Of a stretch of 54,184 bases of DNA, positions 1 to 54,184 are shown in pieces. Origin of the DNA: Minisyncoccia bacterium (lineage in GTDB: Bacteria > Patescibacteriota > Minisyncoccia > UBA6257); assembly GCA_049699995.1 (NCBI GenBank), contig JBNAWD010000038.1, forward strand, positions 1 through 54,184, in the 5' to 3' direction. Under the pieces are notes generated by a model. The model ran no database searches and was not told the origin of the DNA. It saw only the letters and a list, made by a program, of their open reading frames with translations. Numbering within the stretch: position 1 is the first letter of the stretch; each line of letters starts with the position of its first letter. Both the position numbers and the translations under genes were made by a program.

Positions 1-1216
1 ATTCGTAGCGAAGGGCGTCAATAGGATTTAAGTTAGCGGCTTTTTTGGCAGGATAATAACCAAAAACAATACCAATAAAAGCGGAAACACCAAAAGCTAA
101 AATAATAGATTGAGGAGAAATATAAGTAGCGATATTGATAAAACGAGAAATTAAAACAGAAATTAACCAGCCCAAAAAAATACCAATAATTCCGCCAGAG
201 GAAGTTAAAATAATTGATTCAGCCAAAAATTGAAAAGTAATATCTTGTTTCTTGGCGCCTATTGCTTTTCGAATACCAATTTCTCTTGTTCTTTCTGTCA
301 CAGTTGTTAACATCATATTCATAATGCCAATCCCGCCAACTAAAAGAGAAATACCGGCGATGGCGGATAAAAACAAGGTAAATGTGCCGGTAATCTGATT
401 TAAAGTCGATAAAATATCGGCTTGAGAAATAATAGAGAAATCGGGATTTTCCGGATCAACTTTATGTTTATTTGAGAGATTTAAAATAACCATTTCTTTT
501 ACTTTATCAATTTGATCTTTATTCTCAACATTAAAAATAATGGAAGAAAGATATTGGGAACCTGTAAAAAGTTTTTGCATTGTTTGGAAAGGAATAAAGA
601 TAGTATCATCAAAATTAAAAAAACTAGTTCCTCCTTTTTCCTCTAAAACACCGATGACTTTAAAATTTATTTTATTTATTCTAATGGTTGAACCGACGGC
701 TTCACTTTCACCGAAAAGGTCATTTTTAACCGTTGCCCCCAAAACCGCCACTTTAGCCAAACTTTTATTTTGCGCTTCAGTAAAATAAGAACCGCTTAAA
801 AGATTCAAATTTCTTAAATAAAAATAATCAGGCAAAATCCCTATCACAGAGGCATTAGTGTTTGTGCCGTTGGGGGCTACTATCTGAAATCTTCTTTGAG
901 TTTCTGGAGAAACATATTTGACTCCTTCAGTATTTTTAATCACTTCAATATCTTCATTTTTTAAAGATAAAGCCGAACCTCGACCGGAAGAAATTAATCC
1001 CTGAGAAGACCGGCTAAAACCGGGATAAACAGTCAAAAGATTAGAGCCAAGACTTTCAATGTTAGATTGAATCATTTTTTGAGTCCCTTCCCCCAAAGAA
1101 ATCATAGCAATAACCGAGGCAATACCAATCACAATGCCTAAAATGGTTAAACCGGATCTCACCTTGTTGGATAAAATTGCCTTTTGCGATTCTTTTAATA
1201 AATCACTGATTAACAT
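1..1216 (-). CDS. ABC transporter permease, MacB/FtsX family (3' end runs off the window)
   Basis: A minus-strand ATG at 1216 lies 1 nt after the stop of the upstream ATPase gene, and the frame stays open to the window edge. My translation is MLISDLLKESQKAILSNKVRSGLTILGIVIGIASVIAMISLGEG...GYYPAKKAANLNPIDALRYE, typical MacB/FtsX N- and C-termini. It is absent from the ORF track because the stop lies outside the window. Confidence 0.85.
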   Translation of the reverse strand, partial: MLISDLLKESQKAILSNKVRSGLTILGIVIGIASVIAMISLGEGTQKMIQSNIESLGSNLLTVYPGFSRSSQGLISSGRGSALSLKNEDIEVIKNTEGVKYVSPETQRRFQIVAPNGTNTNASVIGILPDYFYLRNLNLLSGSYFTEAQNKSLAKVAVLGATVKNDLFGESEAVGSTIRINKINFKVIGVLEEKGGTSFFNFDDTIFIPFQTMQKLFTGSQYLSSIIFNVENKDQIDKVKEMVILNLSNKHKVDPENPDFSIISQADILSTLNQITGTFTLFLSAIAGISLLVGGIGIMNMMLTTVTERTREIGIRKAIGAKKQDITFQFLAESIILTSSGGIIGIFLGWLISVLISRFINIATYISPQSIILAFGVSAFIGIVFGYYPAKKAANLNPIDALRYE

Positions 1217-1217
1217 T

Positions 1218-1937
1218 TTATTCTTTTATTTTTTTAGTTTCTTCTGAATGGGAAGAATTAAAAACGTCTTCAATAATTTGGCCGTCTTTTATGGCGATAA
1301 TTCTTTTACATTTTTGGGCGATGTATTTTTCATGAGTAATCAAAATAATGGTTTTTCCTTTGGCGTTTAACTCCTCAAAAGTAGCTAAAATTTCATCGCC
1401 TGTTTTGCTATCTAAATTACCAGTTGGTTCGTCCGCTAAAATAATCTCTGGATTAGTCACCAATGCCCGAGCGATAGCCACTCTTTGTTGTAAACCACCG
1501 GATAATTGATTGGGCAAATAATGATATAAATTTTCCGGAAAGGCTGCCATTTTTAACGCTTCTTTTGCTCTCTCTATCCTCTCTTTAGGTTTTATATTTT
1601 GATAAATCAAAGGTAAAGTTACATTCTCTAAAGCGTTAACTCTAGGCAAAAGATAAAAAGATTGAAAAACAAAACCTATTTTTTTATTTCTTACTTCGGC
1701 TAATTCATTGTCGGAAAGGCGAGAAACATCTATTCCTTCTAAAAAATATTGACCAGAGGTGGGAACATCTAAACAACCAAGAATATGCATTAAAGTTGAT
1801 TTCCCTGAACCGGAAGGACCAATAATAGCCACTAGTTCTCCTTTTTCTATTTTTAAAAAGACGCCCCTTAAAGCGACTGTCTCCAAAGAATCATTTTTAT
1901 AGATTTTGGAGATATTGTTACATTCGATTAAACTCAT
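1218..1937 (-). CDS. ABC transporter ATP-binding protein (MacB/LolD-type)
   Basis: It has Walker [10 protein letters not shown], the ABC signature LSGGLQQR and Walker B ILADEPT. It sits between the adaptor and permease genes. Confidence 0.95.
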
Positions 1938-1942
1938 AAAAA

Positions 1943-3616
1943 TTATCTTAATGGCTGAAACTGAAATTGAGGATTAAAATTTGTTCTTTGATTCATAAAA
2001 GAATTGCTTTGAGTAGTGTTTTTATTAGAAGATGTCGAAACAGTAGAAAGAATAATATAATCCCCTTCCTTCAATCCTTCTATAATTTCTGTCATTAAAT
2101 CGTTAGAAGATCCTGTTTTAATAAACCTTCGGGCAGGCTGATTTTTTAAAGTAATACCACTTTTTAAATCTTTTTGATCCAAGTTAATATTTTCTACTAC
2201 TTCCACATATTTTCTCTCGCCAATAGTCTTAATAGCTGAATTTGGAACAACTAAAACATTTTCTTTTTCTTCGACAATAATTTCAATATTGACACTCATT
2301 GAAGGTTTAATATTTTCGTTATCTTCATCCAATTCTACTTTTACATTATAAGAAACTACACCTTGGGATTCAGTGCCAATCGGATCAATTTCTATTACTT
2401 TTCCCGAGATAATTAAATTAGGCAAAGCATCAAAAGTTAATTTTGCTTTTTGGCCTATTTTTATTTTCACCGCATCGATTTCGTTAAAAGAAACTTCGGC
2501 TATTTTTTGATGAGTAATTAGTTTGGCCACAGTTAATTGGCTGGAAACGGTGTCTCCCTTTTTCACATTAATATTGGAAATAATTCCATCAAAAGGAGCA
2601 TAAAGATAATAGTTTTTTAATTCGTCTTTGGCTTCCTTTAAATCTTCTTTTTTCTTTTCTAAAGATATTTCTAATTCTTTAATATCGTAAGGATAATTAT
2701 TTTGAGCGCCTTCCTTATAAGAAGTGATATTTTTGGAAACGCTTAAAATAGTCGAAAGATTGGCATTAATAGCTGAAGAAAGATTATTAAAAGTTGTTTT
2801 ATCAGTAGAAATATTTCTAATAGAAACTAAGGGAACTAAATTATAATCAGAAAGAACAGTAGAATAACGAGAAATAAGTTGATAACTAAAACGAGCAGTA
2901 TCATCTAATATTTTGATATCATTTAAAACAAGATTTAAAGTTGATTCAATTTCATCTAAAGAAGAATTAGAATTTAATTTCAAAATCTGGCTACTTTTTG
3001 AGTAATAATCATTTTTAAGAAGAGTGTAATTTTCTTCCAATGTTTTTTTATAGTCAATGTCCTGAGGGTAATAAAAATTAACAATAGAAGCGTAATATTG
3101 GTATAAGTAATCGGCATTCACGCGATAAGAAGAAATGTCAACTTTAAAAATTTCATCAAAATCATTAAGAAAATCTTTCCAGTTAGTTAATATTTCCGTC
3201 AAACTAGTAATCGCTTGATTTTTAAGAGTTTTTTCATCAATAATGGTCGTTTGCTTGGCTTTGGCTAAAGCCACTTGGGCTGATTCAACGTCCAATTCTA
3301 AATCTTTTATTTTTCTTTCTTGATCTGAAGAGTCTATTTTTAAAAGAAGATCTCCTTTTTTCACTTTTTGCCCATTGTAAAGATTTAAATAAACAACTTC
3401 GCCGGAAGTTTTTGTTTTTAACTCAATTTCGTCAAGCGGTGCAATAACGCCAGACTGAGAAACAGTAACAGATAAATTATCCCTTTTGACTTGAGCTAAA
3501 ATATAACGATTCGAAACGCTCTTATTGTTATAATTTTTATAAAAAAGAAAAGCCATTATCGCTAAAAACGAGACAAAAATGATCAATAATTTTTTGTTTT
3601 TAAATATTTTTTTCAT
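1943..3616 (-). CDS. Efflux periplasmic adaptor (HlyD/MacA membrane-fusion family) with a long coiled-coil insertion
   Basis: It has an N-terminal TM anchor, lipoyl-like hairpin motifs (GEVVYLNLYNGQKVKKGDLLLKIDS and GIISNINVKKGDTV) and a long central helical region. It lies in an operon with the ABC ATPase and permease. Confidence 0.8.
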   Translation of the reverse strand: MKKIFKNKKLLIIFVSFLAIMAFLFYKNYNNKSVSNRYILAQVKRDNLSVTVSQSGVIAPLDEIELKTKTSGEVVYLNLYNGQKVKKGDLLLKIDSSDQERKIKDLELDVESAQVALAKAKQTTIIDEKTLKNQAITSLTEILTNWKDFLNDFDEIFKVDISSYRVNADYLYQYYASIVNFYYPQDIDYKKTLEENYTLLKNDYYSKSSQILKLNSNSSLDEIESTLNLVLNDIKILDDTARFSYQLISRYSTVLSDYNLVPLVSIRNISTDKTTFNNLSSAINANLSTILSVSKNITSYKEGAQNNYPYDIKELEISLEKKKEDLKEAKDELKNYYLYAPFDGIISNINVKKGDTVSSQLTVAKLITHQKIAEVSFNEIDAVKIKIGQKAKLTFDALPNLIISGKVIEIDPIGTESQGVVSYNVKVELDEDNENIKPSMSVNIEIIVEEKENVLVVPNSAIKTIGERKYVEVVENINLDQKDLKSGITLKNQPARRFIKTGSSNDLMTEIIEGLKEGDYIILSTVSTSSNKNTTQSNSFMNQRTNFNPQFQFQPLR

Positions 3617-3620
3617 ATTT

Positions 3621-4124
3621 TTAATTATTCAAAGGAGGAAAAACTCGAATAAATTTTGCCAATATTTGACCGTTTTCCAAGGGACGACCAATAACCATTA
3701 CCATTTCCCCTTCTTTTAAATCAGATTGTTTAATATTTTCTCTAAATCGAGTGATAATAGTTTTTTCATCGATTTTAATCACTTTTTCAATGTTATCTTT
3801 ATCCTTAATAACAACTTCGGAACTATTAATGTCGTTTTTTAAAATTGTTCCAAAAATCCCATGATGATTCAAAAAATCATCTTTTAAAAAATCCGGTTTT
3901 AAAGGAAAAAATCCTTTTTTGGGACCGGCAAAATTTCTTTGGTAAGCCCTAAACCAGTCAAAAGCAAAATGCGCTTTTCTTTCTCCTATCTTTATTCCCG
4001 CCAAAAATACGAAAAGAATTAAAATTAAAAAACCAAGGAAAAAAACCATTTTCTTAAAAAGATCCTCATTTTTGCAAAGACATTTATTTTCTTTTTTGAT
4101 TACCTCTTGATTTTTTTCTTCCAT
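3621..4124 (-). CDS. Hypothetical membrane-anchored protein
   Basis: The 167-aa ORF has one TM segment (FFLGFLILILFVFLAGI). It is tightly packed between the candidate anti-sigma gene and the adaptor gene. I recognise no family. Confidence 0.5.
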   Translation of the reverse strand: MEEKNQEVIKKENKCLCKNEDLFKKMVFFLGFLILILFVFLAGIKIGERKAHFAFDWFRAYQRNFAGPKKGFFPLKPDFLKDDFLNHHGIFGTILKNDINSSEVVIKDKDNIEKVIKIDEKTIITRFRENIKQSDLKEGEMVMVIGRPLENGQILAKFIRVFPPLNN

Positions 4125-4131
4125 AAATTTA

Positions 4132-4548
4132 TTAATTAAACTTTAATTTTTTTATTAAACCTTGATAAGCGATATTTTTCAAAAAATAATGAATCGACAA
4201 AAAAATGAAGAAAAGATTAATTAAAACAAATAAAAAAGTGTTTAAAGGGAAAAAATCAATAAAGGCATAAAAGAATTCTCTCTGAAAAATCAAAAAAATT
4301 TTCTTTTGAAGGAATAAACCAAACATTGTTTTTAAGAAATACAATAATCCGCTATTTTTTATTTCTTCTAAAAATAAAGGCCAAGAGTAAGGAAGGCTAA
4401 TTAAAGAAAAGAAAAAGAATCCCCCAAAAAATCCAACAGCTTTTCTTCTTTCCTTCTTTATTTTCTCCTTTTCCACCATAAATAGTATCTTTTCTTTAAG
4501 ATGGGAAGGCGGTTCTTTGGCCAATAAGATAAAAGGGTTCTTTTTCAT
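4132..4548 (-). CDS. Hypothetical polytopic membrane protein, candidate anti-sigma factor by position
   Basis: The 138-aa ORF starts 47 nt downstream of the ECF sigma gene and has several hydrophobic segments. The anti-sigma role is inferred from position only. Confidence 0.45.
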   Translation of the reverse strand: MKKNPFILLAKEPPSHLKEKILFMVEKEKIKKERRKAVGFFGGFFFFSLISLPYSWPLFLEEIKNSGLLYFLKTMFGLFLQKKIFLIFQREFFYAFIDFFPLNTFLFVLINLFFIFLSIHYFLKNIAYQGLIKKLKFN

Positions 4549-4595
4549 TTTCTTCTAATAATTAATACGAACGAAAAAGAAATTTTGGTGCGAGA

Positions 4596-5168
4596 TTAAA
4601 TTAAATCTTGAGGGAGAATTTCTTTTAAAAGCCTTAGGGCTCGAAAATGCCAAGATTTAACTGTATTTAATGGTTTTTGAAAAATTTCGGAAATTTCTTG
4701 AAAAGTTAAATGGTCATTATAGCGGAGAAATAAAACCATTTGATAATTTAAAGGTAATTTTTTTAACGCCTCCTCTAAAATTTTTTGATTAAAATCTTGA
4801 TTGACTATTTCTTCTAATGAAAGACTTTTTGAAATTATTTTTTCTTCATAGACCTCTTTATCCTCAGAAAAAGAGTTTATAAAAGAAAAGGGAGTTTCTT
4901 TTTTCTTCTTAAAGAAATCAATAACAGTATTTTTGGCAATAGTGAAAAGCCAGGTTTTAAAATTCTTCTTTCGATTAAATTTTCTTAAATTTTTCCAAGC
5001 TTTAATAAAAGTTTCCTCAGTTAAATCCTCTGTCTCGGCAGAACCATTAGTTAAGCGATAAATAAAATTATAAACCGGCTTTAAATAGCGCGAAACCAAT
5101 ATTTCTAAAGCCTCTTCCTTGTCTTGAAAATATAAACTTATTAGCTCTTCATCTTTCAGATTTTCCAT
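4596..5168 (-). CDS. ECF-type sigma-70 family RNA polymerase sigma factor
   Basis: It has a region 2 pattern (EDLTEETFIKAWKNLRKF...TWLFTIAKNTVIDFF) and a region 4 helix-turn-helix (LTFQEISEIFQKPLNTVKSWHFRALRLLKE). Confidence 0.85.
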   Translation of the reverse strand: MENLKDEELISLYFQDKEEALEILVSRYLKPVYNFIYRLTNGSAETEDLTEETFIKAWKNLRKFNRKKNFKTWLFTIAKNTVIDFFKKKKETPFSFINSFSEDKEVYEEKIISKSLSLEEIVNQDFNQKILEEALKKLPLNYQMVLFLRYNDHLTFQEISEIFQKPLNTVKSWHFRALRLLKEILPQDLI

Positions 5169-5209
5169 AAATAGCTTTTAATTATATCAAAAAAGATTGA
5201 ACAAAACAA

Positions 5210-5239
5210 TTGACTTTTATTAGAAAAAAATTCTAAAAT
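5210..5239 (+). promoter_or_regulatory. Candidate sigma-70 promoter for ackA (TTGACT-18-TAAAAT)
   Basis: TTGACT lies at 5210-5215 and TAAAAT at 5234-5239, 24 nt upstream of the ackA ATG. Confidence 0.3.
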
Positions 5240-5263
5240 AAAGAGAGAAATTAAAAATATAAT

Positions 5264-6382
5264 ATGAACACTCCCTTAATTTTAGTTTTAAACTCCGGCT
5301 CCTCTTCTTTAAAATATTCTCTTTTTAAAAATGGAGAAAAAATTTTCGATGGACTGAAAGAAAACATTGGATTAAAAACTGGCGAAAAAAATCATCAAAT
5401 TGCTTTAGAGAAAACCTTTAAAGAAATCCAAGAAAAAGGAATAGTGAAAAGCCTAAAAGAGATTAAATACATCGGTCATCGAGTAGTCCATGGAGGAGAA
5501 ATTTTTAAAAAAACTACCCTTATTAATAGTAAGAATTTAGAAAAATTAAAAAGTATTTCTTTTTTGGCTCCGTTACATAATCCTTTTAATGTTCTAGGAA
5601 TAGAATTTTGTTTGAAAAATTTACCTTGGGCAAAAAATTATGCTGTTTTTGATACCGAATTTTATTCCTCTTTAAAAGAAGAGGCTTATTTATATGCTCT
5701 TCCTGATGAGTTTTATCGGAAATATAAGATTAGAAGATATGGTTTTCATGGAATTTCCCACAATTATGTATCATTGATGGCAGAAAAAATTTTAAAAAAG
5801 AAAATAAAAAAATTAATTACTTGCCATTTGGGAGCGGGAAGTTCAATCACAGCCATTTTAAATGGTCAGCCGATTGATACTTCGATGGGTTTTACTCCTT
5901 TGGAAGGATTAATTATGGAAACTCGTTGCGGAAATATTGATCCTTCTATTCCCCTTTATTTAATTTCTAACTATAATTTTAAAGCGGAAGAATTGGACAA
6001 AATCTTAAACAAACAATCAGGGTTTATCGGAATTTGTGGCTTAAGAGATTTTCGAGAAATTTTAAAAATGGAAACAGAAAAAGCAAAATTGTGTTATCAA
6101 ATGTATTTAAGAAGCGTAGTAAAATATATTGGAGCTTATATTAGTCTTTTAAATGGCGTTGAAGCTATTGTTTTTACTGCCGGGATTGGCGAGGGTTCGG
6201 CAAAATTCAGGGAAGATGTTTTAAAGCATTTTCAATATTTAGGGATTAAAATTGATAAAAAGAAAAATTATGGCCAAAAAAATATAATTTCCAAAAAAGA
6301 TTCAAAAGTAAAGGTATTGGTTATTCATACCGATGAAGCCTTGATGGTTTGCCAAAAAATTTTAAACCTCATTAAAAAATAA
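5264..6382 (+). CDS. ackA: Acetate kinase
   Basis: The motifs are LVLNSGSSSLKYSLF, GHRVVHGG, YGFHGISH and FTAGIGE. Confidence 0.95.
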   Translation: MNTPLILVLNSGSSSLKYSLFKNGEKIFDGLKENIGLKTGEKNHQIALEKTFKEIQEKGIVKSLKEIKYIGHRVVHGGEIFKKTTLINSKNLEKLKSISFLAPLHNPFNVLGIEFCLKNLPWAKNYAVFDTEFYSSLKEEAYLYALPDEFYRKYKIRRYGFHGISHNYVSLMAEKILKKKIKKLITCHLGAGSSITAILNGQPIDTSMGFTPLEGLIMETRCGNIDPSIPLYLISNYNFKAEELDKILNKQSGFIGICGLRDFREILKMETEKAKLCYQMYLRSVVKYIGAYISLLNGVEAIVFTAGIGEGSAKFREDVLKHFQYLGIKIDKKKNYGQKNIISKKDSKVKVLVIHTDEALMVCQKILNLIKK

Positions 6383-6393
6383 TTCAAAAAACA

Positions 6394-7392
6394 ATGAATA
6401 TAATTGAAAATATTGAAAAAGAATTATTATCTTCTTCTCCCTTAAAAATAATCTTTCCAGAAGGCGAAGAAGAAAGAATATTAAAAGCAATCAAAGAAAT
6501 AGTTTCTCAAAAAATCTGCCAACCAATCCTTATAGGAAAAAAAGAAAAAATTCTATCTAATTTAGACGAAGATTTAAAAGATAAAATAGAAATTATTGAA
6601 CCGGAAAAATCAGAAAAATTAGAAACATACGCAAAAATATTTTCAGAATCAGAAAAAATATCTTTAGAAATTGCCAAAAATATAATTCTTCATCCCCTCT
6701 TTTTTGGCGCCTTATCTTTAAAAAATAATGATGTTGATGGAATGATAGCGGGAGCTTTTTATACCTCCGGAGATGTTATTAGCGTAAGCAAAAAAATAAT
6801 TGGAATAAAGGAAGGATTTAAAATTGTTTCCAGTTTCTTTTTGATGACTAAAGAAAATTCGCCTTATGGAGAAAATGGTTCTTTAATTTTTGCTGATGCT
6901 TCAGTCAATATTAATCCAAATGAAGAAGAATTGGCAGAAATTGCTGTTATGACTGGTCAAACGGCAAAAACTCTTTTTCAATGGACACCAAGAATAGCCC
7001 TTCTATCTTTTTCCACCAAAGGAAGCGCTTCTCACCCTTTAGTTGATAAAGTAAAAAAAGCCACCGAATTAGCCAAACAAAAAAATCCAGATTTATTAAT
7101 TGATGGTGAATTACAAGGAGATGCTGCCTTAAGAATAGAAGTTGCCCAAAAGAAAATAAAAACCCCGTCAGAAGTAGCCGGCAAAGCCAATGTTTTAATT
7201 TTTCCCGATTTAAATTCAGCTAATATCTGTTATAAATTAGTTAATATTTTAGCCGAATACCAAGCCCTTGGCCCTATTCTCCAAGGCTTTCAAAAACCAA
7301 TCAGCGATCTCTCCCGGGGAGTTAAACCAGAAGAAATAGTCAATATTACAGCAATTATAAGTTATTGGGCAAAAAATTTAAACAAACAATGA
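6394..7392 (+). CDS. pta: Phosphate acetyltransferase (short Pta form)
   Basis: The motifs are LLSFSTKGSASHP, DGELQGDAAL and ANVLIFPDLNSANICYKL. It lies immediately downstream of ackA. Confidence 0.9.
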   Translation: MNIIENIEKELLSSSPLKIIFPEGEEERILKAIKEIVSQKICQPILIGKKEKILSNLDEDLKDKIEIIEPEKSEKLETYAKIFSESEKISLEIAKNIILHPLFFGALSLKNNDVDGMIAGAFYTSGDVISVSKKIIGIKEGFKIVSSFFLMTKENSPYGENGSLIFADASVNINPNEEELAEIAVMTGQTAKTLFQWTPRIALLSFSTKGSASHPLVDKVKKATELAKQKNPDLLIDGELQGDAALRIEVAQKKIKTPSEVAGKANVLIFPDLNSANICYKLVNILAEYQALGPILQGFQKPISDLSRGVKPEEIVNITAIISYWAKNLNKQ

Positions 7393-7784
7393 TTATAGGT
7401 GTTGGCATCGACCTGATAGAATTTCAGGATTTTTTAAGAATTTATAATTTTTTAAAAAACAGAAATCTTTTTAAATTTATTTTTTACAAGGAAGAATTAG
7501 TTTATATTCAAGACTATAAAAAATTAGCCGGGATTTGCGCTTTAAAAGAGGCAGTTTATAAAACAATATCTCCCTTTTTAAAAAGGGAGATATTGTTTAA
7601 AGACATTAAAATCATTAAGCTTGGAAAAGGACAAATTGTTGCCGAGATTCCGAAAGATTATTTTTTAAGAGATTACCAGAAGAAATTTTTTTTTAGAAAA
7701 AAATCAAAAATAAATTTCCATCTTTCTCTTTCTTATTCTCGAAATTCTGTCATTGCTATTTCGTTGGCAGAAATTAACCTTTAA
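7389..7784 (+). CDS. acpS: Holo-[acyl-carrier-protein] synthase (4'-phosphopantetheinyl transferase)
   Basis: It has the MIIGVGIDLIEF N-terminus typical of AcpS. I prefer the ATG at 7389, which forms an ATGA overlap with the pta stop, over the track start at 7365. Confidence 0.8.
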   Translation: MIIGVGIDLIEFQDFLRIYNFLKNRNLFKFIFYKEELVYIQDYKKLAGICALKEAVYKTISPFLKREILFKDIKIIKLGKGQIVAEIPKDYFLRDYQKKFFFRKKSKINFHLSLSYSRNSVIAISLAEINL

Positions 7785-8022
7785 GATTTTCCTCAATAAA
7801 ACTAACTAGATCTTTTATCGATTTTCCTCCTAAAACCTCTTCGGAGGGAATTTTTATTTTAAATTCTCCTTCTAATCCAGCCAATAAAGCAATAGTGTCC
7901 AAAGAACTGGCATGCAAATCTTCAACAAACTTTGTCTCTTCGGTAATCTCATTAATATCTTTCTTAAAAATTTCGGCAACAATTTGTTTAACCTTTTCCA
8001 ATGTGGATTTTTGTTCGGTCAT
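7774..8022 (-). CDS. Acyl carrier protein
   Basis: The 82-aa acidic four-helix-type sequence has the phosphopantetheine attachment context DLHASSLDTIALL. Its 3' end overlaps the acpS 3' end by 11 nt (convergent genes). Confidence 0.85.
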   Translation of the reverse strand: MTEQKSTLEKVKQIVAEIFKKDINEITEETKFVEDLHASSLDTIALLAGLEGEFKIKIPSEEVLGGKSIKDLVSFIEENLKG

Positions 8023-8049
8023 TTTTTTAAAATTTTACAATCTAGCCCT

Positions 8050-8445
8050 TTAAACCTTTTCAAAAACAACAATTTTTACCCCTTCAACCTCTTCGATTTT
8101 AGCGCGAACTTCTATTGGCATATTCTCGTTTCCTTTTCTGATAGCTTCAGGAGAAGAAACATCTACTCCTTCTATTTTAGTCAAGAAACAAGGTCCTTCT
8201 TCCAACTGAACAATGCCATAAGGAATCGGAGCATATTTAGTAAACTGTTTAGCAGGTAAAATGGTGCTGGAATACATTATTGCTTTCCCTTTACCAGAAA
8301 TTTCTTGCCATTGGATATTCCGACTATTACACTTTCGGCAAACAGTTAAAGGAGGAAAAGTAAGCGCTCCGCAGTCTAAACACTTGGCAATCATAATTTT
8401 CCCTTGGGCTAAATTGTCATACCATTTTTTGGCAATTGGCTCCAT
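8050..8445 (-). CDS. DUF35-family Zn-ribbon/OB-fold protein (thiolase partner)
   Basis: It has a C4 ribbon (CLDCG...CRKC) followed by an OB-fold-like C-terminus. I prefer the start MEPIAKKWY at 8445. The track ORF start at 8538 would overlap the thiolase gene by 68 nt. Confidence 0.8.
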   Translation of the reverse strand: MEPIAKKWYDNLAQGKIMIAKCLDCGALTFPPLTVCRKCNSRNIQWQEISGKGKAIMYSSTILPAKQFTKYAPIPYGIVQLEEGPCFLTKIEGVDVSSPEAIRKGNENMPIEVRAKIEEVEGVKIVVFEKV

Positions 8446-8470
8446 GTTTTTTATTTTATTATTTTTTAAT

Positions 8471-9742
8471 CTATTCGCCGGCCTTAAAAATAGTAACAGC
8501 CGAGTGCATGCCATAACCGTGATTATGCTGAGCAGCAATTTTAGGGAAAGGTTTAATTTGTCTTGGTCCAGCCTCTCCCCTCATTTGTTTTACTATTTCG
8601 TAAACCTCAAATCCGGCCGAAGCCTCAAAGGCATGACCACCTCCGTGTCGACCACCAGAGACATTTAATGGCTTCTTCCCGTCAAAAGCAAATTCCCCAT
8701 CTAAAGCATATTTCCACGCCTGACCTTGAGGAACATAACCGGCAACCTCTGGAAGGATTAATTGATAAATCTGCATACAATCGTGAACATACAAATAATC
8801 CAAATCCTCCGGCTTGATATTAGCCATCTTATAGGCCTCCTCAAATGCTCTGATATCTGCTTCCCAATAAGTAGGATCGTCTTCATACCAAGGATAATTA
8901 CTTACGCACCAATGGAAACCAATAATATCAACTGGCATATTCTTTGAATATTTCTCTGGTTCAGCAGAAACAATATAAGCAGTAGCTCCATCGGCTGTGT
9001 TTAAGGCGCTAAACAATCTTGTTGGCCAGGCAAAGAATGGGTTTTTACTTGATTGCCAGTAATCTTCCACTGAACTAAATCCTTCTCTCTGGGCTTCTTC
9101 TTCAAGGGTCCCCCTTTCATATAAAATTGCTTTCGGATTAGTGGCGGAATGCTTTCGAACAGTTTGATTAATCGCCATCATTACTCTATCCATCTCTTCA
9201 AAAGACAAGCCATTCTTCTTCATATAACCCATCGTGGGAAAGGCGCCATAAGCAGAAGCAATATCGTAAAAATGATGATAGGCATAAACATGGTCAACTC
9301 CATAATCTGTCCATTCCCATAAAGTAGCCGCATCAATTGGCTGGCGATCTAAAGGAAAATTCTTTTTAGGAGCGGAGGATAAAATTTCACCAGCCACCAC
9401 CAAAACATTTCTATATTTTCCAGACATTACCATTTGCCAAGCAATGCCTAAACCAGTATTAGTGGTGGAACAAGCGGTATCAAAGTGAAAGCCACCCTTA
9501 AACCTTAAACCTAACCAATCTCCCAAAAGAGTGGAATGAGAGTAAATCTGGGAAGTATGAGAAAGCATATTGCCCACAATAAAAGCATCAATTTCATCGG
9601 GAGCAATCCCAGCGTCAGCCATTGCCTCAAAAGCAGCTTCCGCTACCATTTCCTGAAAAGTTTTATTTTTAAGTTCCGAGTTTTCCAACACACTTCCAAA
9701 TTTAGTTGAACCAACCCCAATAATAGAAGCTCTTTTTGCCAT
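8471..9742 (-). CDS. Thiolase-superfamily condensing enzyme, SCP-x/archaeal acetoacetyl-CoA thiolase-like
   Basis: The nucleophile context is FDTACSTTNTG and the C-terminal active-site region is NVSGGRHGGGHAFEASAG. The 423-aa gene is followed directly by the DUF35 gene, the usual pairing. Confidence 0.85.
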   Translation of the reverse strand: MAKRASIIGVGSTKFGSVLENSELKNKTFQEMVAEAAFEAMADAGIAPDEIDAFIVGNMLSHTSQIYSHSTLLGDWLGLRFKGGFHFDTACSTTNTGLGIAWQMVMSGKYRNVLVVAGEILSSAPKKNFPLDRQPIDAATLWEWTDYGVDHVYAYHHFYDIASAYGAFPTMGYMKKNGLSFEEMDRVMMAINQTVRKHSATNPKAILYERGTLEEEAQREGFSSVEDYWQSSKNPFFAWPTRLFSALNTADGATAYIVSAEPEKYSKNMPVDIIGFHWCVSNYPWYEDDPTYWEADIRAFEEAYKMANIKPEDLDYLYVHDCMQIYQLILPEVAGYVPQGQAWKYALDGEFAFDGKKPLNVSGGRHGGGHAFEASAGFEVYEIVKQMRGEAGPRQIKPFPKIAAQHNHGYGMHSAVTIFKAGE

Positions 9743-9797
9743 AGTTTTTATTTTATTATTTTTCTCGACTCTTTTTAATTTTTTTTAATTAAAAATT

Positions 9798-9820
9798 ATA
9801 GGGGCTCGACCAACCCCTAT
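9798..9820 (-). terminator. Hairpin after the SpeH-like gene (ATAGGGG-N9-CCCCTAT)
   Basis: A 7-bp stem overlaps the stop codon region and is followed on the minus strand by AATTTTT. A perfect TATAAT (9795-9800, minus) directly abuts it and may be the -10 box for the thiolase operon. Confidence 0.4.
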
Positions 9821-10191
9821 CTAATTAACACTCTCTTTTTGACTTTTTTTGCCTCAAAAAATTTTTTTGTAAATTCAACCGCCTTTTCTGCATCAAAGGT
9901 TTTGCAAGAGAACAAATTGATATAAGCCCGATGCCAAAGTTCAGAAAAATGGCCAGAAACCAAACTGGATTCGATTAACTGAACAAAAGAATAACCGGCA
10001 GCGTAATCCAAATGAAGAGCGAATCTTTCAACAATTGCTTTTTTATATTTTTTCACTTTTATCACCTGACAAATTTTATCTATATATTCTAAAATTGCTT
10101 TCTTTGAACAAATTTTTTCCGGATGGCAATCGTATAAATCCATTATCAGTTCCTGGCCAAATATTTTTTTATTTTCTTTCTTCGAACTCAT
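9817..10191 (-). CDS. S-adenosylmethionine decarboxylase-like pyruvoyl proenzyme (SpeH family, divergent)
   Basis: ELIMDLYDC and QLIESSLVSGHFSE align to the ...ESH.S.HTWPE self-cleavage region of class 1 AdoMetDC. The downstream Cys is present (LFSCKTF). The HTWPE motif is degenerate here (GHFSE). Confidence 0.6.
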   Translation of the reverse strand: MSSKKENKKIFGQELIMDLYDCHPEKICSKKAILEYIDKICQVIKVKKYKKAIVERFALHLDYAAGYSFVQLIESSLVSGHFSELWHRAYINLFSCKTFDAEKAVEFTKKFFEAKKVKKRVLIR

Positions 10192-10263
10192 CTTGAAAAT
10201 AATTATTTTAATTTTTTATTTTAATTTTAATTTTTTATTTTTTCGACCTTTTAATATTTTATT

Positions 10264-10722
10264 TTATTCTCCTGAATAACCAACCGGCAATAAAGATATT
10301 GGTCGCCAATCATCTGGGACTTTTAAAATTTCTTTTATTTTTTCTTCCTCAAAAGCTCCAACCCAGCAAGCTGATAAGCCTAAACTTACTGCCTCTAACC
10401 AAGCATAAGCGCAAGCAATAGTGGCATCCTGTAAAGAATAAAGATTTCTCCCTCTTTCGCCATAAACTTTTTCTGATTTTTCAGGTAAAGCAAAAAAGAC
10501 AAATACTACAGGCGCCTGAGAAATAAATCTTTGATTAAAGGAAACTTTTGATAATTTTTCTTTAAGGTCTTTTTCTTTGATTATTAACACCTCTCTCGCC
10601 TTTAAATTCCCAGCGGAAGGAGAAGATTCGATAACCTTTAGAATTTCCTCTATTTTTTCTTTTTCAATTTCCTCCTCTAAAAAATTTCTAACTGATTTTC
10701 TTTTTTTAAACAAAGGGTTCAT
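10264..10722 (-). CDS. Nitroreductase family protein
   Basis: FKKRKSVRNF is the N-terminal nitroreductase signature, and the protein ends in SACWVGAF...LPVGY. I prefer the start MNPLFKKRKS at 10722 over 10764. Confidence 0.8.
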   Translation of the reverse strand: MNPLFKKRKSVRNFLEEEIEKEKIEEILKVIESSPSAGNLKAREVLIIKEKDLKEKLSKVSFNQRFISQAPVVFVFFALPEKSEKVYGERGRNLYSLQDATIACAYAWLEAVSLGLSACWVGAFEEEKIKEILKVPDDWRPISLLPVGYSGE

Positions 10723-10821
10723 TAAAAAAATTATATCATTTAGAGATTGTAAAGTAAATGTCAAATATTTGACTTTTTTGAAAATTCCCTATAGATTTTA
10801 AGAAAATATTTCAAAAAAATT

Positions 10822-11700
10822 ATGATAGAAAAAATATCATTTTCTCCTCAAGAGCAATATCCTGAAAAAAATAACAAAGAGAAAATTAAAGAATTAGAGG
10901 GGTTTTTAAAAAAGTTAAGCGAACAATTAAGAAAGGAAGGATTACCAGTTGAAGATAATTGTCGCATTTCAGAAAAAGATTATATTTTTTCCGAAGAAAA
11001 TTTTAACAATAGAAAATATTTTCTTTCAAGGGAACAAGCAGAAGAACTATATTCTTTAAATAAAATTAAAGAAGATCAAGAAAAAATTTTAGAAAGAGAA
11101 AAAGAGTGGTTTCAAGAAGAAAACCAAGAAATAATTAAAGAAAAAAGGAAGAAAAAAGTCGGCGAGCAATTTGAAATGTTGAAAACAGCAATTTTAAACA
11201 AATTTTTAAATGATAAATTTTATATTATTAGAACCAATCTCTCTGATGATATCTTTAATAAAGTTGATAATGTTATCATTGAAAAAGAAACAGGAAAAAC
11301 AATTTGCGCTTTTGACGAAATTGGAGATATTAACAGCGAAAGGTTTTTGGAGAAAAAAGATAAAGTTTTATTAAAAAATAAAGAGGGAGTTAAATTAAAA
11401 TATGGATTAAAAATCCAAGAAGGAAAAATTTTTTTAGGAGAAGTAAAAAACCTACCAATTTTTTATTTAGCTTTTGATTTTAGACACTTTAATAAAGTCT
11501 TAAGTGAATTTCCTTCTGATTTCAAAGAAAAATCAGATTGCGAGAAAAGGGCTTTTGAATTTTTTACCACTCTAATTTTAAAAGAGGCAAGCGATCTTTA
11601 TAAAAAAAGGATAGAAATTAACCCGGAAGTATTAGAAAATATCGAACATTTTTCGAGGATATTAAAGAAATACCAATCTCCAAAAAAGAAAGAAAATTAA
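10822..11700 (+). CDS. Hypothetical protein (Lys/Glu-rich, no family recognised)
   Basis: It is a clean 292-aa ORF on the strand opposite its neighbours. I recognise no motif. Confidence 0.55.
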   Translation: MIEKISFSPQEQYPEKNNKEKIKELEGFLKKLSEQLRKEGLPVEDNCRISEKDYIFSEENFNNRKYFLSREQAEELYSLNKIKEDQEKILEREKEWFQEENQEIIKEKRKKKVGEQFEMLKTAILNKFLNDKFYIIRTNLSDDIFNKVDNVIIEKETGKTICAFDEIGDINSERFLEKKDKVLLKNKEGVKLKYGLKIQEGKIFLGEVKNLPIFYLAFDFRHFNKVLSEFPSDFKEKSDCEKRAFEFFTTLILKEASDLYKKRIEINPEVLENIEHFSRILKKYQSPKKKEN

Positions 11701-11702
11701 AT

Positions 11703-12032
11703 TTATTTTATTTTAGTTCCTATATCAATTTCTTTTTCCGGAACAATTAAAGATAAATTTTTGCCATCGAAAGCAGCCAAAAGCATACCTTGGCTTTCAT
11801 AACCAAAAATTTTTTTAGGTTTTAAATTAAAAACAAAAACTATTGATTTGCCTATTATTTCTTCCGGTTTTACATACTGCCCTATTCCAGCGATAATCTG
11901 ACGAGTTTCTGATTGAAAATCGACTTTTAATTTTAATAATTTTTCTGAACCCTCAATTCTTTCGGCAGAAATAACTTTTCCTACCCGAAGATCTATTTTT
12001 TCGAAATCCTCAAAAGAAATTAAATTTTCCAT
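11703..12032 (-). CDS. tRNA-binding domain protein (CsaA/EMAP-like)
   Basis: The motifs are FEKIDLRVGKVISAE, KLLKLKVDF, RQIIAGI and ESQGMLLAA. Confidence 0.85.
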   Translation of the reverse strand: MENLISFEDFEKIDLRVGKVISAERIEGSEKLLKLKVDFQSETRQIIAGIGQYVKPEEIIGKSIVFVFNLKPKKIFGYESQGMLLAAFDGKNLSLIVPEKEIDIGTKIK

Positions 12033-12083
12033 TTTTTTATTTTATTATTTATTTTATTATTTTTAATTTTTTTTAAAAAAATT

Positions 12084-12971
12084 TTATTTTTTCAAAAGAC
12101 GATAGAAAAATTGAAAATTTTTATCTACCGAAAACTGAATAGAACCATCTAAATCAGTCCGAAAAGTTTCAACTTGGAATTTTTCTAATTTTTCTAAAGT
12201 AGAAATGTGAGGATGAGAATAGTTGTTTTTACCAACTTCAATTATAGCAAAATTTGGCTGAAAAGTAGATAAAATTTCTTCGCTAGTGGCGTTTTTCGAG
12301 CCATGGTGGGCTACCTTCAAAATTCTATAGAGTGAATTTTTGTCTTCTAAATATTTAGTAATTTTTTCTTCTATCGTTTTATTAGTATCGCCTAAAAATA
12401 AAGCAGAAACTAAAGGATTTTTATAATAACAGATAATCGAATCTTGATTAAGATCTTTTGAGTTTAAAGTTTCTGGAGATAAAATTGTAATTTTCTGTTC
12501 AATTGACTGATCACCTAAATTAATTTTAATACCTTTAATTCCTTTGACTAAAAGAATATTTCTGTTCAATAAATCTTTCAAAAGACTTTGATATTCTTTG
12601 GAAGAATAATCGATGTTATTTAAAATTACCGCTCTTATTTTATAACTTTTTAAAACTTCAAATAACCCTCGATAATGATCAATATTCGGATGAGAAATAA
12701 TAACAATATCAATTGTTTTCTCAAAAAATGGCAAAAATTGATTAATTTGTTCTAAAACTTTTTTATCCGGACCAGCGTCAATTAAGACATTGCCCGCCTT
12801 GGTTTTTAACAATTCGCTGTCTCCTTGACCAACATTTAAAAAATTTATTTCAAAAAACGGCTGGCGATAAAAAGAAAAAACTAAAAGCCAGTTAAAAATA
12901 TTTAAAAAAATTAAAAGACAAATTATTTTCCAGAAAAAACGAGAAATTGTTTTAAGAAAAAGATTGTTCAT
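12084..12971 (-). CDS. comEC: ComEC/Rec2 C-terminal metallo-beta-lactamase domain protein (separate ORF)
   Basis: The motifs are FLNVGQGDSELL, LIDAGP, ISHPNIDHYRG and VAHHGS. It has an N-terminal TM segment, and its ATG overlaps the stop of the upstream ORF (ATGA at 12968-12971). Confidence 0.8.
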   Translation of the reverse strand: MNNLFLKTISRFFWKIICLLIFLNIFNWLLVFSFYRQPFFEINFLNVGQGDSELLKTKAGNVLIDAGPDKKVLEQINQFLPFFEKTIDIVIISHPNIDHYRGLFEVLKSYKIRAVILNNIDYSSKEYQSLLKDLLNRNILLVKGIKGIKINLGDQSIEQKITILSPETLNSKDLNQDSIICYYKNPLVSALFLGDTNKTIEEKITKYLEDKNSLYRILKVAHHGSKNATSEEILSTFQPNFAIIEVGKNNYSHPHISTLEKLEKFQVETFRTDLDGSIQFSVDKNFQFFYRLLKK

Positions 12972-14194
12972 TGAAAAAGTTTTTTAATTTTTAATTCATT
13001 TTTCTTTTTTAACCAGATATAAAAATATAAAACAAAAAAATAAAAGGCTAAAGAAATATATCGCCAGAATAAAGAAAAATCAATAGAGGCAAAAGGAAGC
13101 TGGGAGAAGGTATTAATAATGAAGAAGAAATAATTCAAAAGAATTTTTAAAAGCAAGACAAAAACTAAACCAAGATAAAAAGAAAAAGAAGAGAAAAAAA
13201 TAAAAGGAATAGAGAGGCCCATTATATAAGGAATTAATGGCAAAACCAAGAGATTAACCAAAGGCGAGACCAAAGAAAGATTGGAAAAATGATAAATCAC
13301 CAAAGGGAAGGTAGTCAAAAAGGAGGAAAAATTTAAGATAAGGACTTTCAAGAGGAATTTTTTTATTTTTAAAAAGAAACTTTCTTCGAGAAAGATCTCC
13401 TCTGATTGAGAAAATAAATTTTCAATTAAAGGAGCAAAATATAAAATACCAATGGTAGCCAAAAAAGAAAGCTGAAAACTAACATCAAAAATAAAAGAAG
13501 GATTATAAAAAAGCATTAAAATTAAAGTGGCTAAAAGCGCGTTGGAAGGATGATAAAAACGATAATTAAAAGAAGCGAGACTCGAGAAAAAAGCCATAAT
13601 TGCGGAACGAATCACCGAAGGAGTAAATTGGGCAGTAGCTACAAATATGAGATTGAAAAAAATAAGAATAGGAAAAAGCCAGCGAATATTTAAATTAAAA
13701 AATTCTTGAAGAAAAAATGATAAACCCTGATTTAAAAAAGAAAGATGAAAGCCGGAAACAGCCACCAAGTGAGCAAGACCAACTTTTTGAATTTTACTTT
13801 TTAGAGCCAAAGAAAGATTTCCTTTTGCCCCAAAAAGCAAACTAGTTAAAATTTCTTTTTCGTTTAAAGAAAAAAACTTTAAAAATTGATTATTGATAAA
13901 TTCCTTTAATTTCAAAGAAAAACTAATTAATGCCTCCGGATAAATATTTATATGAAAAGAATAAAAAGGTCGGCTGAATCCTAAAAAGTAAAAAATTAAA
14001 AAAAGATAAAAATAACCAGAAGAATTAAAAAATTCTTTAATCCTCTTTTTTGAAATCAGAACAAAAAGCAAAAAAACAAATAAAAACCAAAAACCAATTT
14101 TTAAGAAAAGGTAATAAGAAAAAATACCCAATAAAAAAGATATCCCGCTTTTTCTAAATATTTGGGCTGGCGTTAAAAGATTTTTATCCTTCAC
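12968..14194 (-). CDS. comEC: ComEC/Rec2 competence (membrane channel) domain protein
   Basis: The 408-aa polytopic membrane protein has the GLAHLVAVSGFHLSF motif of the competence domain. Confidence 0.8.
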   Translation of the reverse strand: MKDKNLLTPAQIFRKSGISFLLGIFSYYLFLKIGFWFLFVFLLFVLISKKRIKEFFNSSGYFYLFLIFYFLGFSRPFYSFHINIYPEALISFSLKLKEFINNQFLKFFSLNEKEILTSLLFGAKGNLSLALKSKIQKVGLAHLVAVSGFHLSFLNQGLSFFLQEFFNLNIRWLFPILIFFNLIFVATAQFTPSVIRSAIMAFFSSLASFNYRFYHPSNALLATLILMLFYNPSFIFDVSFQLSFLATIGILYFAPLIENLFSQSEEIFLEESFFLKIKKFLLKVLILNFSSFLTTFPLVIYHFSNLSLVSPLVNLLVLPLIPYIMGLSIPFIFFSSFSFYLGLVFVLLLKILLNYFFFIINTFSQLPFASIDFSLFWRYISLAFYFFVLYFYIWLKKKNELKIKKLFQ

Positions 14195-17166
14195 TCAATT
14201 TTTTTTAAACTAATTTTTGCTTTATAGGATTCAATTTGAACTTCCTTGAAAACAGAAGAAATTTCTTTGTCAAAAAGAATATCTTCTAAGAAACACTCTT
14301 TCATTAAATATTCTTTGTTTCTTTCCAATATCTCTTTTAAAGCGGAGTCGGCAATAACACCTAAAAAGATCTGGTCCCCCGGTTGCAATTTATTTTCTTG
14401 CCGGAAAGATTGAACCCTTCTTTTAAATTCCTTTAAAATCCCCTCTTCTTTCAATGATTCGTCGATTTCGAAATCAAAGGTTAATTCTTCCTGAATTTGG
14501 GGATCAAATCTTATTTCTTTGACATTAACTTCTTCTTTCAAAATTTCTAAATATTCTTTTTCTTCTTTCAAGCTTTGATTTTTTAAAATCAAAGCTCTGA
14601 GTGGCTGACGGACTTTGATTTTCTTTTCCTGCCTTAAAGCAAGAGCTAAACTCGCTAGATTTTTTATTTCCTCCATTTTTTTAATAATTTCCTGATTGAA
14701 ATATTCTTCTTCAACTAAAGGCCAATTTTCTAAATGGACACTTAACTTATTTTCTTCATTTCTTGCTTTCTGATATATAAATTCGGCAAAAAATGGACAA
14801 AAAGGAGCAAAAAGTATGGCGGTTTGGAAAATAACTTTTCTTAAAACTAACGATGAATTTTCCCATTTTTCTCTATCGTCTTTTTTTTGAAAAATATTTC
14901 GAGAACGTCTTAAATACCATCGGCTGATATTATCAATCAAATCATCCAAAATCCTTGTTGCCTCATTAACCTTATAATTATCCAATAAATAAGTTATTTC
15001 TTTTTTTGCCTTTTCTAAATAAGAAAGCATCCATAAATCCATTAAAGAAAGCTCTTCTCTTTTGATTTCTTTTTTCTCTTTGAATCCATAAAGTTGATAA
15101 AAAATTAAGACATTATAAAAAGTGTTAAAGATCCTATTGCGAAAATTTACTAAATCTTTTTCTGAAAATTTTTTATTTTCCGCTGAAGAATTAATAGCAT
15201 AAAAATACCACCTTAAGATATCTGATCCATATTTTTGAAATATCTCCTGTGGGACAACAACATTTCCTTTTGATTTTGACATTTTTTCTCCTTTCTCATC
15301 TAAAACTAATCCAACTACAATAACATTTTTATAAGCCGGTCCTAAACCTAATAAAGTGGAAATGGCAAGCAGGGTATAAAACCAACCCCGAGTTTGATCA
15401 ATTCCTTCGCAGATAAAATCAGCGGGGAAAGGAATCTTTTTAATTAATTCTTTTTCATCTTTTTCCTCCCAATCTTCTTCAGAAAATTGATCAAAAGGCC
15501 AATGCCAGGAAGCATAAGGCATTGAACCTGAATCAAACCAGCAATCCAAAACTTCTTCTTCTCTTTCCATTTCCGAATGGCATTTTTCACAAATCAATTT
15601 AATCCTATCAATATAAGGCCGATGAAGGTCTATTTCTCCTTTTTCATTTTTTAATAAATCTAAATTTCCTCCTTTTTCTTTCAGCTCTTTTAAAGAACCG
15701 ATAACTTCAATCTGGCCGCATTTTAAACATTTCCAAATAGAAAGAGGTGTCCCCCAATAACGGTTGCGAGAAAGAGCCCAGTCTTTTAAATCATTCAGCC
15801 ATTGCCCAAAACGACCGTTTTTAATATGGTCGGGTTCCCAGTTTATTTCTTGATTATTTTTTATTATCTCTTCTTTTAAAGAACTCATTTTAATAAACCA
15901 AGTCTTTTTGGCATAATAAATCAACGGAGAATGACACCGCCAACAAAAAGGATATTCATGAGTAGTTCCTTTTAAATCTCCTTTAAAAAGCAAACCTCTT
16001 TTTTCTAAATCTTTGAAAATAACTGGATCTAATTCTTTAAAGAAAAGGCCTTTAAATTCTTTTAAAGATTTCGGTTCGCCAGTAAAACAACCATTTTCAT
16101 CCATATTTAATAAAATTGGCAAATTTTCTTTTTTCCCTACCCCCAAATCTTCTTCACCAAAAGCAGGAGCTATATGAACTAATCCTGTCCCCTCTTCCGT
16201 GGAAACAAAATCTCCCTTTATCACTTCATAAATTTTTTTATTATTGATATCTTCCCATAAATACAAGGGAGAATATTTTTCCCCAATCAATTCTTCTCCT
16301 TTAATTTCTTCAATTATTTCAAAACCAGATGTCTCGGGAAAACGATAAGAAATAAGAATATCATTATCTTTTAAAACTAATTGATAATCTAAATCCTCTT
16401 TAATCGCAACAGCAGTATTAGCGGGTAAAGTCCAAGGGGTGGTAGTCCAAACCAAAAGAAAAATTTTCCCTTGATATTTATTTTTTAAATTAATCAATTT
16501 TTCATTTTTTGGTTGAGGAATTTCAAATTTTATATAAATAGAGGGGTCTTGTACCGTTTCATAACCTAAAGCCAATTCATGAGAAGATAAAGGAGTTCCG
16601 CAACGAGGGCAATAAGGCACTACCCGATAATCTTGATAAAGCAAACCTCTTTTATAAATTCTTTTAATAAGCCAAAAAATTGTTTCAATATAATTATTGT
16701 CGCAGGTAATATAAGGATTTTCTAAATCTATCCAATAAGCCATTCTTTTAGTAAATTGTTCCCACTCATTTTTATACCGCCACACAGATTCTTTTGCCTT
16801 TTGATTAAATTTCTCAATACCATATTTTTCAATTTCTGGTTTGTTTTTTAAACCTAGTTCTTTTTCTATCTGAATTTCAACTGGCAAACCATGAGTATCC
16901 CAGCCTGCTCTTCTTAAAACAAAAAATCCTCTCATTGTCTTATATCGACAAACCAAATCTTTATAAGCGCGAGCCAAAAAATGATGAATACCTGGTCGAC
17001 CATTGGCGGTGGGTGGTCCCTCAAAGAAAGTAAACTCTTTCTGACCTTTTGTTTGTTGAAGGCTCTGTTGAAAAATATTATTCTTTTCCCAAAAAGATAA
17101 AATCTCTTCTTCTTTTAGAGAAATTTCTTCTAAATAATTTTCTTTTTGCATATTTTCTTTTGACAT
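14191..17166 (-). CDS. ileS: Isoleucine--tRNA ligase
   Basis: It has the HIGH region PPTANGRPGIHH, KMSKSKGN and an editing-domain insert. It is 991 aa long. Confidence 0.97.
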   Translation of the reverse strand: MSKENMQKENYLEEISLKEEEILSFWEKNNIFQQSLQQTKGQKEFTFFEGPPTANGRPGIHHFLARAYKDLVCRYKTMRGFFVLRRAGWDTHGLPVEIQIEKELGLKNKPEIEKYGIEKFNQKAKESVWRYKNEWEQFTKRMAYWIDLENPYITCDNNYIETIFWLIKRIYKRGLLYQDYRVVPYCPRCGTPLSSHELALGYETVQDPSIYIKFEIPQPKNEKLINLKNKYQGKIFLLVWTTTPWTLPANTAVAIKEDLDYQLVLKDNDILISYRFPETSGFEIIEEIKGEELIGEKYSPLYLWEDINNKKIYEVIKGDFVSTEEGTGLVHIAPAFGEEDLGVGKKENLPILLNMDENGCFTGEPKSLKEFKGLFFKELDPVIFKDLEKRGLLFKGDLKGTTHEYPFCWRCHSPLIYYAKKTWFIKMSSLKEEIIKNNQEINWEPDHIKNGRFGQWLNDLKDWALSRNRYWGTPLSIWKCLKCGQIEVIGSLKELKEKGGNLDLLKNEKGEIDLHRPYIDRIKLICEKCHSEMEREEEVLDCWFDSGSMPYASWHWPFDQFSEEDWEEKDEKELIKKIPFPADFICEGIDQTRGWFYTLLAISTLLGLGPAYKNVIVVGLVLDEKGEKMSKSKGNVVVPQEIFQKYGSDILRWYFYAINSSAENKKFSEKDLVNFRNRIFNTFYNVLIFYQLYGFKEKKEIKREELSLMDLWMLSYLEKAKKEITYLLDNYKVNEATRILDDLIDNISRWYLRRSRNIFQKKDDREKWENSSLVLRKVIFQTAILFAPFCPFFAEFIYQKARNEENKLSVHLENWPLVEEEYFNQEIIKKMEEIKNLASLALALRQEKKIKVRQPLRALILKNQSLKEEKEYLEILKEEVNVKEIRFDPQIQEELTFDFEIDESLKEEGILKEFKRRVQSFRQENKLQPGDQIFLGVIADSALKEILERNKEYLMKECFLEDILFDKEISSVFKEVQIESYKAKISLKKIE

Positions 17167-17176
17167 ATTTTATTTA

Positions 17177-19459
17177 TTAGTCAGGAATTTTATCCCACTG
17201 TTCTTGTTTTATCAAGTTAATAAAATTCTCCGCTTCTTCTTTTAAAGATGGCATTAGTTCTATTGCTTTTTCCGCGTATTCGATGGCTTTTTCTTTATTC
17301 TTTAATTTCCCATAAGCAGCTGCTAATTTAACATAAAACTCTACTTCTTTAGGATAAAGAGTAATCCCATAAGAATATAATCTCGCTATCGTTAAATAAT
17401 CTTTTTTGGGAACAAATAAATTAGCGGAATAATAAATCATTTTTTTATCTCTCGGTAAAAATCCTTTTTCTATGGCTTTCATTAAATAGCTATCGGATAG
17501 TTCTTTGTTGTTTAAATTGGCATTCACTAAAGCCAAAAAATAATAGTTATCGGGAATAAATTCAGTCATTGATTCTGTCTTTTCAAAATTTTCTTTGGCT
17601 TTTAAAAGATTATTTTCGCCAACTAAATAATATTTACCCAAAGCAATATAAGTATAAGGAATTCTTGAGCCTTCTTTTTCTAACATAGAGACTAGTTCTT
17701 TCAATTTTTCTTTTTTGGAAGAATCGAACTCTAAAGCGTCCATAGTGAGGTCAGCATAATTTAAAAGAAATTGATAAATGGGCCTTCTTTGTTTTAAAAT
17801 TTTTTCTCCTTGCTCATCATAAAGGGAAAGGATAATTTTTTTCTCTTCAGCCGTAAGAAAAGGTTTTATCGCCTCATAGGTCCTTTTAGAACCCAAGAAA
17901 ACATCCATTTGATAAGGCGTTTGATAATAAAAGATTCTTTTAAAATCTTTCATTCCCTCGTCATGACGATTCAAAACAAAATCCCTGTGGGTTTTAATAA
18001 TATAATAATATTGAAAAGACGGTAAAATTATCCATTTTGTCAAAGAAAAAACTATTAAACAGAATACCAAAATGATAAGAAAAATTTTAAAAATATCTTT
18101 AGAGAAATCTTGATCCTGAAGATTTCCTTTTTTTCTTTCTTTCTTTTCTTGAACAGATGATTGATTTTTAAACAATTTCAGATTAGAACCATAATGAGAG
18201 ACAAAAGCCAAAGTTAACATTAAAGGCAAATAGCTTTCAAAAAAATCAAAAATAAAAAGATTTTGAATGAAATAAGAAACAAAAAGACCAAAAAAGGGCA
18301 AGGCTGAGCAAAAATTTTCTTTTGATTGATTTTTTAAAATTTTAAAGAGAAAATAGTAAATCAAAAAATAACTCAATAAACCAATAATTCCCGCATCAAT
18401 TAGAATCTCCAAAATCTTATTATGAACTCGGTCAAACATAAAATCAGGCAAAATTTTAGGCATTAAAGGATCAAAATTTTTGATGTACAAAAAAACATAA
18501 CTCTCTCCTCCCCAACCTAAAATTGGTCTTTCCAAAAAAGAATTAAAAGCAATTTTATAAGAAAGCAAACGGCTTTTAGTGGCTGGGTCATTTAGATCAA
18601 AAGTAGTTAATCTTTTCAAAAATAAATGATCTTTTACAAAAGAACTATTTTTAAAAAGGAAAAGTATAGAAATAGTAGAAATCAAAACAATAATCGAAAT
18701 CCAAGCGATTTTTTTAAAAATAAAAACCTCTTTTTCTTTTCGAAAAAGCAAGAGAAAACTCATTAAAAGAAAGCCAATCACATAACCCACCATTACTCCG
18801 CGGGTAGCGTTTAAAACAATTAAAAGAGTGAAAAAAAGAAAAATTGCTAAATAAAAATTAAAAAATTTCTTTTCCAAAAGATATTTCTTAAAGTAAAAAT
18901 ATAAGGCGAAGAGGGTATGAAAAAGTAAATAAACAGCAAAATAAGAAGGATTGCCAGAAAAACCCATTAAGCGATCAGTTCTTAAATTGGCTCCGAAAAA
19001 AGATGGCTGATAAAAGAATAAAATAGCTAAGCAAGAATAAATTAAGGCTATAAAAATTGAAATTCTTAACAAATCCTCTATTTCTCTTTGGTCAAAAACA
19101 GAAAAAAGAATCAAAAAGAAAAGATAAAAGTGTAAAATTCCAAATAAACCCTCCAGCCTTTCAGTGGAAGAGAAAAAACTCTGATGAAAACTTAAACCAA
19201 AAATGGAAGCCAGGAAAAGAATGGCAAGAAACAAAGAAAAAGATAAAACAATCGGATTTTTTAAAAAAGATATAGATTTTTTCTCTTTAATCAAATAAAG
19301 CACCCATAAGAAAATCATTATTTCCACCAAAATTCTAAAAACTGTTTCTTTTAAAGTGATAGATGGAAAATAAAAAGATGGTCCTAGGAAAAAGGGAGTA
19401 AAAAGAGAAAAAATGGCTAAATAATAAATAGAATTTTTTAAATCAAACCGTTGAAACAT
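17177..19459 (-). CDS. O-antigen ligase/Wzy_C-like polytopic membrane protein with C-terminal TPR repeats
   Basis: It has about 12 TM segments plus a loop resembling the Wzy_C domain (LERPILGWGGESY...HNKILEILIDAGIIG). The C-terminal third has TPR-like repeats (AIEYAEKAIELMP). Confidence 0.7.
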   Translation of the reverse strand: MFQRFDLKNSIYYLAIFSLFTPFFLGPSFYFPSITLKETVFRILVEIMIFLWVLYLIKEKKSISFLKNPIVLSFSLFLAILFLASIFGLSFHQSFFSSTERLEGLFGILHFYLFFLILFSVFDQREIEDLLRISIFIALIYSCLAILFFYQPSFFGANLRTDRLMGFSGNPSYFAVYLLFHTLFALYFYFKKYLLEKKFFNFYLAIFLFFTLLIVLNATRGVMVGYVIGFLLMSFLLLFRKEKEVFIFKKIAWISIIVLISTISILFLFKNSSFVKDHLFLKRLTTFDLNDPATKSRLLSYKIAFNSFLERPILGWGGESYVFLYIKNFDPLMPKILPDFMFDRVHNKILEILIDAGIIGLLSYFLIYYFLFKILKNQSKENFCSALPFFGLFVSYFIQNLFIFDFFESYLPLMLTLAFVSHYGSNLKLFKNQSSVQEKKERKKGNLQDQDFSKDIFKIFLIILVFCLIVFSLTKWIILPSFQYYYIIKTHRDFVLNRHDEGMKDFKRIFYYQTPYQMDVFLGSKRTYEAIKPFLTAEEKKIILSLYDEQGEKILKQRRPIYQFLLNYADLTMDALEFDSSKKEKLKELVSMLEKEGSRIPYTYIALGKYYLVGENNLLKAKENFEKTESMTEFIPDNYYFLALVNANLNNKELSDSYLMKAIEKGFLPRDKKMIYYSANLFVPKKDYLTIARLYSYGITLYPKEVEFYVKLAAAYGKLKNKEKAIEYAEKAIELMPSLKEEAENFINLIKQEQWDKIPD

Positions 19460-19461
19460 AT

Positions 19462-21195
19462 CTAATTATCAATACTTAATTCTTTATTAACTTGAGTTCT
19501 CGTTAAAGGGCCAAAATAACCAGTCGCTAAAATCCCCTTTAAAGTCTGATACCTTTTCACAGCAGCCATTGTTAATGGTCCATAATAACCGGTAATTAAA
19601 CCTTCTGGATAAATCTCCGGGCCTAAATTTTTTAAAAATATCTGCAAACATTTTACCTCTTCAGAATTCATTCCATAATAAAGATCTTGAGAAAAGCCCA
19701 AACAAATCGGCTTTTGTTTTAAAGTCAAAAGATAAGCTAATTGTTGCTGGAGAAGAGCAACTTGCTTTTTTAAAGATTCAATTTGTTTTAATAATTCTTG
19801 TTTAATTTTTTCTTCATTTAAAGGGTTATTAGCTAAAATTTTTGCTTCCCAAGAATAGTAGTAAACTTTATTTTCCCGGGCATCTTTCCCTAAATAAGGA
19901 ATGAAAATTAAAGCTTGATATTGAGAACCAAAATTTAAAACAGTAATCTCCTGAATATTAGTTTTAGAGAAGTCAATAAAATTTAAAGATTTTTGACCAT
20001 TTTCATCAATTAAAATGTAAGGAATCTCCTTTATTGGCGTTTTTTCATCTAAAATAAATTTTAATTTTAATAAACCATTACCCCCTTGAATTTTTTGCCA
20101 CTTTCCTTCCCATTTTAAAAGAGAATCAACTACTGTCATTGTGCTTTCTCCTGTTTGCGGTAAGAAATAAGAATTAGAAAGAGCTGAAAAATTCTTTAAG
20201 TTTTCATCTTGATAACAATATTTTCTATCAACAGAACAATCATTTAAAACGTTGGTAATTAAAAATCTAAGAAAAAGTTCATCAATATCTAAATTGCTGT
20301 CTCTTTTCTTTAAAGCGCTCTCGATAGCCGAAACAGCATCTTCCGGACCAAATAAAATATCTTTAAAAATGTCTTGGGAAAATTGTTCTTTTAAATACAA
20401 AGCCAAAAGATAAATTTTTCCATAATCGCTTCCCTTTTCCTGCCAGTTTAAAAAATTTAAATTAGTAGTCGTTAAAAGTTGACTGGCTCTTTTTTTAGTT
20501 AATGAAGAAGAAAAATCATTTTTTAAAATAGTGGCGGCAAATTCAGAAAATAATTCTGCTAACCAAACATCAATCTTTGGCCGAGCTTTTAAAGTGATAA
20601 GATGGGTAAACTCATGAAATAAATAATACAAAACAACCGAAGTTGAATTTTTTAACACTGCTTCGGCATTTAAAAAGATAATCTGACCTTCATTTGAAGT
20701 TGGATTTAAGGTTTTTGAAAAACCATCAATCGAACGAACATAACCGCCGACATCGGTTTTTAATTTTTCCAAAACAACAATTAATCGAGGGTCGTTATCT
20801 ATGCCGGGAATATCTTCGGGGGTTAAAAGAGAAGTAATCTTTGGATAAAATTGATATTCAAAAATATTGGAAATTTCATTTAATTTACTTTCTAAACTTT
20901 GTCTCTGGTTAGGATCTAATTTTAAATACCAATCTTTCTGGACATAGAAATAAAATTTATTCGTTGTTTTTATTAATTGAGCCTCAATAGAAGAAGCTCC
21001 ATTTTCATCATAATCTTGATTGGTAAAAAAAGATCTTTCTAAAGAAACACCTAAAACATATTGAGGGAAAATATTTAAAAGAAAAGAGAAAATAATCCCA
21101 ACTGAGAGAATTTTTCTTTCTAAGTTTTTTATTTTCATACCCATAATAATAAAAATAATACCAAAAAAACTAAAAAAATCAAAGCCCCCTATCAA
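19462..21195 (-). CDS. Secreted zincin-like protein (HEFTH) with C-terminal coiled coil and peptidoglycan-binding (PG_binding_1-like) domain
   Basis: It has a signal anchor, YLFHEFTHLI (an HExxH motif) and a C-terminus TGYYGPLTMAAVKRYQ...TGYFGPLTRTQV. The true start may be an internal Met (MGMKIKN, about 21144). Confidence 0.6.
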   Translation of the reverse strand: MIGGFDFFSFFGIIFIIMGMKIKNLERKILSVGIIFSFLLNIFPQYVLGVSLERSFFTNQDYDENGASSIEAQLIKTTNKFYFYVQKDWYLKLDPNQRQSLESKLNEISNIFEYQFYPKITSLLTPEDIPGIDNDPRLIVVLEKLKTDVGGYVRSIDGFSKTLNPTSNEGQIIFLNAEAVLKNSTSVVLYYLFHEFTHLITLKARPKIDVWLAELFSEFAATILKNDFSSSLTKKRASQLLTTTNLNFLNWQEKGSDYGKIYLLALYLKEQFSQDIFKDILFGPEDAVSAIESALKKRDSNLDIDELFLRFLITNVLNDCSVDRKYCYQDENLKNFSALSNSYFLPQTGESTMTVVDSLLKWEGKWQKIQGGNGLLKLKFILDEKTPIKEIPYILIDENGQKSLNFIDFSKTNIQEITVLNFGSQYQALIFIPYLGKDARENKVYYYSWEAKILANNPLNEEKIKQELLKQIESLKKQVALLQQQLAYLLTLKQKPICLGFSQDLYYGMNSEEVKCLQIFLKNLGPEIYPEGLITGYYGPLTMAAVKRYQTLKGILATGYFGPLTRTQVNKELSIDN

Positions 21196-21200
21196 CCCAA

Positions 21201-21242
21201 CTATCGACCTCGGAGGTCAATATTGACCTCCGAGGTCGATAG
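21201..21242. repeat. Perfect 42-nt palindrome (REP-like doublet), copy 1
   Basis: CTATCGACCTCGGAGGTCAAT|ATTGACCTCCGAGGTCGATAG is exactly self-complementary. Each arm contains the inner palindrome GACCTC-G-GAGGTC. Confidence 0.9.
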
Positions 21243-21244
21243 TA

Positions 21245-21934
21245 TTAGGGTTCTAAAGTAGAATTTTTGAAAATTTTTATTTTATTCTGGTTTAAAGATT
21301 TAAGCCAATCATAGGAAGCTTTCTTGTAGCTTTGAGATCCATTAAAAAATTTAAGCAAAAAGTCTTTACGAATAACCGAAGGAAAATTTTTTTCTCCAAT
21401 ATAATCCAAAAAACTTGACCAGCGGTATTTATTTAAAAAACGAATAGCTTTTTGATAATCTCTTAATTCCCCTTTTCGCCATTCGGGAAACTTTAAATCT
21501 AATGGATTGAAATGAATATAATAAGGAAGATGAATAAAATGAGCTTCTTCTTTTATTAAGATTGATTTATATTTTCCCTCAAAAAGAGTGCCTTTTCTTT
21601 GATATTTTTGATTAAAATATTTAACATAACCAACATCTAATTTTTGCATAAATAAAGAAATAGCCCCCTCTTTCAAGGGTATTAATAAAAGATGATAATG
21701 GTTAGGCATTAAACAAAAAGCCAAAATTTCAACTAACAATTCTCTGCGCTCTTTTTCTTGGTTAAATTTAAAATCCGAGAGAAAGTTTTTTTGAAAATAA
21801 AAATTATTATTTGGAGCTGGCTTCTCGTCATTAAATTCAAATAAATTATGAATAAACCTTAAATAATCTCTCTCGTCAAGGAAAATCTTTCTTTGATCCA
21901 CTCCTCTATTTAAAATATGATAAATACCTTCCAT
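21245..21934 (-). CDS. IS200-like HUH/Y1 transposase, RAYT-like (REP-associated tyrosine transposase)
   Basis: It has the HUH motif CLMPNHYHLLL and the catalytic-Tyr helix PYYIHFNPL. It is 229 aa long and is flanked on both sides by the same palindrome. Confidence 0.8.
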   Translation of the reverse strand: MEGIYHILNRGVDQRKIFLDERDYLRFIHNLFEFNDEKPAPNNNFYFQKNFLSDFKFNQEKERRELLVEILAFCLMPNHYHLLLIPLKEGAISLFMQKLDVGYVKYFNQKYQRKGTLFEGKYKSILIKEEAHFIHLPYYIHFNPLDLKFPEWRKGELRDYQKAIRFLNKYRWSSFLDYIGEKNFPSVIRKDFLLKFFNGSQSYKKASYDWLKSLNQNKIKIFKNSTLEP

Positions 21935-22016
21935 AAAATAAAAAGACAGCGGGGAAATTAAAATTTCTATATATTTTTAAAAAATATTTAAAATTTTGTC
22001 AATAGCTCTAGTTTTA

Positions 22017-22058
22017 TTATCGACCTCGGAGGTCAATATTGACCTCCGAGGTCGATAA
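22017..22058. repeat. Perfect 42-nt palindrome (REP-like doublet), copy 2
   Basis: TTATCGACCTCGGAGGTCAAT|ATTGACCTCCGAGGTCGATAA differs from copy 1 only at the outermost base pair. Confidence 0.9.
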
Positions 22059-22070
22059 ATTAAAGAACTA

Positions 22071-22097
22071 AAAAACCGGCCGAAAGGCCGGTTTTTT
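22071..22097 (-). terminator. Rho-independent terminator (bidirectional shape) after the surface-protein gene
   Basis: AAAAA-CCGGCC-GAAA-GGCCGG-TTTTTT lies 21 nt downstream of the stop at 22118. Confidence 0.8.
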
Positions 22098-22117
22098 AGT
22101 AACCCGCAAGGAAGGGT

Positions 22118-24010
22118 TTACTGACCAGTAAAGTAAGTCTGGCCAGTCTTCAAGGTATCAATACCCCAAGTCTGGCTAACAGCACCAGTGGAAGTAGCGG
22201 AAGTGTTCCAGCCAATAGAAGCTAATCTAACTTCATAGTATCCGGCATCGCTAGAGCCAGTTAATTTGAAGGTAGCATTAAATTCACAAGTAGCAGTGGA
22301 ACCAGAAGTAATTCTCCAGAACTTATTAGTGCTATCTTCAGTGGCATTAGAACAAGTCCAAGAGGCAGAAGAAGTAGAGGGAGTAACCGAGCTTCCATTC
22401 TTGTAGATGGCCTTTGTTATAGAGGTAGTAGAATTGTCGCTGGTAGGAATATAGATATCGCCACCATTAGCAGTTACAGTAAAGACAATCTTAGCAGTAC
22501 CTAAATCAGCAACAGTGGAAGAGGTAGAACCAGAAGCGGTCAAACTAGCATTGCTTAAGGCAAAGACTGGAGCCTTTAAGAATGGATAGAATCTTTCACT
22601 ATCAAGAGAAGTGCCGTCAGCAGTCTTGACATTGCTGTTGGTATCAATACCAGTCAAAGAAGGACCAGTGGTAGAAATTACAACATATTTGGTAGAGCCA
22701 CCAGCAAAGCTTGAACTCTGGGCAGCAATATTGACTTTAATTGACAAAGTCTTAGTTGTTCCAGCGGCAACCGGTAAGCTGAAGTTAGACCAAGAAACAG
22801 AACCATCATTACCAGACCAACTGGGAGCAGCAGAAGCTAACAAAGTTGATCCATCCCAAAGCTCAGCTGAGATAACATCCGAAGTAGCAAGACCAACGCC
22901 TTTAGTAATGGTCACACTACCAGAACTAAAGGTGACATCTAAATCTTTTACTTCGACATTGAATCTCATTATCTCTACTCTGGTAGCGCCAGAAGTGGAG
23001 ACAATAATATTTTGAGCTTTTGGATTATCAGTGGCGAGGCTGACATTAACATCCGCGCTAAGGGTAGTAGTAATCGTCAAACCAGTGCGAGAAACATCAC
23101 TACCACTGGCAACAGAGTAATTAATGCCAGCAGTATCAGTAAAGACTAATTGATCATACTCAATAGTAGCTCCCCAGGTATCATCTTGAACATCAGATAC
23201 TGGATTAGTCACTACAGTACCTTTAACAGTCAAAACTTTAGTGGAGTTATTAGGAACTACCCAGTTCAAACCAGTGAAATTAAAGGTGTAATTGTCGGCA
23301 AAAGTATTCTCAATGGCATTGGCGGAAGAAGGGACAATCTCAGCTAACAAGTTAGAGCCATCATAAAGAGAAAGTTTGCTGAAAGCGCCCCAAGGAAAAG
23401 CATCAGCCGCAGTGTGGTCAATAGTGACAGCTATCTTTTTAACAGTAATGTCTGAACCAGTGGCTTTAAACTGAGCAGCCACTAATTCATAAGTTTGACC
23501 ACCATATAAAGTGGTTTGAGCGTTAGAAACTGGATAGCTTGTAATGGATAAAGTTCCATAAGCAGGAGCAACAACTGTCGTGGTGGTAGTACCGGCACTG
23601 GTAGTCGTGGTAGTAACAGGAGTGCAGTAAAGTTCATTTAATTTGGCTCTAGTCAAAGGACCAACATAACCAGTCTGAGGAATACCATATTGCGCCTGGA
23701 ATCTTTGAACAGCAGCCTTGGTCAAAGGACCAAAATAGCCGCTAGTAGGAGTGACTCCTAAGATAATCTGTAGGTTTTTGACATCATTAGAAGTCAAGCC
23801 ATAGTAAAGATCCGTATTGAAGCAATAGGTTCCAGTGGTCTGTTGGCCTCCTTGTAAAGCGGCAATCTGTTGTTGTAATTGGGCAATAATACCCAATAAC
23901 TGTTGAATTTGAGCTTGAAGCTCTTGAACAGATTGGCCAAAAACCGGAGAAACTGCCATTGAAAGGGCAAAAATCCCGGTTAAAATTGAAGCTGTTAATT
24001 TCTTTCCCAT
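22118..24010 (-). CDS. Secreted S/T/A/G-rich surface protein with N-terminal coiled coil + peptidoglycan-binding domain (S-layer-like candidate)
   Basis: It has a signal peptide (LTASILTGIFALSMAVSPVFG), a coiled coil (QELQAQIQQLLGIIAQLQQQIAALQ) and PG_binding_1-like repeats (SGYFGPLTKAAVQRFQ...TGYVGPLTRAKL). A Thr-rich linker and about 480 aa of beta-rich, low-charge sequence follow. Confidence 0.75.
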   Translation of the reverse strand: MGKKLTASILTGIFALSMAVSPVFGQSVQELQAQIQQLLGIIAQLQQQIAALQGGQQTTGTYCFNTDLYYGLTSNDVKNLQIILGVTPTSGYFGPLTKAAVQRFQAQYGIPQTGYVGPLTRAKLNELYCTPVTTTTTSAGTTTTTVVAPAYGTLSITSYPVSNAQTTLYGGQTYELVAAQFKATGSDITVKKIAVTIDHTAADAFPWGAFSKLSLYDGSNLLAEIVPSSANAIENTFADNYTFNFTGLNWVVPNNSTKVLTVKGTVVTNPVSDVQDDTWGATIEYDQLVFTDTAGINYSVASGSDVSRTGLTITTTLSADVNVSLATDNPKAQNIIVSTSGATRVEIMRFNVEVKDLDVTFSSGSVTITKGVGLATSDVISAELWDGSTLLASAAPSWSGNDGSVSWSNFSLPVAAGTTKTLSIKVNIAAQSSSFAGGSTKYVVISTTGPSLTGIDTNSNVKTADGTSLDSERFYPFLKAPVFALSNASLTASGSTSSTVADLGTAKIVFTVTANGGDIYIPTSDNSTTSITKAIYKNGSSVTPSTSSASWTCSNATEDSTNKFWRITSGSTATCEFNATFKLTGSSDAGYYEVRLASIGWNTSATSTGAVSQTWGIDTLKTGQTYFTGQ

Positions 24011-24047
24011 AATTTATTTTTTTAATTATTATTTTGACCTTTAATTT

Positions 24048-24078
24048 GGATTGCTATCGACCTTTTAAAAAGCAATCC
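24048..24078 (-). promoter_or_regulatory. Intercistronic 8-bp hairpin (GGATTGCT-N15-AGCAATCC) upstream of the surface-protein gene
   Basis: It starts immediately after the stop of the DUF5667-like gene and has no T-tract after it. The stem/loop junction carries CTATCGACC, the same 9-mer as the outer end of palindrome copy 1. Confidence 0.4.
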
Positions 24079-24978
24079 TTAATTTTCATCCAAGCTCTCT
24101 AGAGAATTATTCTCGACCGCCGGCTCCCCAATGGGAGTCTCTAGAGAGTGGATTGACTGAAAAATTTTAAGACTTTCTATCTTTTCCAGAGCGCCAGTAC
24201 AATCACCGGCTTTAATCAATTGATCGATTTCGGATAAAACAGTTTTAATATTCAAAACCTCTTTGGGCGAGAGATTTTTTAAATTATTTTCGTTTTCAAA
24301 ATAGGATTTTAATAAATCGAGATTTTTTAAAAGATAAGACGGGCATTTTTCAATTTTTTCACTCGTCTCTAAAATAAGACTTAAAATTTTTGTATCGGTT
24401 TGATTTAAAGTATTTTCTAAAGATTCTTTGTTTTCTAAATTAATATCCTTGATTGATTCTTTCATTTTTTCTGTTCTGGTTTTGACATCCTGAGAAACTT
24501 TTAAAAGGGTGGTTTTTTTCTGGGTTTGGGAAATTTCTTCGGGCAAAGTTTTAAGGTCTTGTTTTAATAAATCCACTAATTTAGCCACTTTAGCGTTATT
24601 TTGGTCCTTTACTTTTTTCAAATCGTTAAGCCTTTCCTCTAAAACAATTGCTTTCACTTGCGCCTTATGATCTTTTCTCGCTAAAGCAACTTTCAGGTTC
24701 TGATAAGCTAACTTTAAAGGATATAAAGAGCTATCGGGCAATGAATTTTGGGCCAAAGCGAAAGTGGAAAAAGCAAAAATTAAAAAAGCTGAAAAAGCTA
24801 AACTAAAGGAATGCTTTTTCCAATAAGAAGAATTCAAGAATATCAAAACAGGTTTCTCTTTTCGATAAGCAAGTTTCTTTTTTTCAACCAATAAATAAAT
24901 TCTCTCTTTTTCTTCTTCTGAGAGTTGAATCTGGGATAGTTTTTTGATTTTTTCGAAAAGAATTTTCTCTTCCATCAC
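24079..24978 (-). CDS. Membrane-anchored DUF5667-like protein, candidate anti-sigma/sensor partner
   Basis: It has a short cytoplasmic N-terminus, one TM segment (FSLAFSAFLIFAFSTFALA), the LYPLKLAYQNLKVAL motif I associate with DUF5667, and a long helical ectodomain. It starts 28 nt downstream of an ECF sigma gene. Confidence 0.55.
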   Translation of the reverse strand: MMEEKILFEKIKKLSQIQLSEEEKERIYLLVEKKKLAYRKEKPVLIFLNSSYWKKHSFSLAFSAFLIFAFSTFALAQNSLPDSSLYPLKLAYQNLKVALARKDHKAQVKAIVLEERLNDLKKVKDQNNAKVAKLVDLLKQDLKTLPEEISQTQKKTTLLKVSQDVKTRTEKMKESIKDINLENKESLENTLNQTDTKILSLILETSEKIEKCPSYLLKNLDLLKSYFENENNLKNLSPKEVLNIKTVLSEIDQLIKAGDCTGALEKIESLKIFQSIHSLETPIGEPAVENNSLESLDEN

Positions 24979-25006
24979 TATATAAGACGAAAATTTTTAT
25001 AAAATA

Positions 25007-25519
25007 TTACAGTTTTTCTTTGGAGGCAATTTTCTCTTTTAAGGCATTTAAAGCTCGATGGAGCAAAACTCGAACATTATTTTCTTTTTTCTTCAAAATA
25101 AAGGCAATTTCTTTGATAGAAAGATTTTCTATATAATGGTAAAAAATTACTTCATTGTAAATCGGCTTTATTTCTTTTAAACTCTCCAAAATAACCTTTA
25201 AATCATAATCTTCTTCTTGTTGTTTTAAAAAATCTTCTTGGGAAATCTCAAAACCTTTTTCTTTCAAATCATCTAAAGAAACAACAATTTTTTGTTTTTT
25301 CTGGCGATAGAAATCAATTAAGTTATTTCTGGCAATCTGAAATAAAAAAGCTCGGGGACTTTTGATGTTTTTATCTTTTTCCTGAGAAAGCCAAAATTTA
25401 AAAAAAGAATCGGCGGTCAAATCCTGAGCAATTTCAAAAGAGTTAGTCCTTAAAAAAAGAAAACGAAAAACTTTTTCTACGTTTTCATTGTAAAAACTAC
25501 GGAATTCTTCTTGGGTCAT
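25007..25519 (-). CDS. ECF-type sigma-70 family sigma factor (second copy in the window)
   Basis: It has region 2 (AQDLTADSFFKFWLS...FLFQIARNNLIDFYR) and region 4 (LSIKEIAFILKKKENNVRVLLHRALNALKE). Confidence 0.85.
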   Translation of the reverse strand: MTQEEFRSFYNENVEKVFRFLFLRTNSFEIAQDLTADSFFKFWLSQEKDKNIKSPRAFLFQIARNNLIDFYRQKKQKIVVSLDDLKEKGFEISQEDFLKQQEEDYDLKVILESLKEIKPIYNEVIFYHYIENLSIKEIAFILKKKENNVRVLLHRALNALKEKIASKEKL

Positions 25520-25528
25520 CGGTTTTTA

Positions 25529-26512
25529 TTATAAAGTTTTAGCTAATTGGTCAATAAAAATTCCAATTTTTTTGGGATCATGACGCAAAAGCGGTCCTTG
25601 TTTCAGCAAAGGATAAAAAATTACTTTCGGTTTTTCCCAACTTAACAATTCTTTTTTTGAGTATTTAACAAAGCTGGAGTTTTCTTTTTTATAAAGGTCT
25701 AAATATTTCTTTAGAGGTTTTCTAGAATTTATGACAAAATAATCAATTATCCCTTTTCCAAGGTATTTTTCAAGTATAGCATAAAAATCCTTGGCTGTAA
25801 AATTATTAGTTTCTCCGTATTTTGTCATAATATTACAAAAATAAATCTTTTTTGCTTTTGATTTTCTGACCGCCTCTTTAATTCCCTTTACCAAAAAATT
25901 AGGTAAAACGCTTGTATATAAATCACCAGGACCAATGATAATAATATCAGCAGACAAAATAGCCCTTATTGCTTCAGGATTGGCTTTTGCAGAAGGAGAT
26001 AGAAAAACCTTTTTAATCGCTAGACAAGGATTATGCTTGGGAACATCAATATTCGACTCGCCGATAATCAAATCATTGTTTTCTAATTTTGCCACTAAAC
26101 GAGTATTATCCAAAGAAACCGGAATAACCTCGCCTTTAATGCCTAAAATTTTTCCCGCTTCTTTAATTGCTTGATTGAAATCGCCAGTAATTCTTTCCAA
26201 AGCAGTAATAAATAAATTGCCAAAACTATGACCTTTTAAGGAAGAACCATTCTCAAAACGATAATTAAAAAGCTGGGCTAAAATTGAAGAGGAAGAGGAC
26301 AAAGCCGCTAAAGCTCGGCGGAGATCGCCCGGCGGCAAAATGCCAAATTCTCCTCTTAAAATTCCAGAAGAACCACCATCATCAGCAATTGAAACAATGG
26401 CAGAAAGATGATAAGGGTAATCTTTTAGACCATTTAAGACATTAAAAACTCCTGTCCCCCCGCCAATAACGACAATTCTTTTTTGTTGTTTTTCCTTTTT
26501 CTCTTTTCTCAA
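25529..26512 (-). CDS. YvcK/CofD-family protein (gluconeogenesis factor-like)
   Basis: The motifs are VVIGGGTGVFNVL, SIADDGGSSG, PPGDLRRAL and IIIGPGDLYTSVLPN. Confidence 0.85.
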   Translation of the reverse strand: MRKEKKEKQQKRIVVIGGGTGVFNVLNGLKDYPYHLSAIVSIADDGGSSGILRGEFGILPPGDLRRALAALSSSSSILAQLFNYRFENGSSLKGHSFGNLFITALERITGDFNQAIKEAGKILGIKGEVIPVSLDNTRLVAKLENNDLIIGESNIDVPKHNPCLAIKKVFLSPSAKANPEAIRAILSADIIIIGPGDLYTSVLPNFLVKGIKEAVRKSKAKKIYFCNIMTKYGETNNFTAKDFYAILEKYLGKGIIDYFVINSRKPLKKYLDLYKKENSSFVKYSKKELLSWEKPKVIFYPLLKQGPLLRHDPKKIGIFIDQLAKTL

Positions 26513-26518
26513 GATGAA

Positions 26519-29032
26519 TTAAAAAACAAAATTAATAATTTTGTCTGGCACAAAAATAACTTTTTTAATTTTTTGATTGGTTAAATATTTTTGAACCAAA
26601 GGAAGAACTTTTTGCTCTACTTCTTTTTGAGAAAGATTTTTTGATAACTCAATTGTTTTTTTAGTTTTTCCGTTAATTTGAACAGCATAAATACATTTTT
26701 TTTCTTTTGTTTTTTCTTCTTCATAAGAAGGCCATTTTTCTTTAATTAGCGGTTTTTTAATCTTTAAATAAGAATAAGCTAATTCTTCGGTAATATGAGG
26801 GGCAAAAGGCGAAAGTAATAGCACTAATGTCTTTAAATGTTTTTTATCAATTTTATCTTTGGGAAGTTCTTCTAATTTGTTTAAATATTCCATTAAAGCG
26901 GAAATAGCGGTATTAAATCTCATTTTTTCGATATCTTCAGTCACTCTTTTTATTGTTTTTTGGCGGAAAAACTCTAACTGAGAAAGGACTTCATTTAATT
27001 TCTTCTTAGCTTCTTCAGTTAATTTTTCTTTAGGCTGTTTTTCTTTCTTTAATAATGCCGTTGAGACAACCAAATCCCAAACTCGATTTAAAAAGCGATA
27101 AATACCGTTAATTCCTTGGGTGTTCCAGCTTTTTACAGCAGTCAATGGGCCTAAAAACATTTCATACATTCTTAAAGTATCCGCGCCATATTTTTTCACA
27201 ATCTCATCAGGGTTAATAACATTGCCTCTAGATTTTGACATTTTTTCTCCATCTTCTCCCAAAATAATTCCCTGATTGACTAATTTATAAAATGGCTCCG
27301 GCTGAGAAACCACCTTAATATCATATAGAAACTTATGCCAAAATCGAGCATAAAGCAAATGTAAAACCGCATGTTCTACTCCTCCGATATAAATATTAAC
27401 TGGCAACCATTCTTTTTGTTTTTTAAAATCAACTAATTTTTTCTTATTTTTGGGATCAAGATAACGCAAATAATACCAACAGGAACCAGCCCATTGAGGC
27501 ATAGTATTTGTTTCTCTTTTAGCCGGGCCATGGCAAATTGGGCACGAAACATTTACCCAGGAACTTAAATCAGCCAAAGGCGATTCATTTTTACCGGTAG
27601 GCTGGAATCTTTCAATAGGAGGAAGTTTTAAGGGTAAATCTTTTTCTTTTAAAGGAACATTTCCACACTTAGGGCATTTAATAATTGGAATAGGCTCTCC
27701 CCAGTATCTTTGGCGAGAGAAAACCCAATCCCGGAGTTTGTAATAAACTGCTTTTTTCCCTCCTACATAAAAGACAATCTTTTCTTTAGCTTTTTGCGAT
27801 GGCAAACCATTAAATGGCCCAGAATTAATTAAAATACCATCACCTTCATAAGGTTCCTCTATTTTTTCTTTTGGTTTACCGTCAACAGAGATAACTTCTT
27901 TTATCGGCAAAAGAAATTGTTTGGCAAATTCAAAATCTCTTTGATCATGGGCAGGAACAGCCATAATGGCGCCAGTACCGTAATTCATCAAAACATAATC
28001 AGAAATCCAGATGGGAATTTTTTCTCTTGTGGCAGGATTAATGGCATAAGCGCCTAAAAAGACACCTGTTTTTTCTTTGGCCTTAAGCTGTCTTTCGAAA
28101 TCCGATTGACTTAAAGCTTCTTCAATATATCTTAAAACTTCTTCTTTTCTATCTTCTTTAGTGATCTTTAAAACTAATGGATGCTCCGGCGCTAAAACCA
28201 AATAAGTGGCGCCAAAAATTGTCTCCGGTCTGGTAGTAAAAACTTTCAAATATTCGTTCAAACCATCGATTTTAAATTCTATTTCCGCGCCTTCTGATTT
28301 ACCTATCCAATTTCTTTGCATAATTTTTACCCTTTCTGGCCAATCTAATAAATCTAAATCTTTTAAAAGGCGATCCGCATAGGCAGTAATTTTTAATAGC
28401 CATTGCCTAATTTTTTTTCGAACAACCGGCGTCTCGCATCTTTCACATTTTCCCTCTTTGACTTCCTCATCAGCCAAAACTGTCTGACAAGATGGGCACC
28501 AATTAACCGGCACTTCGTCTTCATAAGCCAGACCATTTTTAAAAAGTTGCAAAAATATCCATTGAGTCCATTTATAGTATTCCGGATCGGTAGTATTAAT
28601 CTCTCTCGGCCAGTCATAAGAAAAACCTAAAGATTGTAGCTGTTGTTTAAATCTTTTTATGTTTTTCGGAACGACTTTTTGGGGAGGAATTTTTGTTTTT
28701 AAAGCGTAATTTTCGGCAGGCAAACCAAAAGCATCCCAACCCATTGGATGTAAAACCTCATAACCATTCATTCGGTAATAACGAGACACAATATCAGAAG
28801 CGGTATAACCTTCAACATGACCAACATGAAGACCTTCACCAGAAGGATAAGGAAACATATCTAAAATGTATAAATGCTTCTTTTTGGGGAAATCAGAGGC
28901 GTGAAAAAGGCTATAATTATTTTTTGCCCAAACTTTTTGCCATTTCTTTTCAATTTTTGCTGGATTGTATTTTGGCAATTTAATTTTTTCCTTTTTTGTT
29001 TTTGGTTTTAATGTTTTTTCTTTCTCTTTCAT
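26519..29032 (-). CDS. leuS: Leucine--tRNA ligase
   Basis: It has the HIGH-type motif GEGLHVGHVEGY and KMSKSRGN. It is 837 aa long. Confidence 0.97.
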   Translation of the reverse strand: MKEKEKTLKPKTKKEKIKLPKYNPAKIEKKWQKVWAKNNYSLFHASDFPKKKHLYILDMFPYPSGEGLHVGHVEGYTASDIVSRYYRMNGYEVLHPMGWDAFGLPAENYALKTKIPPQKVVPKNIKRFKQQLQSLGFSYDWPREINTTDPEYYKWTQWIFLQLFKNGLAYEDEVPVNWCPSCQTVLADEEVKEGKCERCETPVVRKKIRQWLLKITAYADRLLKDLDLLDWPERVKIMQRNWIGKSEGAEIEFKIDGLNEYLKVFTTRPETIFGATYLVLAPEHPLVLKITKEDRKEEVLRYIEEALSQSDFERQLKAKEKTGVFLGAYAINPATREKIPIWISDYVLMNYGTGAIMAVPAHDQRDFEFAKQFLLPIKEVISVDGKPKEKIEEPYEGDGILINSGPFNGLPSQKAKEKIVFYVGGKKAVYYKLRDWVFSRQRYWGEPIPIIKCPKCGNVPLKEKDLPLKLPPIERFQPTGKNESPLADLSSWVNVSCPICHGPAKRETNTMPQWAGSCWYYLRYLDPKNKKKLVDFKKQKEWLPVNIYIGGVEHAVLHLLYARFWHKFLYDIKVVSQPEPFYKLVNQGIILGEDGEKMSKSRGNVINPDEIVKKYGADTLRMYEMFLGPLTAVKSWNTQGINGIYRFLNRVWDLVVSTALLKKEKQPKEKLTEEAKKKLNEVLSQLEFFRQKTIKRVTEDIEKMRFNTAISALMEYLNKLEELPKDKIDKKHLKTLVLLLSPFAPHITEELAYSYLKIKKPLIKEKWPSYEEEKTKEKKCIYAVQINGKTKKTIELSKNLSQKEVEQKVLPLVQKYLTNQKIKKVIFVPDKIINFVF

Positions 29033-29055
29033 AGTATTAAGACAACACTTAAAAT

Positions 29056-30825
29056 TTATTCCTTTTCTTTTTTAAGCAATTCCAAAAATCTTTCTAAAGG
29101 CATTTGGCCTAAATCGCCTTTTTTTCTTTTCCTGATTGAAACCATTTTTTGGTTTTCCTCTTTCTCACCGATAATAATGAGATAAGGAATTTTTAAAATC
29201 TCTCCCTCCCTAATTTTTTTTGACAAAGTTTCTTGAGATAAATCTATTTCTGCCCTTATTTTATTTTCTCTAAGTTTATGAAATATATCCAAGGCATAGG
29301 AATGGTTTTTTTCAGTAATGGGTAAAATCCTAACTTGGGTTGGCGCAAGCCAGAAAGGAAAATCTCCTTGATAATGCTCTATTAGTATTCCTATAAACCT
29401 TTCTAAACTTCCTAAAAGCGCTCGATGAATCATTATTGGTCTTTTCTTCTGGCCTTTTTTGTCAATATAAGAAAGATTAAATCTTTGAGGTAAATTAAAG
29501 TCAATTTGAATAGTGGTACACTGCCAAGCTCGGCCTAAAGCATCCTTTATTTTGATATCAATTTTTGGTCCATAAAAGGCTCCTCCGCCTTGGTCAATCT
29601 GATAAGACAGATTCTTATTTTCTAAAGCCTTTTTTAAAGCTTTTATAGCTTTTTGCCAAATCTTTAAAGTGCCAATAAATTTCTCCGGTCGAGTAGAAAG
29701 ATAAATTTCATAATCTTTAAAGCCGAATTTTTCTAAAATTTTTAAACCTAATGACAGGACATTATTTATTTCTTCTTCTAATTTTTCCTCTTCGCACCAA
29801 ATATGAGCATCGTCTTGAGTAAAACCCCTCACTCTTGTCAAACCACTCAAAACCCCAGACCTTTCGTAACGATAAACTGTTCCTAATTCTGTCAATCGAA
29901 AAGGCAAATCTTTATGGCTTCGGATTTGATTTTTATAAACCATGATATGAAAAGGACAATTCATCGGCTTTAACTGATAATCTTCTTTTTCCTCCGGGTT
30001 AATCTCTTTTAAATGCATTTTGGGATACATATTTTCTTGATAAAAATCATTATGGCCAGAAATATCCCATAAAAAAGATTTGGCAATATGAGGGGTTGAG
30101 ACTAAATAATAACCATTTTTTAAATATTCTTCTAAAATGTAATTTTCAATCATTCTTTTTAGAAGGGCTCCTTTTTCTAACCAAATAACTAATCCCGGCC
30201 CAATTTCTTCAAAAAACTGAAAAAGCCCTAATTGAGGTCCCAAAACCTTATGGTCTCTCTTTTTGGCTTCTTCTAAATAATTTAAATAATCATTTAACTC
30301 TTTCTCTGTTTTAAAAGCCACTCCCTCAACTCTATCAAGCATGGGATTATTTTCATCGCCTTGAAAATAAGCGCCACTGATTTTTAAAAGTTTAAAAGAA
30401 AGATTCATTTGATTAGTGTTTTTAATATGAGGGCCTTTGCAGAGATCTAAAAATTCGCCTAATTGATATAAACTCACCTGATTTACTTCTTCTTTTTTTA
30501 AATCTTCTAAAATTTTTAGTTTATAGGGCTGATTTATTTTTTTAAAAATTTTCTTTGCTTCGGAAAGAGAAACCTTTTTCTTTTGGAAAGAAATTCCTTC
30601 CTCTATAATTTTTTTCATTTCTTTTTCTATTTTTTCTAAATCTTCTTGAGCCAATCTTCTTCTTTTTCCCTTTTCAAAAATTTCAAAATCGTAAAAGAAA
30701 CCATTTCCTGTTGCCGGACCGATTCCAAAATAAACTTCTTTAAAAAGCCTTAAAACAGCCAAAGCCATAATATGAGCCAATGAATGGCGCAAAGTTTCTA
30801 AAGAATATTTATTTTCTTTTTTCAT
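29056..30825 (-). CDS. thrS: Threonine--tRNA ligase lacking the N-terminal TGS domain
   Basis: The protein starts directly at the editing-domain motif LRHSLAHIMA. It has the class II motifs FRLTELGTVYRYERSG and PIMIHRALLGSLERF and an anticodon-binding C-terminus. Confidence 0.95.
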   Translation of the reverse strand: MKKENKYSLETLRHSLAHIMALAVLRLFKEVYFGIGPATGNGFFYDFEIFEKGKRRRLAQEDLEKIEKEMKKIIEEGISFQKKKVSLSEAKKIFKKINQPYKLKILEDLKKEEVNQVSLYQLGEFLDLCKGPHIKNTNQMNLSFKLLKISGAYFQGDENNPMLDRVEGVAFKTEKELNDYLNYLEEAKKRDHKVLGPQLGLFQFFEEIGPGLVIWLEKGALLKRMIENYILEEYLKNGYYLVSTPHIAKSFLWDISGHNDFYQENMYPKMHLKEINPEEKEDYQLKPMNCPFHIMVYKNQIRSHKDLPFRLTELGTVYRYERSGVLSGLTRVRGFTQDDAHIWCEEEKLEEEINNVLSLGLKILEKFGFKDYEIYLSTRPEKFIGTLKIWQKAIKALKKALENKNLSYQIDQGGGAFYGPKIDIKIKDALGRAWQCTTIQIDFNLPQRFNLSYIDKKGQKKRPIMIHRALLGSLERFIGILIEHYQGDFPFWLAPTQVRILPITEKNHSYALDIFHKLRENKIRAEIDLSQETLSKKIREGEILKIPYLIIIGEKEENQKMVSIRKRKKGDLGQMPLERFLELLKKEKE

Positions 30826-30884
30826 AGAAAACTTAAAAAATATTAAAACAAAATCAGAAAAAAAACAAGTTTTACATTAAATAA

Positions 30885-30907
30885 AGAGAGAGGGAAATCC
30901 TCTCTCT
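30885..30907 (-). terminator. Hairpin terminator after the Cys-rich protein gene
   Basis: AGAGAGAGG-GAAAT-CCTCTCTCT forms a 9-bp stem, followed on the minus strand by TTTATTT. It lies 25 nt downstream of the stop. Confidence 0.6.
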
Positions 30908-30931
30908 AAAATCTTTCTTCCAAATTTATAA

Positions 30932-32356
30932 CTATCGAGGACAACATAAGATATAACAGGAATACCCTTTGCCCGGACAACCACCGCAACCACCACTTTT
31001 TTTATAATAACCAGAAGGACAGGATAAACAATTTGAACTAGTAGGACATTCCCCTTCTGTCCTCGTGCAGGAACCAGAAGAACTGCTCGATTGTTGAGTT
31101 GGGGTATGAGAAGAACCACTACTACCACCAGAAGTACCACCGCTAGCCGAACCTCCACAATCAGCATCACTTCGACAAGATTTATAATTAGAACAAGGAT
31201 AAATTGTCGCTCCTGAAATACATTTATCAGCTCGACAAACATTCGTGCAGTAATAAGTAGTGTTAGTAGAAGGTTGAGTTATTCCTCCGCAATCCGCATC
31301 TTTGCTACAACTCTTCATGTTAGAACAACTTTGGCTAAAATATCCGGAAGTACATTTTCCTTGATAGCAAACATTTCGGCAATAGAATTGTTGGGATTGA
31401 GTTTGAGTCTGGGTCTGGGTTTGTTGGGCGGTACCAGTCAAAGGAGTGCCGGAAGGAGTACATTCACTTTTGCAAGGAGTATCAGAAGAATAAGGAACAC
31501 ATTGTTGGCTAACACCACAACCACCTCCCCCGGAAGAATTTTGCCTCATTTCATAACGATAACAAATATAAGCAGCCTTTTTGCAATTGGCTTGACAAGC
31601 AGATAAAGAGGAATAATATCCTGGATCATCAGCGATAGTTCTATTCACAACAGTATAAACACATTGAGCAGTAGTTCGGTCGCAATAATAAACTCTCACT
31701 TTATCGCTAGGTTTTTTAGTTGTTGTGGTTGTTTGATTAGTCGAACCGATCATACTTTGAGATTCTAATTGATGAAATTGCTGACTAAGTTGAGCTGGAG
31801 ATGGTTGAGAGGGTTGAGAAGATGGAAGAGAACTGGCTCCCTCTGGTTTTATAAGTTGAGCTGGAGAAGGAACACTTTGAGATTCTAATTGATGAAATTG
31901 CTGACTAAGTTGAGCTGGAGATGGTTGAGAAGATTGGGATGATTGTGAGGATTGGGATGATTGAGATTGTTTTAATTGATTAGCAATTTGTTCAGCTGTA
32001 TTAATAATATTTGTTACTCCTTGACGAACTTTTTCTAAAGCAGTAGCAGCTTCTGGAGAAAAAGTGGAAACCACTTTGCTAAGATCTTCAGGATTTTTAA
32101 TCTTGCTTAAATTCTCAATGCCGGTAACTATCCGACTGGCTTCTCGTAAAGGAGTAGCTAGTTGTGGTGGAACAAAGTTACTCATAACATTTAGGGTATC
32201 TCCAAGGCCTTTTTTCTTTTCTGTTTCGGATAGATCAGACTGAAGAATTTTTCTTTGCAGTTCCTCAGGGGTTGTCGCTTTTGATACTTCTTTGAAAATT
32301 AGGCTCAATCCTATAATTAATATTAAGACAAAAATGAATATTTTATTTTTATTCAT
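30932..32356 (-). CDS. Secreted modular protein: signal anchor, Q/S/P-rich repeat linker, C-terminal 30-Cys region (no family recognised)
   Basis: The signal anchor is IFIFVLILIIGLSLIF. QPSPAQLSQQFHQLESQS occurs twice, with (SSQ)n and (TQ)n runs. Two modules share the identical spacing C-x3-C-x4-C-x8-C-x5-C-x5-C and both end in DADCGG. Confidence 0.8.
   Translation of the reverse strand: MNKNKIFIFVLILIIGLSLIFKEVSKATTPEELQRKILQSDLSETEKKKGLGDTLNVMSNFVPPQLATPLREASRIVTGIENLSKIKNPEDLSKVVSTFSPEAATALEKVRQGVTNIINTAEQIANQLKQSQSSQSSQSSQSSQPSPAQLSQQFHQLESQSVPSPAQLIKPEGASSLPSSQPSQPSPAQLSQQFHQLESQSMIGSTNQTTTTTKKPSDKVRVYYCDRTTAQCVYTVVNRTIADDPGYYSSLSACQANCKKAAYICYRYEMRQNSSGGGGCGVSQQCVPYSSDTPCKSECTPSGTPLTGTAQQTQTQTQTQSQQFYCRNVCYQGKCTSGYFSQSCSNMKSCSKDADCGGITQPSTNTTYYCTNVCRADKCISGATIYPCSNYKSCRSDADCGGSASGGTSGGSSGSSHTPTQQSSSSSGSCTRTEGECPTSSNCLSCPSGYYKKSGGCGGCPGKGYSCYILCCPR
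31754..31930. repeat. 57-nt exact direct repeat with 120-nt period inside the Cys-rich protein gene
   Basis: Positions 31754-31810 are identical to 31874-31930 (ACTTTGAGATTCTAATTGATGAAATTGCTGACTAAGTTGAGCTGGAGATGGTTGAGA). It is followed by four 9-nt units at 31932-31967. Confidence 0.9.
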
Positions 32357-32400
32357 AATTTTTATTAAAAATAATATTTATTATTGACATTAAAAAATTA

Positions 32401-33428
32401 TTATTGGCAAACACTGAAAAATTCATTAACTTTCACCTCTTGTAATCCCGAACAACAATATTCGTTGGTATCACCTAACCGAGGATCTCGAATAACAAAC
32501 TCTCCTTTTGGCACACATTTAGCGCCGGAAGAATTGCTAGGAACCGTTGGATAAGCATCGGTCTGGGCAACTAAATAATAATTAGCGTCAAAACAATCAA
32601 GAGTAAAGAAATCATTTGATCAGCTTTTAAGGGTAAAGTTAAAGAACCAGAGGTATTAACGAGATAATAATTGTTAACATCGCTACCTCGAGCTAAAAGA
32701 CAATAAGTAGCTCTAGTTGAGGGAATTTGCCAAGTCAAAACAACATTATCTCCATTCCTTATTGCCTGCATTAATCCTTCTTGGTATTTGGAATAATTTG
32801 GAGTAACTCTTGCTATATCTCTTGCCCGCAGTTCTCCATTACTATTGTAACATTCTATTACATAATCTGTTATTCTATCTGGTCGAACCAAAGCAAAAAT
32901 TCCGTTTTTCTCTATATCCACTTTTTGATATTGCAAAAATTGTTGAGCGCCAACTTTTGTCTGCCAATATTTATAGAAATCAATAGCGCTGCAATATTTT
33001 ATGTCTCCTTTTCTTAAAATATAAAGCATCAAAAAGACTGTATCACCCAATCCATTTACTTTTTCTGGAATCGCCACTAAATCAATTTTAGGAGTTAAAT
33101 CTTTATCAGTAATTGTTACTTCTTTTGTTTGGTAAATCTTTGTCCGATTATTATAGCAGAAAAGAGAATAAGTAGTGGGATATTGGGGATAAACCATCTG
33201 CTGGCCAGAAGAAGTAAATTTATTTGTCCACATTTCTCCTAAAGGAAAACAGAAATTAGCCTGAGGAGCGGACCATTTTAATAAAAATCCCTCACCAGAG
33301 GGAGTCGCTGAAAATTCTCCAATTAAATCAGTTTGATTGTTTTGGGCATTAATTTTTTGAAAAAAAATAAAAAGGGAAAAGAAAATAATACCAGAAAAAA
33401 TTCCCAAAATTATTTTTTTGTTTTTCAT
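32401..33428 (-). CDS. Secreted three-module two-Cys repeat protein, interrupted by a frameshift near 32613-32621
   Basis: The track ORF 32571-33428 ends in ...KADQMISLLLIVLTLIII*. A second frame, open from 32619 to a TAA at 32401-32403, encodes SNDFFTLDCFDANYYLVAQTDAYPTVPSNSSGAKCVPKGEFVIRDPRLGDTNEYCCSGLQEVKVNEFFSVCQ. Only this frame supplies the closing motif (FTLDCFDAN) seen in modules 1 and 2 (YSLFCYNNR and YVIECYNSN). Confidence 0.65.
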
Positions 33429-33509
33429 AATTTTATTTTTTAATTTTCATTAATATTTTATTCTTTTAAAAAATCAAAGTCAAGAGAATTGTTATTTCAA
33501 ATTGCCATT

Positions 33510-35684
33510 TTAATTTTTCAGACTTCCTAAATCATATTCTATCTTTTTTATAATTCCATCTTGCCATCCAATGATAGATAATCTTTTGCCATCTTGAGAA
33601 AAACGGACATATCTTAAAATATAATCAAAAGTATCTATTTCTTTATCATTTAGCATTAAAGATAAAGACATCTTTTCTCCTTGAAAATCTGTTTTTGTAA
33701 GGAAATAAACAAAATATTGAGCATCAGGAGAAAAACCTATTAAGGTTAAGGGGCCCAACGGAGAATTAGAAGGACATAATATAAGTTTAGAATTAAATGG
33801 AGATTTTGTGTCAAATAAATAAAAGGCGCAAGGGATATTGTTATTTTCTGAAGAATCTAAAATTACAAAAGCCACTCCTTTCTCTCCTTTAGGAGAAAGT
33901 AGTATTTCAGCATGATCCTCGGGATCTAATTTGATCCAAGAATATTCAGAAGGGGGAAACTTTATTTCATGATCATTAACCTTTATGATGATATTATTAT
34001 CTTTTATTAATTGATAAGCTAAAACTTGTCCATCTCTTGATAAGATAGGATAATAATCTTCGATTTCATGTAAATAGAATAAAGAACCATCAAAATCATC
34101 GCCAAGTGGAGACAAATCTAAAACATCTATTACCTTCTCATTCAAAATAATAGGAAAGACCTTATCATCTCTATTTTCTTTTAAATAAGTAACTTTATCA
34201 GGATACTTAGAAGAAAGATCTGTTTGGATAATTTGGAAATCTTTGCTTTGAGGGTTTCCTTGATAAAATAAATAATAGTTAGAATTTCCTCTTGTAGCCA
34301 GATAAATAAAACAAGAAGGTTTTGAGAAATTGCTTAACGGAATCTTTTTTACTTCTTGGCCATTGAAAAAGACCGGGGCTTCTCCTTTTTCGTTTCGATA
34401 ATTTTGATAAAAAGATACTAAATATTGACTGTCAGGAGTAAATTTTATTAAACCATAAAATCCAATATCTTCTCTAAAAGGACCAAGAATATAATCTTCC
34501 GCTAGAATATAGTAATAATTATCTCCCTCAGAAAGATTCTCAACTACCAAAGCTAATTTCTGACTATCAGGGCTGAAAATAATAGCTCCACCTTTATGAA
34601 AATCAATATCCTTTTTGTCTAATAAAAAGGGGGTGTTATTTATGATTAAATATTTTTCATCATTTTTGGTCAAAAAATAGGCAAAATATTTGCTATTGGG
34701 ACTAAAGACTATATCATTTGGGACAAAAAAATGATCCCGGAACTCAAAGAAATCTGACGCATGGCGATTATAATTGATCTCGTAATTATCAGAAGTGATC
34801 TCGTAATTATCAGAAGAAGAATAATCAGGCCAAAACATTGAATAAGGTCCATACCTTTTTCCATCTAAAATCATATACCAATTTTCTCCTTCTTTGACAG
34901 CAAAGGCTAAATGTTTGTGGTCAGGAGAAATCTTCAAAAACTTTATATCATCATAAGGTTTACTGAGATAATTGTTAAAAATTAAATAAACTTTATCTGG
35001 TGAATAGGAAGGGTTATCGCCAATTTTAGCAATCAAAATGGGAGATGGCTGATTTTTAAGGTAGACATAGGAAGGATATAACTCACTGCCTAGATCCCGA
35101 TAATCTAGACCCTGATAATCTAGATCCTGATAATAATATTCGAAATAAATTTCTTTATTATAAGAAATAGACTCTGGTAAATGGCATACTAAGGAGGGGT
35201 TATTGTTTTGATAGAAAATAATATATTTGATATAGTTTGTTTTCCCATCTTTTTCCTGAGGACAACTTATTATCTGAGAAACAGGGTCTAAATTTTCTGT
35301 AGCAATAGTTGTATCAGAAATATCAATCTCTTTCTTTGGGCAAAGATTTTGATTTTTAAAATCTTTATAAGAAGAGCAGATTAAAGGAGTGTCTATTTCC
35401 TTTGATAATGATTTTTCTAAATCCACTTCCTCAAGGGGAGAGACAACTTTTAAAATCTCATTTAAGTTTTTAAAAGATGAAATTTGATAAATATTTTCAG
35501 GAGGGAAAATATTAGATAAAGGAGAAGTTATGGTGGTGGTAGGAGAAAAGTTTGGGGGCATCGGGATTTTTTGGACCTCTTTGAATTTTCGATATTGCAA
35601 AAATTGATGGTAAGAAAAATAGGAAAACAGAGAGAAGAATAGAATAAAAAATATAATGTTTGAAATTCTATTTTTGTTTTCCAT
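33510..35684 (-). CDS. Membrane-anchored protein with WD40-like (PD40/TolB-type) beta-propeller repeats
   Basis: It has an N-terminal TM segment. FSPD-type blades recur: ISPDHKHLAF, FSPNSKYFAY, FSPDSQKLAL, FTPDSQYLVS, FSPDAQYFVY and FSQDGKRLS. Confidence 0.7.
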   Translation of the reverse strand: MENKNRISNIIFFILFFSLFSYFSYHQFLQYRKFKEVQKIPMPPNFSPTTTITSPLSNIFPPENIYQISSFKNLNEILKVVSPLEEVDLEKSLSKEIDTPLICSSYKDFKNQNLCPKKEIDISDTTIATENLDPVSQIISCPQEKDGKTNYIKYIIFYQNNNPSLVCHLPESISYNKEIYFEYYYQDLDYQGLDYRDLGSELYPSYVYLKNQPSPILIAKIGDNPSYSPDKVYLIFNNYLSKPYDDIKFLKISPDHKHLAFAVKEGENWYMILDGKRYGPYSMFWPDYSSSDNYEITSDNYEINYNRHASDFFEFRDHFFVPNDIVFSPNSKYFAYFLTKNDEKYLIINNTPFLLDKKDIDFHKGGAIIFSPDSQKLALVVENLSEGDNYYYILAEDYILGPFREDIGFYGLIKFTPDSQYLVSFYQNYRNEKGEAPVFFNGQEVKKIPLSNFSKPSCFIYLATRGNSNYYLFYQGNPQSKDFQIIQTDLSSKYPDKVTYLKENRDDKVFPIILNEKVIDVLDLSPLGDDFDGSLFYLHEIEDYYPILSRDGQVLAYQLIKDNNIIIKVNDHEIKFPPSEYSWIKLDPEDHAEILLSPKGEKGVAFVILDSSENNNIPCAFYLFDTKSPFNSKLILCPSNSPLGPLTLIGFSPDAQYFVYFLTKTDFQGEKMSLSLMLNDKEIDTFDYILRYVRFSQDGKRLSIIGWQDGIIKKIEYDLGSLKN
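34776..34817. repeat. In-frame tandem 21-nt x2 repeat (SDNYEIT/SDNYEIN) in the PD40 protein gene
   Basis: GATCTCGTAATTATCAGAAGT at 34776-34796 is repeated at 34797-34817 with one mismatch at the last base. Confidence 0.85.
35091..35135. repeat. In-frame imperfect tandem 15-nt x3 repeat (YQDLD/YQGLD/YRDLG) in the PD40 protein gene
   Basis: The three units are TAGATCCCGATAATC, TAGACCCTGATAATC and TAGATCCTGATAATA. Confidence 0.8.
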
Positions 35685-35732
35685 AATTTATTTTTACTAT
35701 TTTACTTTTAAAAACTAAAATCAAGAATCCTT

Positions 35733-38700
35733 CTACCCTTCTAATGGTTTTATTTCTTCCAATCTTTCACCAATTAATTGATAAACTCCATTCTTCTGCT
35801 CTAATCTCCCCTCCACTAATATTACTTTATCTTCTTCTAATAATGATAAATGATTTTCTAAAATAGAGGGATAGAGAACCACTTCTATTGAGTGGTTATA
35901 ATCAGAAACTTGAGTAAAGACCATTTTTTGGCCTAGTTTTGTTCTAATCATTTGGATCTTGGAAATAAAACCGCAAACTTTAATCCTTTTTCCCAATAAC
36001 GTTGAATTTAAATCTGTAATCTTAAAGGCGATTTTCCCTAAAAAATTTTTATAATCATCTAAAGGGTGAGCAGTCATATAAAGACCTAAAAGTTCTTTTT
36101 CCCAACTCATCCTCTTCTTTTTATCCGGCAAGGGTTCTTTGTATTTTTTCTTTAATTTTTCATAAATATCCTCCTCTTCTTGAAAAAGAAACATTTGGGG
36201 TCTTAAATTATGATTATTTTTGTTATTCCAACTTAAAATTTCCTCCAAATGATCGACCATCAATTCCCGAGAACCAAAACAATCCATTGCTCCTGATTTA
36301 ATTAAGCTTTCTAAAGATTTTTTATTAATGACCTGCTTCGGCATCCGTTTCAAAAAATCCGTTAAATTTTTATAGGGTCCATTTTTTTGTCTTTCTTCTT
36401 GAATAATATTGGCGACACCAACGCCCACATTTTTAATAGCGGATAGCCCAAAGTGAATATGACCTGTTTCTTTATTGATTCCAAACTCGACAAAAGATTC
36501 ATTAACTGATGGCGGCAAAACTTTAATTTTTAATTTTTCACATTCATTAATTTCTAAGGCTATTCTATCCAGATTACCAAAATCAGAAGTCAACAAGGCA
36601 GCCATAAAAGCATTCGGATAATGAGCCTTTAGCCAAGCGGTTTGATAGGTAATGCGGGCATAAGAGGCTGCATGGGCGGCATTAAAACCATAGCGGGCGA
36701 AAGGCTCAATCCATTCCCATAAACGATGGGCAATTTTTTTCTCGATACCATTTTTAATCAAACCTTCAATAAATTTTGTCTTTTGCGCTTCTAATAAAGA
36801 TTTTATCTTTTTTCCCACTGCTTTTCTTAAAATATCCGCTTCTCCCATGGTAAAACCAGCCAAATCATGGGCGATTTTCATTAACTGTTCTTGGTAAACA
36901 CAAATGCCGTAAGTTCTTTCTAAAATTGGCTTTAATTTCGGATGTAAATATTCGATTCTCTCTAAACCATGTTTTCTTCTAATATAAGAAGGAATAAATT
37001 CCATTGGTCCCGGTCGGAACAGAGCAATCATTGCAATAATGTCATCAAATTTAGTTGGTTTTAACTCTTTTAAATACTTTCTCATTCCTTGCGATTCTAC
37101 TTGAAATACTCCAATTGTCTCTCCTCTAGACAAAAGCCTATAAACTAAAGGGTCATCAAAGCCTAATTGATCCAAGCTTATTTCTTTGCCATAAACTTTT
37201 CGGATAATCCGCAAAGTGTTTTTGATAATCGTTAGATTGGCTAAACCTAAAATGTCAATTTTTAAAAGACCTATTTTTTCTAAAGAATACATATCGTATT
37301 GGGAAACAATTTCTTTTTCTGACCGAGATGAATGTTGCAAAGGCAAATAATGGGTTAATGGTTCCCGGGAAATGACAATTCCAGCCGCATGAGTGGAAGC
37401 ATGTCGAGCTACTCCTTCTAATTTTTTTGCCATCTCTATTACTTCTCGGGCATCTTCATTTGTTTCATAAAGTTCTCTTAACTCAGGAATAGTTTCTAAA
37501 GCTTTTTCTAAATCTAAATTAAAAGGAATTAATTTGGAGATTTTATCCCCCAAAGAATAAGGTTTCCCCAATGCTCGACAAACATCCCGCACAGCCAATC
37601 TGGCTTTCATTATTCCGAAAGTCACGATTTGGGCAACGTGATCTTGGCCGTATTTTTTGGTTAAATATTCGATCACCTCTTGCCGGCTAGCGTCAGAAAC
37701 ATCTAGATCAATATCAGGAGGTTGAATTCTTTCCGGATTTAAAAATCTTTCAAAATAGAGATTATATTTTAAGGGATCAATGGCCGTAATTCTTAAAACA
37801 TAAGCCACTAATGAACCGCCAGCCGATCCTCGAGTATTGGTCGGAATTCCCCTCTCGCGGGCAAAGCGAATAATATCATAAATAATCAAGAAATAGTCGC
37901 TAAAACCTGTCTTTTTTATGACCTCTAATTCATATTCTAGTCTTTGGATAGCTTCTTGATTATCTTTTGAATACTTTTGGAAAAGCCCTTGATAAGCTAA
38001 TTCTTTTAAATATTCAAAAGAATCTTTTCCCCCCGGAACCTCAAAATAAGGTAAAATTACTTTTCCTAAAGGAATTTCCAAATTACAGGCATCAACAATT
38101 TTTTTGATATTTTCAAATAATTGAGGATAAGAAGAAAAATCCTTTAATATTTCTTCTTTGCTCTTAAAATGCAGGTTCATCTGGGCCATGGTAAATCTTT
38201 CTTTCTCATCAAAGGAAGAATTAGTTTGAACAGCCAATAAAACTTCATGAGCTTTTTTATCCTCGGGATTTAAATAGTGAATATCAGTGGTTATAATGGC
38301 CGGAATTCCTGTTTCCTCGGAAATTTTTAATAAATTTTTATTTATCTTTTCTTGATCATCCATTTCCGGGTGATGCTGTAATTCCAAATAGAAATTACCT
38401 TGGCCAAAAATCTCTTGATATTCTAAAGCCGTTTCTTTTGCTTTTTCGTAATTATTTTGTAAAATAAGCTTGGCTATTTCTCCTTGGGCGCAAGCTGATA
38501 AACCAATCAAACCTCGGCAATGCTTCCTTAATAACTCCTTGTCAATTCTTGGTTTATAATAAAATCCTTCCAACTCCGAAATAGTGACTAATTTTAAAAT
38601 ATTCTGGTAGCCTTCATAATTTTTAGCCAACAGCACTAAATGGGACAAGTTAGTGTCAATTTTCGGCACCTTATCAGAAAGTTTTCTTGGCGCGATATAA

Positions 38701-38900
38701 ACTTCTACCCCAATAATTGGTTTAATACCCATCTCTTTTGCTTTGTTGTAGAATTCTATGGCTCCGTATAAAACCCCATGATCGGTTAAAGCCAAAGCAT
38801 CAAAACCAAATTCTTTTGCTTTTAACAGCAATTTCTCTGGTTGAACCATCCCATCTAATAACGAATAATGAGAGTGAGTATGTAAATGAGTGAAGTACAT
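35733..38900 (-). CDS. dnaE: DNA polymerase III alpha subunit
   Basis: It has a PHP-domain N-terminus (MYFTHLHTHSHYSLLDG), a polymerase core and an OB fold. I prefer the start at 38900 over the 23-codon extension in the track ORF (38969). Confidence 0.95.
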   Translation of the reverse strand: MYFTHLHTHSHYSLLDGMVQPEKLLLKAKEFGFDALALTDHGVLYGAIEFYNKAKEMGIKPIIGVEVYIAPRKLSDKVPKIDTNLSHLVLLAKNYEGYQNILKLVTISELEGFYYKPRIDKELLRKHCRGLIGLSACAQGEIAKLILQNNYEKAKETALEYQEIFGQGNFYLELQHHPEMDDQEKINKNLLKISEETGIPAIITTDIHYLNPEDKKAHEVLLAVQTNSSFDEKERFTMAQMNLHFKSKEEILKDFSSYPQLFENIKKIVDACNLEIPLGKVILPYFEVPGGKDSFEYLKELAYQGLFQKYSKDNQEAIQRLEYELEVIKKTGFSDYFLIIYDIIRFARERGIPTNTRGSAGGSLVAYVLRITAIDPLKYNLYFERFLNPERIQPPDIDLDVSDASRQEVIEYLTKKYGQDHVAQIVTFGIMKARLAVRDVCRALGKPYSLGDKISKLIPFNLDLEKALETIPELRELYETNEDAREVIEMAKKLEGVARHASTHAAGIVISREPLTHYLPLQHSSRSEKEIVSQYDMYSLEKIGLLKIDILGLANLTIIKNTLRIIRKVYGKEISLDQLGFDDPLVYRLLSRGETIGVFQVESQGMRKYLKELKPTKFDDIIAMIALFRPGPMEFIPSYIRRKHGLERIEYLHPKLKPILERTYGICVYQEQLMKIAHDLAGFTMGEADILRKAVGKKIKSLLEAQKTKFIEGLIKNGIEKKIAHRLWEWIEPFARYGFNAAHAASYARITYQTAWLKAHYPNAFMAALLTSDFGNLDRIALEINECEKLKIKVLPPSVNESFVEFGINKETGHIHFGLSAIKNVGVGVANIIQEERQKNGPYKNLTDFLKRMPKQVINKKSLESLIKSGAMDCFGSRELMVDHLEEILSWNNKNNHNLRPQMFLFQEEEDIYEKLKKKYKEPLPDKKKRMSWEKELLGLYMTAHPLDDYKNFLGKIAFKITDLNSTLLGKRIKVCGFISKIQMIRTKLGQKMVFTQVSDYNHSIEVVLYPSILENHLSLLEEDKVILVEGRLEQKNGVYQLIGERLEEIKPLEG

Positions 38901-38998
38901 AGTTCTCTCTTGCAAAATCTTTCCTATTTTATCATAGAAAAATTTTAAAAGAAAAATTTTTCTTGACAAATTAAAAATTTTCTCTCTCCATTAAAAAA

Positions 38999-39652
38999 AT
39001 GAATTTTAATTTTGAAAAATTTTTATTTAAAAAAGGATTTCAAATCATTATTGGATTGGATGAAGCCGGCCGGGGACCTTTAGCCGGTCCTGTTTATGCG
39101 GGAGCAGTTTTAATCCGAAAGAAAGATTTAAAAAAACTAAAAAAATACAAAAAAGTTATTGAAGCTGTTAGGGATTCAAAAAGGTTAAAAGAAAACATTA
39201 GAAAAGAAATTTTTGATTTCTTTAATCAAGCAAAAGTTTTGTCATTTTCTTTTTCTTTTGTTTCGGAAAAAATTATTGACAAAATAAACATTGAAAGAGC
39301 AACAAAAAAAGCAATGAAAAATTGTTTAAAAAAATTTAATCTCCCTTTAAAATGTTTTAAAAAAACTGTGATTTTAATCGACGGCAATAAAATTTTGGAT
39401 GAAAATATTCCTATAAAGCAAATTCCTATTATCAAAGGAGATGATAAAATTTTTACTATCGCTTTAGCTTCTATTATTGCTAAAGTAAAAAGAGATGATA
39501 AAATGAAAAAATTATCTAAAAAATATCCTTTTTATAAATTTGAAATTCATAAAGGCTATCCAACAAAACTACATTTAGAATTATTAAAAAAATACGGTCC
39601 TTGTCAAATTCACCGAAAAACTTTTAATCCAATAAGATTTATTGATTTATGA
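38999..39652 (+). CDS. rnhB: Ribonuclease HII
   Basis: It has IIGLDEAGRGPLAGPV and a DSK motif. Confidence 0.9.
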   Translation: MNFNFEKFLFKKGFQIIIGLDEAGRGPLAGPVYAGAVLIRKKDLKKLKKYKKVIEAVRDSKRLKENIRKEIFDFFNQAKVLSFSFSFVSEKIIDKINIERATKKAMKNCLKKFNLPLKCFKKTVILIDGNKILDENIPIKQIPIIKGDDKIFTIALASIIAKVKRDDKMKKLSKKYPFYKFEIHKGYPTKLHLELLKKYGPCQIHRKTFNPIRFIDL

Positions 39653-40569
39653 AAAAACTTTTAGTAATTTTAGGGCCAACATCGTCTGGAAAATCAGATC
39701 TTGCAATTAAAATAGCCAAAAAATTTAAAGGAGAAATTATTTCCGCTGACTCTCGGCAAGTTTATATTGGAATGGATCTGGGAACTGGCAAAGTAAAAAA
39801 AGACAAGAATAAAAAGTCAAATTTTTATTATAGCCAAGGAATTCGTCATCATTTATTAGATGTTGTAAGCCCAAATAAATATTTTTCTGTTTACCAATAT
39901 CAAAAATTAGCAAAAAAGGCGATAAAAGATATTTTAAAGCGAAAAAAATTGCCAATTCTATGCGGAGGCACTGGCCTTTATATCTCTTCCGTTATTGAAA
40001 ATTGGCAATTTCTTAAAATAAAACCGGACTTTAAATTAAGGAAGAAATTGGAAAAATTATCCGCAAAAGAATTATTTCAAAAAATAAAAAAAATAGACCC
40101 AAAAAGGGCTAAAAATATCGATCCGAAAAACAAAAGGCGTTTAATCAGAGCAATAGAGATTGCTCTTCAATTAGGAAAAGTTCCGCCATTAGAAAAGAAA
40201 CCATTAAAAATGGATATTCTAATTTTAGGGATTAAAAAAGAGAGAGAAGAATTAAAAAAACTGATTAAAAAAAGATTAGAAAAGAGGTTGAAGGAAGGAA
40301 TGATTGAAGAAGTAAAAAAATTAAAAGAAAAAGGAGTTTCTAATGAAAGATTGGAAAGTTTTGGTCTAGAATATCGCTATATTAATCGCTATTTAGAAAG
40401 GAAAATAAACTTTGAAGAAATGAAAAAACAATTATTAAAAGCAATTATTGATTATGCCAAAAGACAAATGACTTGGTTTAAAAAAATGGAAAATGTTTAT
40501 TGGATTAAAGACGAAAAAGCAGCCTTAAAGTTAACAAAAAATTGGTTAAAAAATTCTACAAAGAATTAA
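39649..40569 (+). CDS. miaA: tRNA dimethylallyltransferase
   Basis: It has the P-loop GPTSSGKS and SADSRQVYIGMDLGTGK. Its start overlaps rnhB by 4 nt. Confidence 0.92.
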   Translation: MKKLLVILGPTSSGKSDLAIKIAKKFKGEIISADSRQVYIGMDLGTGKVKKDKNKKSNFYYSQGIRHHLLDVVSPNKYFSVYQYQKLAKKAIKDILKRKKLPILCGGTGLYISSVIENWQFLKIKPDFKLRKKLEKLSAKELFQKIKKIDPKRAKNIDPKNKRRLIRAIEIALQLGKVPPLEKKPLKMDILILGIKKEREELKKLIKKRLEKRLKEGMIEEVKKLKEKGVSNERLESFGLEYRYINRYLERKINFEEMKKQLLKAIIDYAKRQMTWFKKMENVYWIKDEKAALKLTKNWLKNSTKN

Positions 40570-42028
40570 TTTTTTCTTTTATAATTGAGGCTAAATCCTG
40601 AACATTAACCGCCCCTTTTAATTTTTTCATTGCTTGGCCGATTAAGAATTGCAAGGCGTTTTCTTTTCCTTTTTTATAATCTTGAACCGCTTGCTGATTT
40701 TCAGCTAATACTTCTTGAATAGTGTTTTCAATCATGCCGTGATCCTCTATTTTTTCCATCCCTCTTTCTTTGATTATCTTTAATGGATCTCCACCACTTT
40801 GAGAAATCTCAATCAATAAATCTTTCGCTACCCGCGAAGAAATTTTGTCTTCTAAAAGCAGAGCGATAATCTGAGCAAAATCAAATGGGGTGATTTTTAA
40901 TTGATTAAAATCTATTTTATTTTTTTGGATAATCCCTAAAATATCCGTTGATAAATAATTAAAAGCCAATTGATAAATTTTTTCATCCTTTGTTTTTTCT
41001 TTTAATAATTTGATTGTTCTTTCGTAAAAGTCGCACAGAAAAGGTGATTTTAAAAACAGATTAGCAGAAAGGGAGTTTAATCTATAATCTTTCATTATCC
41101 TTATTTTCTTTTCCCATGGCAATTCCTTTATCTCCTTTTTTATTTCTTCTAAAGAAAAATATTCAAAAACCTTTAAAGGCGGAAGATCCGGTTCTGGAAA
41201 ATACCTATAATCTTGAGCTTCTTCTTTAAATCTTTGAGAATAAGTAATTCCTTTAACATCATCCCACCCTCGAGTTTCTTGGATAATTTTTTCTCCATTT
41301 TCCAAAAGTTTTTTTTGCCGTTCTATTTCAAAAGCAATTGCTCCTTCCACTGCCCTAAAAGAATTTAAATTTTTTATTTCTACTTTTGTTCCCAAATTAT
41401 TTTCTCCCTTTTTTCTTAAACTAATATTTACCTCACAACGCATTTGCCCTTTTTCCATGTCAGCGTCAGAAACATCTAATTCTTTAAACAATAAATGAAG
41501 ACTCTCGGCAAAAATTCTGGCTTCTTTGGCCGAGTGAATAACCGGTTCAGTTACTAATTCCATTAATGGAACTCCCGCTCGATTAAAATCAATTAGAGTC
41601 GAAGTTTTGTCCTCTGCGTGAACTAATTTAGCAGTATCTTCCTCTAAATGAATTCTTCGAATTTTAATCCTTGGGAGCTCTAAATTATCTTCTTCTGTTA
41701 AAAATAAGGGTAATTCTCCGTTTAAACATAAAGGTTGGTCGTATTGAGAAATTTGGTAACCCTTTGGTAAATCCGGATAAAAATAATTTTTTCGATCGAA
41801 TTTTGATAAATTTAAAATATTGCAGTTCAAAGCCAAACCCACTTTTAAAACTAATTTAACCGCTTCTTCATTGATAGTTGGTAAAACTCCGGGATGACCA
41901 AGACAAACGGGACAAATATTAACATTGGGGATTTTCTCCCTTGAATTATTTAAACAGGCGCAGAACATTTTTGTCCTCGTTTTTAACTCCGTATGAATTT
42001 CTAAACCAATGACTGGTTCGTATTCCAT
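40556..42028 (-). CDS. gatB: Asp-tRNA(Asn)/Glu-tRNA(Gln) amidotransferase subunit B
   Basis: It has the N-terminus YEPVIGLEIHTELKT and a GatB/YqeY C-terminal domain. It is 490 aa long. Confidence 0.95.
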   Translation of the reverse strand: MEYEPVIGLEIHTELKTRTKMFCACLNNSREKIPNVNICPVCLGHPGVLPTINEEAVKLVLKVGLALNCNILNLSKFDRKNYFYPDLPKGYQISQYDQPLCLNGELPLFLTEEDNLELPRIKIRRIHLEEDTAKLVHAEDKTSTLIDFNRAGVPLMELVTEPVIHSAKEARIFAESLHLLFKELDVSDADMEKGQMRCEVNISLRKKGENNLGTKVEIKNLNSFRAVEGAIAFEIERQKKLLENGEKIIQETRGWDDVKGITYSQRFKEEAQDYRYFPEPDLPPLKVFEYFSLEEIKKEIKELPWEKKIRIMKDYRLNSLSANLFLKSPFLCDFYERTIKLLKEKTKDEKIYQLAFNYLSTDILGIIQKNKIDFNQLKITPFDFAQIIALLLEDKISSRVAKDLLIEISQSGGDPLKIIKERGMEKIEDHGMIENTIQEVLAENQQAVQDYKKGKENALQFLIGQAMKKLKGAVNVQDLASIIKEKINSL

Positions 42029-42038
42029 TAATTAAAAA

Positions 42039-42464
42039 TTATTCTTCTATTTCAATGCCCATACTTCTGGCTGTTCCTTTAACCATTTCTATGGCTGATT
42101 CCAAATTATCAGTATTTAAATCTTTTATTTTCCTTTTAGCTATTTCTTCTAATTGCTTTTTATTAACCTTTCCTACTTTTTGCCTTAAAGGGTCAGAAGC
42201 TCCCTTTTCAATCCCCGCTGCCTTTTTTAAAAGATAAGAAACAGGGGGTTCTTTAAAAGTCAAATCAAAAGATCTGTCTTGATAGATAAATATTTCTACC
42301 GGGATTACCTCTCCCATTTTATCTTTTGTAGCCTCATTGAAACGAGAACAAAATTCTTGAATGTTGACCCCGTGTTGGCCCAAAGCCGGTCCCACTGGTG
42401 GCGCAGGAGTCGCTTGCCCGCCGGGGATTTGTAAACTTAATTTTGCTTTTATTATTTTAGCCAT
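42039..42464 (-). CDS. rplK: 50S ribosomal protein L11
   Basis: The diagnostic motif is [18 protein letters not shown]. Confidence 0.97.
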
Positions 42465-42466
42465 AA

Positions 42467-43012
42467 TTATATTTTCTCAATTTGTAAAAAATCTAAATCA
42501 ACAGGCGTATCTCGACCAAACAAAGAGACCAATACTTTAACCCTCCCCCTTTCTTCGTCAATTTCGCTTACTTTCCCTTCTTTTCCTTTAAAGGGGCCGT
42601 CGGTAATTTTAACCAAATCGCCAATCCTAAAAATAATTTTATATTTTGGTTCTTCGCCTCCTATTCTCCTTAAAATTTCTTGCATTTCTTCCGGATCAAC
42701 GGGCCGAGGAGTTGTTCCGCTGCCAACAAAACCTGTCACCATAGGCGTATTTCTAACTATATACCAAGAATCATCGGTAACAATCATATCAACAAAAACA
42801 TAACCAGGATAAATTTTTTCTTCAACCACCATCCTTTTCCCATTTTTTATTTTCACCTTCTTTTCTTTTGGCACTAAAACATTAAAAATTTTATCTTGAA
42901 AGCCAAAAGCTTCCACCCTTTGTTGAAGGCTTTTGGCAACGGCATCTTCATAACCCGAATAAGTGTGAATAACATACCAATTTCTTCCTAAATTAATCTG
43001 CTGCTTAGGCAT
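42467..43012 (-). CDS. nusG: Transcription termination/antitermination protein NusG
   Basis: It has the NGN N-terminus [11 protein letters not shown] and the KOW motif [18 protein letters not shown]. Confidence 0.95.
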
Positions 43013-43017
43013 ATTTT

Positions 43018-43212
43018 TTAAGTAATAATCAATTTCATTGCTATTAATAATAAATAATCAAGCAAACCTAACCCCAAAGCAACTACCAATGACAAAACTA
43101 TCACTGAAAAAGTGTTTCTTAAGGCTTCTTTTTTAGTGGGCCAATTGACCTTTTTTAATTCCAAAAAAGAGCTCTTAAAATAATCCTTTAATTTTTGGTA
43201 GTATTTTTTCAT
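43018..43212 (-). CDS. secE: Preprotein translocase subunit SecE
   Basis: The 64-aa protein has ELKKVNWPTKKE and a single C-terminal TM segment. It sits in the conserved secE-nusG-rplK order. Confidence 0.9.
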   Translation of the reverse strand: MKKYYQKLKDYFKSSFLELKKVNWPTKKEALRNTFSVIVLSLVVALGLGLLDYLLLIAMKLIIT

Positions 43213-43218
43213 TTTTTT

Positions 43219-43238
43219 AAAAAAGCCCTTTCAGGGCT
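43219..43238 (-). terminator. Short hairpin + T6 between htpX and secE
   Basis: AGCCCT-TTC-AGGGCT is followed on the minus strand by TTTTTT. It lies downstream of the frame-corrected htpX stop. Confidence 0.45.
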
Positions 43239-43288
43239 AAGAATAGAATACTAAATTATTTTCTCTTTGTCAAATTAAAATTTAAATT

Positions 43289-44175
43289 TTAAATAGCCAT
43301 TTCCTCCAAAGCTTTTATCCTTTCTTCAATTGGTGGATGAGTAGAAAAAAGATTCAAAAACCATTCCCCTTTTTTTCTTTTTCTGTAAGGATCAGATATA
43401 TATAAATGGGCAAAAGCGGGATAAAAACTTGAGTGTTTTTTGTGTCTAAAGATATCTTTTTAAAAGCGTTAATCAATCCTTGAGGATAGCGAGTTAAAAG
43501 CACAGCGGAGGCATCGGCTAAAAACTCTCTTTTCCGAGAAATCGCCAATTTTAATAAATAAGCGAAAAGATAAGCGAAAATAGCCACTAAAAATCCAATC
43601 AGGATAACGAAACCAGTATTTTCCCGCTTCCTATCTTCGGAATAAAAATCAAAACGAAAAATTAATCGAGATAAATAAGCAATACCGGAAACTAAAATTG
43701 CTATTACCGAGAGAAGCAAAATATCATTATTTTTAATGTGAGAAAACTCATGGGCAATTACTCCTTCTAATTCTAATTTATCTAATTTCTCAATGGCCCC
43801 TCGAGTCAAACAAATAACACTATTTTTAGGATTCCGACCAGTTGCGAAAGCATTAATAGAATCATCATCTAAAATATAAATTTTTGGTGTTGAAAGCCCA
43901 GCGGTAATGGCTAAATTTTCAACCAAATTATAAACTTCCGGATATTCTTCTTTTTTTAAAGGTTTTGCTTTAGAAAAAGATAAGATAAACTTATCACAAT
44001 ACCAATAGCTTAAAAAACCTTGGAAAAAAGAAAGAAAAAGGGCAAAATAAAAAATTTCTGGTAAGTTAAAAAAATAGGCAAAAAAAATTCCTAAAAGAAT
44101 AATAATAAAAGAAAACAAAAAAATAAAAAGCCATGTGCGAAAAATATTTTTTTCGACTTGTTGATAAACACTCAT
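43289..44175 (-). CDS. htpX: HtpX-family M48 zinc metalloprotease, reading frame broken at an A6 run (43436-43441)
   Basis: It has the [10 protein letters not shown] zinc motif. The track ORF ends at 43354 in ...[30 protein letters not shown]. The conserved HtpX C-terminus [43 protein letters not shown] is encoded in another frame that runs to the TAA at 43289-43291. Confidence 0.85.
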
Positions 44176-44184
44176 AATGAAGGT

Positions 44185-44796
44185 TTAAAATTCAACTTTC
44201 GGAACTTCTCTTTCCCTCTCCTCTTCAATCTCAAAAAGAGGTTCTTCTTTAAAACCAAAAATTTTAGCAAAAATACTATTGGGCAGAACTTTTAAGGAAA
44301 TATTATAATCTCTGACTGTGGAATTGTAAAACCTTCTCGAGGCTTGAATTTTGTCTTCGGTATTGACTAATTCTTTTTGAAGCTCCAAAAAATTCTGATT
44401 AGCTTTTAATTCCGGATAGTTTTCTGCCACAGCAAATAAAGTTTTTAAAGTTTGAGAGAGTTGATTATCTGCTTCTAATTTCTCCTTTTGGGAAGTAGAA
44501 GAAAGAACTCTTGCTCGAGATTCTGTAACTTTTTCAAAAACTTCCTTCTCGTGAGCCATATAACCTTTAACTGTTTCTACTAAATTAGGAATTAAATCGC
44601 ATCTTCTTTTCAATTGTACCTCAATATCAGCCCATGCTTCTTTCACTCTTAATTTTCTTTTTATAAACCCATTGTAAACTATAACTATGTAAATAAGGAA
44701 TACAAAAAGAAGAAAAATTAACAATCCCATGTTTTTTATTATTTTTAAAATTTTATCATTAAAATTAAAGAAAATCAATCTCTTCCCTTTTTTCAA
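44185..44796 (-). CDS. lemA: LemA family protein
   Basis: It has one TM segment, then [16 protein letters not shown]...[17 protein letters not shown]...[12 protein letters not shown]. It lies upstream of htpX, a common pairing. Confidence 0.9.
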
Positions 44797-44817
44797 AAAA
44801 ATGATAAAATAAAAACA

Positions 44818-46311
44818 ATGTCAAGAATATATTTATTTAATACTTTAACAAGAAAAAAAGAGATTTTTAAGCCCCTCAAAGACAAATTAGTCAGACTTTA
44901 TACTTGCGGGCCAACTGTTTATTCTTATACCCATATAGGTAATTTAAGAACCTTTCTTTTTGAAGACATCCTTAAAAGGGTTCTTCTTTTTAATGGTTAC
45001 AAAGTTGTTCATGTTTTAAATATTACGGATGTCGGGCATTTAGTTTCTGACGCCGATGAAGGAGAAGATAAAATTGAAAAAGCGGCAAAAAAAGAAAAAA
45101 AAGCCTCTCAAGAGATAGTAAAATTTTACACTCGCTATTTTTTCTCGGCTATTAAAAAACTTAACATCTTATCCCCTACTTATACCAAAAAAGCCTCGGA
45201 ATTCATTAAAGATTATGTTATTTTTATTAAAGAATTAGAAAAAGAAGGCTTTACATATCTTACTAGTGATGGCGTTTACTTTGACACCTCAAAGTTAAAA
45301 GATTATGGGAAGCTCACTGGCCAAACTTTTGAGGAATTAAATGAGAACTTAAAAGCTGGCGCTCGAATACCTTTTTCACCGGAAAAAAGAAATATCACTG
45401 ATTTCGCTTTATGGAAATTTTCGCCTAAAGACAAAAAAAGAGAAATGGAATGGGACTCTCCTTGGGGAAAAGGATTCCCAGGTTGGCATATAGAATGTGC
45501 CGTCATAAGTCTAAAATTATTGACAAGGGTCTTTCAAAAAAATAAATTAGATTTTAACCTATTTGAGCCAATTGATATTCATTGCGGAGGAATTGATCAT
45601 ATTCCAATTCATCATACTAATGAAATGGCGGAAATAGAAGCTTTATCAAAAAAACCATTTGCCCTATACTGGCTTCATTCAAATTTTTTGGTCTTAAAAG
45701 AAGAAAAAATGGCAAAATCCGAAGGAAATGTTCTTCTTCTCGAAGATCTTATGAAAAAAGGATATCCTCCTTTAGCTTTCCGTTATCTTACTTTAACTAC
45801 TCATTATCAAAGTCCTTTAGAATTTTCTTTTGAAGCTTTAGAAAGCGCTTATAACGCCTTAAAAAATCTTTATGAATTTGTAAAAAATTGCCTGTGGGAA
45901 CAACAATTCTTAAAAGAAAAAAGTAATAAAGCTTTTAGTATCAAAAAGTACAAACAAGAATTTCAGAAAGCAATCAATGATAATTTAAATACCCCTCAAG
46001 CTTTAGCTGTTTTATGGAATTTAATTTCTGAATATAATAAAATAAAGAAAGATAAAAATAAAATTCATCTTTTGAGCCCACGAGAAACCTATAAAACCCT
46101 CCTCTTATTTGATAGGATACTGGGGTTAGGTTTAGAAAAAGTAAAATTAGAAAAGATTCCTCAAAATATTAAAAAATTATTAGCCTTACGAGAAAAATAT
46201 AGGAAAAACAAAAACTGGGAACTAGCGGATAAAATCAGAGAAGAAATAAAATTAAAAGGTTATAATATAGAGGATACAATTTTTGGCCCGAAAATAATAA
46301 AAATAAAATAA
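44818..46311 (+). CDS. cysS: Cysteine--tRNA ligase
   Basis: The motifs are [15 protein letters not shown] and KMAKSEGN. Confidence 0.95.
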
Positions 46312-46313
46312 TA

Positions 46314-47705
46314 ATGGCAACGAACAATAATTTTTCCGAAAAACTTCCACCTCAAAATTTAGAGGCTGAAGAATCAGTTTTAGGCGCGTTGATAATTGAT
46401 AATGACGCAATCATTAAGGTAGCCGACATTTTATCCCCTCAGGATTTTTATAATCCTTTAAATGGTCATATTTATCAAGCCATCTTAAATTTATACGAAA
46501 AAAATATTCCGGTTGATATAGTTTCGCTCTCCAATAGGTTAAAAGAATTAAATCTTTTAGAAGAAATTGGAGGGGTAAGTTATTTAACCAATTTAGTCAA
46601 TAAAACTCCTTCCAGCGCCCATGTTGTTCATTACGCAAAAATAGTTCACCAAAAAAAGGTTTTAAGAGATTTAATCAATGCTTCTTATAAAATTGCTGAA
46701 TTAGGCTGGGAAGAAGCAGAAGATATCAATAATATTTTAGATCAAGCGGAACAGATCATTTTTTCAATTTCCCAAAAATCCATTACCCATGAATTTGTCC
46801 GATTGAAAGAAGAGTTAATTAAAGCCTTTGAAAGAATAGACCAATTGCACAAAGGAGGAGGAAGGATACGAGGAATTCCCACTGGTTTTGAAGATTTAGA
46901 CCATTATTTGGCTGGGCTTCAGAAATCAGACTTAATTATTTTAGGAGCAAGGCCATCCTTGGGTAAAACATCTTTAGCCCTAGATATTGCCCGCTATGCC
47001 GCTGTCAAAGAAAAAGTTCCTGTTGGTATTTTTTCTTTAGAGATGTCAAAGGATCAAGTTGTTGATCGTCTAATTGCCGCTGAATCTTCAGTCGATTTAT
47101 GGAAAATTAGAACTGGGCATTTATCAACCGAGGGTGAAATTAATGATTTTGTTTTAATCCAAGATGCTCTTTCCCGCTTGGCAGAAGCGCCGATTTTTAT
47201 AGATGATATGCCTTCGCCCACTGTTATGCAACTAAGAACAATGGCCAGAAGACTCCAATCAGAAGTTGGGTTAGGTTTATTAATAATTGATTATTTGCAG
47301 TTAATTAATCCAAGCACAACTAGAGAAAGCACCGTTCAACAATATTCAGAAATTTCTCGAGGGTTAAAAAGTTTGGCTCGAGAGTTAAATATTCCGGTAT
47401 TAACTATTTCTCAACTTTCTCGAGCGGTGGAGCAAAGAACTCCGCCCGTACCTCGTCTTTCTGATTTAAGAGAAACCGGAAGCATTGAGCAAGACGCAGA
47501 TGTCGTTTTATTTATTTATCGAGAAGATAAATATAAACAAGAAACAGAGAAAAAAAATATTGCTGATATCATTATCGCCAAACATAGAAATGGTCCTTTA
47601 GGGATAGTTTCCTTATACTTTAACGAACAATTAGCTAGCTTCAGGAATTTAGAGAAAGAAGAATTTTATAGTTTTGATGAAACAGAACCGCCATTAGAAG
47701 AGTAA
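46314..47705 (+). CDS. dnaB: Replicative DNA helicase
   Basis: The motifs are PPQNLEAEESVLGALI, Walker A GARPSLGKTS, IIDYLQL and SQLSRAVE. Confidence 0.96.
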   Translation: MATNNNFSEKLPPQNLEAEESVLGALIIDNDAIIKVADILSPQDFYNPLNGHIYQAILNLYEKNIPVDIVSLSNRLKELNLLEEIGGVSYLTNLVNKTPSSAHVVHYAKIVHQKKVLRDLINASYKIAELGWEEAEDINNILDQAEQIIFSISQKSITHEFVRLKEELIKAFERIDQLHKGGGRIRGIPTGFEDLDHYLAGLQKSDLIILGARPSLGKTSLALDIARYAAVKEKVPVGIFSLEMSKDQVVDRLIAAESSVDLWKIRTGHLSTEGEINDFVLIQDALSRLAEAPIFIDDMPSPTVMQLRTMARRLQSEVGLGLLIIDYLQLINPSTTRESTVQQYSEISRGLKSLARELNIPVLTISQLSRAVEQRTPPVPRLSDLRETGSIEQDADVVLFIYREDKYKQETEKKNIADIIIAKHRNGPLGIVSLYFNEQLASFRNLEKEEFYSFDETEPPLEE

Positions 47706-47713
47706 AAAATAAA

Positions 47714-48331
47714 ATGGAATTATCAAAAAATTTTAAAAAAATTACAGAAATTCTCTCTAGCCTTCCTGGATTAGGCCCTCGCCAGTCTTTAAGATTGGCT
47801 TTCTATTTATTAAAAAAAAATGAAAATTTCAAAAAAAGTTTTTTAGAAAACTTTTCTGAATTTTTCTCCAAAATTAAGCTTTGTCAGAAATGCTATTTCC
47901 CTTATGAACCAAAAATAGAAGAAGATAAATTATGCGAAATTTGCCGAGACAAAACTCGAGATCATTCGATCATTTGCGTTGTCGAAAAAGAAACCGATCT
48001 ATTAACAATTGAAAAAACTAAAAAATTTAAAGGAGTATATTTTATTTTGGGCGGTCTTTTAAAAGACCTTGATAAAAATAAAATTCGAGAATTAAGAATC
48101 AATACACTTATTCAAAGATTAAAAGAGGATAAACCTAAACCTAAAGAAGTAATTTTGGCTTTTAGCCCAACCTCTGAAGGAAATTTTACTAGTTATTATT
48201 TAGAAAAATTATTTAAAAATTCAAAAATCAACATTAAAATTAGCCGGCCAGCCACTGGCCTTCCTTTCGGCGGAGAAATTGAATTTGCTGATACTGAAAC
48301 TTTAATAAAAGCTTTGGAAGGAAGAAAATAA
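47714..48331 (+). CDS. recR: Recombination protein RecR
   Basis: It has [17 protein letters not shown], a C4 zinc finger (CQKC...CEIC) and a Toprim segment (ICVVEKETD). Confidence 0.92.
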
Positions 48332-48332
48332 A

Positions 48333-50309
48333 TTACAATAAACCAACAATCAAAATTGCAACAATCGAAATTAACTTTATCAAAATATTCAAAGAGGGTC
48401 CGGCTGTATCTTTAAAAGGATCACCCACTGTATCGCCGATAACTGCCGCTTTGTGAGGTTCGGATTTTTTCCCGCCAAAATTCCCTTCTTCAATGTATTT
48501 TTTAGCATTATCCCAAGCTCCACCAGAATTAGCCATTACTAAGGCTAAAAGAAAGCCAGAAGAAATTGACCCGATTAATAACCCACCTAAAGATTCTTTT
48601 CCCAAAAGAAAGCCAACAATCACTGGCGAAATAATTGCCAACAAAGAAGGCAAAATCATTTCTTTTAAGGCAGCACCGGTGACAATTTCCACACATTTGC
48701 CATATTCTGCTTTGGCCTTTCCTTCTTTTAGACCGACAATTTCTTTAAATTGTCTTCTCACTTCTTCAACCACTTTATAAGCCGCTTTCCCAACTGCCTC
48801 CATCGAAAAAGCGGAAAACAAAAATGGCAATAAAGCGCCTATAAAAATTCCAAGAAAAACTTTAACATCAGCTAAATTTAAAATTGATAAATTAGCAATT
48901 TGAAGATAGCTTACTAATAGAGCAAAAGCAGTTAAGGCAGCAGAACCAATGGCAAAACCTTTTCCCATAGCGGCAGTAGTATTGCCAACGGCATCTAGTT
49001 TTTCTGCTTCTTTTCTAATCTCTTCTCCTAATTCTGCCATCTGAGCAATACCAGCAGCATTATCAGCTACCGGACCATAACAATCAATCGCCAAACAAAT
49101 AGCCAAAGTGGAAAGCATTCCCACTCCAGCCAAAGCAATACCATAAACACCTAAAATGTAATAAGCGCCTAAAATCGCCAAAGTAATAACAATAACTGGT
49201 ATAAAAGTACTCTTCATACCCAAAGACAAGCCACTGATAATATTAGTCGCTGCTCCTGCCTGGCAAGATTCTGCCAATTTCTTTGTTGGTGAATAAGAAC
49301 TGGAAGTATAGTATTGGCTAATAAAACCAATAATAACCCCGGAGACTAATCCCAACAGAACCGAGATAGTGATTTTATATTGAGAAATGAAAATAAATTT
49401 ATCCAAAAGTAAAGTAAAGATAATCATTAAAATAGTGGAAAGATAAGTCCCTTCATTAAAAACTTTTTGGGCGTCTTTTTTCTTGGAAAAAGTGATCCAA
49501 AAAATTCCAAAAAGACTAGAGAGTAAACCGATTACTCCTAAAAAGAGGGGGATAAAAATTGGATTAGATAGCAATCCTTTTGTGGCACTTTTTAAAGTTA
49601 CTGTCACGCCTAAAACCATTGCCGCAATAATTGATTCAACATAACTTTCAAATAAATCCGCTCCCATGCCAGCAACATCGCCAACATTATCTCCAACATT
49701 ATCAGCAATTACCGCTGCGTTTCGAGGGTCATCTTCCGGAATATCAGATTCTACTTTTCCTACTAAATCAGCGCCGACATCAGCTGCTTTTGTGTAAATT
49801 CCTCCTCCCACTCGAGCGAATAAGGCGACGGCAGAAGCACCAAAACCAAAGCCGTAAATAATTTGGGGATCCTTAATCAAAAAGTATAAAATCGCAACAC
49901 CTAAAAGGCCTAAACTAACAACCATTAACCCCATCACGCTACCGGCCTGAAAAGCAATATTTAAACCTTTTTTGGTTGATTCTTCTAATCCTTCGGCTAC
50001 TCGAGCATTGGCAGAGGTAGCCACTCTCATTCCAACATTACCGGCTAAAATAGAGAAGAAAGCTCCCAAAAGAAAAGATAAAGCAGTCAATTTATTAATA
50101 AAAAAGAAAAGAAGAAGAAAAACTAAAAGGGTAAAAATAGCAATTATTTTGTATTCTTTCATCAAGAAAGCGGAAGCGCCTTCTTTGATTGCCAAATTTA
50201 TTTCTTTGACTCTTAAATTTTTAATTTCTTTCTTTAAAATTTTATAAGAAAAGAAAAACGAGGCGAGAAAACCTAAGAGAATTAAAATAGAAGTTAAATA
50301 GTAGGGCAT
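48333..50309 (-). CDS. hppA: Membrane-bound ion-translocating pyrophosphatase (K+-dependent subtype by motif)
   Basis: The motifs are [29 protein letters not shown] and [20 protein letters not shown] has Ala rather than Lys in the GNTT(A/K)A position, which marks K+-dependent enzymes. Confidence 0.93.
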
Positions 50310-50382
50310 ATTTTTAAAATTATTTTTAAAAATTTTATTTTTGAATAAACAAAAATTATCTCAAAAAAAAGAAAAAGTCAAG

Positions 50383-50412
50383 AAAAACAGCCATCTTAAA
50401 GATGGCTGTTTT
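50383..50412 (-). terminator. Rho-independent terminator after groEL
   Basis: ACAGCCATC-TTAAA-GATGGCTGT (50387-50409) is followed on the minus strand by TTTTT. It lies 25 nt downstream of the groEL stop. Confidence 0.75.
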
Positions 50413-50433
50413 AAAGATTACAAAACCGATTCA

Positions 50434-52059
50434 TTAGTACTCTTCTGGTTCTTCTGGCAATGATTCATGTTGATGCTCTTTCTTTTCCGGTAAATCTGCC
50501 ACTACTACTCTTGTGGTTAAAAACATTGAAGCGACAGAAGAAGCATTTTCTAAAGCAGAACGAGTCACCTTTGTCGGATCAACAATACCCGCTTCTATCA
50601 TATTGACTATTTCCCCTGTCAAAGCGTTAAATCCTTCGTAGGTATTGAGCTGTTTCACTTTTTCTAAAATAACCGCCCCATCATAACCAGCATTTTCAGC
50701 AATTCTCTTTAACGGTTCCTCCAAAGCTCTCTTCATTATTTCAATTCCCACTTTTTCGTCTTCATTTTCTGCTTGAATTTTTTCTAAAGCTTTCAAAGCT
50801 CGAATTAAAGCCACACCACCACCTGGGACAATACCTTCTTCTAAAGCTGCCTTTGTGGCTCTTACTGCATCTTCCACTCGATGTTGTTTTTCTTTTTGCT
50901 CAACCTCTGTTGCCGCCCCAACTTTAATTACTGCTACACCACCGGATAATTTAGCTAATCTTTCCTCTAATTTTTCTTTATCAAACTCTGATTCCACCTT
51001 TGAAAGTTCAGTTTTAATTTGTTTAATCCTTTTCTCAATCATCTCTTTTGAACCAGCGCCTTCAACAATAGTTGTATTCTCTTTATCAATAACGACTCTT
51101 CTAGCTTGGCCTAAATCGTTCAATTCGGCTTTTTCTAATTTTAATCCGACTTCTTCGCTTATTACTCGGCCGCCGGTTAGAATAGCAATATCTTCTAATA
51201 AATCTTTTCTTCGATCACCAAAACCAGGAGCTTTTACCGCTACTACATTAAAGACTCCTCTTAATTTATTTAAAATTAAAGTGGCTAAAGCTTCACCAGT
51301 AACATCATCGGCAATAATCAAAATATCTTTTCTCCCGCCTTGTAAAATTTTATCCAGTAAAGGCAAAATATCATGAATACTGGAAATCTTCTGGTCGGTA
51401 ATAATGATATAAGGGTCCTCTAGGACTGCTTCCATCCTTTCAGTATTAGTTACCATATATGGAGAAATATATCCCCTATCAAATTGCAAACCCTTTACTG
51501 TTTCTTTAGATAATCCCAAGGTTTTTGATTCTTCAACAGTAATAATTCCATCTTTCCCTACTTCTTCAATAATAGAAGCAATCATTTCTCCGATTTCTTT
51601 GTCTTGGGAAGAAATAGTTGCCACATTGGCTATTTCTTCATATTTACTCACGCTTTGAGAAATATTTTTTAATTCTTCAATAACTGTTTTCTTCGCTTTT
51701 TCTATTCCTTTTTTTAATCCTAAAGGATTAGCGCCAGCGGCAACATTTTTTAAACCAGCGGTAATAATAGAATGAGCCAAAACAACAGCAGTTGTTGTTC
51801 CATCACCGGCAACATCATTAGTCTTTTCAGCTGCTTCTTTGATAATCTCTGCCCCAATATTTTCAATTTTATTCGGCAATTCAATCTCTTTAGCAATCGT
51901 TACTCCGTCATTAGTGATAACTGGGGTGCCAAAACCTCTATCTAAAATCACATTTAAACCTTTCGGTCCTAAAGTAATACTCACAGCTTTTGCCAACTTA
52001 TCAATTCCTTTTTTTAGTAATTGTTGGGCTTTGGCGTCGAAAAGTATTTGTTTGGCCAT
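50434..52059 (-). CDS. groL: Chaperonin GroEL
   Basis: It has AGDGTTTA and [12 protein letters not shown] and is 541 aa long. The C-terminus is acidic (PEEPEEY) rather than a GGM repeat. Confidence 0.98.
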
Positions 52060-52099
52060 ATTTTTTTATTTTTATTAAGTTATTTTCCAAGACCTTGAA

Positions 52100-52387
52100 T
52101 TATTCCAAAATAGCTAAAATATCATCTTCTCGAATAACCAAATATTCTTTTTCTTCAATTTTTATCTCAGTGGGAGCATATTTTGTAAATAAAACCTTAT
52201 CACCAACCTCTACTTCCATAGGAATAATTTTTCCCTCTTCATTCTTTTTTCCGGGACCAACCGCAATTACTTTTCCCATCATTGGTTTTTCTTCCGCATT
52301 ATCCGGAAGATAAATTCCAGATTTAGTAACTTTTTCTTCATTTATAGGTTCAACAAAGATATGATCAGATAAGGGTTTTATTTCCAT
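52100..52387 (-). CDS. groS: Co-chaperonin GroES
   Basis: The 95-aa protein has IKPLSDHIFVEP...GKVIAVGPG...GDKVLF. Confidence 0.97.
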   Translation of the reverse strand: MEIKPLSDHIFVEPINEEKVTKSGIYLPDNAEEKPMMGKVIAVGPGKKNEEGKIIPMEVEVGDKVLFTKYAPTEIKIEEKEYLVIREDDILAILE

Positions 52388-52417
52388 AGTTTTTATAAAT
52401 TATTATTTTTATTTTTA

Positions 52418-52444
52418 TTAGCAGACCAAATGACCAGTTGCTAA
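52418..52444. promoter_or_regulatory. Degenerate CIRCE-like inverted repeat upstream of groES
   Basis: TTAGCAGAC-N9-AGTTGCTAA compares with the CIRCE consensus TTAGCACTC-N9-GAGTGCTAA. By my count 13 of 18 arm positions match, and the spacing and placement just after the -10 box are correct. Confidence 0.45.
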
Positions 52445-52450
52445 TTTAAA

Positions 52451-52478
52451 ATTTTACTAATTAAAAAAAATTTGTCAA
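52451..52478 (-). promoter_or_regulatory. Sigma-70-type promoter of groES-groEL (TTGACA-16-TAAAAT)
   Basis: On the minus strand, TTGACA lies at 52478-52473 and TAAAAT at 52456-52451. Confidence 0.6.
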
Positions 52479-52481
52479 GAG

Positions 52482-52518
52482 AAAAACAGGGGCGATCCGC
52501 TCAAACGGATCGCCCCTG
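52482..52518 (-). terminator. Strong GC-rich Rho-independent terminator after the acidic small ORF
   Basis: CAGGGGCGATCCG-CTCAAA-CGGATCGCCCCTG forms a 13-bp stem, followed on the minus strand by TTTTT. Confidence 0.85.
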
Positions 52519-52531
52519 GATTAATGATTTA

Positions 52532-52714
52532 TTATTCTTCGTTTTCCTCTGTTTCTTCATCTAAATCTTCTTCTTCTTGATCTTCCTCAGAATCAACTTC
52601 TTCATCATCTTCATCTTCTTCTTCTAATTCTTCTTCTGCCCAGTCCTCATCTTCTAGTTCCTCTTCTGACATTAAAAGTTTTTTTATTTCTTCAGTAAAG
52701 GTTAAATGGCTCAT
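52532..52714 (-). CDS. 60-aa hyper-acidic protein (Glu/Asp-rich tail), function unknown
   Basis: The sequence is MSHLTFTEEIKKLLMSEEELEDEDWAEEELEEEDEDDEEVDSEEDQEEEDLDEETEENEE. It has its own TTGACA-16-TAATAT promoter and its own terminator. Confidence 0.6.
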   Translation of the reverse strand: MSHLTFTEEIKKLLMSEEELEDEDWAEEELEEEDEDDEEVDSEEDQEEEDLDEETEENEE

Positions 52715-52759
52715 AAATACAAATTATTATTTTTTCTCGACCATTTCTAGGTTTTAAAT

Positions 52760-52787
52760 ATATTACAAATTTTTAGATAAATGTCAA
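52760..52787 (-). promoter_or_regulatory. Sigma-70-type promoter of the acidic small ORF (TTGACA-16-TAATAT)
   Basis: On the minus strand, TTGACA lies at 52787-52782 and TAATAT at 52765-52760. Confidence 0.55.
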
Positions 52788-52809
52788 GCGCATATCAAAT
52801 TTATTAAAG

Positions 52810-52838
52810 TTGACAAAGTAAGTTTTATCTTTTATACT
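52810..52838 (+). promoter_or_regulatory. Sigma-70-type promoter (TTGACA-17-TATACT) driving a roughly 250-nt leader
   Basis: TTGACA lies at 52810-52815 and TATACT at 52833-52838. It is divergent from the acidic-ORF promoter, with 22 nt between the two -35 boxes. Confidence 0.55.
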
Positions 52839-52902
52839 TGTAATATGCTTTTAAAGCTCTTTTAAATTTTTTCTAATTTTCCATTATTACCCCTTTATTA
52901 AT

Positions 52903-52960
52903 CCCCTGCAAAAGCATTTTTCCTTCCGGACTTCCCTCCTTTCCTTTGCTTTTGCGGGGG
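52903..52960 (+). ncRNA. Structured leader element: 14-bp hairpin presenting a pyrimidine loop that copies the anti-Shine-Dalgarno sequence
   Basis: CCCCTGCAAAAGCA (52903-52916) pairs with TGCTTTTGCGGGGG (52947-52960) with one G-U wobble. The 30-nt loop TTTTTCCTTCCGGACTTCCCTCCTTTCCTT contains CCTCCTTT (52935-52942), the exact complement of AAAGGAGG at 52996-53003 and 53081-53088. Confidence 0.45.
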
Positions 52961-53098
52961 ATTGGATATAGATTTTAAAATTTATTTAAATTTTAAAAGG
53001 AGGTGAAAGTTTATTTTAATTTCACTTTAAATCCTTTTATTAGCTCTTTTAAAATTTAAAAATCAAAATTATTTCCAGCGAAAGGAGGAAAAATTATT

Positions 53099-53377
53099 AT
53101 GTGTGAGTGGCTAGCCAAAAAATGCTACTATTGTAAATTCTCGGAATATGAAAAAGATAGATTGAAGTCTCTTATTTATCTTTACAGGGATCAAGAAAGC
53201 AATAAACCAGTGGTATATTACAAGAAAATTTCAAACTTCGAACTTTGCAAAATCTTAAATTCCTTTCTTAGCAGAGATGACGGTAATCAGAAAGATTGTT
53301 TTCTTTTAGAAATATTGATGAACATTCTAGGGATCAAAAATTCCTTAGAATGTGTTCCAGTCCATAGAAAGATTTAG
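53099..53377 (+). CDS. 92-aa hypothetical protein with N-terminal C-x6-C-x2-C
   Basis: A strong SD (AAAGGAGG) ends 10 nt before the ATG, and the stop runs into a GC-rich terminator. I recognise no family. Confidence 0.6.
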   Translation: MCEWLAKKCYYCKFSEYEKDRLKSLIYLYRDQESNKPVVYYKKISNFELCKILNSFLSRDDGNQKDCFLLEILMNILGIKNSLECVPVHRKI

Positions 53378-53399
53378 GGGGCGAGGCGCCCCCTTTTTT
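53377..53399 (+). terminator. Rho-independent terminator (GGGGGCG-AGG-CGCCCCC-TTTTTT)
   Basis: A 7-bp GC stem overlaps the TAG stop and is followed by T6. Confidence 0.8.
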
Positions 53400-53401
53400 A
53401 T

Positions 53402-53430
53402 TTGATTTATTTTTTAAAATTTTGTATTAT
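53402..53430 (+). promoter_or_regulatory. Candidate promoter (TTGATT-17-TATTAT) for the thioredoxin-like gene
   Basis: TTGATT lies at 53402-53407 and TATTAT at 53425-53430, with TG immediately upstream of the -10 box. Confidence 0.4.
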
Positions 53431-53482
53431 AAAACAATTAAAAGGTCAAAAAAATAATTTCAAAAAATAAACTTTTAAAAAA

Positions 53483-54184
53483 ATGGCGAAAACAAAAAAC
53501 AGCAATAGCCAAAATTATCTTTTATATTTTATTGCAATCCTTTGTTTAGGATTTTTTATTTATTGGGGATTTAAAAACCCAAATAAATCTGTTCAACCTT
53601 CCCCTCAAACAGCTACCGTGAAACAAGCCTTAGAATTTATTGAAAAAAATTTAGTTGGCCAAAAAACTGAATTAAAACAAGTCAATGAGGAAAGCGGCGT
53701 TTATAAATTGATTTTAAAAATCCAAAACGAAGAAGCGCCGGTTTATTTATCAAAAGACGGGAAATTACTTTTCCTTCAATCAATTAACTTAGAAGAAACA
53801 AATAAGGAAATTTCCTCTCAAACATCGCCCAAGGTTTCAAAATGCGAAGATGTTAAAAAAGAAAATCAACCCGTATTAGAAGCTTTTATTGTAAGTCAAT
53901 GTCCTTTTGGACTTCAGATGCAAAGAATTTTAAATGAATTAAGAAAAAATATTCCTCAATTAGAACCTTATGTTATTGTTCGCTATATTGGAGAAATTAG
54001 AGATAATAAAATTACCTCTATGCATGGTGATGAAGAAGCCCAGGAGAATTTAAGACAAATTTGTATCCGAGAAGAACAAAAAGACAAATATTGGCCTTAT
54101 GTTGATTGCTACATTCAAGAAGGAAAAACAAAAGAATGCTTAAAATCAGCGCAAATTGATGAACATAAATTAAACGAATGTTTG
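53483..54184 (+). CDS. Membrane-anchored thioredoxin-fold/GILT-like thiol-disulfide protein (tentative), 3' end outside the window
   Basis: The frame from the ATG at 53483 is open to the window end (234 codons). It has a TM anchor (YLLYFIAILCLGFFIYW). The motif FIVSQCPFGLQ resembles the active-site region of DsbA/GILT-like proteins but has only one Cys of the CxxC pair. It is absent from the ORF track because no stop lies in the window. Confidence 0.4.
   Translation, partial: MAKTKNSNSQNYLLYFIAILCLGFFIYWGFKNPNKSVQPSPQTATVKQALEFIEKNLVGQKTELKQVNEESGVYKLILKIQNEEAPVYLSKDGKLLFLQSINLEETNKEISSQTSPKVSKCEDVKKENQPVLEAFIVSQCPFGLQMQRILNELRKNIPQLEPYVIVRYIGEIRDNKITSMHGDEEAQENLRQICIREEQKDKYWPYVDCYIQEGKTKECLKSAQIDEHKLNECL

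Follow-up and report, generated by a model that had tools for sequence, protein, structure and literature searches.

The closest described relatives of the locus analysed here are complexes that pair a thiolase with a DUF35 protein. In the M. thermolithotrophicus thiolase/HMG-CoA synthase/DUF35 complex (PDB 6esq/6et9), the gene for an SCP2/archaeal-type thiolase adjoins the DUF35 gene and the DUF35 subunit presumably serves as a scaffold channelling a pantetheine-bound intermediate; the complex uses CoA and is free of acyl carrier protein (ACP). The archaeal fatty acid synthase of S. acidocaldarius (bioRxiv 10.1101/2024.07.05.601840) likewise has a thiolase/DUF35 core onto which pathway enzymes (a ketoacyl-CoA reductase, a dehydratase and an enoyl reductase) dock, with multiple thiolase/DUF35 pairs per genome, and is explicitly ACP-independent and CoA-based. 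Thiolase-fold and DUF35 subunits are also combined in PhlACB/MucABC and in the benzoylsuccinyl-CoA thiolase BbsAB, which act on other substrates with another third partner (the HMGS-like PhlA) or none, and without ACP, phosphotransacetylase (Pta) or acetate kinase (AckA). The distant Pta relative PlsX is an acyl-ACP:phosphate transacylase that converts long-chain acyl-ACP to acyl-phosphate for phospholipid synthesis, a precedent in the Pta superfamily for acyl transfer between an ACP thiol and phosphate. The ACP subunits of citrate lyase and malonate decarboxylase are dedicated acetyl carriers of anaerobic catabolism, with their own prosthetic-group-loading enzymes.

The window, meaning the whole 54-kb stretch of DNA analysed, comes from a Minisyncoccia (CPR) MAG. 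In it ackA, pta and acpS on the plus strand converge on the genes for ACP, a DUF35 protein and a thiolase on the minus strand:

5210..5239, plus strand: candidate sigma-70-like promoter, TTGACT-18-TAAAAT, 10/12 matches, 25 nt 5′ of the ackA start
5264-6382, plus strand: ackA, 372 aa (Pfam Acetate_kinase, 415 bits)
6394-7392, plus strand: pta, short form, divergent subfamily, 332 aa (PTA_PTB, 342 bits)
7389-7784, plus strand: acpS, 131 aa (Pfam ACPS, 27.7 bits against a cut-off of 25)
7774-8022, minus strand: ACP, 82 aa (PP-binding, 44 bits)
8050-8445, minus strand: DUF35 protein, Zn-ribbon plus OB fold, 131 aa (zf-ChsH2 and OB_ChsH2_C)
8471-9742, minus strand: thiolase, 423 aa (Thiolase_C_1 and Thiolase_N)
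9798..9820, minus strand: terminator-like hairpin followed by a T-run, ATAGGGGTTGGTCGAGCCCCTAT then AATTTTTAAT

Pfam matches for all six genes uphold the gene calls and coordinates of the initial annotation, and the sequence confirms both the ATGA at 7389-7392, where the pta stop overlaps the acpS start, and the 11 nt (7774-7784) that acpS and ACP share tail to tail. The TATAAT reported ahead of the thiolase gene is present (9800-9795, minus strand), but its role as a promoter is weakly backed, because it lies within the 3′ arm and tail of the terminator-like hairpin (9820-9798, then the T-run) that follows the AdoMet decarboxylase gene upstream of the thiolase, and because this AT-rich stretch has no excess of promoter-like matches (25 found vs. 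19.6 ± 5.0 in shuffles). For the latter reason the promoter upstream of ackA is also a candidate only. When essentially every ORF of 90 aa or more in the 54 kb was scanned against Pfam, no fabD/H/F/G/Z/I, plsX/Y, HMG-CoA synthase or mevalonate genes were found, in agreement with the earlier remark that fatty-acid synthesis genes are missing from the window; the other ORFs are housekeeping and envelope genes only.

The six genes were compared across 88 non-redundant loci carrying the thiolase family. All six lie within ~5 kb in 40 of these, in at least 10 gene orders, spanning Patescibacteria, Micrarchaeota, Woesearchaeota, Asgard archaea, Halodesulfurarchaeum, Chloroflexi and Deltaproteobacteria; a further 11, all bacterial, have five genes and lack only ackA, and contig ends truncate the other loci that bear an ACP. 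Carriers include, besides Patescibacteria, Micrarchaeota, Woesearchaeota, Asgard MAGs, Halodesulfurarchaeum and Hecatella, members of the Actinobacteria, Firmicutes, Chloroflexi, Desulfatiglandales and Spirochaetales, and a profile search found the AcpS gene in 61 related loci. Wherever the flanking sequence is long enough, the DUF35 gene is directly 3′ of the thiolase. Several loci hold multiple thiolase/DUF35 pairs, and one 18-kb contig combines four such pairs with two copies each of Pta, ACP and AcpS and a single AckA. Over 39 loci, the matrices of pairwise identity for the six genes are correlated (r = 0.54-0.91), with values of 0.91 for thiolase-DUF35 and 0.78 for both ACP-thiolase and ACP-Pta. 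All-against-all clustering revealed no further conserved neighbouring enzyme gene in the 88 loci, the sole extra conserved neighbour being a divergent FeaR-like AraC regulator, present at 14 loci assigned to larger-genome bacterial lineages.

Chance juxtaposition of the six genes is ruled out, the association being far beyond chance, and an assembly or binning artefact is implausible given more than 50 independent contigs, complete chromosomes included. The co-occurrence in related genomes proposed as a check in the initial annotation is thus borne out in dozens of unrelated contigs, and the suspected functional link of ACP, AcpS, DUF35 and thiolase with ackA-pta is supported by a set kept across two domains with its order shuffled. 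HMG-CoA synthase, which would have indicated plain mevalonate entry, is not a conserved neighbour in the 88 loci. The genes for thiolase, DUF35, ACP, AcpS, Pta and (usually) AckA are evidently inherited together.

AckA clears the NCBIfam model TIGR00016 (415 vs. a cut-off of 293), has T. maritima AckA as its best PDB match (2iir, E=7e-106) and shares identical HRV, LAPLHNP, GFHG and TPLEGL motifs with M. thermophila AckA in alignment. By these matches it is a canonical, ordinary acetate kinase, and since the motifs are those we take to form the acetate pocket and catalytic residues, the end point of the module would be acetate/acetyl phosphate.

Pta has the fold and catalytic Ser-Arg pair of the Pta-AckA pathway, but unlike that pathway's enzyme it lacks the K90 and R133 contacts to CoA phosphates and is tied to a carrier protein instead of a two-gene operon. 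It barely clears TIGR00651 (312.7 vs. 311.2), keeps S309/R310 and has Glu for D316; relative to M. thermophila Pta (MtPta), R87 is replaced by Glu, R133 by Ser, K140 by Gly and C312 by Val, and K90 is deleted. All 53 cluster Ptas have K90 deleted and another residue in place of R133, K140 is Gly in 52 of them, and S309 and R310 are retained; further fixed changes are G140, F301, S306 and A312, while R87 is kept in 32. In solved Ptas, R133 is present in 5/5 and K90 in 4/5 (the fifth has Glu). Both residues occur in 76 of the best 150 representative homologues and the cluster signature in 31, and the closest canonical representative is encoded in a simple ackA-pta pair with no ACP or thiolase beside it. 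In P. gingivalis Pta, the R87 and K90 equivalents bind the 3′-phosphate of acetyl-CoA and the R133 equivalent its beta-phosphate, and mutations of MtPta R87/R133 mainly affect Km (PMC6461089). The alignments thus place the module Pta in a subfamily that has lost conserved basic contacts for the nucleotide part of CoA. This signature points to ACP use without proving it. The beta-phosphate contacted by R133 is a group still present in holo-ACP, which counts against reading the signature as ACP use. Two signature-bearing representatives, one following a TPP enzyme on a 5.2-kb contig and one on a 2.6-kb contig, have no flanking ACP or thiolase, so the subfamily may be wider than the module. The window protein is no member of the PlsX family (E=6e-6, 25.7 bits vs. 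a cut-off of 243 on the plsX model) but by sequence a bona fide short Pta.

The ACP can be aligned over its full length with T. thermophilus ACP (1x3o) and has the phosphopantetheine attachment motif DLHASSLD; Lys or Arg precedes the attachment Ser in 57 of 60 non-redundant family ACPs, against Asp in AcpP. AcpS scores under every NCBIfam AcpS cut-off, yet in alignment it shares the GxGxD and KEAxxK motifs with solved AcpS structures, the N-terminal MIIGVGIDL and ALKEAVYK matching H. pylori and S. aureus AcpS. The two form a divergent, dedicated pair. As a dedicated acetyl carrier the ACP has its precedent in the citrate lyase and malonate decarboxylase subunits, although those belong to unrelated families and carry 2′-(5″-phosphoribosyl)-3′-dephospho-CoA, whereas the module has a PP-binding (AcpP-like) ACP and an AcpS-type transferase. 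Firmicutes and Deltaproteobacteria generally make fatty acids by a type II synthase that has an ACP and AcpS of its own, and in both (Geosporobacter and Sinanaerobacter in the former) the module nevertheless brings a separate pair. Archaea, which otherwise hardly ever have an ACP (PMC3533463), carry the module too. For both reasons, a role of the module ACP in fatty-acid synthesis is very unlikely.

All NCBIfam thiolase models score far under cut-off for the window thiolase (best 169.9 vs. 420). In 33 homologues C91 and C322 are invariant and H320, D321 and H370 nearly so. Foldseek relatives of its AF2 model (pLDDT 92.3) are SCP2-thiolase, the P. furiosus and M. thermolithotrophicus thiolases, BbsB, PhlC and Ltp2, at 20-28% identity; these are DUF35-partnered thiolases, in line with the type assigned initially. 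The enzyme is, on this evidence, a member of an unmodelled SCP2/archaeal-type clade with an intact catalytic Cys/His/Cys set. The DUF35 protein, whose best PDB match is the DUF35 subunit of the M. thermolithotrophicus complex (6esq_E, E=7e-13), is presumed to be the scaffold partner of the thiolase. The thiolase shares its fold and the HDC and GH motifs with that complex, at ~26% identity and with a score of 126 against the cut-off of 600 on that enzyme's NCBIfam model; unlike it, the module has no linked HMG-CoA synthase and is partnered by ACP, AcpS, Pta and AckA, and none of the S. acidocaldarius reductases or dehydratase is linked.

We propose, with moderate confidence, that the six genes form a module centred on the ACP, in which 3-oxoacyl/acetyl thioesters, acetyl phosphate and ATP are interconverted. 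Positions 5264-9742 would then be one self-contained, horizontally mobile module around a private carrier protein. AcpS would load 4′-phosphopantetheine onto the ACP; thiolase/DUF35 would form or cleave the bond between C2 and C3 of an acetoacetyl (3-oxoacyl) thioester, the ACP arm serving as the thiol or acyl carrier; the Pta variant would move acetyl between the ACP thiol and phosphate by PlsX-like chemistry; and AckA would couple acetyl phosphate to ATP. DUF35 may dock the partners and channel the tethered intermediate, by analogy with the archaeal complexes. Two points count against an ACP-centred reading: one clade of the same thiolase family, mostly from aerobic Proteobacteria, occurs without ACP or Pta, and the characterised thiolase/DUF35 systems act on CoA-bound or free substrates, never on ACP.

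As to direction, thiolysis to acetyl-ACP, acetyl phosphate and ATP, conserving energy in fermentative anaerobes, is slightly favoured over the reverse route from acetate and ATP to acetoacetyl-ACP. The hints are carriers mainly from lineages that, going by their taxon labels, we take to be anaerobes, the 18-kb contig with its four thiolase/DUF35 pairs, and the ligand-type regulator. FeaR-like AraC regulators usually control catabolic operons, so their divergent placement at bacterial loci hints at an inducible catabolic operon. Against the catabolic direction, no ligase or CoA-transferase is linked as a source of the 3-oxoacyl thioester.

A biosynthetic role is possible but doubtful. AckA and Pta would activate acetate to acetyl-ACP and thiolase/DUF35 would condense two acetyls to acetoacetyl-ACP, a primer for lipid, isoprenoid (with an ACP-dependent HMG synthase elsewhere) or polyketide-like synthesis. 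Against this route, condensation without decarboxylation is thermodynamically unfavourable; a private carrier pool, highly acetylated via acetyl phosphate, would drive it. ACPs are mostly biosynthetic carriers, the inputs acetate and ATP are all covered by the module itself, loci with multiple thiolase/DUF35 pairs could elongate stepwise, and the window genome needs isoprenoid units (MiaA, 39649-40569). The characterised archaeal thiolase/DUF35 complexes also condense, both at the entry to the mevalonate pathway and within the fatty-acid synthase complex of S. acidocaldarius (bioRxiv 10.1101/2024.07.05.601840). However, ketoreductase, dehydratase, enoyl reductase, HMG-CoA synthase and thioesterase are not conserved neighbours in the 88 loci, bacterial versions adjoin the divergent FeaR-like regulator, and CPR and DPANN genomes are generally without downstream lipid pathways (PMC7242380). 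Of the Claisen-condensation module suggested by the initial annotation, the gene linkage is supported and the biosynthetic direction is doubtful.

It is improbable that the module harvests acyl groups independently of CoA in the manner of PhlACB/MucABC, the thiolase-like Cys taking acetyl from a free beta-dicarbonyl (acetoacetate, a beta-diketone or an acylated phenol) and passing it via ACP to Pta/AckA and ATP. Such chemistry would account for the absence of a linked ligase or CoA-transferase and for the ligand-sensing FeaR-like regulator at bacterial operons, and the structural relatives PhlC and MucB do work with a DUF35 subunit and form acetyl-Cys without CoA. However, PhlC/MucB-type enzymes lack the HDxF motif (PMC12960953), whereas the module family retains it, with H320-D321-C322 nearly invariant as in true thiolases; identity to PhlC is only ~24%, and there is no HMGS-like third subunit.

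That these are ordinary parts, a mevalonate/acetoacetyl-CoA thiolase/DUF35 pair and a housekeeping ACP/AcpS beside a fermentative ackA-pta, is highly improbable and largely refuted by the neighbourhood analysis: each gene singly has a routine annotation (Pfam, NCBI names), Pta and AckA pass generic NCBIfam models and the absence of FAS II genes is a result for the 54-kb window, but the six-gene association is kept across domains in shuffled order, ACP/AcpS otherwise almost never occur in archaea, Firmicutes and Deltaproteobacteria carry the extra ACP and AcpS inside the operon, ACP, AcpS, Pta and thiolase all diverge from their housekeeping counterparts, and HMGCS is not nearby.

No description of the six-gene module was found in the literature searched. 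The ACP-centred module looks like an undescribed pathway linking carrier-bound acetyl/acetoacetyl with acetyl phosphate and ATP, and not like a remnant of fatty-acid synthesis: a compact six-gene unit in a tiny-genome CPR bacterium that recurs in ultra-small, Asgard and halophilic archaea and in many anaerobic bacteria.

ORF listing and Pfam scans place all six genes of the module where the initial annotation had put them, and a terminator-like site lies immediately upstream:

5264-6382, plus strand: ackA (ORF listing and Pfam)
6394-7392, plus strand: pta (ORF listing and Pfam)
7389-7784, plus strand: acpS (ORF listing and Pfam ACPS, 27.7 bits against a cut-off of 25)
7774-8022, minus strand: ACP gene (ORF listing and Pfam)
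8050-8445, minus strand: DUF35 gene (zf-ChsH2 and OB_ChsH2_C), 25 nt downstream of the thiolase gene
8471-9742, minus strand: thiolase gene (ORF listing and Pfam)
9798-9820, minus strand: terminator-like hairpin with T-run (9 pairs, 4 GC), directly after the AdoMet decarboxylase gene at 9817-10191

The acpS start codon overlaps the pta stop (ATGA at 7389-7392) and the converging acpS and ACP genes overlap by 11 nt, both as first read from the sequence; no terminator-like site was found between these converging genes in the window. Convergent ACP/acpS 3′ ends overlapping by 8-11 nt are shared by distant carriers (9903-9913 in locus L007, 7724-7731 in locus L091 and 7774-7784 in the window). The TATAAT hexamer proposed as the thiolase promoter is real, at 9800-9795 on the minus strand, but is a weak promoter candidate; it forms part of the 3′ arm and tail of the hairpin that closes the AdoMet decarboxylase gene, and promoter-like hexamer pairs are no commoner here than in shuffled sequence. 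The AdoMet decarboxylase (AdoMet_dc) gene and a nitroreductase-family gene lie directly upstream of the thiolase gene (9817-10764, minus strand), and neither is conserved beside the module in other loci.

The other ORFs, when scanned with Pfam, make up a housekeeping set of CPR type, including aminoacyl-tRNA synthetases, DnaE, DnaB, NusG, L11 and GroEL/ES, together with ComEC, an H+-pyrophosphatase, MiaA and sigma factors. The same scans agree with the earlier statement that the 54 kb hold no other fatty-acid synthesis genes (fab), pls genes are absent as well, and no tRNA genes or Rfam matches were found in the window. The GC content at 8-10 kb is 38.5%, against about 29%; strongly conserved genes often have raised GC in an AT-rich genome, and we therefore do not read this as a sign of transfer. 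The window maximum, 41.9% against about 29%, falls at 21245-24010, where an IS200-like Y1 transposase ORF (21245-21934) adjoins a 630-aa PG_binding_1 protein; this region may be a foreign insertion. Two minus-strand genes code for the membrane H+-pyrophosphatase (48333-50309; 884 bits) and for a CofD/YvcK-family protein (25529-26512).

Starting from thiolase homologues and the contigs that bear them, we added 80 further loci by scanning one genome for each GTDB species, and the six window proteins were mapped onto the loci by tblastn and iterated profile search. A CPR copy whose thiolase is 81% identical has an identical arrangement in a different flank; copies at 62-63% thiolase identity again include DUF35, ACP, AcpS, Pta and AckA in a different order and orientation, as does the copy in Halodesulfurarchaeum (55%). 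All six genes lie within about 5 kb in 40 of 88 non-redundant loci, in at least ten gene orders. A further 11 have five genes and lack only ackA, all of them in bacterial lineages with larger genomes; 26 consist of the thiolase-DUF35 pair alone, mostly in aerobic Alpha- and Betaproteobacteria, and the remaining ACP-bearing loci are cut by contig ends. Pairwise-identity matrices of the six proteins correlate across 39 loci (r = 0.54-0.91), a pattern that fits joint inheritance and transfer of the six in one block. Judged by this co-occurrence, the six-gene association is a conserved unit and not a coincidence, and the functional linkage proposed from the single contig holds across related genomes.

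The carriers include Patescibacteria, many Micrarchaeota and Woesearchaeota, Halodesulfurarchaeum, Hecatella, and Asgard MAGs (Sifarchaeum, Borrarchaeum and Promethearchaeota). Among bacteria they include Actinobacteria, Clostridia (with the cultured Geosporobacter ferrireducens and Sinanaerobacter chloroacetimidivorans), Syntrophomonadaceae, Chloroflexi, Desulfatiglandales and Spirochaetales. Complete or long sequences bearing the module include a 528,798-bp Minisyncoccia contig, the Micrarchaeota chromosome OY970071.1, Geosporobacter NZ_CP017269 and Anaerovoracaceae OY782829.1. From the taxon labels and known physiology, we take the carriers to be mainly anaerobes. A neighbour-joining tree, indicative only since it carries no support values, groups the window sequence with other Patescibacteria, beside Micrarchaeota. 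Five GTDB representative MAGs (loci L012, L016, L022, L031 and L037) are labelled Saccharibacteria, Gammaproteobacteria, Methanosarcinales or Anaerolineales while their module sequences fall among Patescibacteria or DPANN, a conflict that points to either recent transfer or mis-binned contigs. A plasmid search returned only two matches, neither of the ACP type, and gave no sign of the module on known plasmids.

Several loci depart from the simple arrangement. One contig carrying the module also has methylamine methyltransferase genes. A Woesearchaeota MAG (GCA_964457955.1; locus L009, 7985-14874) has thiolase-DUF35-ACP and, duplicated in tandem behind it, another thiolase-DUF35, then an MscL gene and acpS-ackA-pta on the opposite strand, with a phage-type integrase about 3 kb beyond. 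An 18-kb contig from JGI metagenome 3300057026 (locus L093, 1-14846) has four thiolase/DUF35 pairs from different family clades, two ACPs, two AcpS, two Ptas and one AckA, and a FolE2-type GTP cyclohydrolase gene mid-contig.

All-against-all clustering of every ORF in 94 loci revealed no other conserved neighbour, except an AraC-family regulator that is divergently transcribed ahead of the operon in 14 bacterial loci:

6780-7760 in locus L053: AraC-family regulator
6770-7813 in locus L060: AraC-family regulator
6793-7764 in locus L044: AraC-family regulator
11 other bacterial loci: AraC-family regulator

The regulator has AraC_binding_2 and HTH_18 domains and is FeaR-like over its full length, scoring 163-171 bits against an equivalog cut-off of 199. 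What it binds might point to the module's substrate.

The thiolase has the full catalytic equipment of the thiolase fold: the nucleophilic Cys91, the HDC motif at 320-322 and His370. Among 33 homologues, C91 and C322 are invariant, and H320, D321 and H370 are kept in at least 90%. Its AF2 model (pLDDT 92.3) gave SCP2-thiolase, archaeal ACAT, BbsB and PhlC as top Foldseek matches, and the best solved relatives, at 20-28% identity, are the P. furiosus enzyme (7yvy), zebrafish SCP2-thiolase, BbsB, the M. thermolithotrophicus thiolase, PhlC and Ltp2. All NCBIfam thiolase models fall far under their cut-offs (best 170 against 420), and the clade is therefore unmodelled. PhlC-like acyltransferases lack the HDxF motif (PMC12960953), and with its HDC motif and catalytic residues kept the module enzyme looks like a catalytically intact, true thiolase rather than a PhlC-like acyltransferase. 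The DUF35 protein combines a four-Cys ribbon with an OB fold and best matches the scaffold subunit of the archaeal thiolase/HMGCS complex; its gene follows the thiolase gene in all loci with sufficient flank. By sequence features, the module belongs to the DUF35-partnered SCP2/archaeal thiolase group, with both defining features present.

The same thiolase family, at 42-45% identity, includes an ACP-less clade (loci L056, L062-L090 and L097, the last on the Paracoccus ferrooxidans megaplasmid CP038202.1). These loci, mostly from aerobic Proteobacteria, keep DUF35 and have no ACP, AcpS or Pta nearby. In the neighbour-joining tree, again indicative only for want of support values, the clade nests inside the ACP-linked family, which would suggest that the ACP partners were lost later or that the enzyme changed over to CoA. 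Its neighbours gave no informative substrate clue, only the thiolase-DUF35 pair being found, and crude ORF calling in this high-GC DNA produced spurious antisense clusters.

The ACP aligns end to end with bacterial AcpP and scores just below the AcpP models (TIGR00517, 65.0 against 70.45; NF002148, 67.4 against 71). The residue before the attachment Ser, canonically Asp, is Lys or Arg in 57 of 60 non-redundant family ACPs; the window ACP, with the motif HASSLD, has Ser at this position and is one of the three exceptions. By motif and model score it falls outside the AcpP type. The acpS gene is the weakest gene call, under all NCBIfam AcpS cut-offs, but its product aligns with solved AcpS enzymes at the N-terminal GVGID and KEAVYK motifs, and a small homologous gene accompanies the cluster in 61 related loci. 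ACP and AcpS are a divergent pair, dedicated to the module. The altered ACP motif may explain why a divergent AcpS comes with the module even in bacteria expected to possess a housekeeping AcpS.

Archaea are described as almost devoid of ACP and AcpS (PMC3533463), the usual picture of CPR and DPANN is one of organisms that cannot make fatty acids and have no ACP-dependent enzymes (PMC7242380), and acpP is listed among the genes acquired horizontally by Patescibacteria (PMC12455944). Judged by its distribution, the ACP/AcpS pair belongs to the module even were FAS II encoded elsewhere in the window genome, because it also occurs in archaea otherwise without ACP, while Firmicutes and Deltaproteobacteria have it as an additional copy. 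No fabD/H/F/G/Z/I gene turned up in the 54-kb window or in any related neighbourhood. The non-lipid role of ACP that had been raised as an option holds. Two features of the gene set, no nearby fab genes and an ACP motif unlike that of AcpP, separate it from type II FAS.

In the window and all cluster Ptas (those encoded in module loci), the catalytic S309 and R310 are kept and position 316 is D or E (numbering of MtPta, the M. thermophila enzyme). These catalytic residues are shared with CoA-dependent Ptas, whereas the nucleotide-phosphate contacts K90 and R133 are missing. K90 is deleted in 53/53 non-redundant cluster Ptas and R133 is replaced in 53/53, by A, T, M, S, L, I or V; nearly all have G140, F301, S306 and A312, and R87 is kept in 32 (Glu in the window Pta). 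By comparison, five of five solved Ptas have R133 and four have K90, the fifth having Glu. In P. gingivalis Pta solved with acetyl-CoA, the 3′-phosphate is held by the residues matching R87 and K90 and the beta-phosphate by the one matching R133, and mutations of R87 and R133 in MtPta mainly raise Km (PMC6461089). On alignment with these enzymes, conserved residues that contact CoA's nucleotide portion are gone from the cluster Ptas.

Among the best 150 representatives drawn from 1.8 billion proteins, the canonical R-K-R pattern occurs in 76, the cluster signature (K90 deleted, R133 replaced) in 31 and neither in 43, many of which have Lys at 133; the closest canonical representative belongs to a simple ackA-pta pair with neither ACP nor thiolase beside it. 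Two signature-bearing representatives, on contigs of 5.2 and 2.6 kb, have no ACP or thiolase in view. On the longer of these (Logan SRR28305190; locus L098, 1-2403) the signature Pta directly follows a TPP-dependent enzyme, pyruvate oxidase/acetolactate synthase-like, that is truncated where the contig stops. This Pta subfamily may thus work with partners other than ACP and thiolase, which weakens, rather than confirms, the reading of the signature as ACP-specific. The Pta argument for ACP use is suggestive only, because R87 is often kept, R133 contacts a phosphate that is still present in holo-ACP, and these two signature Ptas, on short contigs, are flanked by neither ACP nor thiolase.

AckA is canonical (TIGR00016, 415 against 293), and in alignment with 1g99/1tuu its HRV, LAPLHNP, GFHG and TPLEGL motifs are conserved; we take these to form the acetate pocket and catalytic region (V93, L122, F179 and P232 in M. 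thermophila). By these motifs, the AckA end point is acetate/acetyl phosphate. A closed acetoacetate fermentation, with AckA acting as an acetoacetate kinase and AckA/Pta passing acetoacetyl phosphate to acetoacetyl-ACP, was considered and dropped because the motifs associated with the acetate pocket are fully canonical.

We propose that the ACP phosphopantetheine arm would serve as the thiol for both the thiolase/DUF35 complex and Pta, with DUF35 as docking scaffold, as in two characterised archaeal complexes. The module would then interconvert a 3-oxoacyl (in the simplest case acetoacetyl) thioester, acetyl-ACP, acetyl phosphate and ATP. For acyl-ACP:phosphate transacylation, a chemical precedent exists in PlsX, which is distantly related to Pta.

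Run from thiolysis to ATP, the module would follow the textbook favourable direction of the thiolase reaction. The mainly anaerobic lineages of its carriers, the FeaR-like regulator on bacterial operons and the contig with four thiolase/DUF35 pairs beside duplicate Pta, ACP and AcpS genes and a single AckA all speak for this direction, although the source of the 3-oxoacyl thioester is a missing piece. For the reverse direction, from acetate and ATP to product, it is instead the fate of the product that is missing. It draws on the biosynthetic nature of known thiolase/DUF35 complexes and on inputs, acetate and ATP, that the module itself would handle in full; acetyl phosphate might keep a private carrier pool highly acetylated with the CoA pool undisturbed. 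The initial annotation, which saw a possible ACP-linked Claisen-condensation module, stands in its linkage and its non-lipid ACP role; the condensation direction is a possibility and the promoter a weak candidate. Mevalonate entry is contradicted by the absence of HMG-CoA synthase and mevalonate genes from the 54-kb window and of HMGCS from the Pfam-annotated neighbours of related loci and the conserved clusters of 94 loci.

Carrier-protein-dependent substrate-level phosphorylation, or its reverse, ATP-driven C-C bond formation, with ACP replacing CoA for both thiolase/DUF35 and Pta in a horizontally traded unit, is a tentative reading in which our confidence is below even. Under it, the unit would have been traded among CPR, DPANN, Asgard, halophilic archaea and anaerobic bacteria.

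By analogy, the module would combine a channelling complex of the thiolase/DUF35 kind with a Pta-AckA couple. It differs from the archaeal mevalonate-entry complex (NF053570, AcCoTHIOL_METTL, 126 bits against a cut-off of 600; 26% identity to 6et9) and, in having no linked HMGS-like gene and a thiolase that keeps the HDC motif, from PhlACB/MucABC. A full-text literature search found no published account of the six-gene set, and we rate the module as a thiolase/DUF35 system linked to ACP, Pta and AckA.

The operon is present in cultured Geosporobacter ferrireducens, Sinanaerobacter chloroacetimidivorans and Halodesulfurarchaeum, which makes the question directly testable. If the mechanism holds, thiolase/DUF35 biology would extend from CoA to carrier proteins, and the module would offer an ACP/AcpS pair that is orthogonal by its Lys-Ser motif, along with a compact stand-alone cassette from acetate to acetoacetyl (or back) that could interest pathway engineers. 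The labels of ackA-pta fermentation in many CPR and DPANN reconstructions may rest on a Pta that does not use CoA in the standard way. If true, the proposal would give the first ACP-dependent thiolase, the first ACP-dependent Pta and the first widespread role of ACP and AcpS in archaea, as well as a core energy or carbon module of ultra-small symbionts. The retention of so compact an ACP module in such small genomes, in both domains, implies that a part of central metabolism which matters to these organisms has gone unannotated.

What the first reader, a model, noticed from the sequence alone, without database searches (positions are those of the whole stretch)
21201..22058. RAYT-like HUH/Y1 transposase gene bracketed by two copies of a perfect 42-nt nested palindrome
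Seen in the sequence:
- Positions 21201-21242 read CTATCGACCTCGGAGGTCAAT|ATTGACCTCCGAGGTCGATAG, a perfect palindrome.
- Positions 22017-22058 carry the same sequence except for the outermost base pair. The 40-nt cores 21202-21241 and 22018-22057 are identical.
- Each 21-nt arm contains its own small palindrome, GACCTC-G-GAGGTC. Single-stranded DNA could therefore fold into one long hairpin or two short ones, like a head-to-head REP doublet.
- The copies lie 2 nt beyond the stop and 82 nt upstream of the start of ORF 21245-21934.
- That ORF product has the HUH motif (MPNHYHLLL) and the Tyr helix (YYIHFNPL) of IS200-like Y1 transposases.
- I see no tnpB, no asymmetric IS200/IS605-type ends and no direct target duplication.

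Established knowledge: domesticated Y1 transposases (RAYTs) are typically flanked by inverted REP hairpins, which they bind and cleave and which are scattered through intergenic DNA.

Inference: this is a REP/RAYT unit, sitting between two cell-surface genes of a very streamlined genome where repeat families are not expected to persist.
Basis: partly seen in the sequence, partly recalled or inferred. Interest (0 to 1): 0.7.

Follow-up and report, generated by a model that had tools for sequence, protein, structure and literature searches.

The report
Hairpin-bracketed Y1 nuclease gene cassette
A small gene for a single-strand-DNA-cutting enzyme of the IS200/RAYT type sits between two copies of its own palindromic hairpin in an ultra-small (CPR) bacterium. 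Relatives show that it belongs to a large, old, occasionally lost cassette family, not to an ordinary multi-copy jumping gene or a big dispersed repeat family.

Summary
Two 42-nt perfect palindromes (21201-21242, 22017-22058) bracket a 229-aa HUH/Y1 gene (21245-21934, minus strand), and there are no other copies in the 54-kb contig.

- **Protein.** It is a class-2 (Y...NP) TnpA-Y1 protein. Its predicted fold best matches E. coli TnpAREP (4ER8). Its nearest non-CPR sequence relatives (at most 33% identity) are TIR-flanked "TIRYT"/subclass 2.1 transposases.
- **Family.** It belongs to a large Patescibacteria family. In 65 of 76 loci, the gene's own upstream and downstream flanks share a locus-specific hairpin.
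  - The hairpins share a conserved core (GAnnTC-S-GAnnGTC, 3-nt loop) and show strong compensatory covariation.
  - 43 of 65 loci carry a third, in-frame copy inside the coding sequence.
  - Orphan copies are rare, about 1 per 100 kb.
- **History of the window cassette.** It is syntenic in a relative whose neighbour genes are 68-70% identical. It is absent without trace in outgroups at about 50% identity. It is absent in a 96%-identical relative, which keeps one recombinant solo hairpin.

Verdict: this is a REPtron-like Y1 nuclease/hairpin unit, a new CPR variant. It is inherited vertically for long periods, excised occasionally, and has at most a tiny REP population.

The parts
22017..22058 (.). 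Upstream 42-nt perfect palindrome. It is a head-to-head doublet of two 21-nt hairpin units (TATCGACCT-CGG-AGGTCAATA and TATTGACCT-CCG-AGGTCGATA on the gene strand). It lies directly after the neighbour gene's terminator and 82 nt before the ATG.
   Evidence: It conforms to the family-wide hairpin core GAnnTC-S-GAnnGTC.
21973..22002 (-). Best promoter-like site for the Y1 gene (TTGACA, 18-nt spacer, AAAAAT; 10 of 12 matches). It lies inside the cassette, between the upstream palindrome and the ATG.
   Evidence: This is a consensus match only.
21245..21934 (-). Y1/HUH single-strand DNA nuclease/transposase gene, 229 aa. HUH (NHYH) is at codons 78-81 (21692-21703). The catalytic-type Tyr Y139 in YIHFNP is at 21518-21520. 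The C-terminal YRWSS motif is present.
21201..21242 (.). Downstream 42-nt perfect palindrome (the same doublet), starting 2 nt after the stop codon.
21185..21200 (-). TTGGGTTGATAGGGGG on the gene strand. It is a partial repeat of the hairpin's 3' arm (GTCGATAG / GTTGATAG), lies just outside the downstream palindrome, and is largely absent from the emptied site of the close relative (about a 12-nt indel).
   Evidence: Similar half-arm repeats sit next to hairpins in L032, L038 and L070.
22067..22100 (-). Context: intrinsic terminator of the upstream PG_binding gene (22118-24010). The cassette begins 8 nt after it.
   Evidence: It is conserved in L106 and in the outgroups L107-L110.
21155..21182 (-). 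Context: promoter-like site of the downstream PG_binding gene (TTGATT, 16-nt spacer, TATTAT with a TG). The cassette therefore sits between one gene's terminator and the next gene's promoter.
   Evidence: The flank is conserved in L106.

Best explanation
The 858-nt unit is a REPtron-like cassette: a Y1/HUH single-strand DNA nuclease gene together with its own cognate hairpins. It belongs to a large, previously uncharacterised Patescibacteria (CPR) branch of the class-2 TnpA-Y1 superfamily.

**Shown**
- The enzyme has the HUH and Tyr catalytic motifs and a TnpAREP-like predicted fold.
- The two 42-nt palindromes are doublets of the family's conserved hairpin (GAnnTC-S-GAnnGTC core, 3-nt loop, A/T-rich foot).
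- Hairpin sequence co-evolves with the gene, locus by locus.
- The cassette was present in the common ancestor of this organism and a relative whose neighbour genes are 68-70% identical. It diverged at the same rate as those neighbours.
- It is missing, leaving one recombinant solo hairpin, in a relative whose neighbour gene is 96% identical.
- Orphan hairpins are rare in the family.

**Inferred mechanism**
- The protein binds the hairpins when they extrude from single-stranded DNA, for example at the replication fork or during transcription.
- It nicks beside or within them using Tyr139, forming a 5'-phosphotyrosine intermediate, with His79/His81 holding the metal ion.
- It can then join equivalent positions of two hairpin copies. 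That would excise the cassette and leave a single hairpin, exactly as in L106. On rare occasions the same chemistry would seed solo copies or move the cassette to a new intergenic site.
- In most family members the upstream hairpin sits over the -35 region of a leaderless promoter, which suggests autoregulation. In this window the promoter lies 15 nt inside the hairpin.
- The net behaviour is a low-activity, mostly vertically inherited resident element, not an amplifying IS or a large REP population.
For: **Protein**
- Pfam Y1_Tnp passes its cut-off.
- H79, H81 and Y139 are invariant.
- A profile of the family hits ISDra2 TnpA at the HUH motif.
- The AlphaFold model (pLDDT 81) best matches 4ER8, TnpAREP with a REP hairpin (E 1.2e-5, 185 aligned columns), followed by ISDra2/IS608 TnpA.
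- The Y...NP motif is the class-2 signature of Quentin et al. 2018 (PMC6006769).

**Hairpins are cognate**
- Own upstream and downstream flanks share a match of score 15 or more in 65 of 76 loci, against 6 of 228 cross-locus controls.
- The hairpin logo has G-6/C+6 at 98% and T-2/A+2 at 88%, and 165 of 177 hairpins have a 3-nt loop.
- In 58 hairpins, 94.3% of cells are paired against 56.7% in shuffles. 236 cells changed on both sides against 70. None of 500 shuffles reached these values.
- Between the window and L001 the stem changed by a compensatory T:A to C:G swap.

**Not an amplifying IS**
- Paralogs within one genome are only 42-66% identical, each with its own hairpin.

**Vertical residence**
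- Same synteny in L001-L004. Neighbours are 68% and 70% identical and the Y1 protein 66%.

**Loss with footprint**
- L106 has the same synteny and a 96%-identical neighbour but no Y1 gene. It holds one hairpin, TATCGACCTCCGAGGTCGATA, between identical outer flanks. This sequence equals a crossover between the left-outer and right-outer hairpin units.
- Outgroup empty sites have no hairpin.

**Orphans**
- 9 solitary copies in 883 kb of flanks, mostly intergenic, with 0-2 mismatches to the gene-flanking copies.
Against: - No biochemical data exist for any member. Binding and cleavage are inferred from homology.
- Palindrome covariation supports a double-stranded dimer-binding site as well as a single-strand hairpin. 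In addition, my hairpin selection required at least 7 pairs, which biases the pairing statistics.
- The L106 deletion could be ordinary recombination or replication slippage between the 21-nt direct repeats, without the enzyme.
- Loop orientation at the two ends is random (34 direct, 31 inverted). This fits neither the REPtron rule nor the IS200/IS605 rule.
- No second copy of the hairpin was found in 54 kb of this genome, and the rest of the genome could not be scanned.
- The hairpins lack a GT[AG]G guide-like foot.
- The score against NCBIfam REP_Tyr_transpos is half the cut-off.
Confidence: 0.6

Rival explanations
1. It is an ordinary autonomous IS200-group insertion sequence (tnpA only) with subterminal hairpin ends. 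It transposes as a whole by the single-strand peel-and-paste pathway, and this genome happens to hold one copy.
For: - The whole cassette is present or absent among syntenic relatives, with boundaries at the hairpins.
- Family members sit in different genomic contexts.
- Several genomes hold 2-3 members.
- The fold also matches IS608/ISDra2 TnpA.
Against: - The Y motif is Y...NP, not the IS200-group Y...Q.
- Copies within a genome are 42-66% identical with different hairpins. Quentin et al. report about 99% for IS200-type copies.
- The cassette diverged at the same rate as its neighbours (66% against 68-70%).
- The two ends carry the same symmetric palindrome, and orientation across the family is random. 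Distinct left and right ends on one strand would be expected.
- The excision footprint keeps a hairpin, whereas IS608-type excision reseals the flanks cleanly (established knowledge of IS200/IS605).
Confidence: 0.15
2. It is a domesticated DNA-binding or regulatory protein. The palindromes are duplex operator sites bound by a dimer, and the downstream copy serves as a terminator or mRNA-stabilising hairpin. The HUH/Tyr chemistry is no longer used for DNA rearrangement.
For: - The palindromes are symmetric and their orientation is unconstrained.
- In most loci the upstream copy overlaps the -35 region of a leaderless promoter, with a TATAAT-like box in 36 of 65 loci, typically 6 nt from the ATG, against 3 of 61 control windows.
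- The downstream copy lies a median of 7 nt after the stop codon.
- Protein conservation is high (mean column identity 59%).
- The locus has been inherited vertically for a long time.
Against: - The HUH histidines and the Tyr are invariant across the family, which argues for retained catalysis.
- Orphan hairpins lie far from any family gene.
- A solo hairpin is left at the emptied site.
- Regulation does not require in-frame copies inside the coding sequence.
- The gene is dispensable in L106.
Confidence: 0.15
3. The palindromes have nothing to do with the gene. They are host structural elements (terminators or recombination hot spots) that happen to flank it.
For: - The upstream copy follows a terminator and the downstream copy follows a stop codon.
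- Hairpin-loop inversion also occurred in the neighbouring ordinary terminator between the window and L106.
Against: - Locus-specific co-variation of the flank hairpins with the gene in 65 of 76 loci, against 6 of 228 controls.
- Own-motif copies inside the coding sequence in 43 of 65 loci, against 29 of 4160 cross-locus tests.
- Outgroup sites that lack the gene also lack the hairpin.
- The palindromes have no T-run directly after them.
Confidence: 0.03

Closest known systems
REPtron: TnpAREP/RAYT with flanking REP/BIME hairpins (E. coli rayT, PDB 4ER8; Quentin et al. 2018 subclasses 2.2, 2.4, 2.5, 2.7, 2.8)
   Same: - A Y1/HUH enzyme with the Y...NP motif, and the best structural match.
- The gene is flanked by its own co-evolving hairpins.
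- Different paralogs in one genome each have their own hairpin family.
- Low copy number and largely vertical inheritance.
- Solitary hairpins occur elsewhere in the genome.
- The window's doublets resemble a zero-spacer REPIN.
   Different: - No 5' GT[AG]G foot.
- The hairpins have a different conserved core and a 3-nt loop.
- The REP population is tiny: about 1 orphan per 100 kb, and none in this 54-kb contig.
- Orientation of the two ends is random.
- The protein scores below the NCBIfam equivalog cut-off. It carries two CPR-specific insertions and a YRWSS tail.
- The upstream hairpin overlaps the promoter in most members.
TIRYT / TnpA-Y1 subclass 2.1 (Bertels Group 1 RAYTs)
   Same: - These are the nearest sequence relatives outside CPR (23-33% identity).
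- They share the motif set NH[YV]H, [FW][QE]G, YI.LNP and WSS, and have a similar length (Table 1 of PMC6006769).
- Flanking 16-mers are low-copy in Group 1, about 12 per replicon (PMC5581495).
   Different: - Subclass 2.1 genes are reported to have no REP-like hairpins and are flanked by terminal inverted repeats with GGGG[AT][CG]A[CG]. I confirmed this for the Legionella and Iodobacter plasmid homologs.
- The CPR family has a local hairpin at each end instead.
- It lacks the distal HTH domain seen in the Legionella homolog.
- It has an insertion of about 40 aa before the HUH motif.
IS200/IS605 TnpA (IS608, ISDra2, IS200)
   Same: - The same fold and catalytic motifs.
- Subterminal hairpins at both ends of a roughly 0.8-kb unit.
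- The whole unit is gained and lost in evolution.
   Different: - Y...NP rather than Y...Q.
- No near-identical copies.
- No tnpB.
- Identical symmetric ends.
- The excision footprint retains a hairpin.
In-frame REP insertions inside tnpAREP genes (subclass 2.4; Cyanobacteria and Bacteroidetes)
   Same: 43 of 65 CPR loci carry their own hairpin in frame inside the coding sequence, in a loop predicted to be disordered. The window gene itself lacks it.
   Different: [quoted passage not shown] Here the copy lies before HuH, at nt 126-233.
- The position is conserved across the family.
- The copy co-varies with the flank copies.

Membership tests
TnpA-Y1 superfamily (Pfam Y1_Tnp, HUH/Y1 nucleases) | HUH metal-binding motif and a single catalytic Tyr on the C-terminal helix, within the Y1_Tnp fold | tested here: met
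   - Pfam scores 33.6 bits against a cut-off of 23.
- H79, H81 and Y139 are invariant.
- Foldseek hits to 4ER8, 2XM3 and 2VJV have probability 1.00.
Class 2 TnpA-Y1 (TnpAREP/RAYT-type, Quentin et al. 2018) | Y-motif signature Y...NP (as opposed to Y...Q of the IS200 type) | tested here: met
   YIHFNP in the window protein. Y139, N143 and (P144 nearly) are invariant in A1.
Canonical REP/RAYT (REPtron) | The gene is flanked by cognate palindromic hairpins that co-evolve with it | tested here: met
Canonical REP/RAYT (REPtron) | The same hairpin is dispersed in many intergenic copies across the genome | tested here: inconclusive
   - No extra copies in the 54-kb contig, and only the solo footprint in 21.7 kb of L106.
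- The family-wide density is 9 orphans per 883 kb, which predicts about 0.5 in this window.
- The rest of the genome was not available.
Canonical REP/RAYT (REPtron) | A 5' GT[AG]G tetranucleotide at the foot of the hairpin | tested here: not met
   The logo of 132 flank hairpins shows an A/T-rich foot (AAT.T...). G is at most 19% at positions -14 to -8 and there is no GTAG.
Canonical REP/RAYT (REPtron) | Flanking REPs in inverted orientation relative to each other | tested here: not met
   Across the family, 34 loci are direct, 31 inverted and 2 ambiguous. In the window each end is a symmetric doublet, so orientation is undefined.
Canonical REP/RAYT (NCBIfam NF047646 REP_Tyr_transpos equivalog) | Score above the curated cut-off | tested here: not met
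   40.1 bits against a cut-off of 80.
Canonical REP/RAYT (Bertels groups 2/3) | Single or low copy number, vertical inheritance, divergence like neighbouring genes | tested here: met
   - Y1 is 66% identical against 68% and 70% for the neighbours in the same synteny.
- Paralogs are 42-66% identical.
- However, one close relative has lost the cassette.
IS200/IS605 insertion sequences | Multiple near-identical copies of the whole element per genome | tested here: not met
   One copy in the window. Within-genome pairs are 42-66% identical.
IS200/IS605 insertion sequences | Y...Q Tyr motif; distinct left-end and right-end hairpins on the same strand; often a tnpB partner | tested here: not met
   - The motif is Y...NP.
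- The ends are identical and symmetric.
- There is no tnpB-like ORF.
TIRYT / subclass 2.1 | Motif set NH[YVF]H, W[EQ]/FQ, Y[IV].LNP, and a proximal tail with SS | tested here: met
   The window protein has NHYH, LFEG, YIHFNP and YRWSS. It aligns with the Legionella and Iodobacter homologs.
TIRYT / subclass 2.1 | Terminal inverted repeats containing GGGG[AT][CG]A[CG], with no local hairpins | tested here: not met
   The window ends are local palindromes. Such TIRs are present in L111 and L112 but not here.
TIRYT / subclass 2.1 | Distal C-terminal HTH-like domain (Bac_DnaA_C, HTH_23 or HTH_28) | tested here: not met
   There is no such Pfam hit for the window protein at E up to 0.1. Weak hits are present in the Legionella homolog.

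The most novel reading that the evidence does not exclude
Patescibacteria carry a phylum-wide, undescribed type of Y1-nuclease/hairpin module. In it the enzyme gene is wired to its own recognition hairpin at three fixed places:
- over the -35 region of a leaderless promoter;
- in frame inside the coding sequence;
- directly after the stop codon.

All three copies co-evolve. The enzyme would sense single-stranded or extruded DNA at its own locus to regulate, invert or excise itself. The module would persist as a vertically inherited resident of streamlined genomes and might serve a host function in ssDNA processing, rather than acting as a transposon or a REP amplifier. The window element, with doublets at both ends and no internal copy, would be a derived form.
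Probability: 0.3. Interest if true: 0.7.

Novelty: new variant of a known kind. Interest (0 to 1): 0.55.

Why it matters
- **Extends the known range.** RAYT/REP systems have been characterised almost only in Proteobacteria, Cyanobacteria and Bacteroidetes. The subclass closest to this protein was reported to have no hairpins at all. A large hairpin-associated branch in ultra-small CPR genomes shows that the Y1-nuclease/hairpin partnership can persist where intergenic space is minimal and repeat populations cannot expand.
- **A natural set of states.** The data include naive empty sites, occupied sites that co-diverged with their neighbours, and a recently emptied site with a recombinant solo hairpin. 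This is the kind of footprint needed to infer how such elements leave a genome.
- **Testable recognition code.** The conserved hairpin core with covarying specificity positions, together with the in-frame and promoter-overlapping copies, gives direct hypotheses for recognition and autoregulation.
- **Annotation.** These genes are currently labelled only 'transposase'.

Tried and rejected
- **Rfam.** A scan of the window found nothing.
- **PDB, single sequence.** phmmer gave only a spurious hit. A profile was needed.
- **Exact-protein look-up.** The window ORF is not on record, so the rest of the source MAG could not be reached.
- **Metagenome scan for TATYGACCTCSGAGGTCRATA.**
  - It returned 17 stretches, none from the window's species.
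  - Three carry an adjacent family gene (L093, L096, L097).
  - One (L105) has a family-gene fragment 8.6 kb from the hairpin.
  - The other 13 have no family gene in the fetched stretch. A few of these may be chance matches, by my rough estimate.
  - This gives only weak support for dispersal of this hairpin type. L092 is a clean intergenic solo copy after a terminator.
- **Half-site motif TAAAAGGTCRA.** It resembles a hairpin arm and occurs upstream of neighbouring genes, but it is not enriched (8 found, 6.1 expected). Dropped.
- **Relic of an internal hairpin in the window coding sequence.** Only a CTCGGA hexamer matches around 21765-21790, which is not distinguishable from chance.
- **Phage search.** One weak hit only.
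- **MAFFT alignment of occupied against empty site.** It misplaced the right flank, so the boundaries were read by eye.
- **dN/dS.** Not attempted, because synonymous sites are saturated at 66% amino-acid identity.
Full report
**1. The observation**

The sequence is as described.
- Positions 21201-21242 are a perfect 42-nt palindrome. Positions 22017-22058 are the same except for the outermost pair. The 40-nt cores are identical (D10/I1).
- Allowing 3 mismatches, the 19-mer core occurs only in these two palindromes in the 54,184-nt window. Chance expectation is 0.01.
- As single-stranded DNA each 42-mer forms one 20-bp hairpin (-24.3 and -22.7 kcal/mol, z about -10.6). The 21-nt halves alone give only about -3.5 kcal/mol.
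- The copies lie 2 nt after the stop and 82 nt before the start of ORF 21245-21934 on the minus strand (229 aa).
- The cassette sits between the intrinsic terminator of the upstream gene (22067-22100) and the promoter-like site of the downstream gene (21155-21182). Its own best promoter-like site (TTGACA-18-AAAAAT, 21973-22002) lies inside the bracket.

**2. The protein**

- It passes Pfam Y1_Tnp (33.6 bits, cut-off 23).
- It reaches only 40 bits against NCBI's REP_Tyr_transpos equivalog, whose cut-off is 80.
- In an alignment of 34 homologs, H79 and H81 (NHYH) and Y139 (YIHFNP) are invariant, as is a C-terminal YRWSS..DY..NFPS block.
- A profile of the family hits ISDra2 TnpA across the HUH motif.
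- An AlphaFold2 model (mean pLDDT 81, with a disordered loop at residues 41-59) best matches E. coli TnpAREP bound to a REP hairpin (4ER8; E 1.2e-5, 185 aligned columns). ISDra2, IS608 and IS200 transposases follow.
- In the classification of Quentin et al. 2018 (PMC6006769), Y...NP marks class 2 (TnpAREP type) and Y...Q marks IS200.
- The motif set NHYH / LF[EQ]G / YIH[LF]NP / WSS and a length of about 230-240 aa match their subclass 2.1 (Bertels Group 1).
- The nearest non-CPR relatives are 23-33% identical plasmid 'transposases'. Two of them (Legionella, Iodobacter) share these motifs.
- The Legionella protein has weak C-terminal HTH hits. Both genes are flanked by 26-nt terminal inverted repeats containing GGGTCAGG or GGGGTCAG, the TIRYT signature.
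- Relative to these, the CPR proteins have an insertion of about 40 aa before HUH and one of about 14 aa after the Tyr helix. They lack the distal HTH.

**3. The family**

The window is a whole contig of a Minisyncoccia MAG. More than 2,700 homologs at about 60% identity were found. The 50%-identity representative library holds 279 clusters at E up to 1e-30.

From 80 GTDB loci plus 8 others I extracted the gene and its flanks.
- **Shared flank hairpins.** In 65 of 76 non-redundant loci, the gene's own upstream and downstream flanks share an ungapped match of score 15 or more (median 23). Only 6 of 228 cross-locus controls did.
- **Form and position.** The shared element is always a hairpin or palindrome. 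It ends a median of 20 nt before the ATG and starts a median of 7 nt after the stop.
- **Logo.** For 132 flank hairpins the logo is AAT.T..nGAcnTC[S]GAngTCn..A.ATT. G-6/C+6 is at 98% and T-2/A+2 at 88%. The loop is 3 nt in 165 of 177 hairpins. There is no GT[AG]G foot.
- **Covariation.** On 58 hairpins including the window's, 94.3% of cells pair, against 56.7% in shuffles and 30-40% with slid partners. 11 of 12 pairs show changes on both sides, in 236 cells against 70. None of 500 shuffles reached these values.
- **Caveats.** Selection required at least 7 pairs. Palindrome covariation cannot separate a single-strand hairpin from a duplex dimer site.
- **Where the window fits.** The window's units (TATCGACCT-CGG-AGGTCAATA and its partner) fit the consensus. 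The window is unusual in having head-to-head doublets at both ends.

**4. Is it an IS, a REP system, or something else?**

*Copy number*
- Genomes with 2-3 members hold paralogs that are 42-66% identical, each with its own hairpin.
- That matches class-2 behaviour and differs from IS200, for which Quentin et al. report about 99% identity between copies.

*Orphan hairpins*
- They exist but are rare: 9 in 883 kb of flanking DNA, with 0-2 mismatches to the gene-flanking copy, mostly intergenic.
- That density predicts about 0.5 in this window, so finding none is uninformative.

*Orientation*
- Loop orientation between the two ends is random (34 direct, 31 inverted). This fits neither the REPtron rule nor the IS200/IS605 rule.
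- Between the window and L106, the loop of the neighbouring ordinary terminator is also inverted (TTTC against GAAA). Loop inversion may therefore be a general property of hairpins, for example through template switching.

*History of this particular cassette*

| Comparison | Neighbour-gene identity to window | State of the site |
|---|---|---|
| L001-L004 | 68% and 70% (Y1 protein 66%) | Occupied, same synteny (DUF5667 / PG_binding / Y1 / PG_binding / Wzy_C). Hairpins TATCGACTT-CGC-AAGTCGATA, a compensatory T:A to C:G change from the window |
| L107-L110 | about 50-53% | Same synteny, empty 90-122-nt spacer, no such hairpin |
| L106 (GCA_017880035.1) | 96% | Same synteny, no Y1 gene, exactly one hairpin TATCGACCTCCGAGGTCGATA (9929-9949) between the same outer flanks |

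- The L106 hairpin is what a crossover gives between positions 4 and 11 of the left-outermost and right-outermost 21-nt units. That corresponds to an 837-nt deletion.
- No ortholog above 66% identity exists in the protein collection.
- The most parsimonious history is one gain in the ancestor of the clade, long vertical residence under purifying selection, and a recent loss that left a solo hairpin.

**5. Mechanism**

*Shown:* the catalytic motifs, the TnpAREP-like fold, cognate co-evolving hairpins, rare orphans, and gain and loss of the unit with a hairpin footprint.

*Inferred:*
- The enzyme binds the extruded hairpin and nicks ssDNA through Tyr139.
- It can join equivalent positions of two hairpin copies. 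This would excise the cassette and occasionally seed solo copies or move the unit.

The L106 deletion could instead be enzyme-independent recombination between the repeats.

In most family members, though not in the window, a TATAAT-like box lies about 6 nt from the ATG. It is present in 36 of 65 loci against 3 of 61 control windows. The hairpin then lies over the -35 region of a leaderless promoter, which suggests autoregulation.

**6. Comparison and novelty**

- The architecture works like a REPtron (RAYT plus REP).
- Three defining features of canonical REP/RAYT were tested and not met: the GT[AG]G foot, inverted orientation, and the equivalog score. High-copy dispersal is unproven.
- By sequence the protein is closest to TIRYT/subclass 2.1. 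That subclass is described as lacking hairpins, and I confirmed TIRs rather than hairpins in two members.
- In-frame REPs inside tnpAREP genes are known for subclass 2.4, between HuH and Y. Here 43 of 65 loci carry their own hairpin in frame before HUH, at nt 126-233, against 29 of 4160 in cross-locus controls. The site corresponds to the disordered loop of the model. The window gene and its L001 ortholog lack this copy.
- Full-text searches found no paper linking RAYT, TnpAREP, TnpAY1 or REPtron with CPR taxa beyond a KEGG label.
- I therefore rate it a new variant of a known kind, of moderate interest.

Noticed in passing
L005:3174-3215, L007:1435-1464 and 41 other loci (not in the window gene): A third copy of the locus's own hairpin lies in frame inside the Y1 coding sequence at nt 126-233. 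It encodes peptides such as QYIDFVSQYI or SIDIASPYI and co-varies with the flank copies (43 of 65 loci, against 29 of 4160 cross-locus tests). It maps to the disordered loop (residues 41-59) of the model.
   Followed up: partly
Upstream regions of L012, L030, L056, L061, L070, L074, L080, L083, L084 and others: A TATAAT-like box typically ends about 6 nt before the ATG (36 of 65 loci, against 3 of 61 control windows). This implies leaderless mRNAs, with the upstream hairpin over the -35/spacer region. The window differs: it has an 82-nt spacer with its own TTGACA-18-AAAAAT site.
   Followed up: partly
window 22078-22089 versus L106:9893-9904: The 4-nt loop of the neighbouring intrinsic terminator is inverted between the two close relatives (TTTC against GAAA on the gene strand), while the stem is identical. 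This is a hairpin-loop flip in an ordinary terminator.
   Followed up: no
window 21185-21200; L032:9975-9990 and 10706-10720; L038:3051-3066; L070:10643-10657: Short tandem repeats of one hairpin arm lie directly beside many hairpins (for example GTCGATAG-TTGG-GTTGATAG in the window). Most of the window's copy is missing from the emptied site in L106.
   Followed up: no
L016, L061, L038, L051, L085, L087: A few family members sit on contigs binned as Aenigmatarchaeota, Nanoarchaeota, Spirochaetia, Omnitrophota or Acidimicrobiales. This could be mis-binning of CPR contigs or horizontal transfer.
   Followed up: no
L111:445-470/1415-1440 and L112:472-497/1317-1342: The TIRs of the nearest non-CPR relatives contain GGGTCAGG or GGGGTCAG, which resembles the CPR hairpin arm GAGGTCAA. 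This hints that the CPR hairpin could be a TIRYT end site folded onto itself. It is only a lead.
   Followed up: no
window 21141-21195: The mechanical ORF 19462-21195 starts at a TTG that overlaps the arm repeat. Comparison with L106 (which starts MRIKNL...) suggests the real start is the ATG near 21143 (MGMKIKNL). That leaves a promoter-bearing spacer of about 58 nt after the palindrome.
   Followed up: partly
window 31754-31943: Two 70-nt direct repeats, 94% identical and 120 nt apart, lie inside ORF 30932-32356 on the minus strand (D11). This looks like an internal coding repeat.
   Followed up: no
L092:5698-5718; L094:6337-6357 and about 6390-6430: Metagenome contigs carry solo copies of the same hairpin type with no family gene in the fetched stretch. 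L092's copy follows a terminator and has a half-arm repeat. L094 also has a nearby second palindrome with the GACCTCSGAGGTC core.
   Followed up: partly

Follow-up and report, generated by a model that had tools for sequence, protein, structure and literature searches.

Leaders that occlude the Shine-Dalgarno (SD) sequence, such as the RNA thermometers ROSE and fourU and the expression platforms of translational riboswitches, lie in the sense-strand 5' UTR, carry pyrimidines complementary to their own SD and have a conserved structure, and the locus described here resembles them in these points. Here, however, the complementary tract sits in a 26-30 nt loop on a long, very stable stem, so that its pairing would be a pseudoknot and not a simple SD/anti-SD stem, and the complementary word drifts between strains. 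Unlike riboswitches, the element contains no recognisable ligand-binding aptamer, and it matches no Rfam family. In the mRNAs of type I toxins (e.g. Helicobacter pylori aapA1), upstream CU-rich sequences within a long structured leader sequester the strong SD of a small ORF, whereas the ORF found here is about 90 aa long and not hydrophobic, and no antisense RNA gene or promoter was identified. In RsaE/RoxS and the RNAIII hairpins, a stable stem carries unpaired C-rich nucleotides that can bind GGAGG, and these RNAs are independent transcripts with their own terminators that act in trans, whereas the present element is embedded in a leader and linked to one gene. In the rep leaders of IncI-alpha and IncB plasmids, a hairpin loop pairs beside the ribosome-binding site (RBS), and this pseudoknot, controlled by an antisense RNA, activates translation; a similar loop-to-RBS pairing is proposed here, with no relationship in sequence or genes. 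To our knowledge, gene regulation in ultra-small bacteria of the CPR/Patescibacteria type is little known, and hardly any regulatory RNAs specific to their lineages have been reported.

In B. subtilis, anti-SD-like (aSD-like) pyrimidine 8-mers pair with the RBS from any position in the mRNA, inhibiting initiation and making the transcript less stable, and aSD-like words are depleted from genes (PMC12697547). The locus shares with those elements a pyrimidine-rich tract distant from the RBS on the same mRNA, for which lower initiation and faster decay are expected. The B. subtilis elements were synthetic or, in natural genes, selected against (PMC12697547), whereas the tract studied here is positively maintained on a covarying stem, which implies use.

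Genomic setting and layout of the leader

The window, i.e. the whole stretch of 54,184 nucleotides that was analysed, is an entire contig (C38, 54 kb) of a MAG of 398 kb in 41 contigs, with 31% G+C and 68% completeness. The genomes of its relatives measure 0.4-0.7 Mb, so the organism is an ultra-small, CPR-like bacterium. The element is located in a 384-nt intergenic region between a divergent gene pair, a hyper-acidic ORF on one side and an orphan ORF on the other (Table 1). The groES and groEL genes lie directly past the hyper-acidic ORF. Beyond the terminator of the orphan ORF follows a gene for a membrane-anchored, DsbA/GILT-like protein (thioredoxin fold).

Table 1. Features of the leader and its flanking genes, in window coordinates
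Feature	Position	Strand	Remarks
Hyper-acidic ORF, 60 aa	52714-52532	-	left side of the intergenic region
Predicted sigma-70-type promoter, TTGACA-17-TATACT	52810..52838	+	11/12 consensus positions
5' box AGCTCTTTTAAATT, copy 1	52855..52868	+	invariant block in the alignment
C-rich 5' flank of the hairpin, CCATTATTACCCCTTTATT	52881..52899	+	pairs with the SD region in nested folds
Hairpin 5' arm AATCCCCTGCAAAAGCA	52900..52916	+	covaries with the relatives' arms
Loop TTTTTCCTTCCGGACTTCCCTCCTTTCCTT	52917..52946	+	30 nt, 27 pyrimidines; pyrimidine tract, central CCGGA, pyrimidine tract
Hairpin 3' arm TGCTTTTGCGGGGGATT	52947..52963	+	pairs with the 5' arm
3' box TTGGATATAGA	52962..52972	+	TTGATATAGA in all relatives
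Perfect AT palindrome TTTTAAAATTTA/TAAATTTTAAAA	52973..52998	+	pairing scan
AAAGGAGG site 1, orphan SD	52996..53003	+	32 nt past the hairpin
Window-specific extra segment	53004..53080	+	85-nt repeat period, 52996 to 53081; absent from all relatives
AAAGGAGG site 2, predicted working SD of the ORF	53081..53088	+	10 nt before the ATG
Orphan ORF, 92 aa	53099..53377	+	conserved cysteines C2, C9, C12, C50, C67; NFELCKILN motif
Intrinsic terminator of the 92-aa ORF	53376..53400	+	8-bp GC stem + T6; terminator scan

The near-consensus promoter given in a preliminary description of the region was present and was the top-scoring plus-strand promoter site there, with 260 nt between the end of its -10 box and the ATG at 53099 and a predicted transcription start near 52845, to which AGUUCUUUUAAA corresponds in the relatives. 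At the homologous position, four related leaders (L088, L089, L091, L092) carry TTGACA(A)-17-TAAAAT, and L146 has TTAACA. A second, weaker promoter-like site (9/12) was seen at 53026-53055, inside the window-specific insert.

The cassette has the same order in all homologues, namely promoter, 5' box, C-rich stretch, hairpin, 3' box, A-rich spacer, SD and ORF, and at its 3' end the ORF, its terminator and the DsbA/GILT-like gene. The 5' box has the general form AG(C/T)TCTTTTAAATT, and in the relatives (AGTTCTTTTAAATT) it starts about 7 nt past the -10 box, near +1. The C-rich flank reads CCAATCCCCCCTTCC or CCACATTCCCTTATAAT in the relatives, and the consensus of the 3' box across the lineages is TTG(G)ATATAGA. 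The relatives have a single SD (AAAGGAGGAAAG, then ATG) placed 18-33 nt past the hairpin, with the ATG 34-50 nt past it; in the window the distance from hairpin to ATG is 135 nt, with AU-rich structure between. The 3' half of the AT palindrome can form an alternative 15-bp helix with 53046-53060.

The hairpin and its unusual loop

The stem of 14 bp (52903-52916 pairing with 52947-52960) with one wobble (T52907.G52956) and the pyrimidine loop that had been described before were both recovered, and the stem is longer in full, comprising 17 bp (52900-52916 / 52947-52963) with one U.G, or 19 bp when two further U.G pairs are counted. The 76-nt hairpin folded at -30.8 kcal/mol, compared with -14.8 +/- 2.7 kcal/mol for shuffled sequences (z = -5.9, 0/200 shuffles). 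Among the 126 hairpins with stems of at least 11 bp in the 398-kb genome, it is the only one in which a stem of at least 17 bp carries a large pyrimidine loop; the remaining long-stem hairpins are tetraloop terminators or RAYT palindromes. The genome also contains a RAYT-type gene with flanking palindromes.

The hairpin is not an intrinsic terminator or attenuator: its loop has 30 nt where these have 3-8 nt, the sequence after the stem is GGATATAGA, or TTGATATAGAAAAAA in the relatives, and not a U-tract, and the terminator scan made no call at this place, which agrees with the preliminary description. Its remark that the leader is not a known riboswitch class was likewise borne out by covariance searches against Rfam 15, in which the whole window gave zero matches at the gathering score, and a scan of the region at E <= 10 gave chance-level matches only (idnO with 22.8 bits at a cut-off of 100, and mir-186 with 21 bits at a cut-off of 70).

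Homologues of the orphan ORF and distribution of the element

The 92-aa ORF had no match in Pfam, NCBIfam, PHROGs, PADLOC or PDB, no RNA-binding fold could be recognised in its product, and no exact records were found for this ORF or for the acidic protein of the window. An AlphaFold2 model built from four sequences reached a pLDDT of 51 and was too poor for use. Among 60 relatives, the protein search with the 92-aa sequence gave no match and the DNA search gave AT-rich low-complexity matches only; a word-based protein search also gave no match. Through a full HMMER scan of 1.84 billion representative proteins, one homologue was found (P0001, 89 aa, identical at 43% of positions along its full length), and a profile search, which gave three clusters, added P0002 and P0003. 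They are encoded on the contigs L087/L088, L089, L090, L091 and L092, and the sources of the homologue contigs are JGI 3300029977, 3300009503 and 3300043569, Ga0209809, and ENA ERZ27247226/-228/-713.

The relatives represent a sister lineage known from few metagenome contigs, with a GroES 93% identical to that of the window and an acidic ORF of 61 aa whose N-terminus is conserved. The DsbA/GILT-like protein is encoded at the same place downstream of the ORF and shows 64% identity between the window and the relatives. The small ORF itself evolves fast and retains its five cysteines and the NFELCKILN motif, and its terminator is kept in the relatives with an altered stem sequence. The gene call of 122 aa for P0002 is an over-extension into the leader. 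Between strains, indels and stop codons interrupt or shift every reading frame that crosses the hairpin, so the hairpin is non-coding, and an upstream ORF or an N-terminal extension running through it was ruled out.

We then considered how widely the element occurs. A model made from the single window sequence (R1) had its best matches inside coding regions among 300 genomes of the order, and the improved model (R2), run over 400 genomes of the order and the 26 other genomes of the family, added no member, its matches being unrelated hairpins or lying antisense to rplW. Around groES, gene order was not conserved across 20 family genomes, and no analogous hairpin was present there. A metagenome scan for a near-exact hairpin gave no match, and a scan of genome contigs for the relatives' 3' box gave four chance matches in unrelated phyla. 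The metagenome scan with a pattern of both boxes returned at least 120 matches, mostly chance; filtering with R2 picked one true new variant, L146, among the 80 loci listed. Since R2 found no member elsewhere in the order and family genomes searched, the element appears to be confined to two sister lineages. It is single-copy and is linked every time to the same orphan gene, in five sequence variants from the two lineages.

The hairpin is maintained on the mRNA strand

The relatives' hairpins have a stem of 16-18 bp and a loop of 26-28 nt, and their arms (CCTTACCCAGGGAAAAC / GTTTTTCCTGGGTAAGG or CCTTGCCAGGGGAAAC / GTTTTCCCTGGTAAGG) share almost no sequence with the window stem. With the window hairpin as its sole input, a covariance model retrieved them at E ~1e-7. 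The preliminary description had proposed covariation as a check on the stem, and when five distinct leaders were aligned with the model, each of the 18 stem pairs was kept (90/90 cells are standard pairs), with double-sided compensatory changes at 10 of the 18; this alignment is fitted to the model, the pair counts are not probabilities, and the sample of two deep lineages is equivalent to a single long branch with small changes added. Slid controls gave 0-2 such changes, and 0/500 shuffles reached the observed values. As a yardstick, compensated turnover between both lineages is likewise seen in the terminator of the adjacent acidic gene, indicating a divergence sufficient for the decay of an unselected stem. 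The position of the hairpin between promoter and SD/ATG is fixed in all lineages, on the sense strand of the downstream gene. The hairpin is an evolutionarily maintained structured leader element, backed by covariation.

A long uninterrupted stem kept by compensatory changes, with a conserved length of 16-19 bp, would also be expected of an RNA processing or stability element, i.e. a site of RNase III cleavage or a protection of the mRNA, in which the loop sequence is secondary. Such a role leaves unexplained why a loop of 26-30 nt is 90-93% pyrimidine across the lineages, and the hairpin, lying some 55 nt into the predicted transcript, is too far inside to protect the mRNA as a stem at its 5' terminus; we consider this explanation quite unlikely.

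Each lineage has one to three G.U pairs in the stem, which are C.A mismatches on the opposite strand, and in every lineage the hairpin folds at -25.4 to -28.8 kcal/mol on the plus strand and at -17.2 to -25.3 kcal/mol on the minus strand. The functional strand is the mRNA (plus) strand, as the G.U pairs fit no other. We nevertheless weighed a function of the minus strand, whose purine-rich loop AAGGAAAGGAGGGAAGUCCGGAAGGAAAAA could be a diverged tip of SRP RNA (GUCCGGAAGGAA) or a sponge for a GGA-motif protein. This strand folds too (-26.1 kcal/mol, z = -3.8), and 12 nt of its loop are identical to the 4.5S RNA tip of E. coli. Against this, the mismatches that replace the G.U pairs in every lineage cost 3-8 kcal/mol, the SRP RNA model RF00169 had no match even at E <= 10, and the GUCCGGAAGGAA motif is lost in the relatives. 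The 3' side of the loop has only 4-5 nt, too short for domain IV, and the equivalents of G48, G61 and C62 are changed. In addition, the family is without an Ffh M domain (SRP_SPB), and neither an SRP54-type GTPase nor an FtsY domain scored above the cut-off. An SRP RNA on the minus strand is effectively refuted by loop geometry, motif loss, mismatches and the Rfam and domain searches, and a minus-strand function of any of these kinds is barely conceivable.

The same wobble pairs bear on a role at the level of DNA, as a cruciform or operator, or an origin as a remnant of a mobile or REP-like element. The RAYT-type gene flanked by palindromes and the local duplications in the window leader would fit such an origin; however, the hairpin bears no likeness to the RAYT palindromes and occurs only once in the genome, G.U wobbles are tolerated and recurrent although they would be mismatches in DNA, and both lineages keep the hairpin at one fixed place with respect to promoter, SD and ORF. 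These observations make a DNA-level element highly improbable.

The pyrimidine loop and the ribosome-binding site

The loop contains the octamer CCTCCTTT (52935-52942), complementary to AAAGGAGG at 52996 and at 53081 just as had been noted before, and the complementarity between the loop and the second site covers 11 of 12 positions (52932-52943 against 53080-53091). In all five variants the loop has 26-30 nt, a pyrimidine content of 90-93% and the same design of 11-12 pyrimidines, (C)CGG(A), and 12-16 pyrimidines. The loop word is CCCUCCUUUCC in the window, CCCCUCCUUC in L088, CCUCUCCUUC in L146, CCCCCUUUUUC in L089 and L092, and CCCCCCUUUUUC in L091, so that CCUCC is retained in two of the five variants and CUCUCC or CCCCC(C) stands in the other three. 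The duplex between the loop and its own RBS comprises 5-9 contiguous complementary nt in every variant and has -11.9 to -16.5 kcal/mol, counting the helix alone. Compared with shuffled loops of matched composition it had no advantage, the fraction of shuffles at least as good being 0.11-0.88, and changes in the loop are unmatched around the SD; in L091 and L092, for example, the loop has U5 and the SD context A3 only. The drift of CCUCC, the shuffle null and the unmatched changes together indicate that the conserved trait is a displayed C/U tract, which is the generic complement of the long purine tract in the RBS, rather than the rRNA tail copied letter by letter. The earlier emphasis on the exact anti-SD octamer was therefore not upheld. 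The label of an anti-SD copy rests on the general bacterial consensus and the genome's own AAAGGAGG sites, since the 16S gene, and with it the 3' tail, is missing from the assembly (68% complete).

Within the coding sequences of the genome, CCTCC occurs 98 times on the sense strand and 291 times on the antisense strand, i.e. it is threefold rarer on the sense strand, and apart from the leader studied here, no mRNA leader of the genome carries a CCUCCU on its sense strand that lacks another explanation. Together with the B. subtilis data, this rarity lets us expect that an exposed pyrimidine tract under selection beside a strong SD acts on that SD. In nested folds of all five leaders, the C-rich flank pairs with the SD region and the probability that GGAGG is unpaired is 0.2-0.35. 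SD accessibility was not discriminating, the ORF ranking 3/18 among the genes with a perfect GGAGG followed by ATG.

The loop might instead be a platform for a protein or the ribosome, bound by the 30S subunit via S1 (as a standby site or enhancer) or by another protein such as the ORF product (autoregulation), in which case the likeness to the anti-SD would be a by-product of composition. The conservation of composition and not of the CCUCC word, and a loop:SD pairing that does not exceed the composition-matched null, agree with this. The hairpin of the relatives lies 18-33 nt upstream of the SD, a type of position at which U-rich enhancers and standby sites are typically found, and the two flanking conserved boxes could be extra protein contacts. 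On the other hand, no RNA-binding fold is recognisable in the ORF product, and two classical binders of pyrimidines drop out, since searches of six family genomes detected neither a cold-shock domain nor the RNA-binding domain of Rho. Moreover, pyrimidine-rich aSD-like tracts in B. subtilis repress and do not enhance (PMC12697547). On balance the platform is an unlikely reading. The domain searches also touch two narrower candidates: a binding site of a cold-shock protein is disfavoured in the same six genomes, and so is a Rho-dependent attenuator, as the C-rich loop could serve as a rut site but Rho_RNA_bind is absent in 6/6 family genomes, the window's own genome being 68% complete.

The preliminary description had also considered a separate small RNA. 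A trans-acting sRNA, or a leader processed into one, would bind the SDs of other mRNAs with its C-rich loop, as RsaE/RoxS and RNAIII do, or mimic the rRNA tail. sRNAs of the C-rich-loop design expose an unpaired C/U-rich loop on a very stable stem, which is what this hairpin does, and in the window it lies 135 nt from the ATG with AU-rich structure between. In the relatives, however, SD and ATG follow the hairpin directly, within 34-50 nt and with no intervening terminator, the element is single-copy and linked to the same ORF every time, and a CCUCC loop would bind every SD and thus have no specificity; a separate small RNA is very unlikely. A long shot is that the element is a stable, possibly processed mimic of the 16S rRNA tail that sponges SDs beyond its own gene and so tunes translation in an ultra-small bacterium from a family with no match to Rho, cold-shock-domain or SRP components, or the sensor of a new class of signal-responsive riboregulators for a cysteine-rich/DsbA-like redox cassette.

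Proposed mechanism

We tentatively favour a previously undescribed cis-acting leader element whose pyrimidine loop most likely occludes the purine-rich RBS and limits expression. The mRNA would start at the sigma-70 promoter; its leader folds into the hairpin of 16-19 bp, which holds out the nearly all-pyrimidine loop of 26-30 nt. An unusually long purine-rich RBS (AAAAAGGAGGAAAGAAAAA-AUG) is predicted a short distance downstream of the hairpin, and the exposed C/U loop may base-pair with this purine tract in a loop-to-SD pseudoknot, possibly assisted by nested pairing of the C-rich 5' flank with the same RBS region. Binding of the 30S subunit, and probably the stability of the mRNA too, would be limited in this way, so that the cysteine-rich protein of about 90 aa would be made at a low level or conditionally. 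Candidate relieving signals are temperature, the redox or metal state, and the gene's own product. Use of the promoter, pairing of the loop with the SD, repression rather than enhancement, and a possible relief by some signal are inferences.

Against simple occlusion speak the shuffle null and the drift of CCUCC, and the model leaves two conserved boxes, AGYTCTTTTAAATT and TTGRATATAGA, without an explanation. Of the cis-regulatory leader masking the SD that was suggested in the preliminary description, the structured, covarying leader on the sense strand is observed, and the masking is its most plausible mechanism. The RNA motif is new and most likely works by a known principle.

As a compact, covarying leader motif, it uses a rigid stem to present a pyrimidine tract beside a purine-rich RBS. 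If the loop occludes the SD, it would be a natural case in which selection retains an aSD-like sequence of the kind otherwise purged from bacterial mRNAs. The motif marks a conserved cassette of two genes, for a small cysteine-rich orphan and a membrane-anchored thioredoxin-fold protein, and tight control of this cassette may relate to envelope redox biology.

A duplicated SD and 5' box in the window leader

Two AAAGGAGG sites and a 12-mer present twice (AGCTCTTTTAAA, at 52855 and 53042) had been listed among the features of the element; both repeats exist, and the second copy of each is specific to this genome. The first AAAGGAGG site is followed by no convincing ORF, as described before: the one GTG nearby overlaps the SD itself, a frame begun at an ATT has 5 codons only, and intervening in-frame stops make the site unable to serve the 92-aa ORF. 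In L088 and L089, the SD lies 33 nt past the hairpin, the same spacing as that of site 1 in the window. Within the extra segment lie the second copy of the 5' box (53042-53055) and, ahead of it, a small hairpin (53003-53008 / 53020-53025). Judging from the repeat and the spacing, an insertion or duplication of ~85 nt specific to the window probably turned the SD at the ancestral position into a decoy and placed a second SD beside the ATG. The decoy may now compete for the loop (duplex energies of -14.4 vs -16.5 kcal/mol). The sole other copy of the 12-mer in the genome is located at 15683, inside a CDS of 991 aa.

Strain variation in the leader and divergence of its neighbours

The leader element was compared among close strains represented by four metagenome contigs of the sister lineage (L089, L091, L092 and L146). 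The variable spots were found in homopolymers, namely the C run of the loop (C5 or C6) and the A run of the spacer (A7 or A8), and the GTCAAAAAG repeat was present in one or two copies ahead of the SD. Because the homopolymer runs and the copy number of GTCAAAAAG vary between strains, the distance from the hairpin to the SD ranges from 18 to 33 nt.

In both lineages, the cysteine-rich small ORF adjoins a membrane-anchored DsbA/GILT-like gene (window 53099-54184; 5001-6213 of the sister-lineage contig L088). The small ORF diverges fastest between the lineages, with 43% identity, whereas the DsbA/GILT-like neighbour retains 64% and GroES 93%. On the other side of the leader, the terminator stem of the acidic 60-aa gene differs in sequence between the window and L088 (CAGGGGCGATCCG... 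and AAAAGCAACCCG..., respectively) with equal pairing, and this turnover provides a useful internal calibration of the divergence between the lineages. At the groES promoter region, TTGACA and the outer CIRCE-like arms (TTAGCAACT ... GGTCTGCTAA) are the same in the window and L088, while the centre and flanks differ. This pattern is consistent with a functional operator.

Coordinates of the structured and regulatory features
Feature	Location	Strand	Description
Terminator of the acidic 60-aa gene	window 52487-52518	minus	stem of 13-14 bp
groES promoter region	window 52418-52478		TTGACA promoter and CIRCE-like inverted repeat
Folded region (length about 160 nt) preceding a gene	G000 (the window's own genome) contig C1, about 23324-23509 (L225 225-410)	minus	24-bp closing stem and three internal hairpins
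Leader hairpin of a gene for a 180-aa membrane protein	L222 1501-1560 (G015, another genus of the family)	minus	14-bp stem, 18-nt loop

Searches for SRP components, Rho and cold-shock domains

SRP components were searched for in G000 and 11 relatives (G001, G002, G003, G011, G012, G017, G045, G189, G196, G237 and G302), several of the set being 95-100% complete. Neither the SRP RNA (RF00169, E <= 10) nor the Ffh M domain (PF02978) was found in these 12 genomes, and PF00448, the SRP54-type GTPase domain that Ffh and FtsY share, matched at E <= 1e-3 only once, to a P-loop fragment of G000 that scored 17.7 bits, below the cut-off of 22.7. As a positive control, the three models were run on 14 control genomes, and each was detected in 13-14 of them. 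The whole SRP pathway may be absent from the family, or it may be present with strongly diverged components. The Rho RNA-binding domain (PF07497) and the cold-shock domain (PF00313) were each found in none of six family genomes (G000, G001, G002, G003, G012 and G017).

Other structured RNA candidates outside the window

The folded region on contig C1 has a predicted energy of -61.3 kcal/mol (z = -8.2) and no Rfam match at E <= 0.01; it is a candidate for either an inverted-repeat element or a structured RNA of unknown type. The L222 hairpin is unrelated in sequence to the pyrimidine-loop leader element of the window. Eleven nucleotides of its loop (UUUACCCCACCGUUUUUU) are perfectly complementary to AAAACGGUGGG, a site that precedes the hairpin by about 15 nt, and this complementarity could allow a pseudoknot or an alternative fold.
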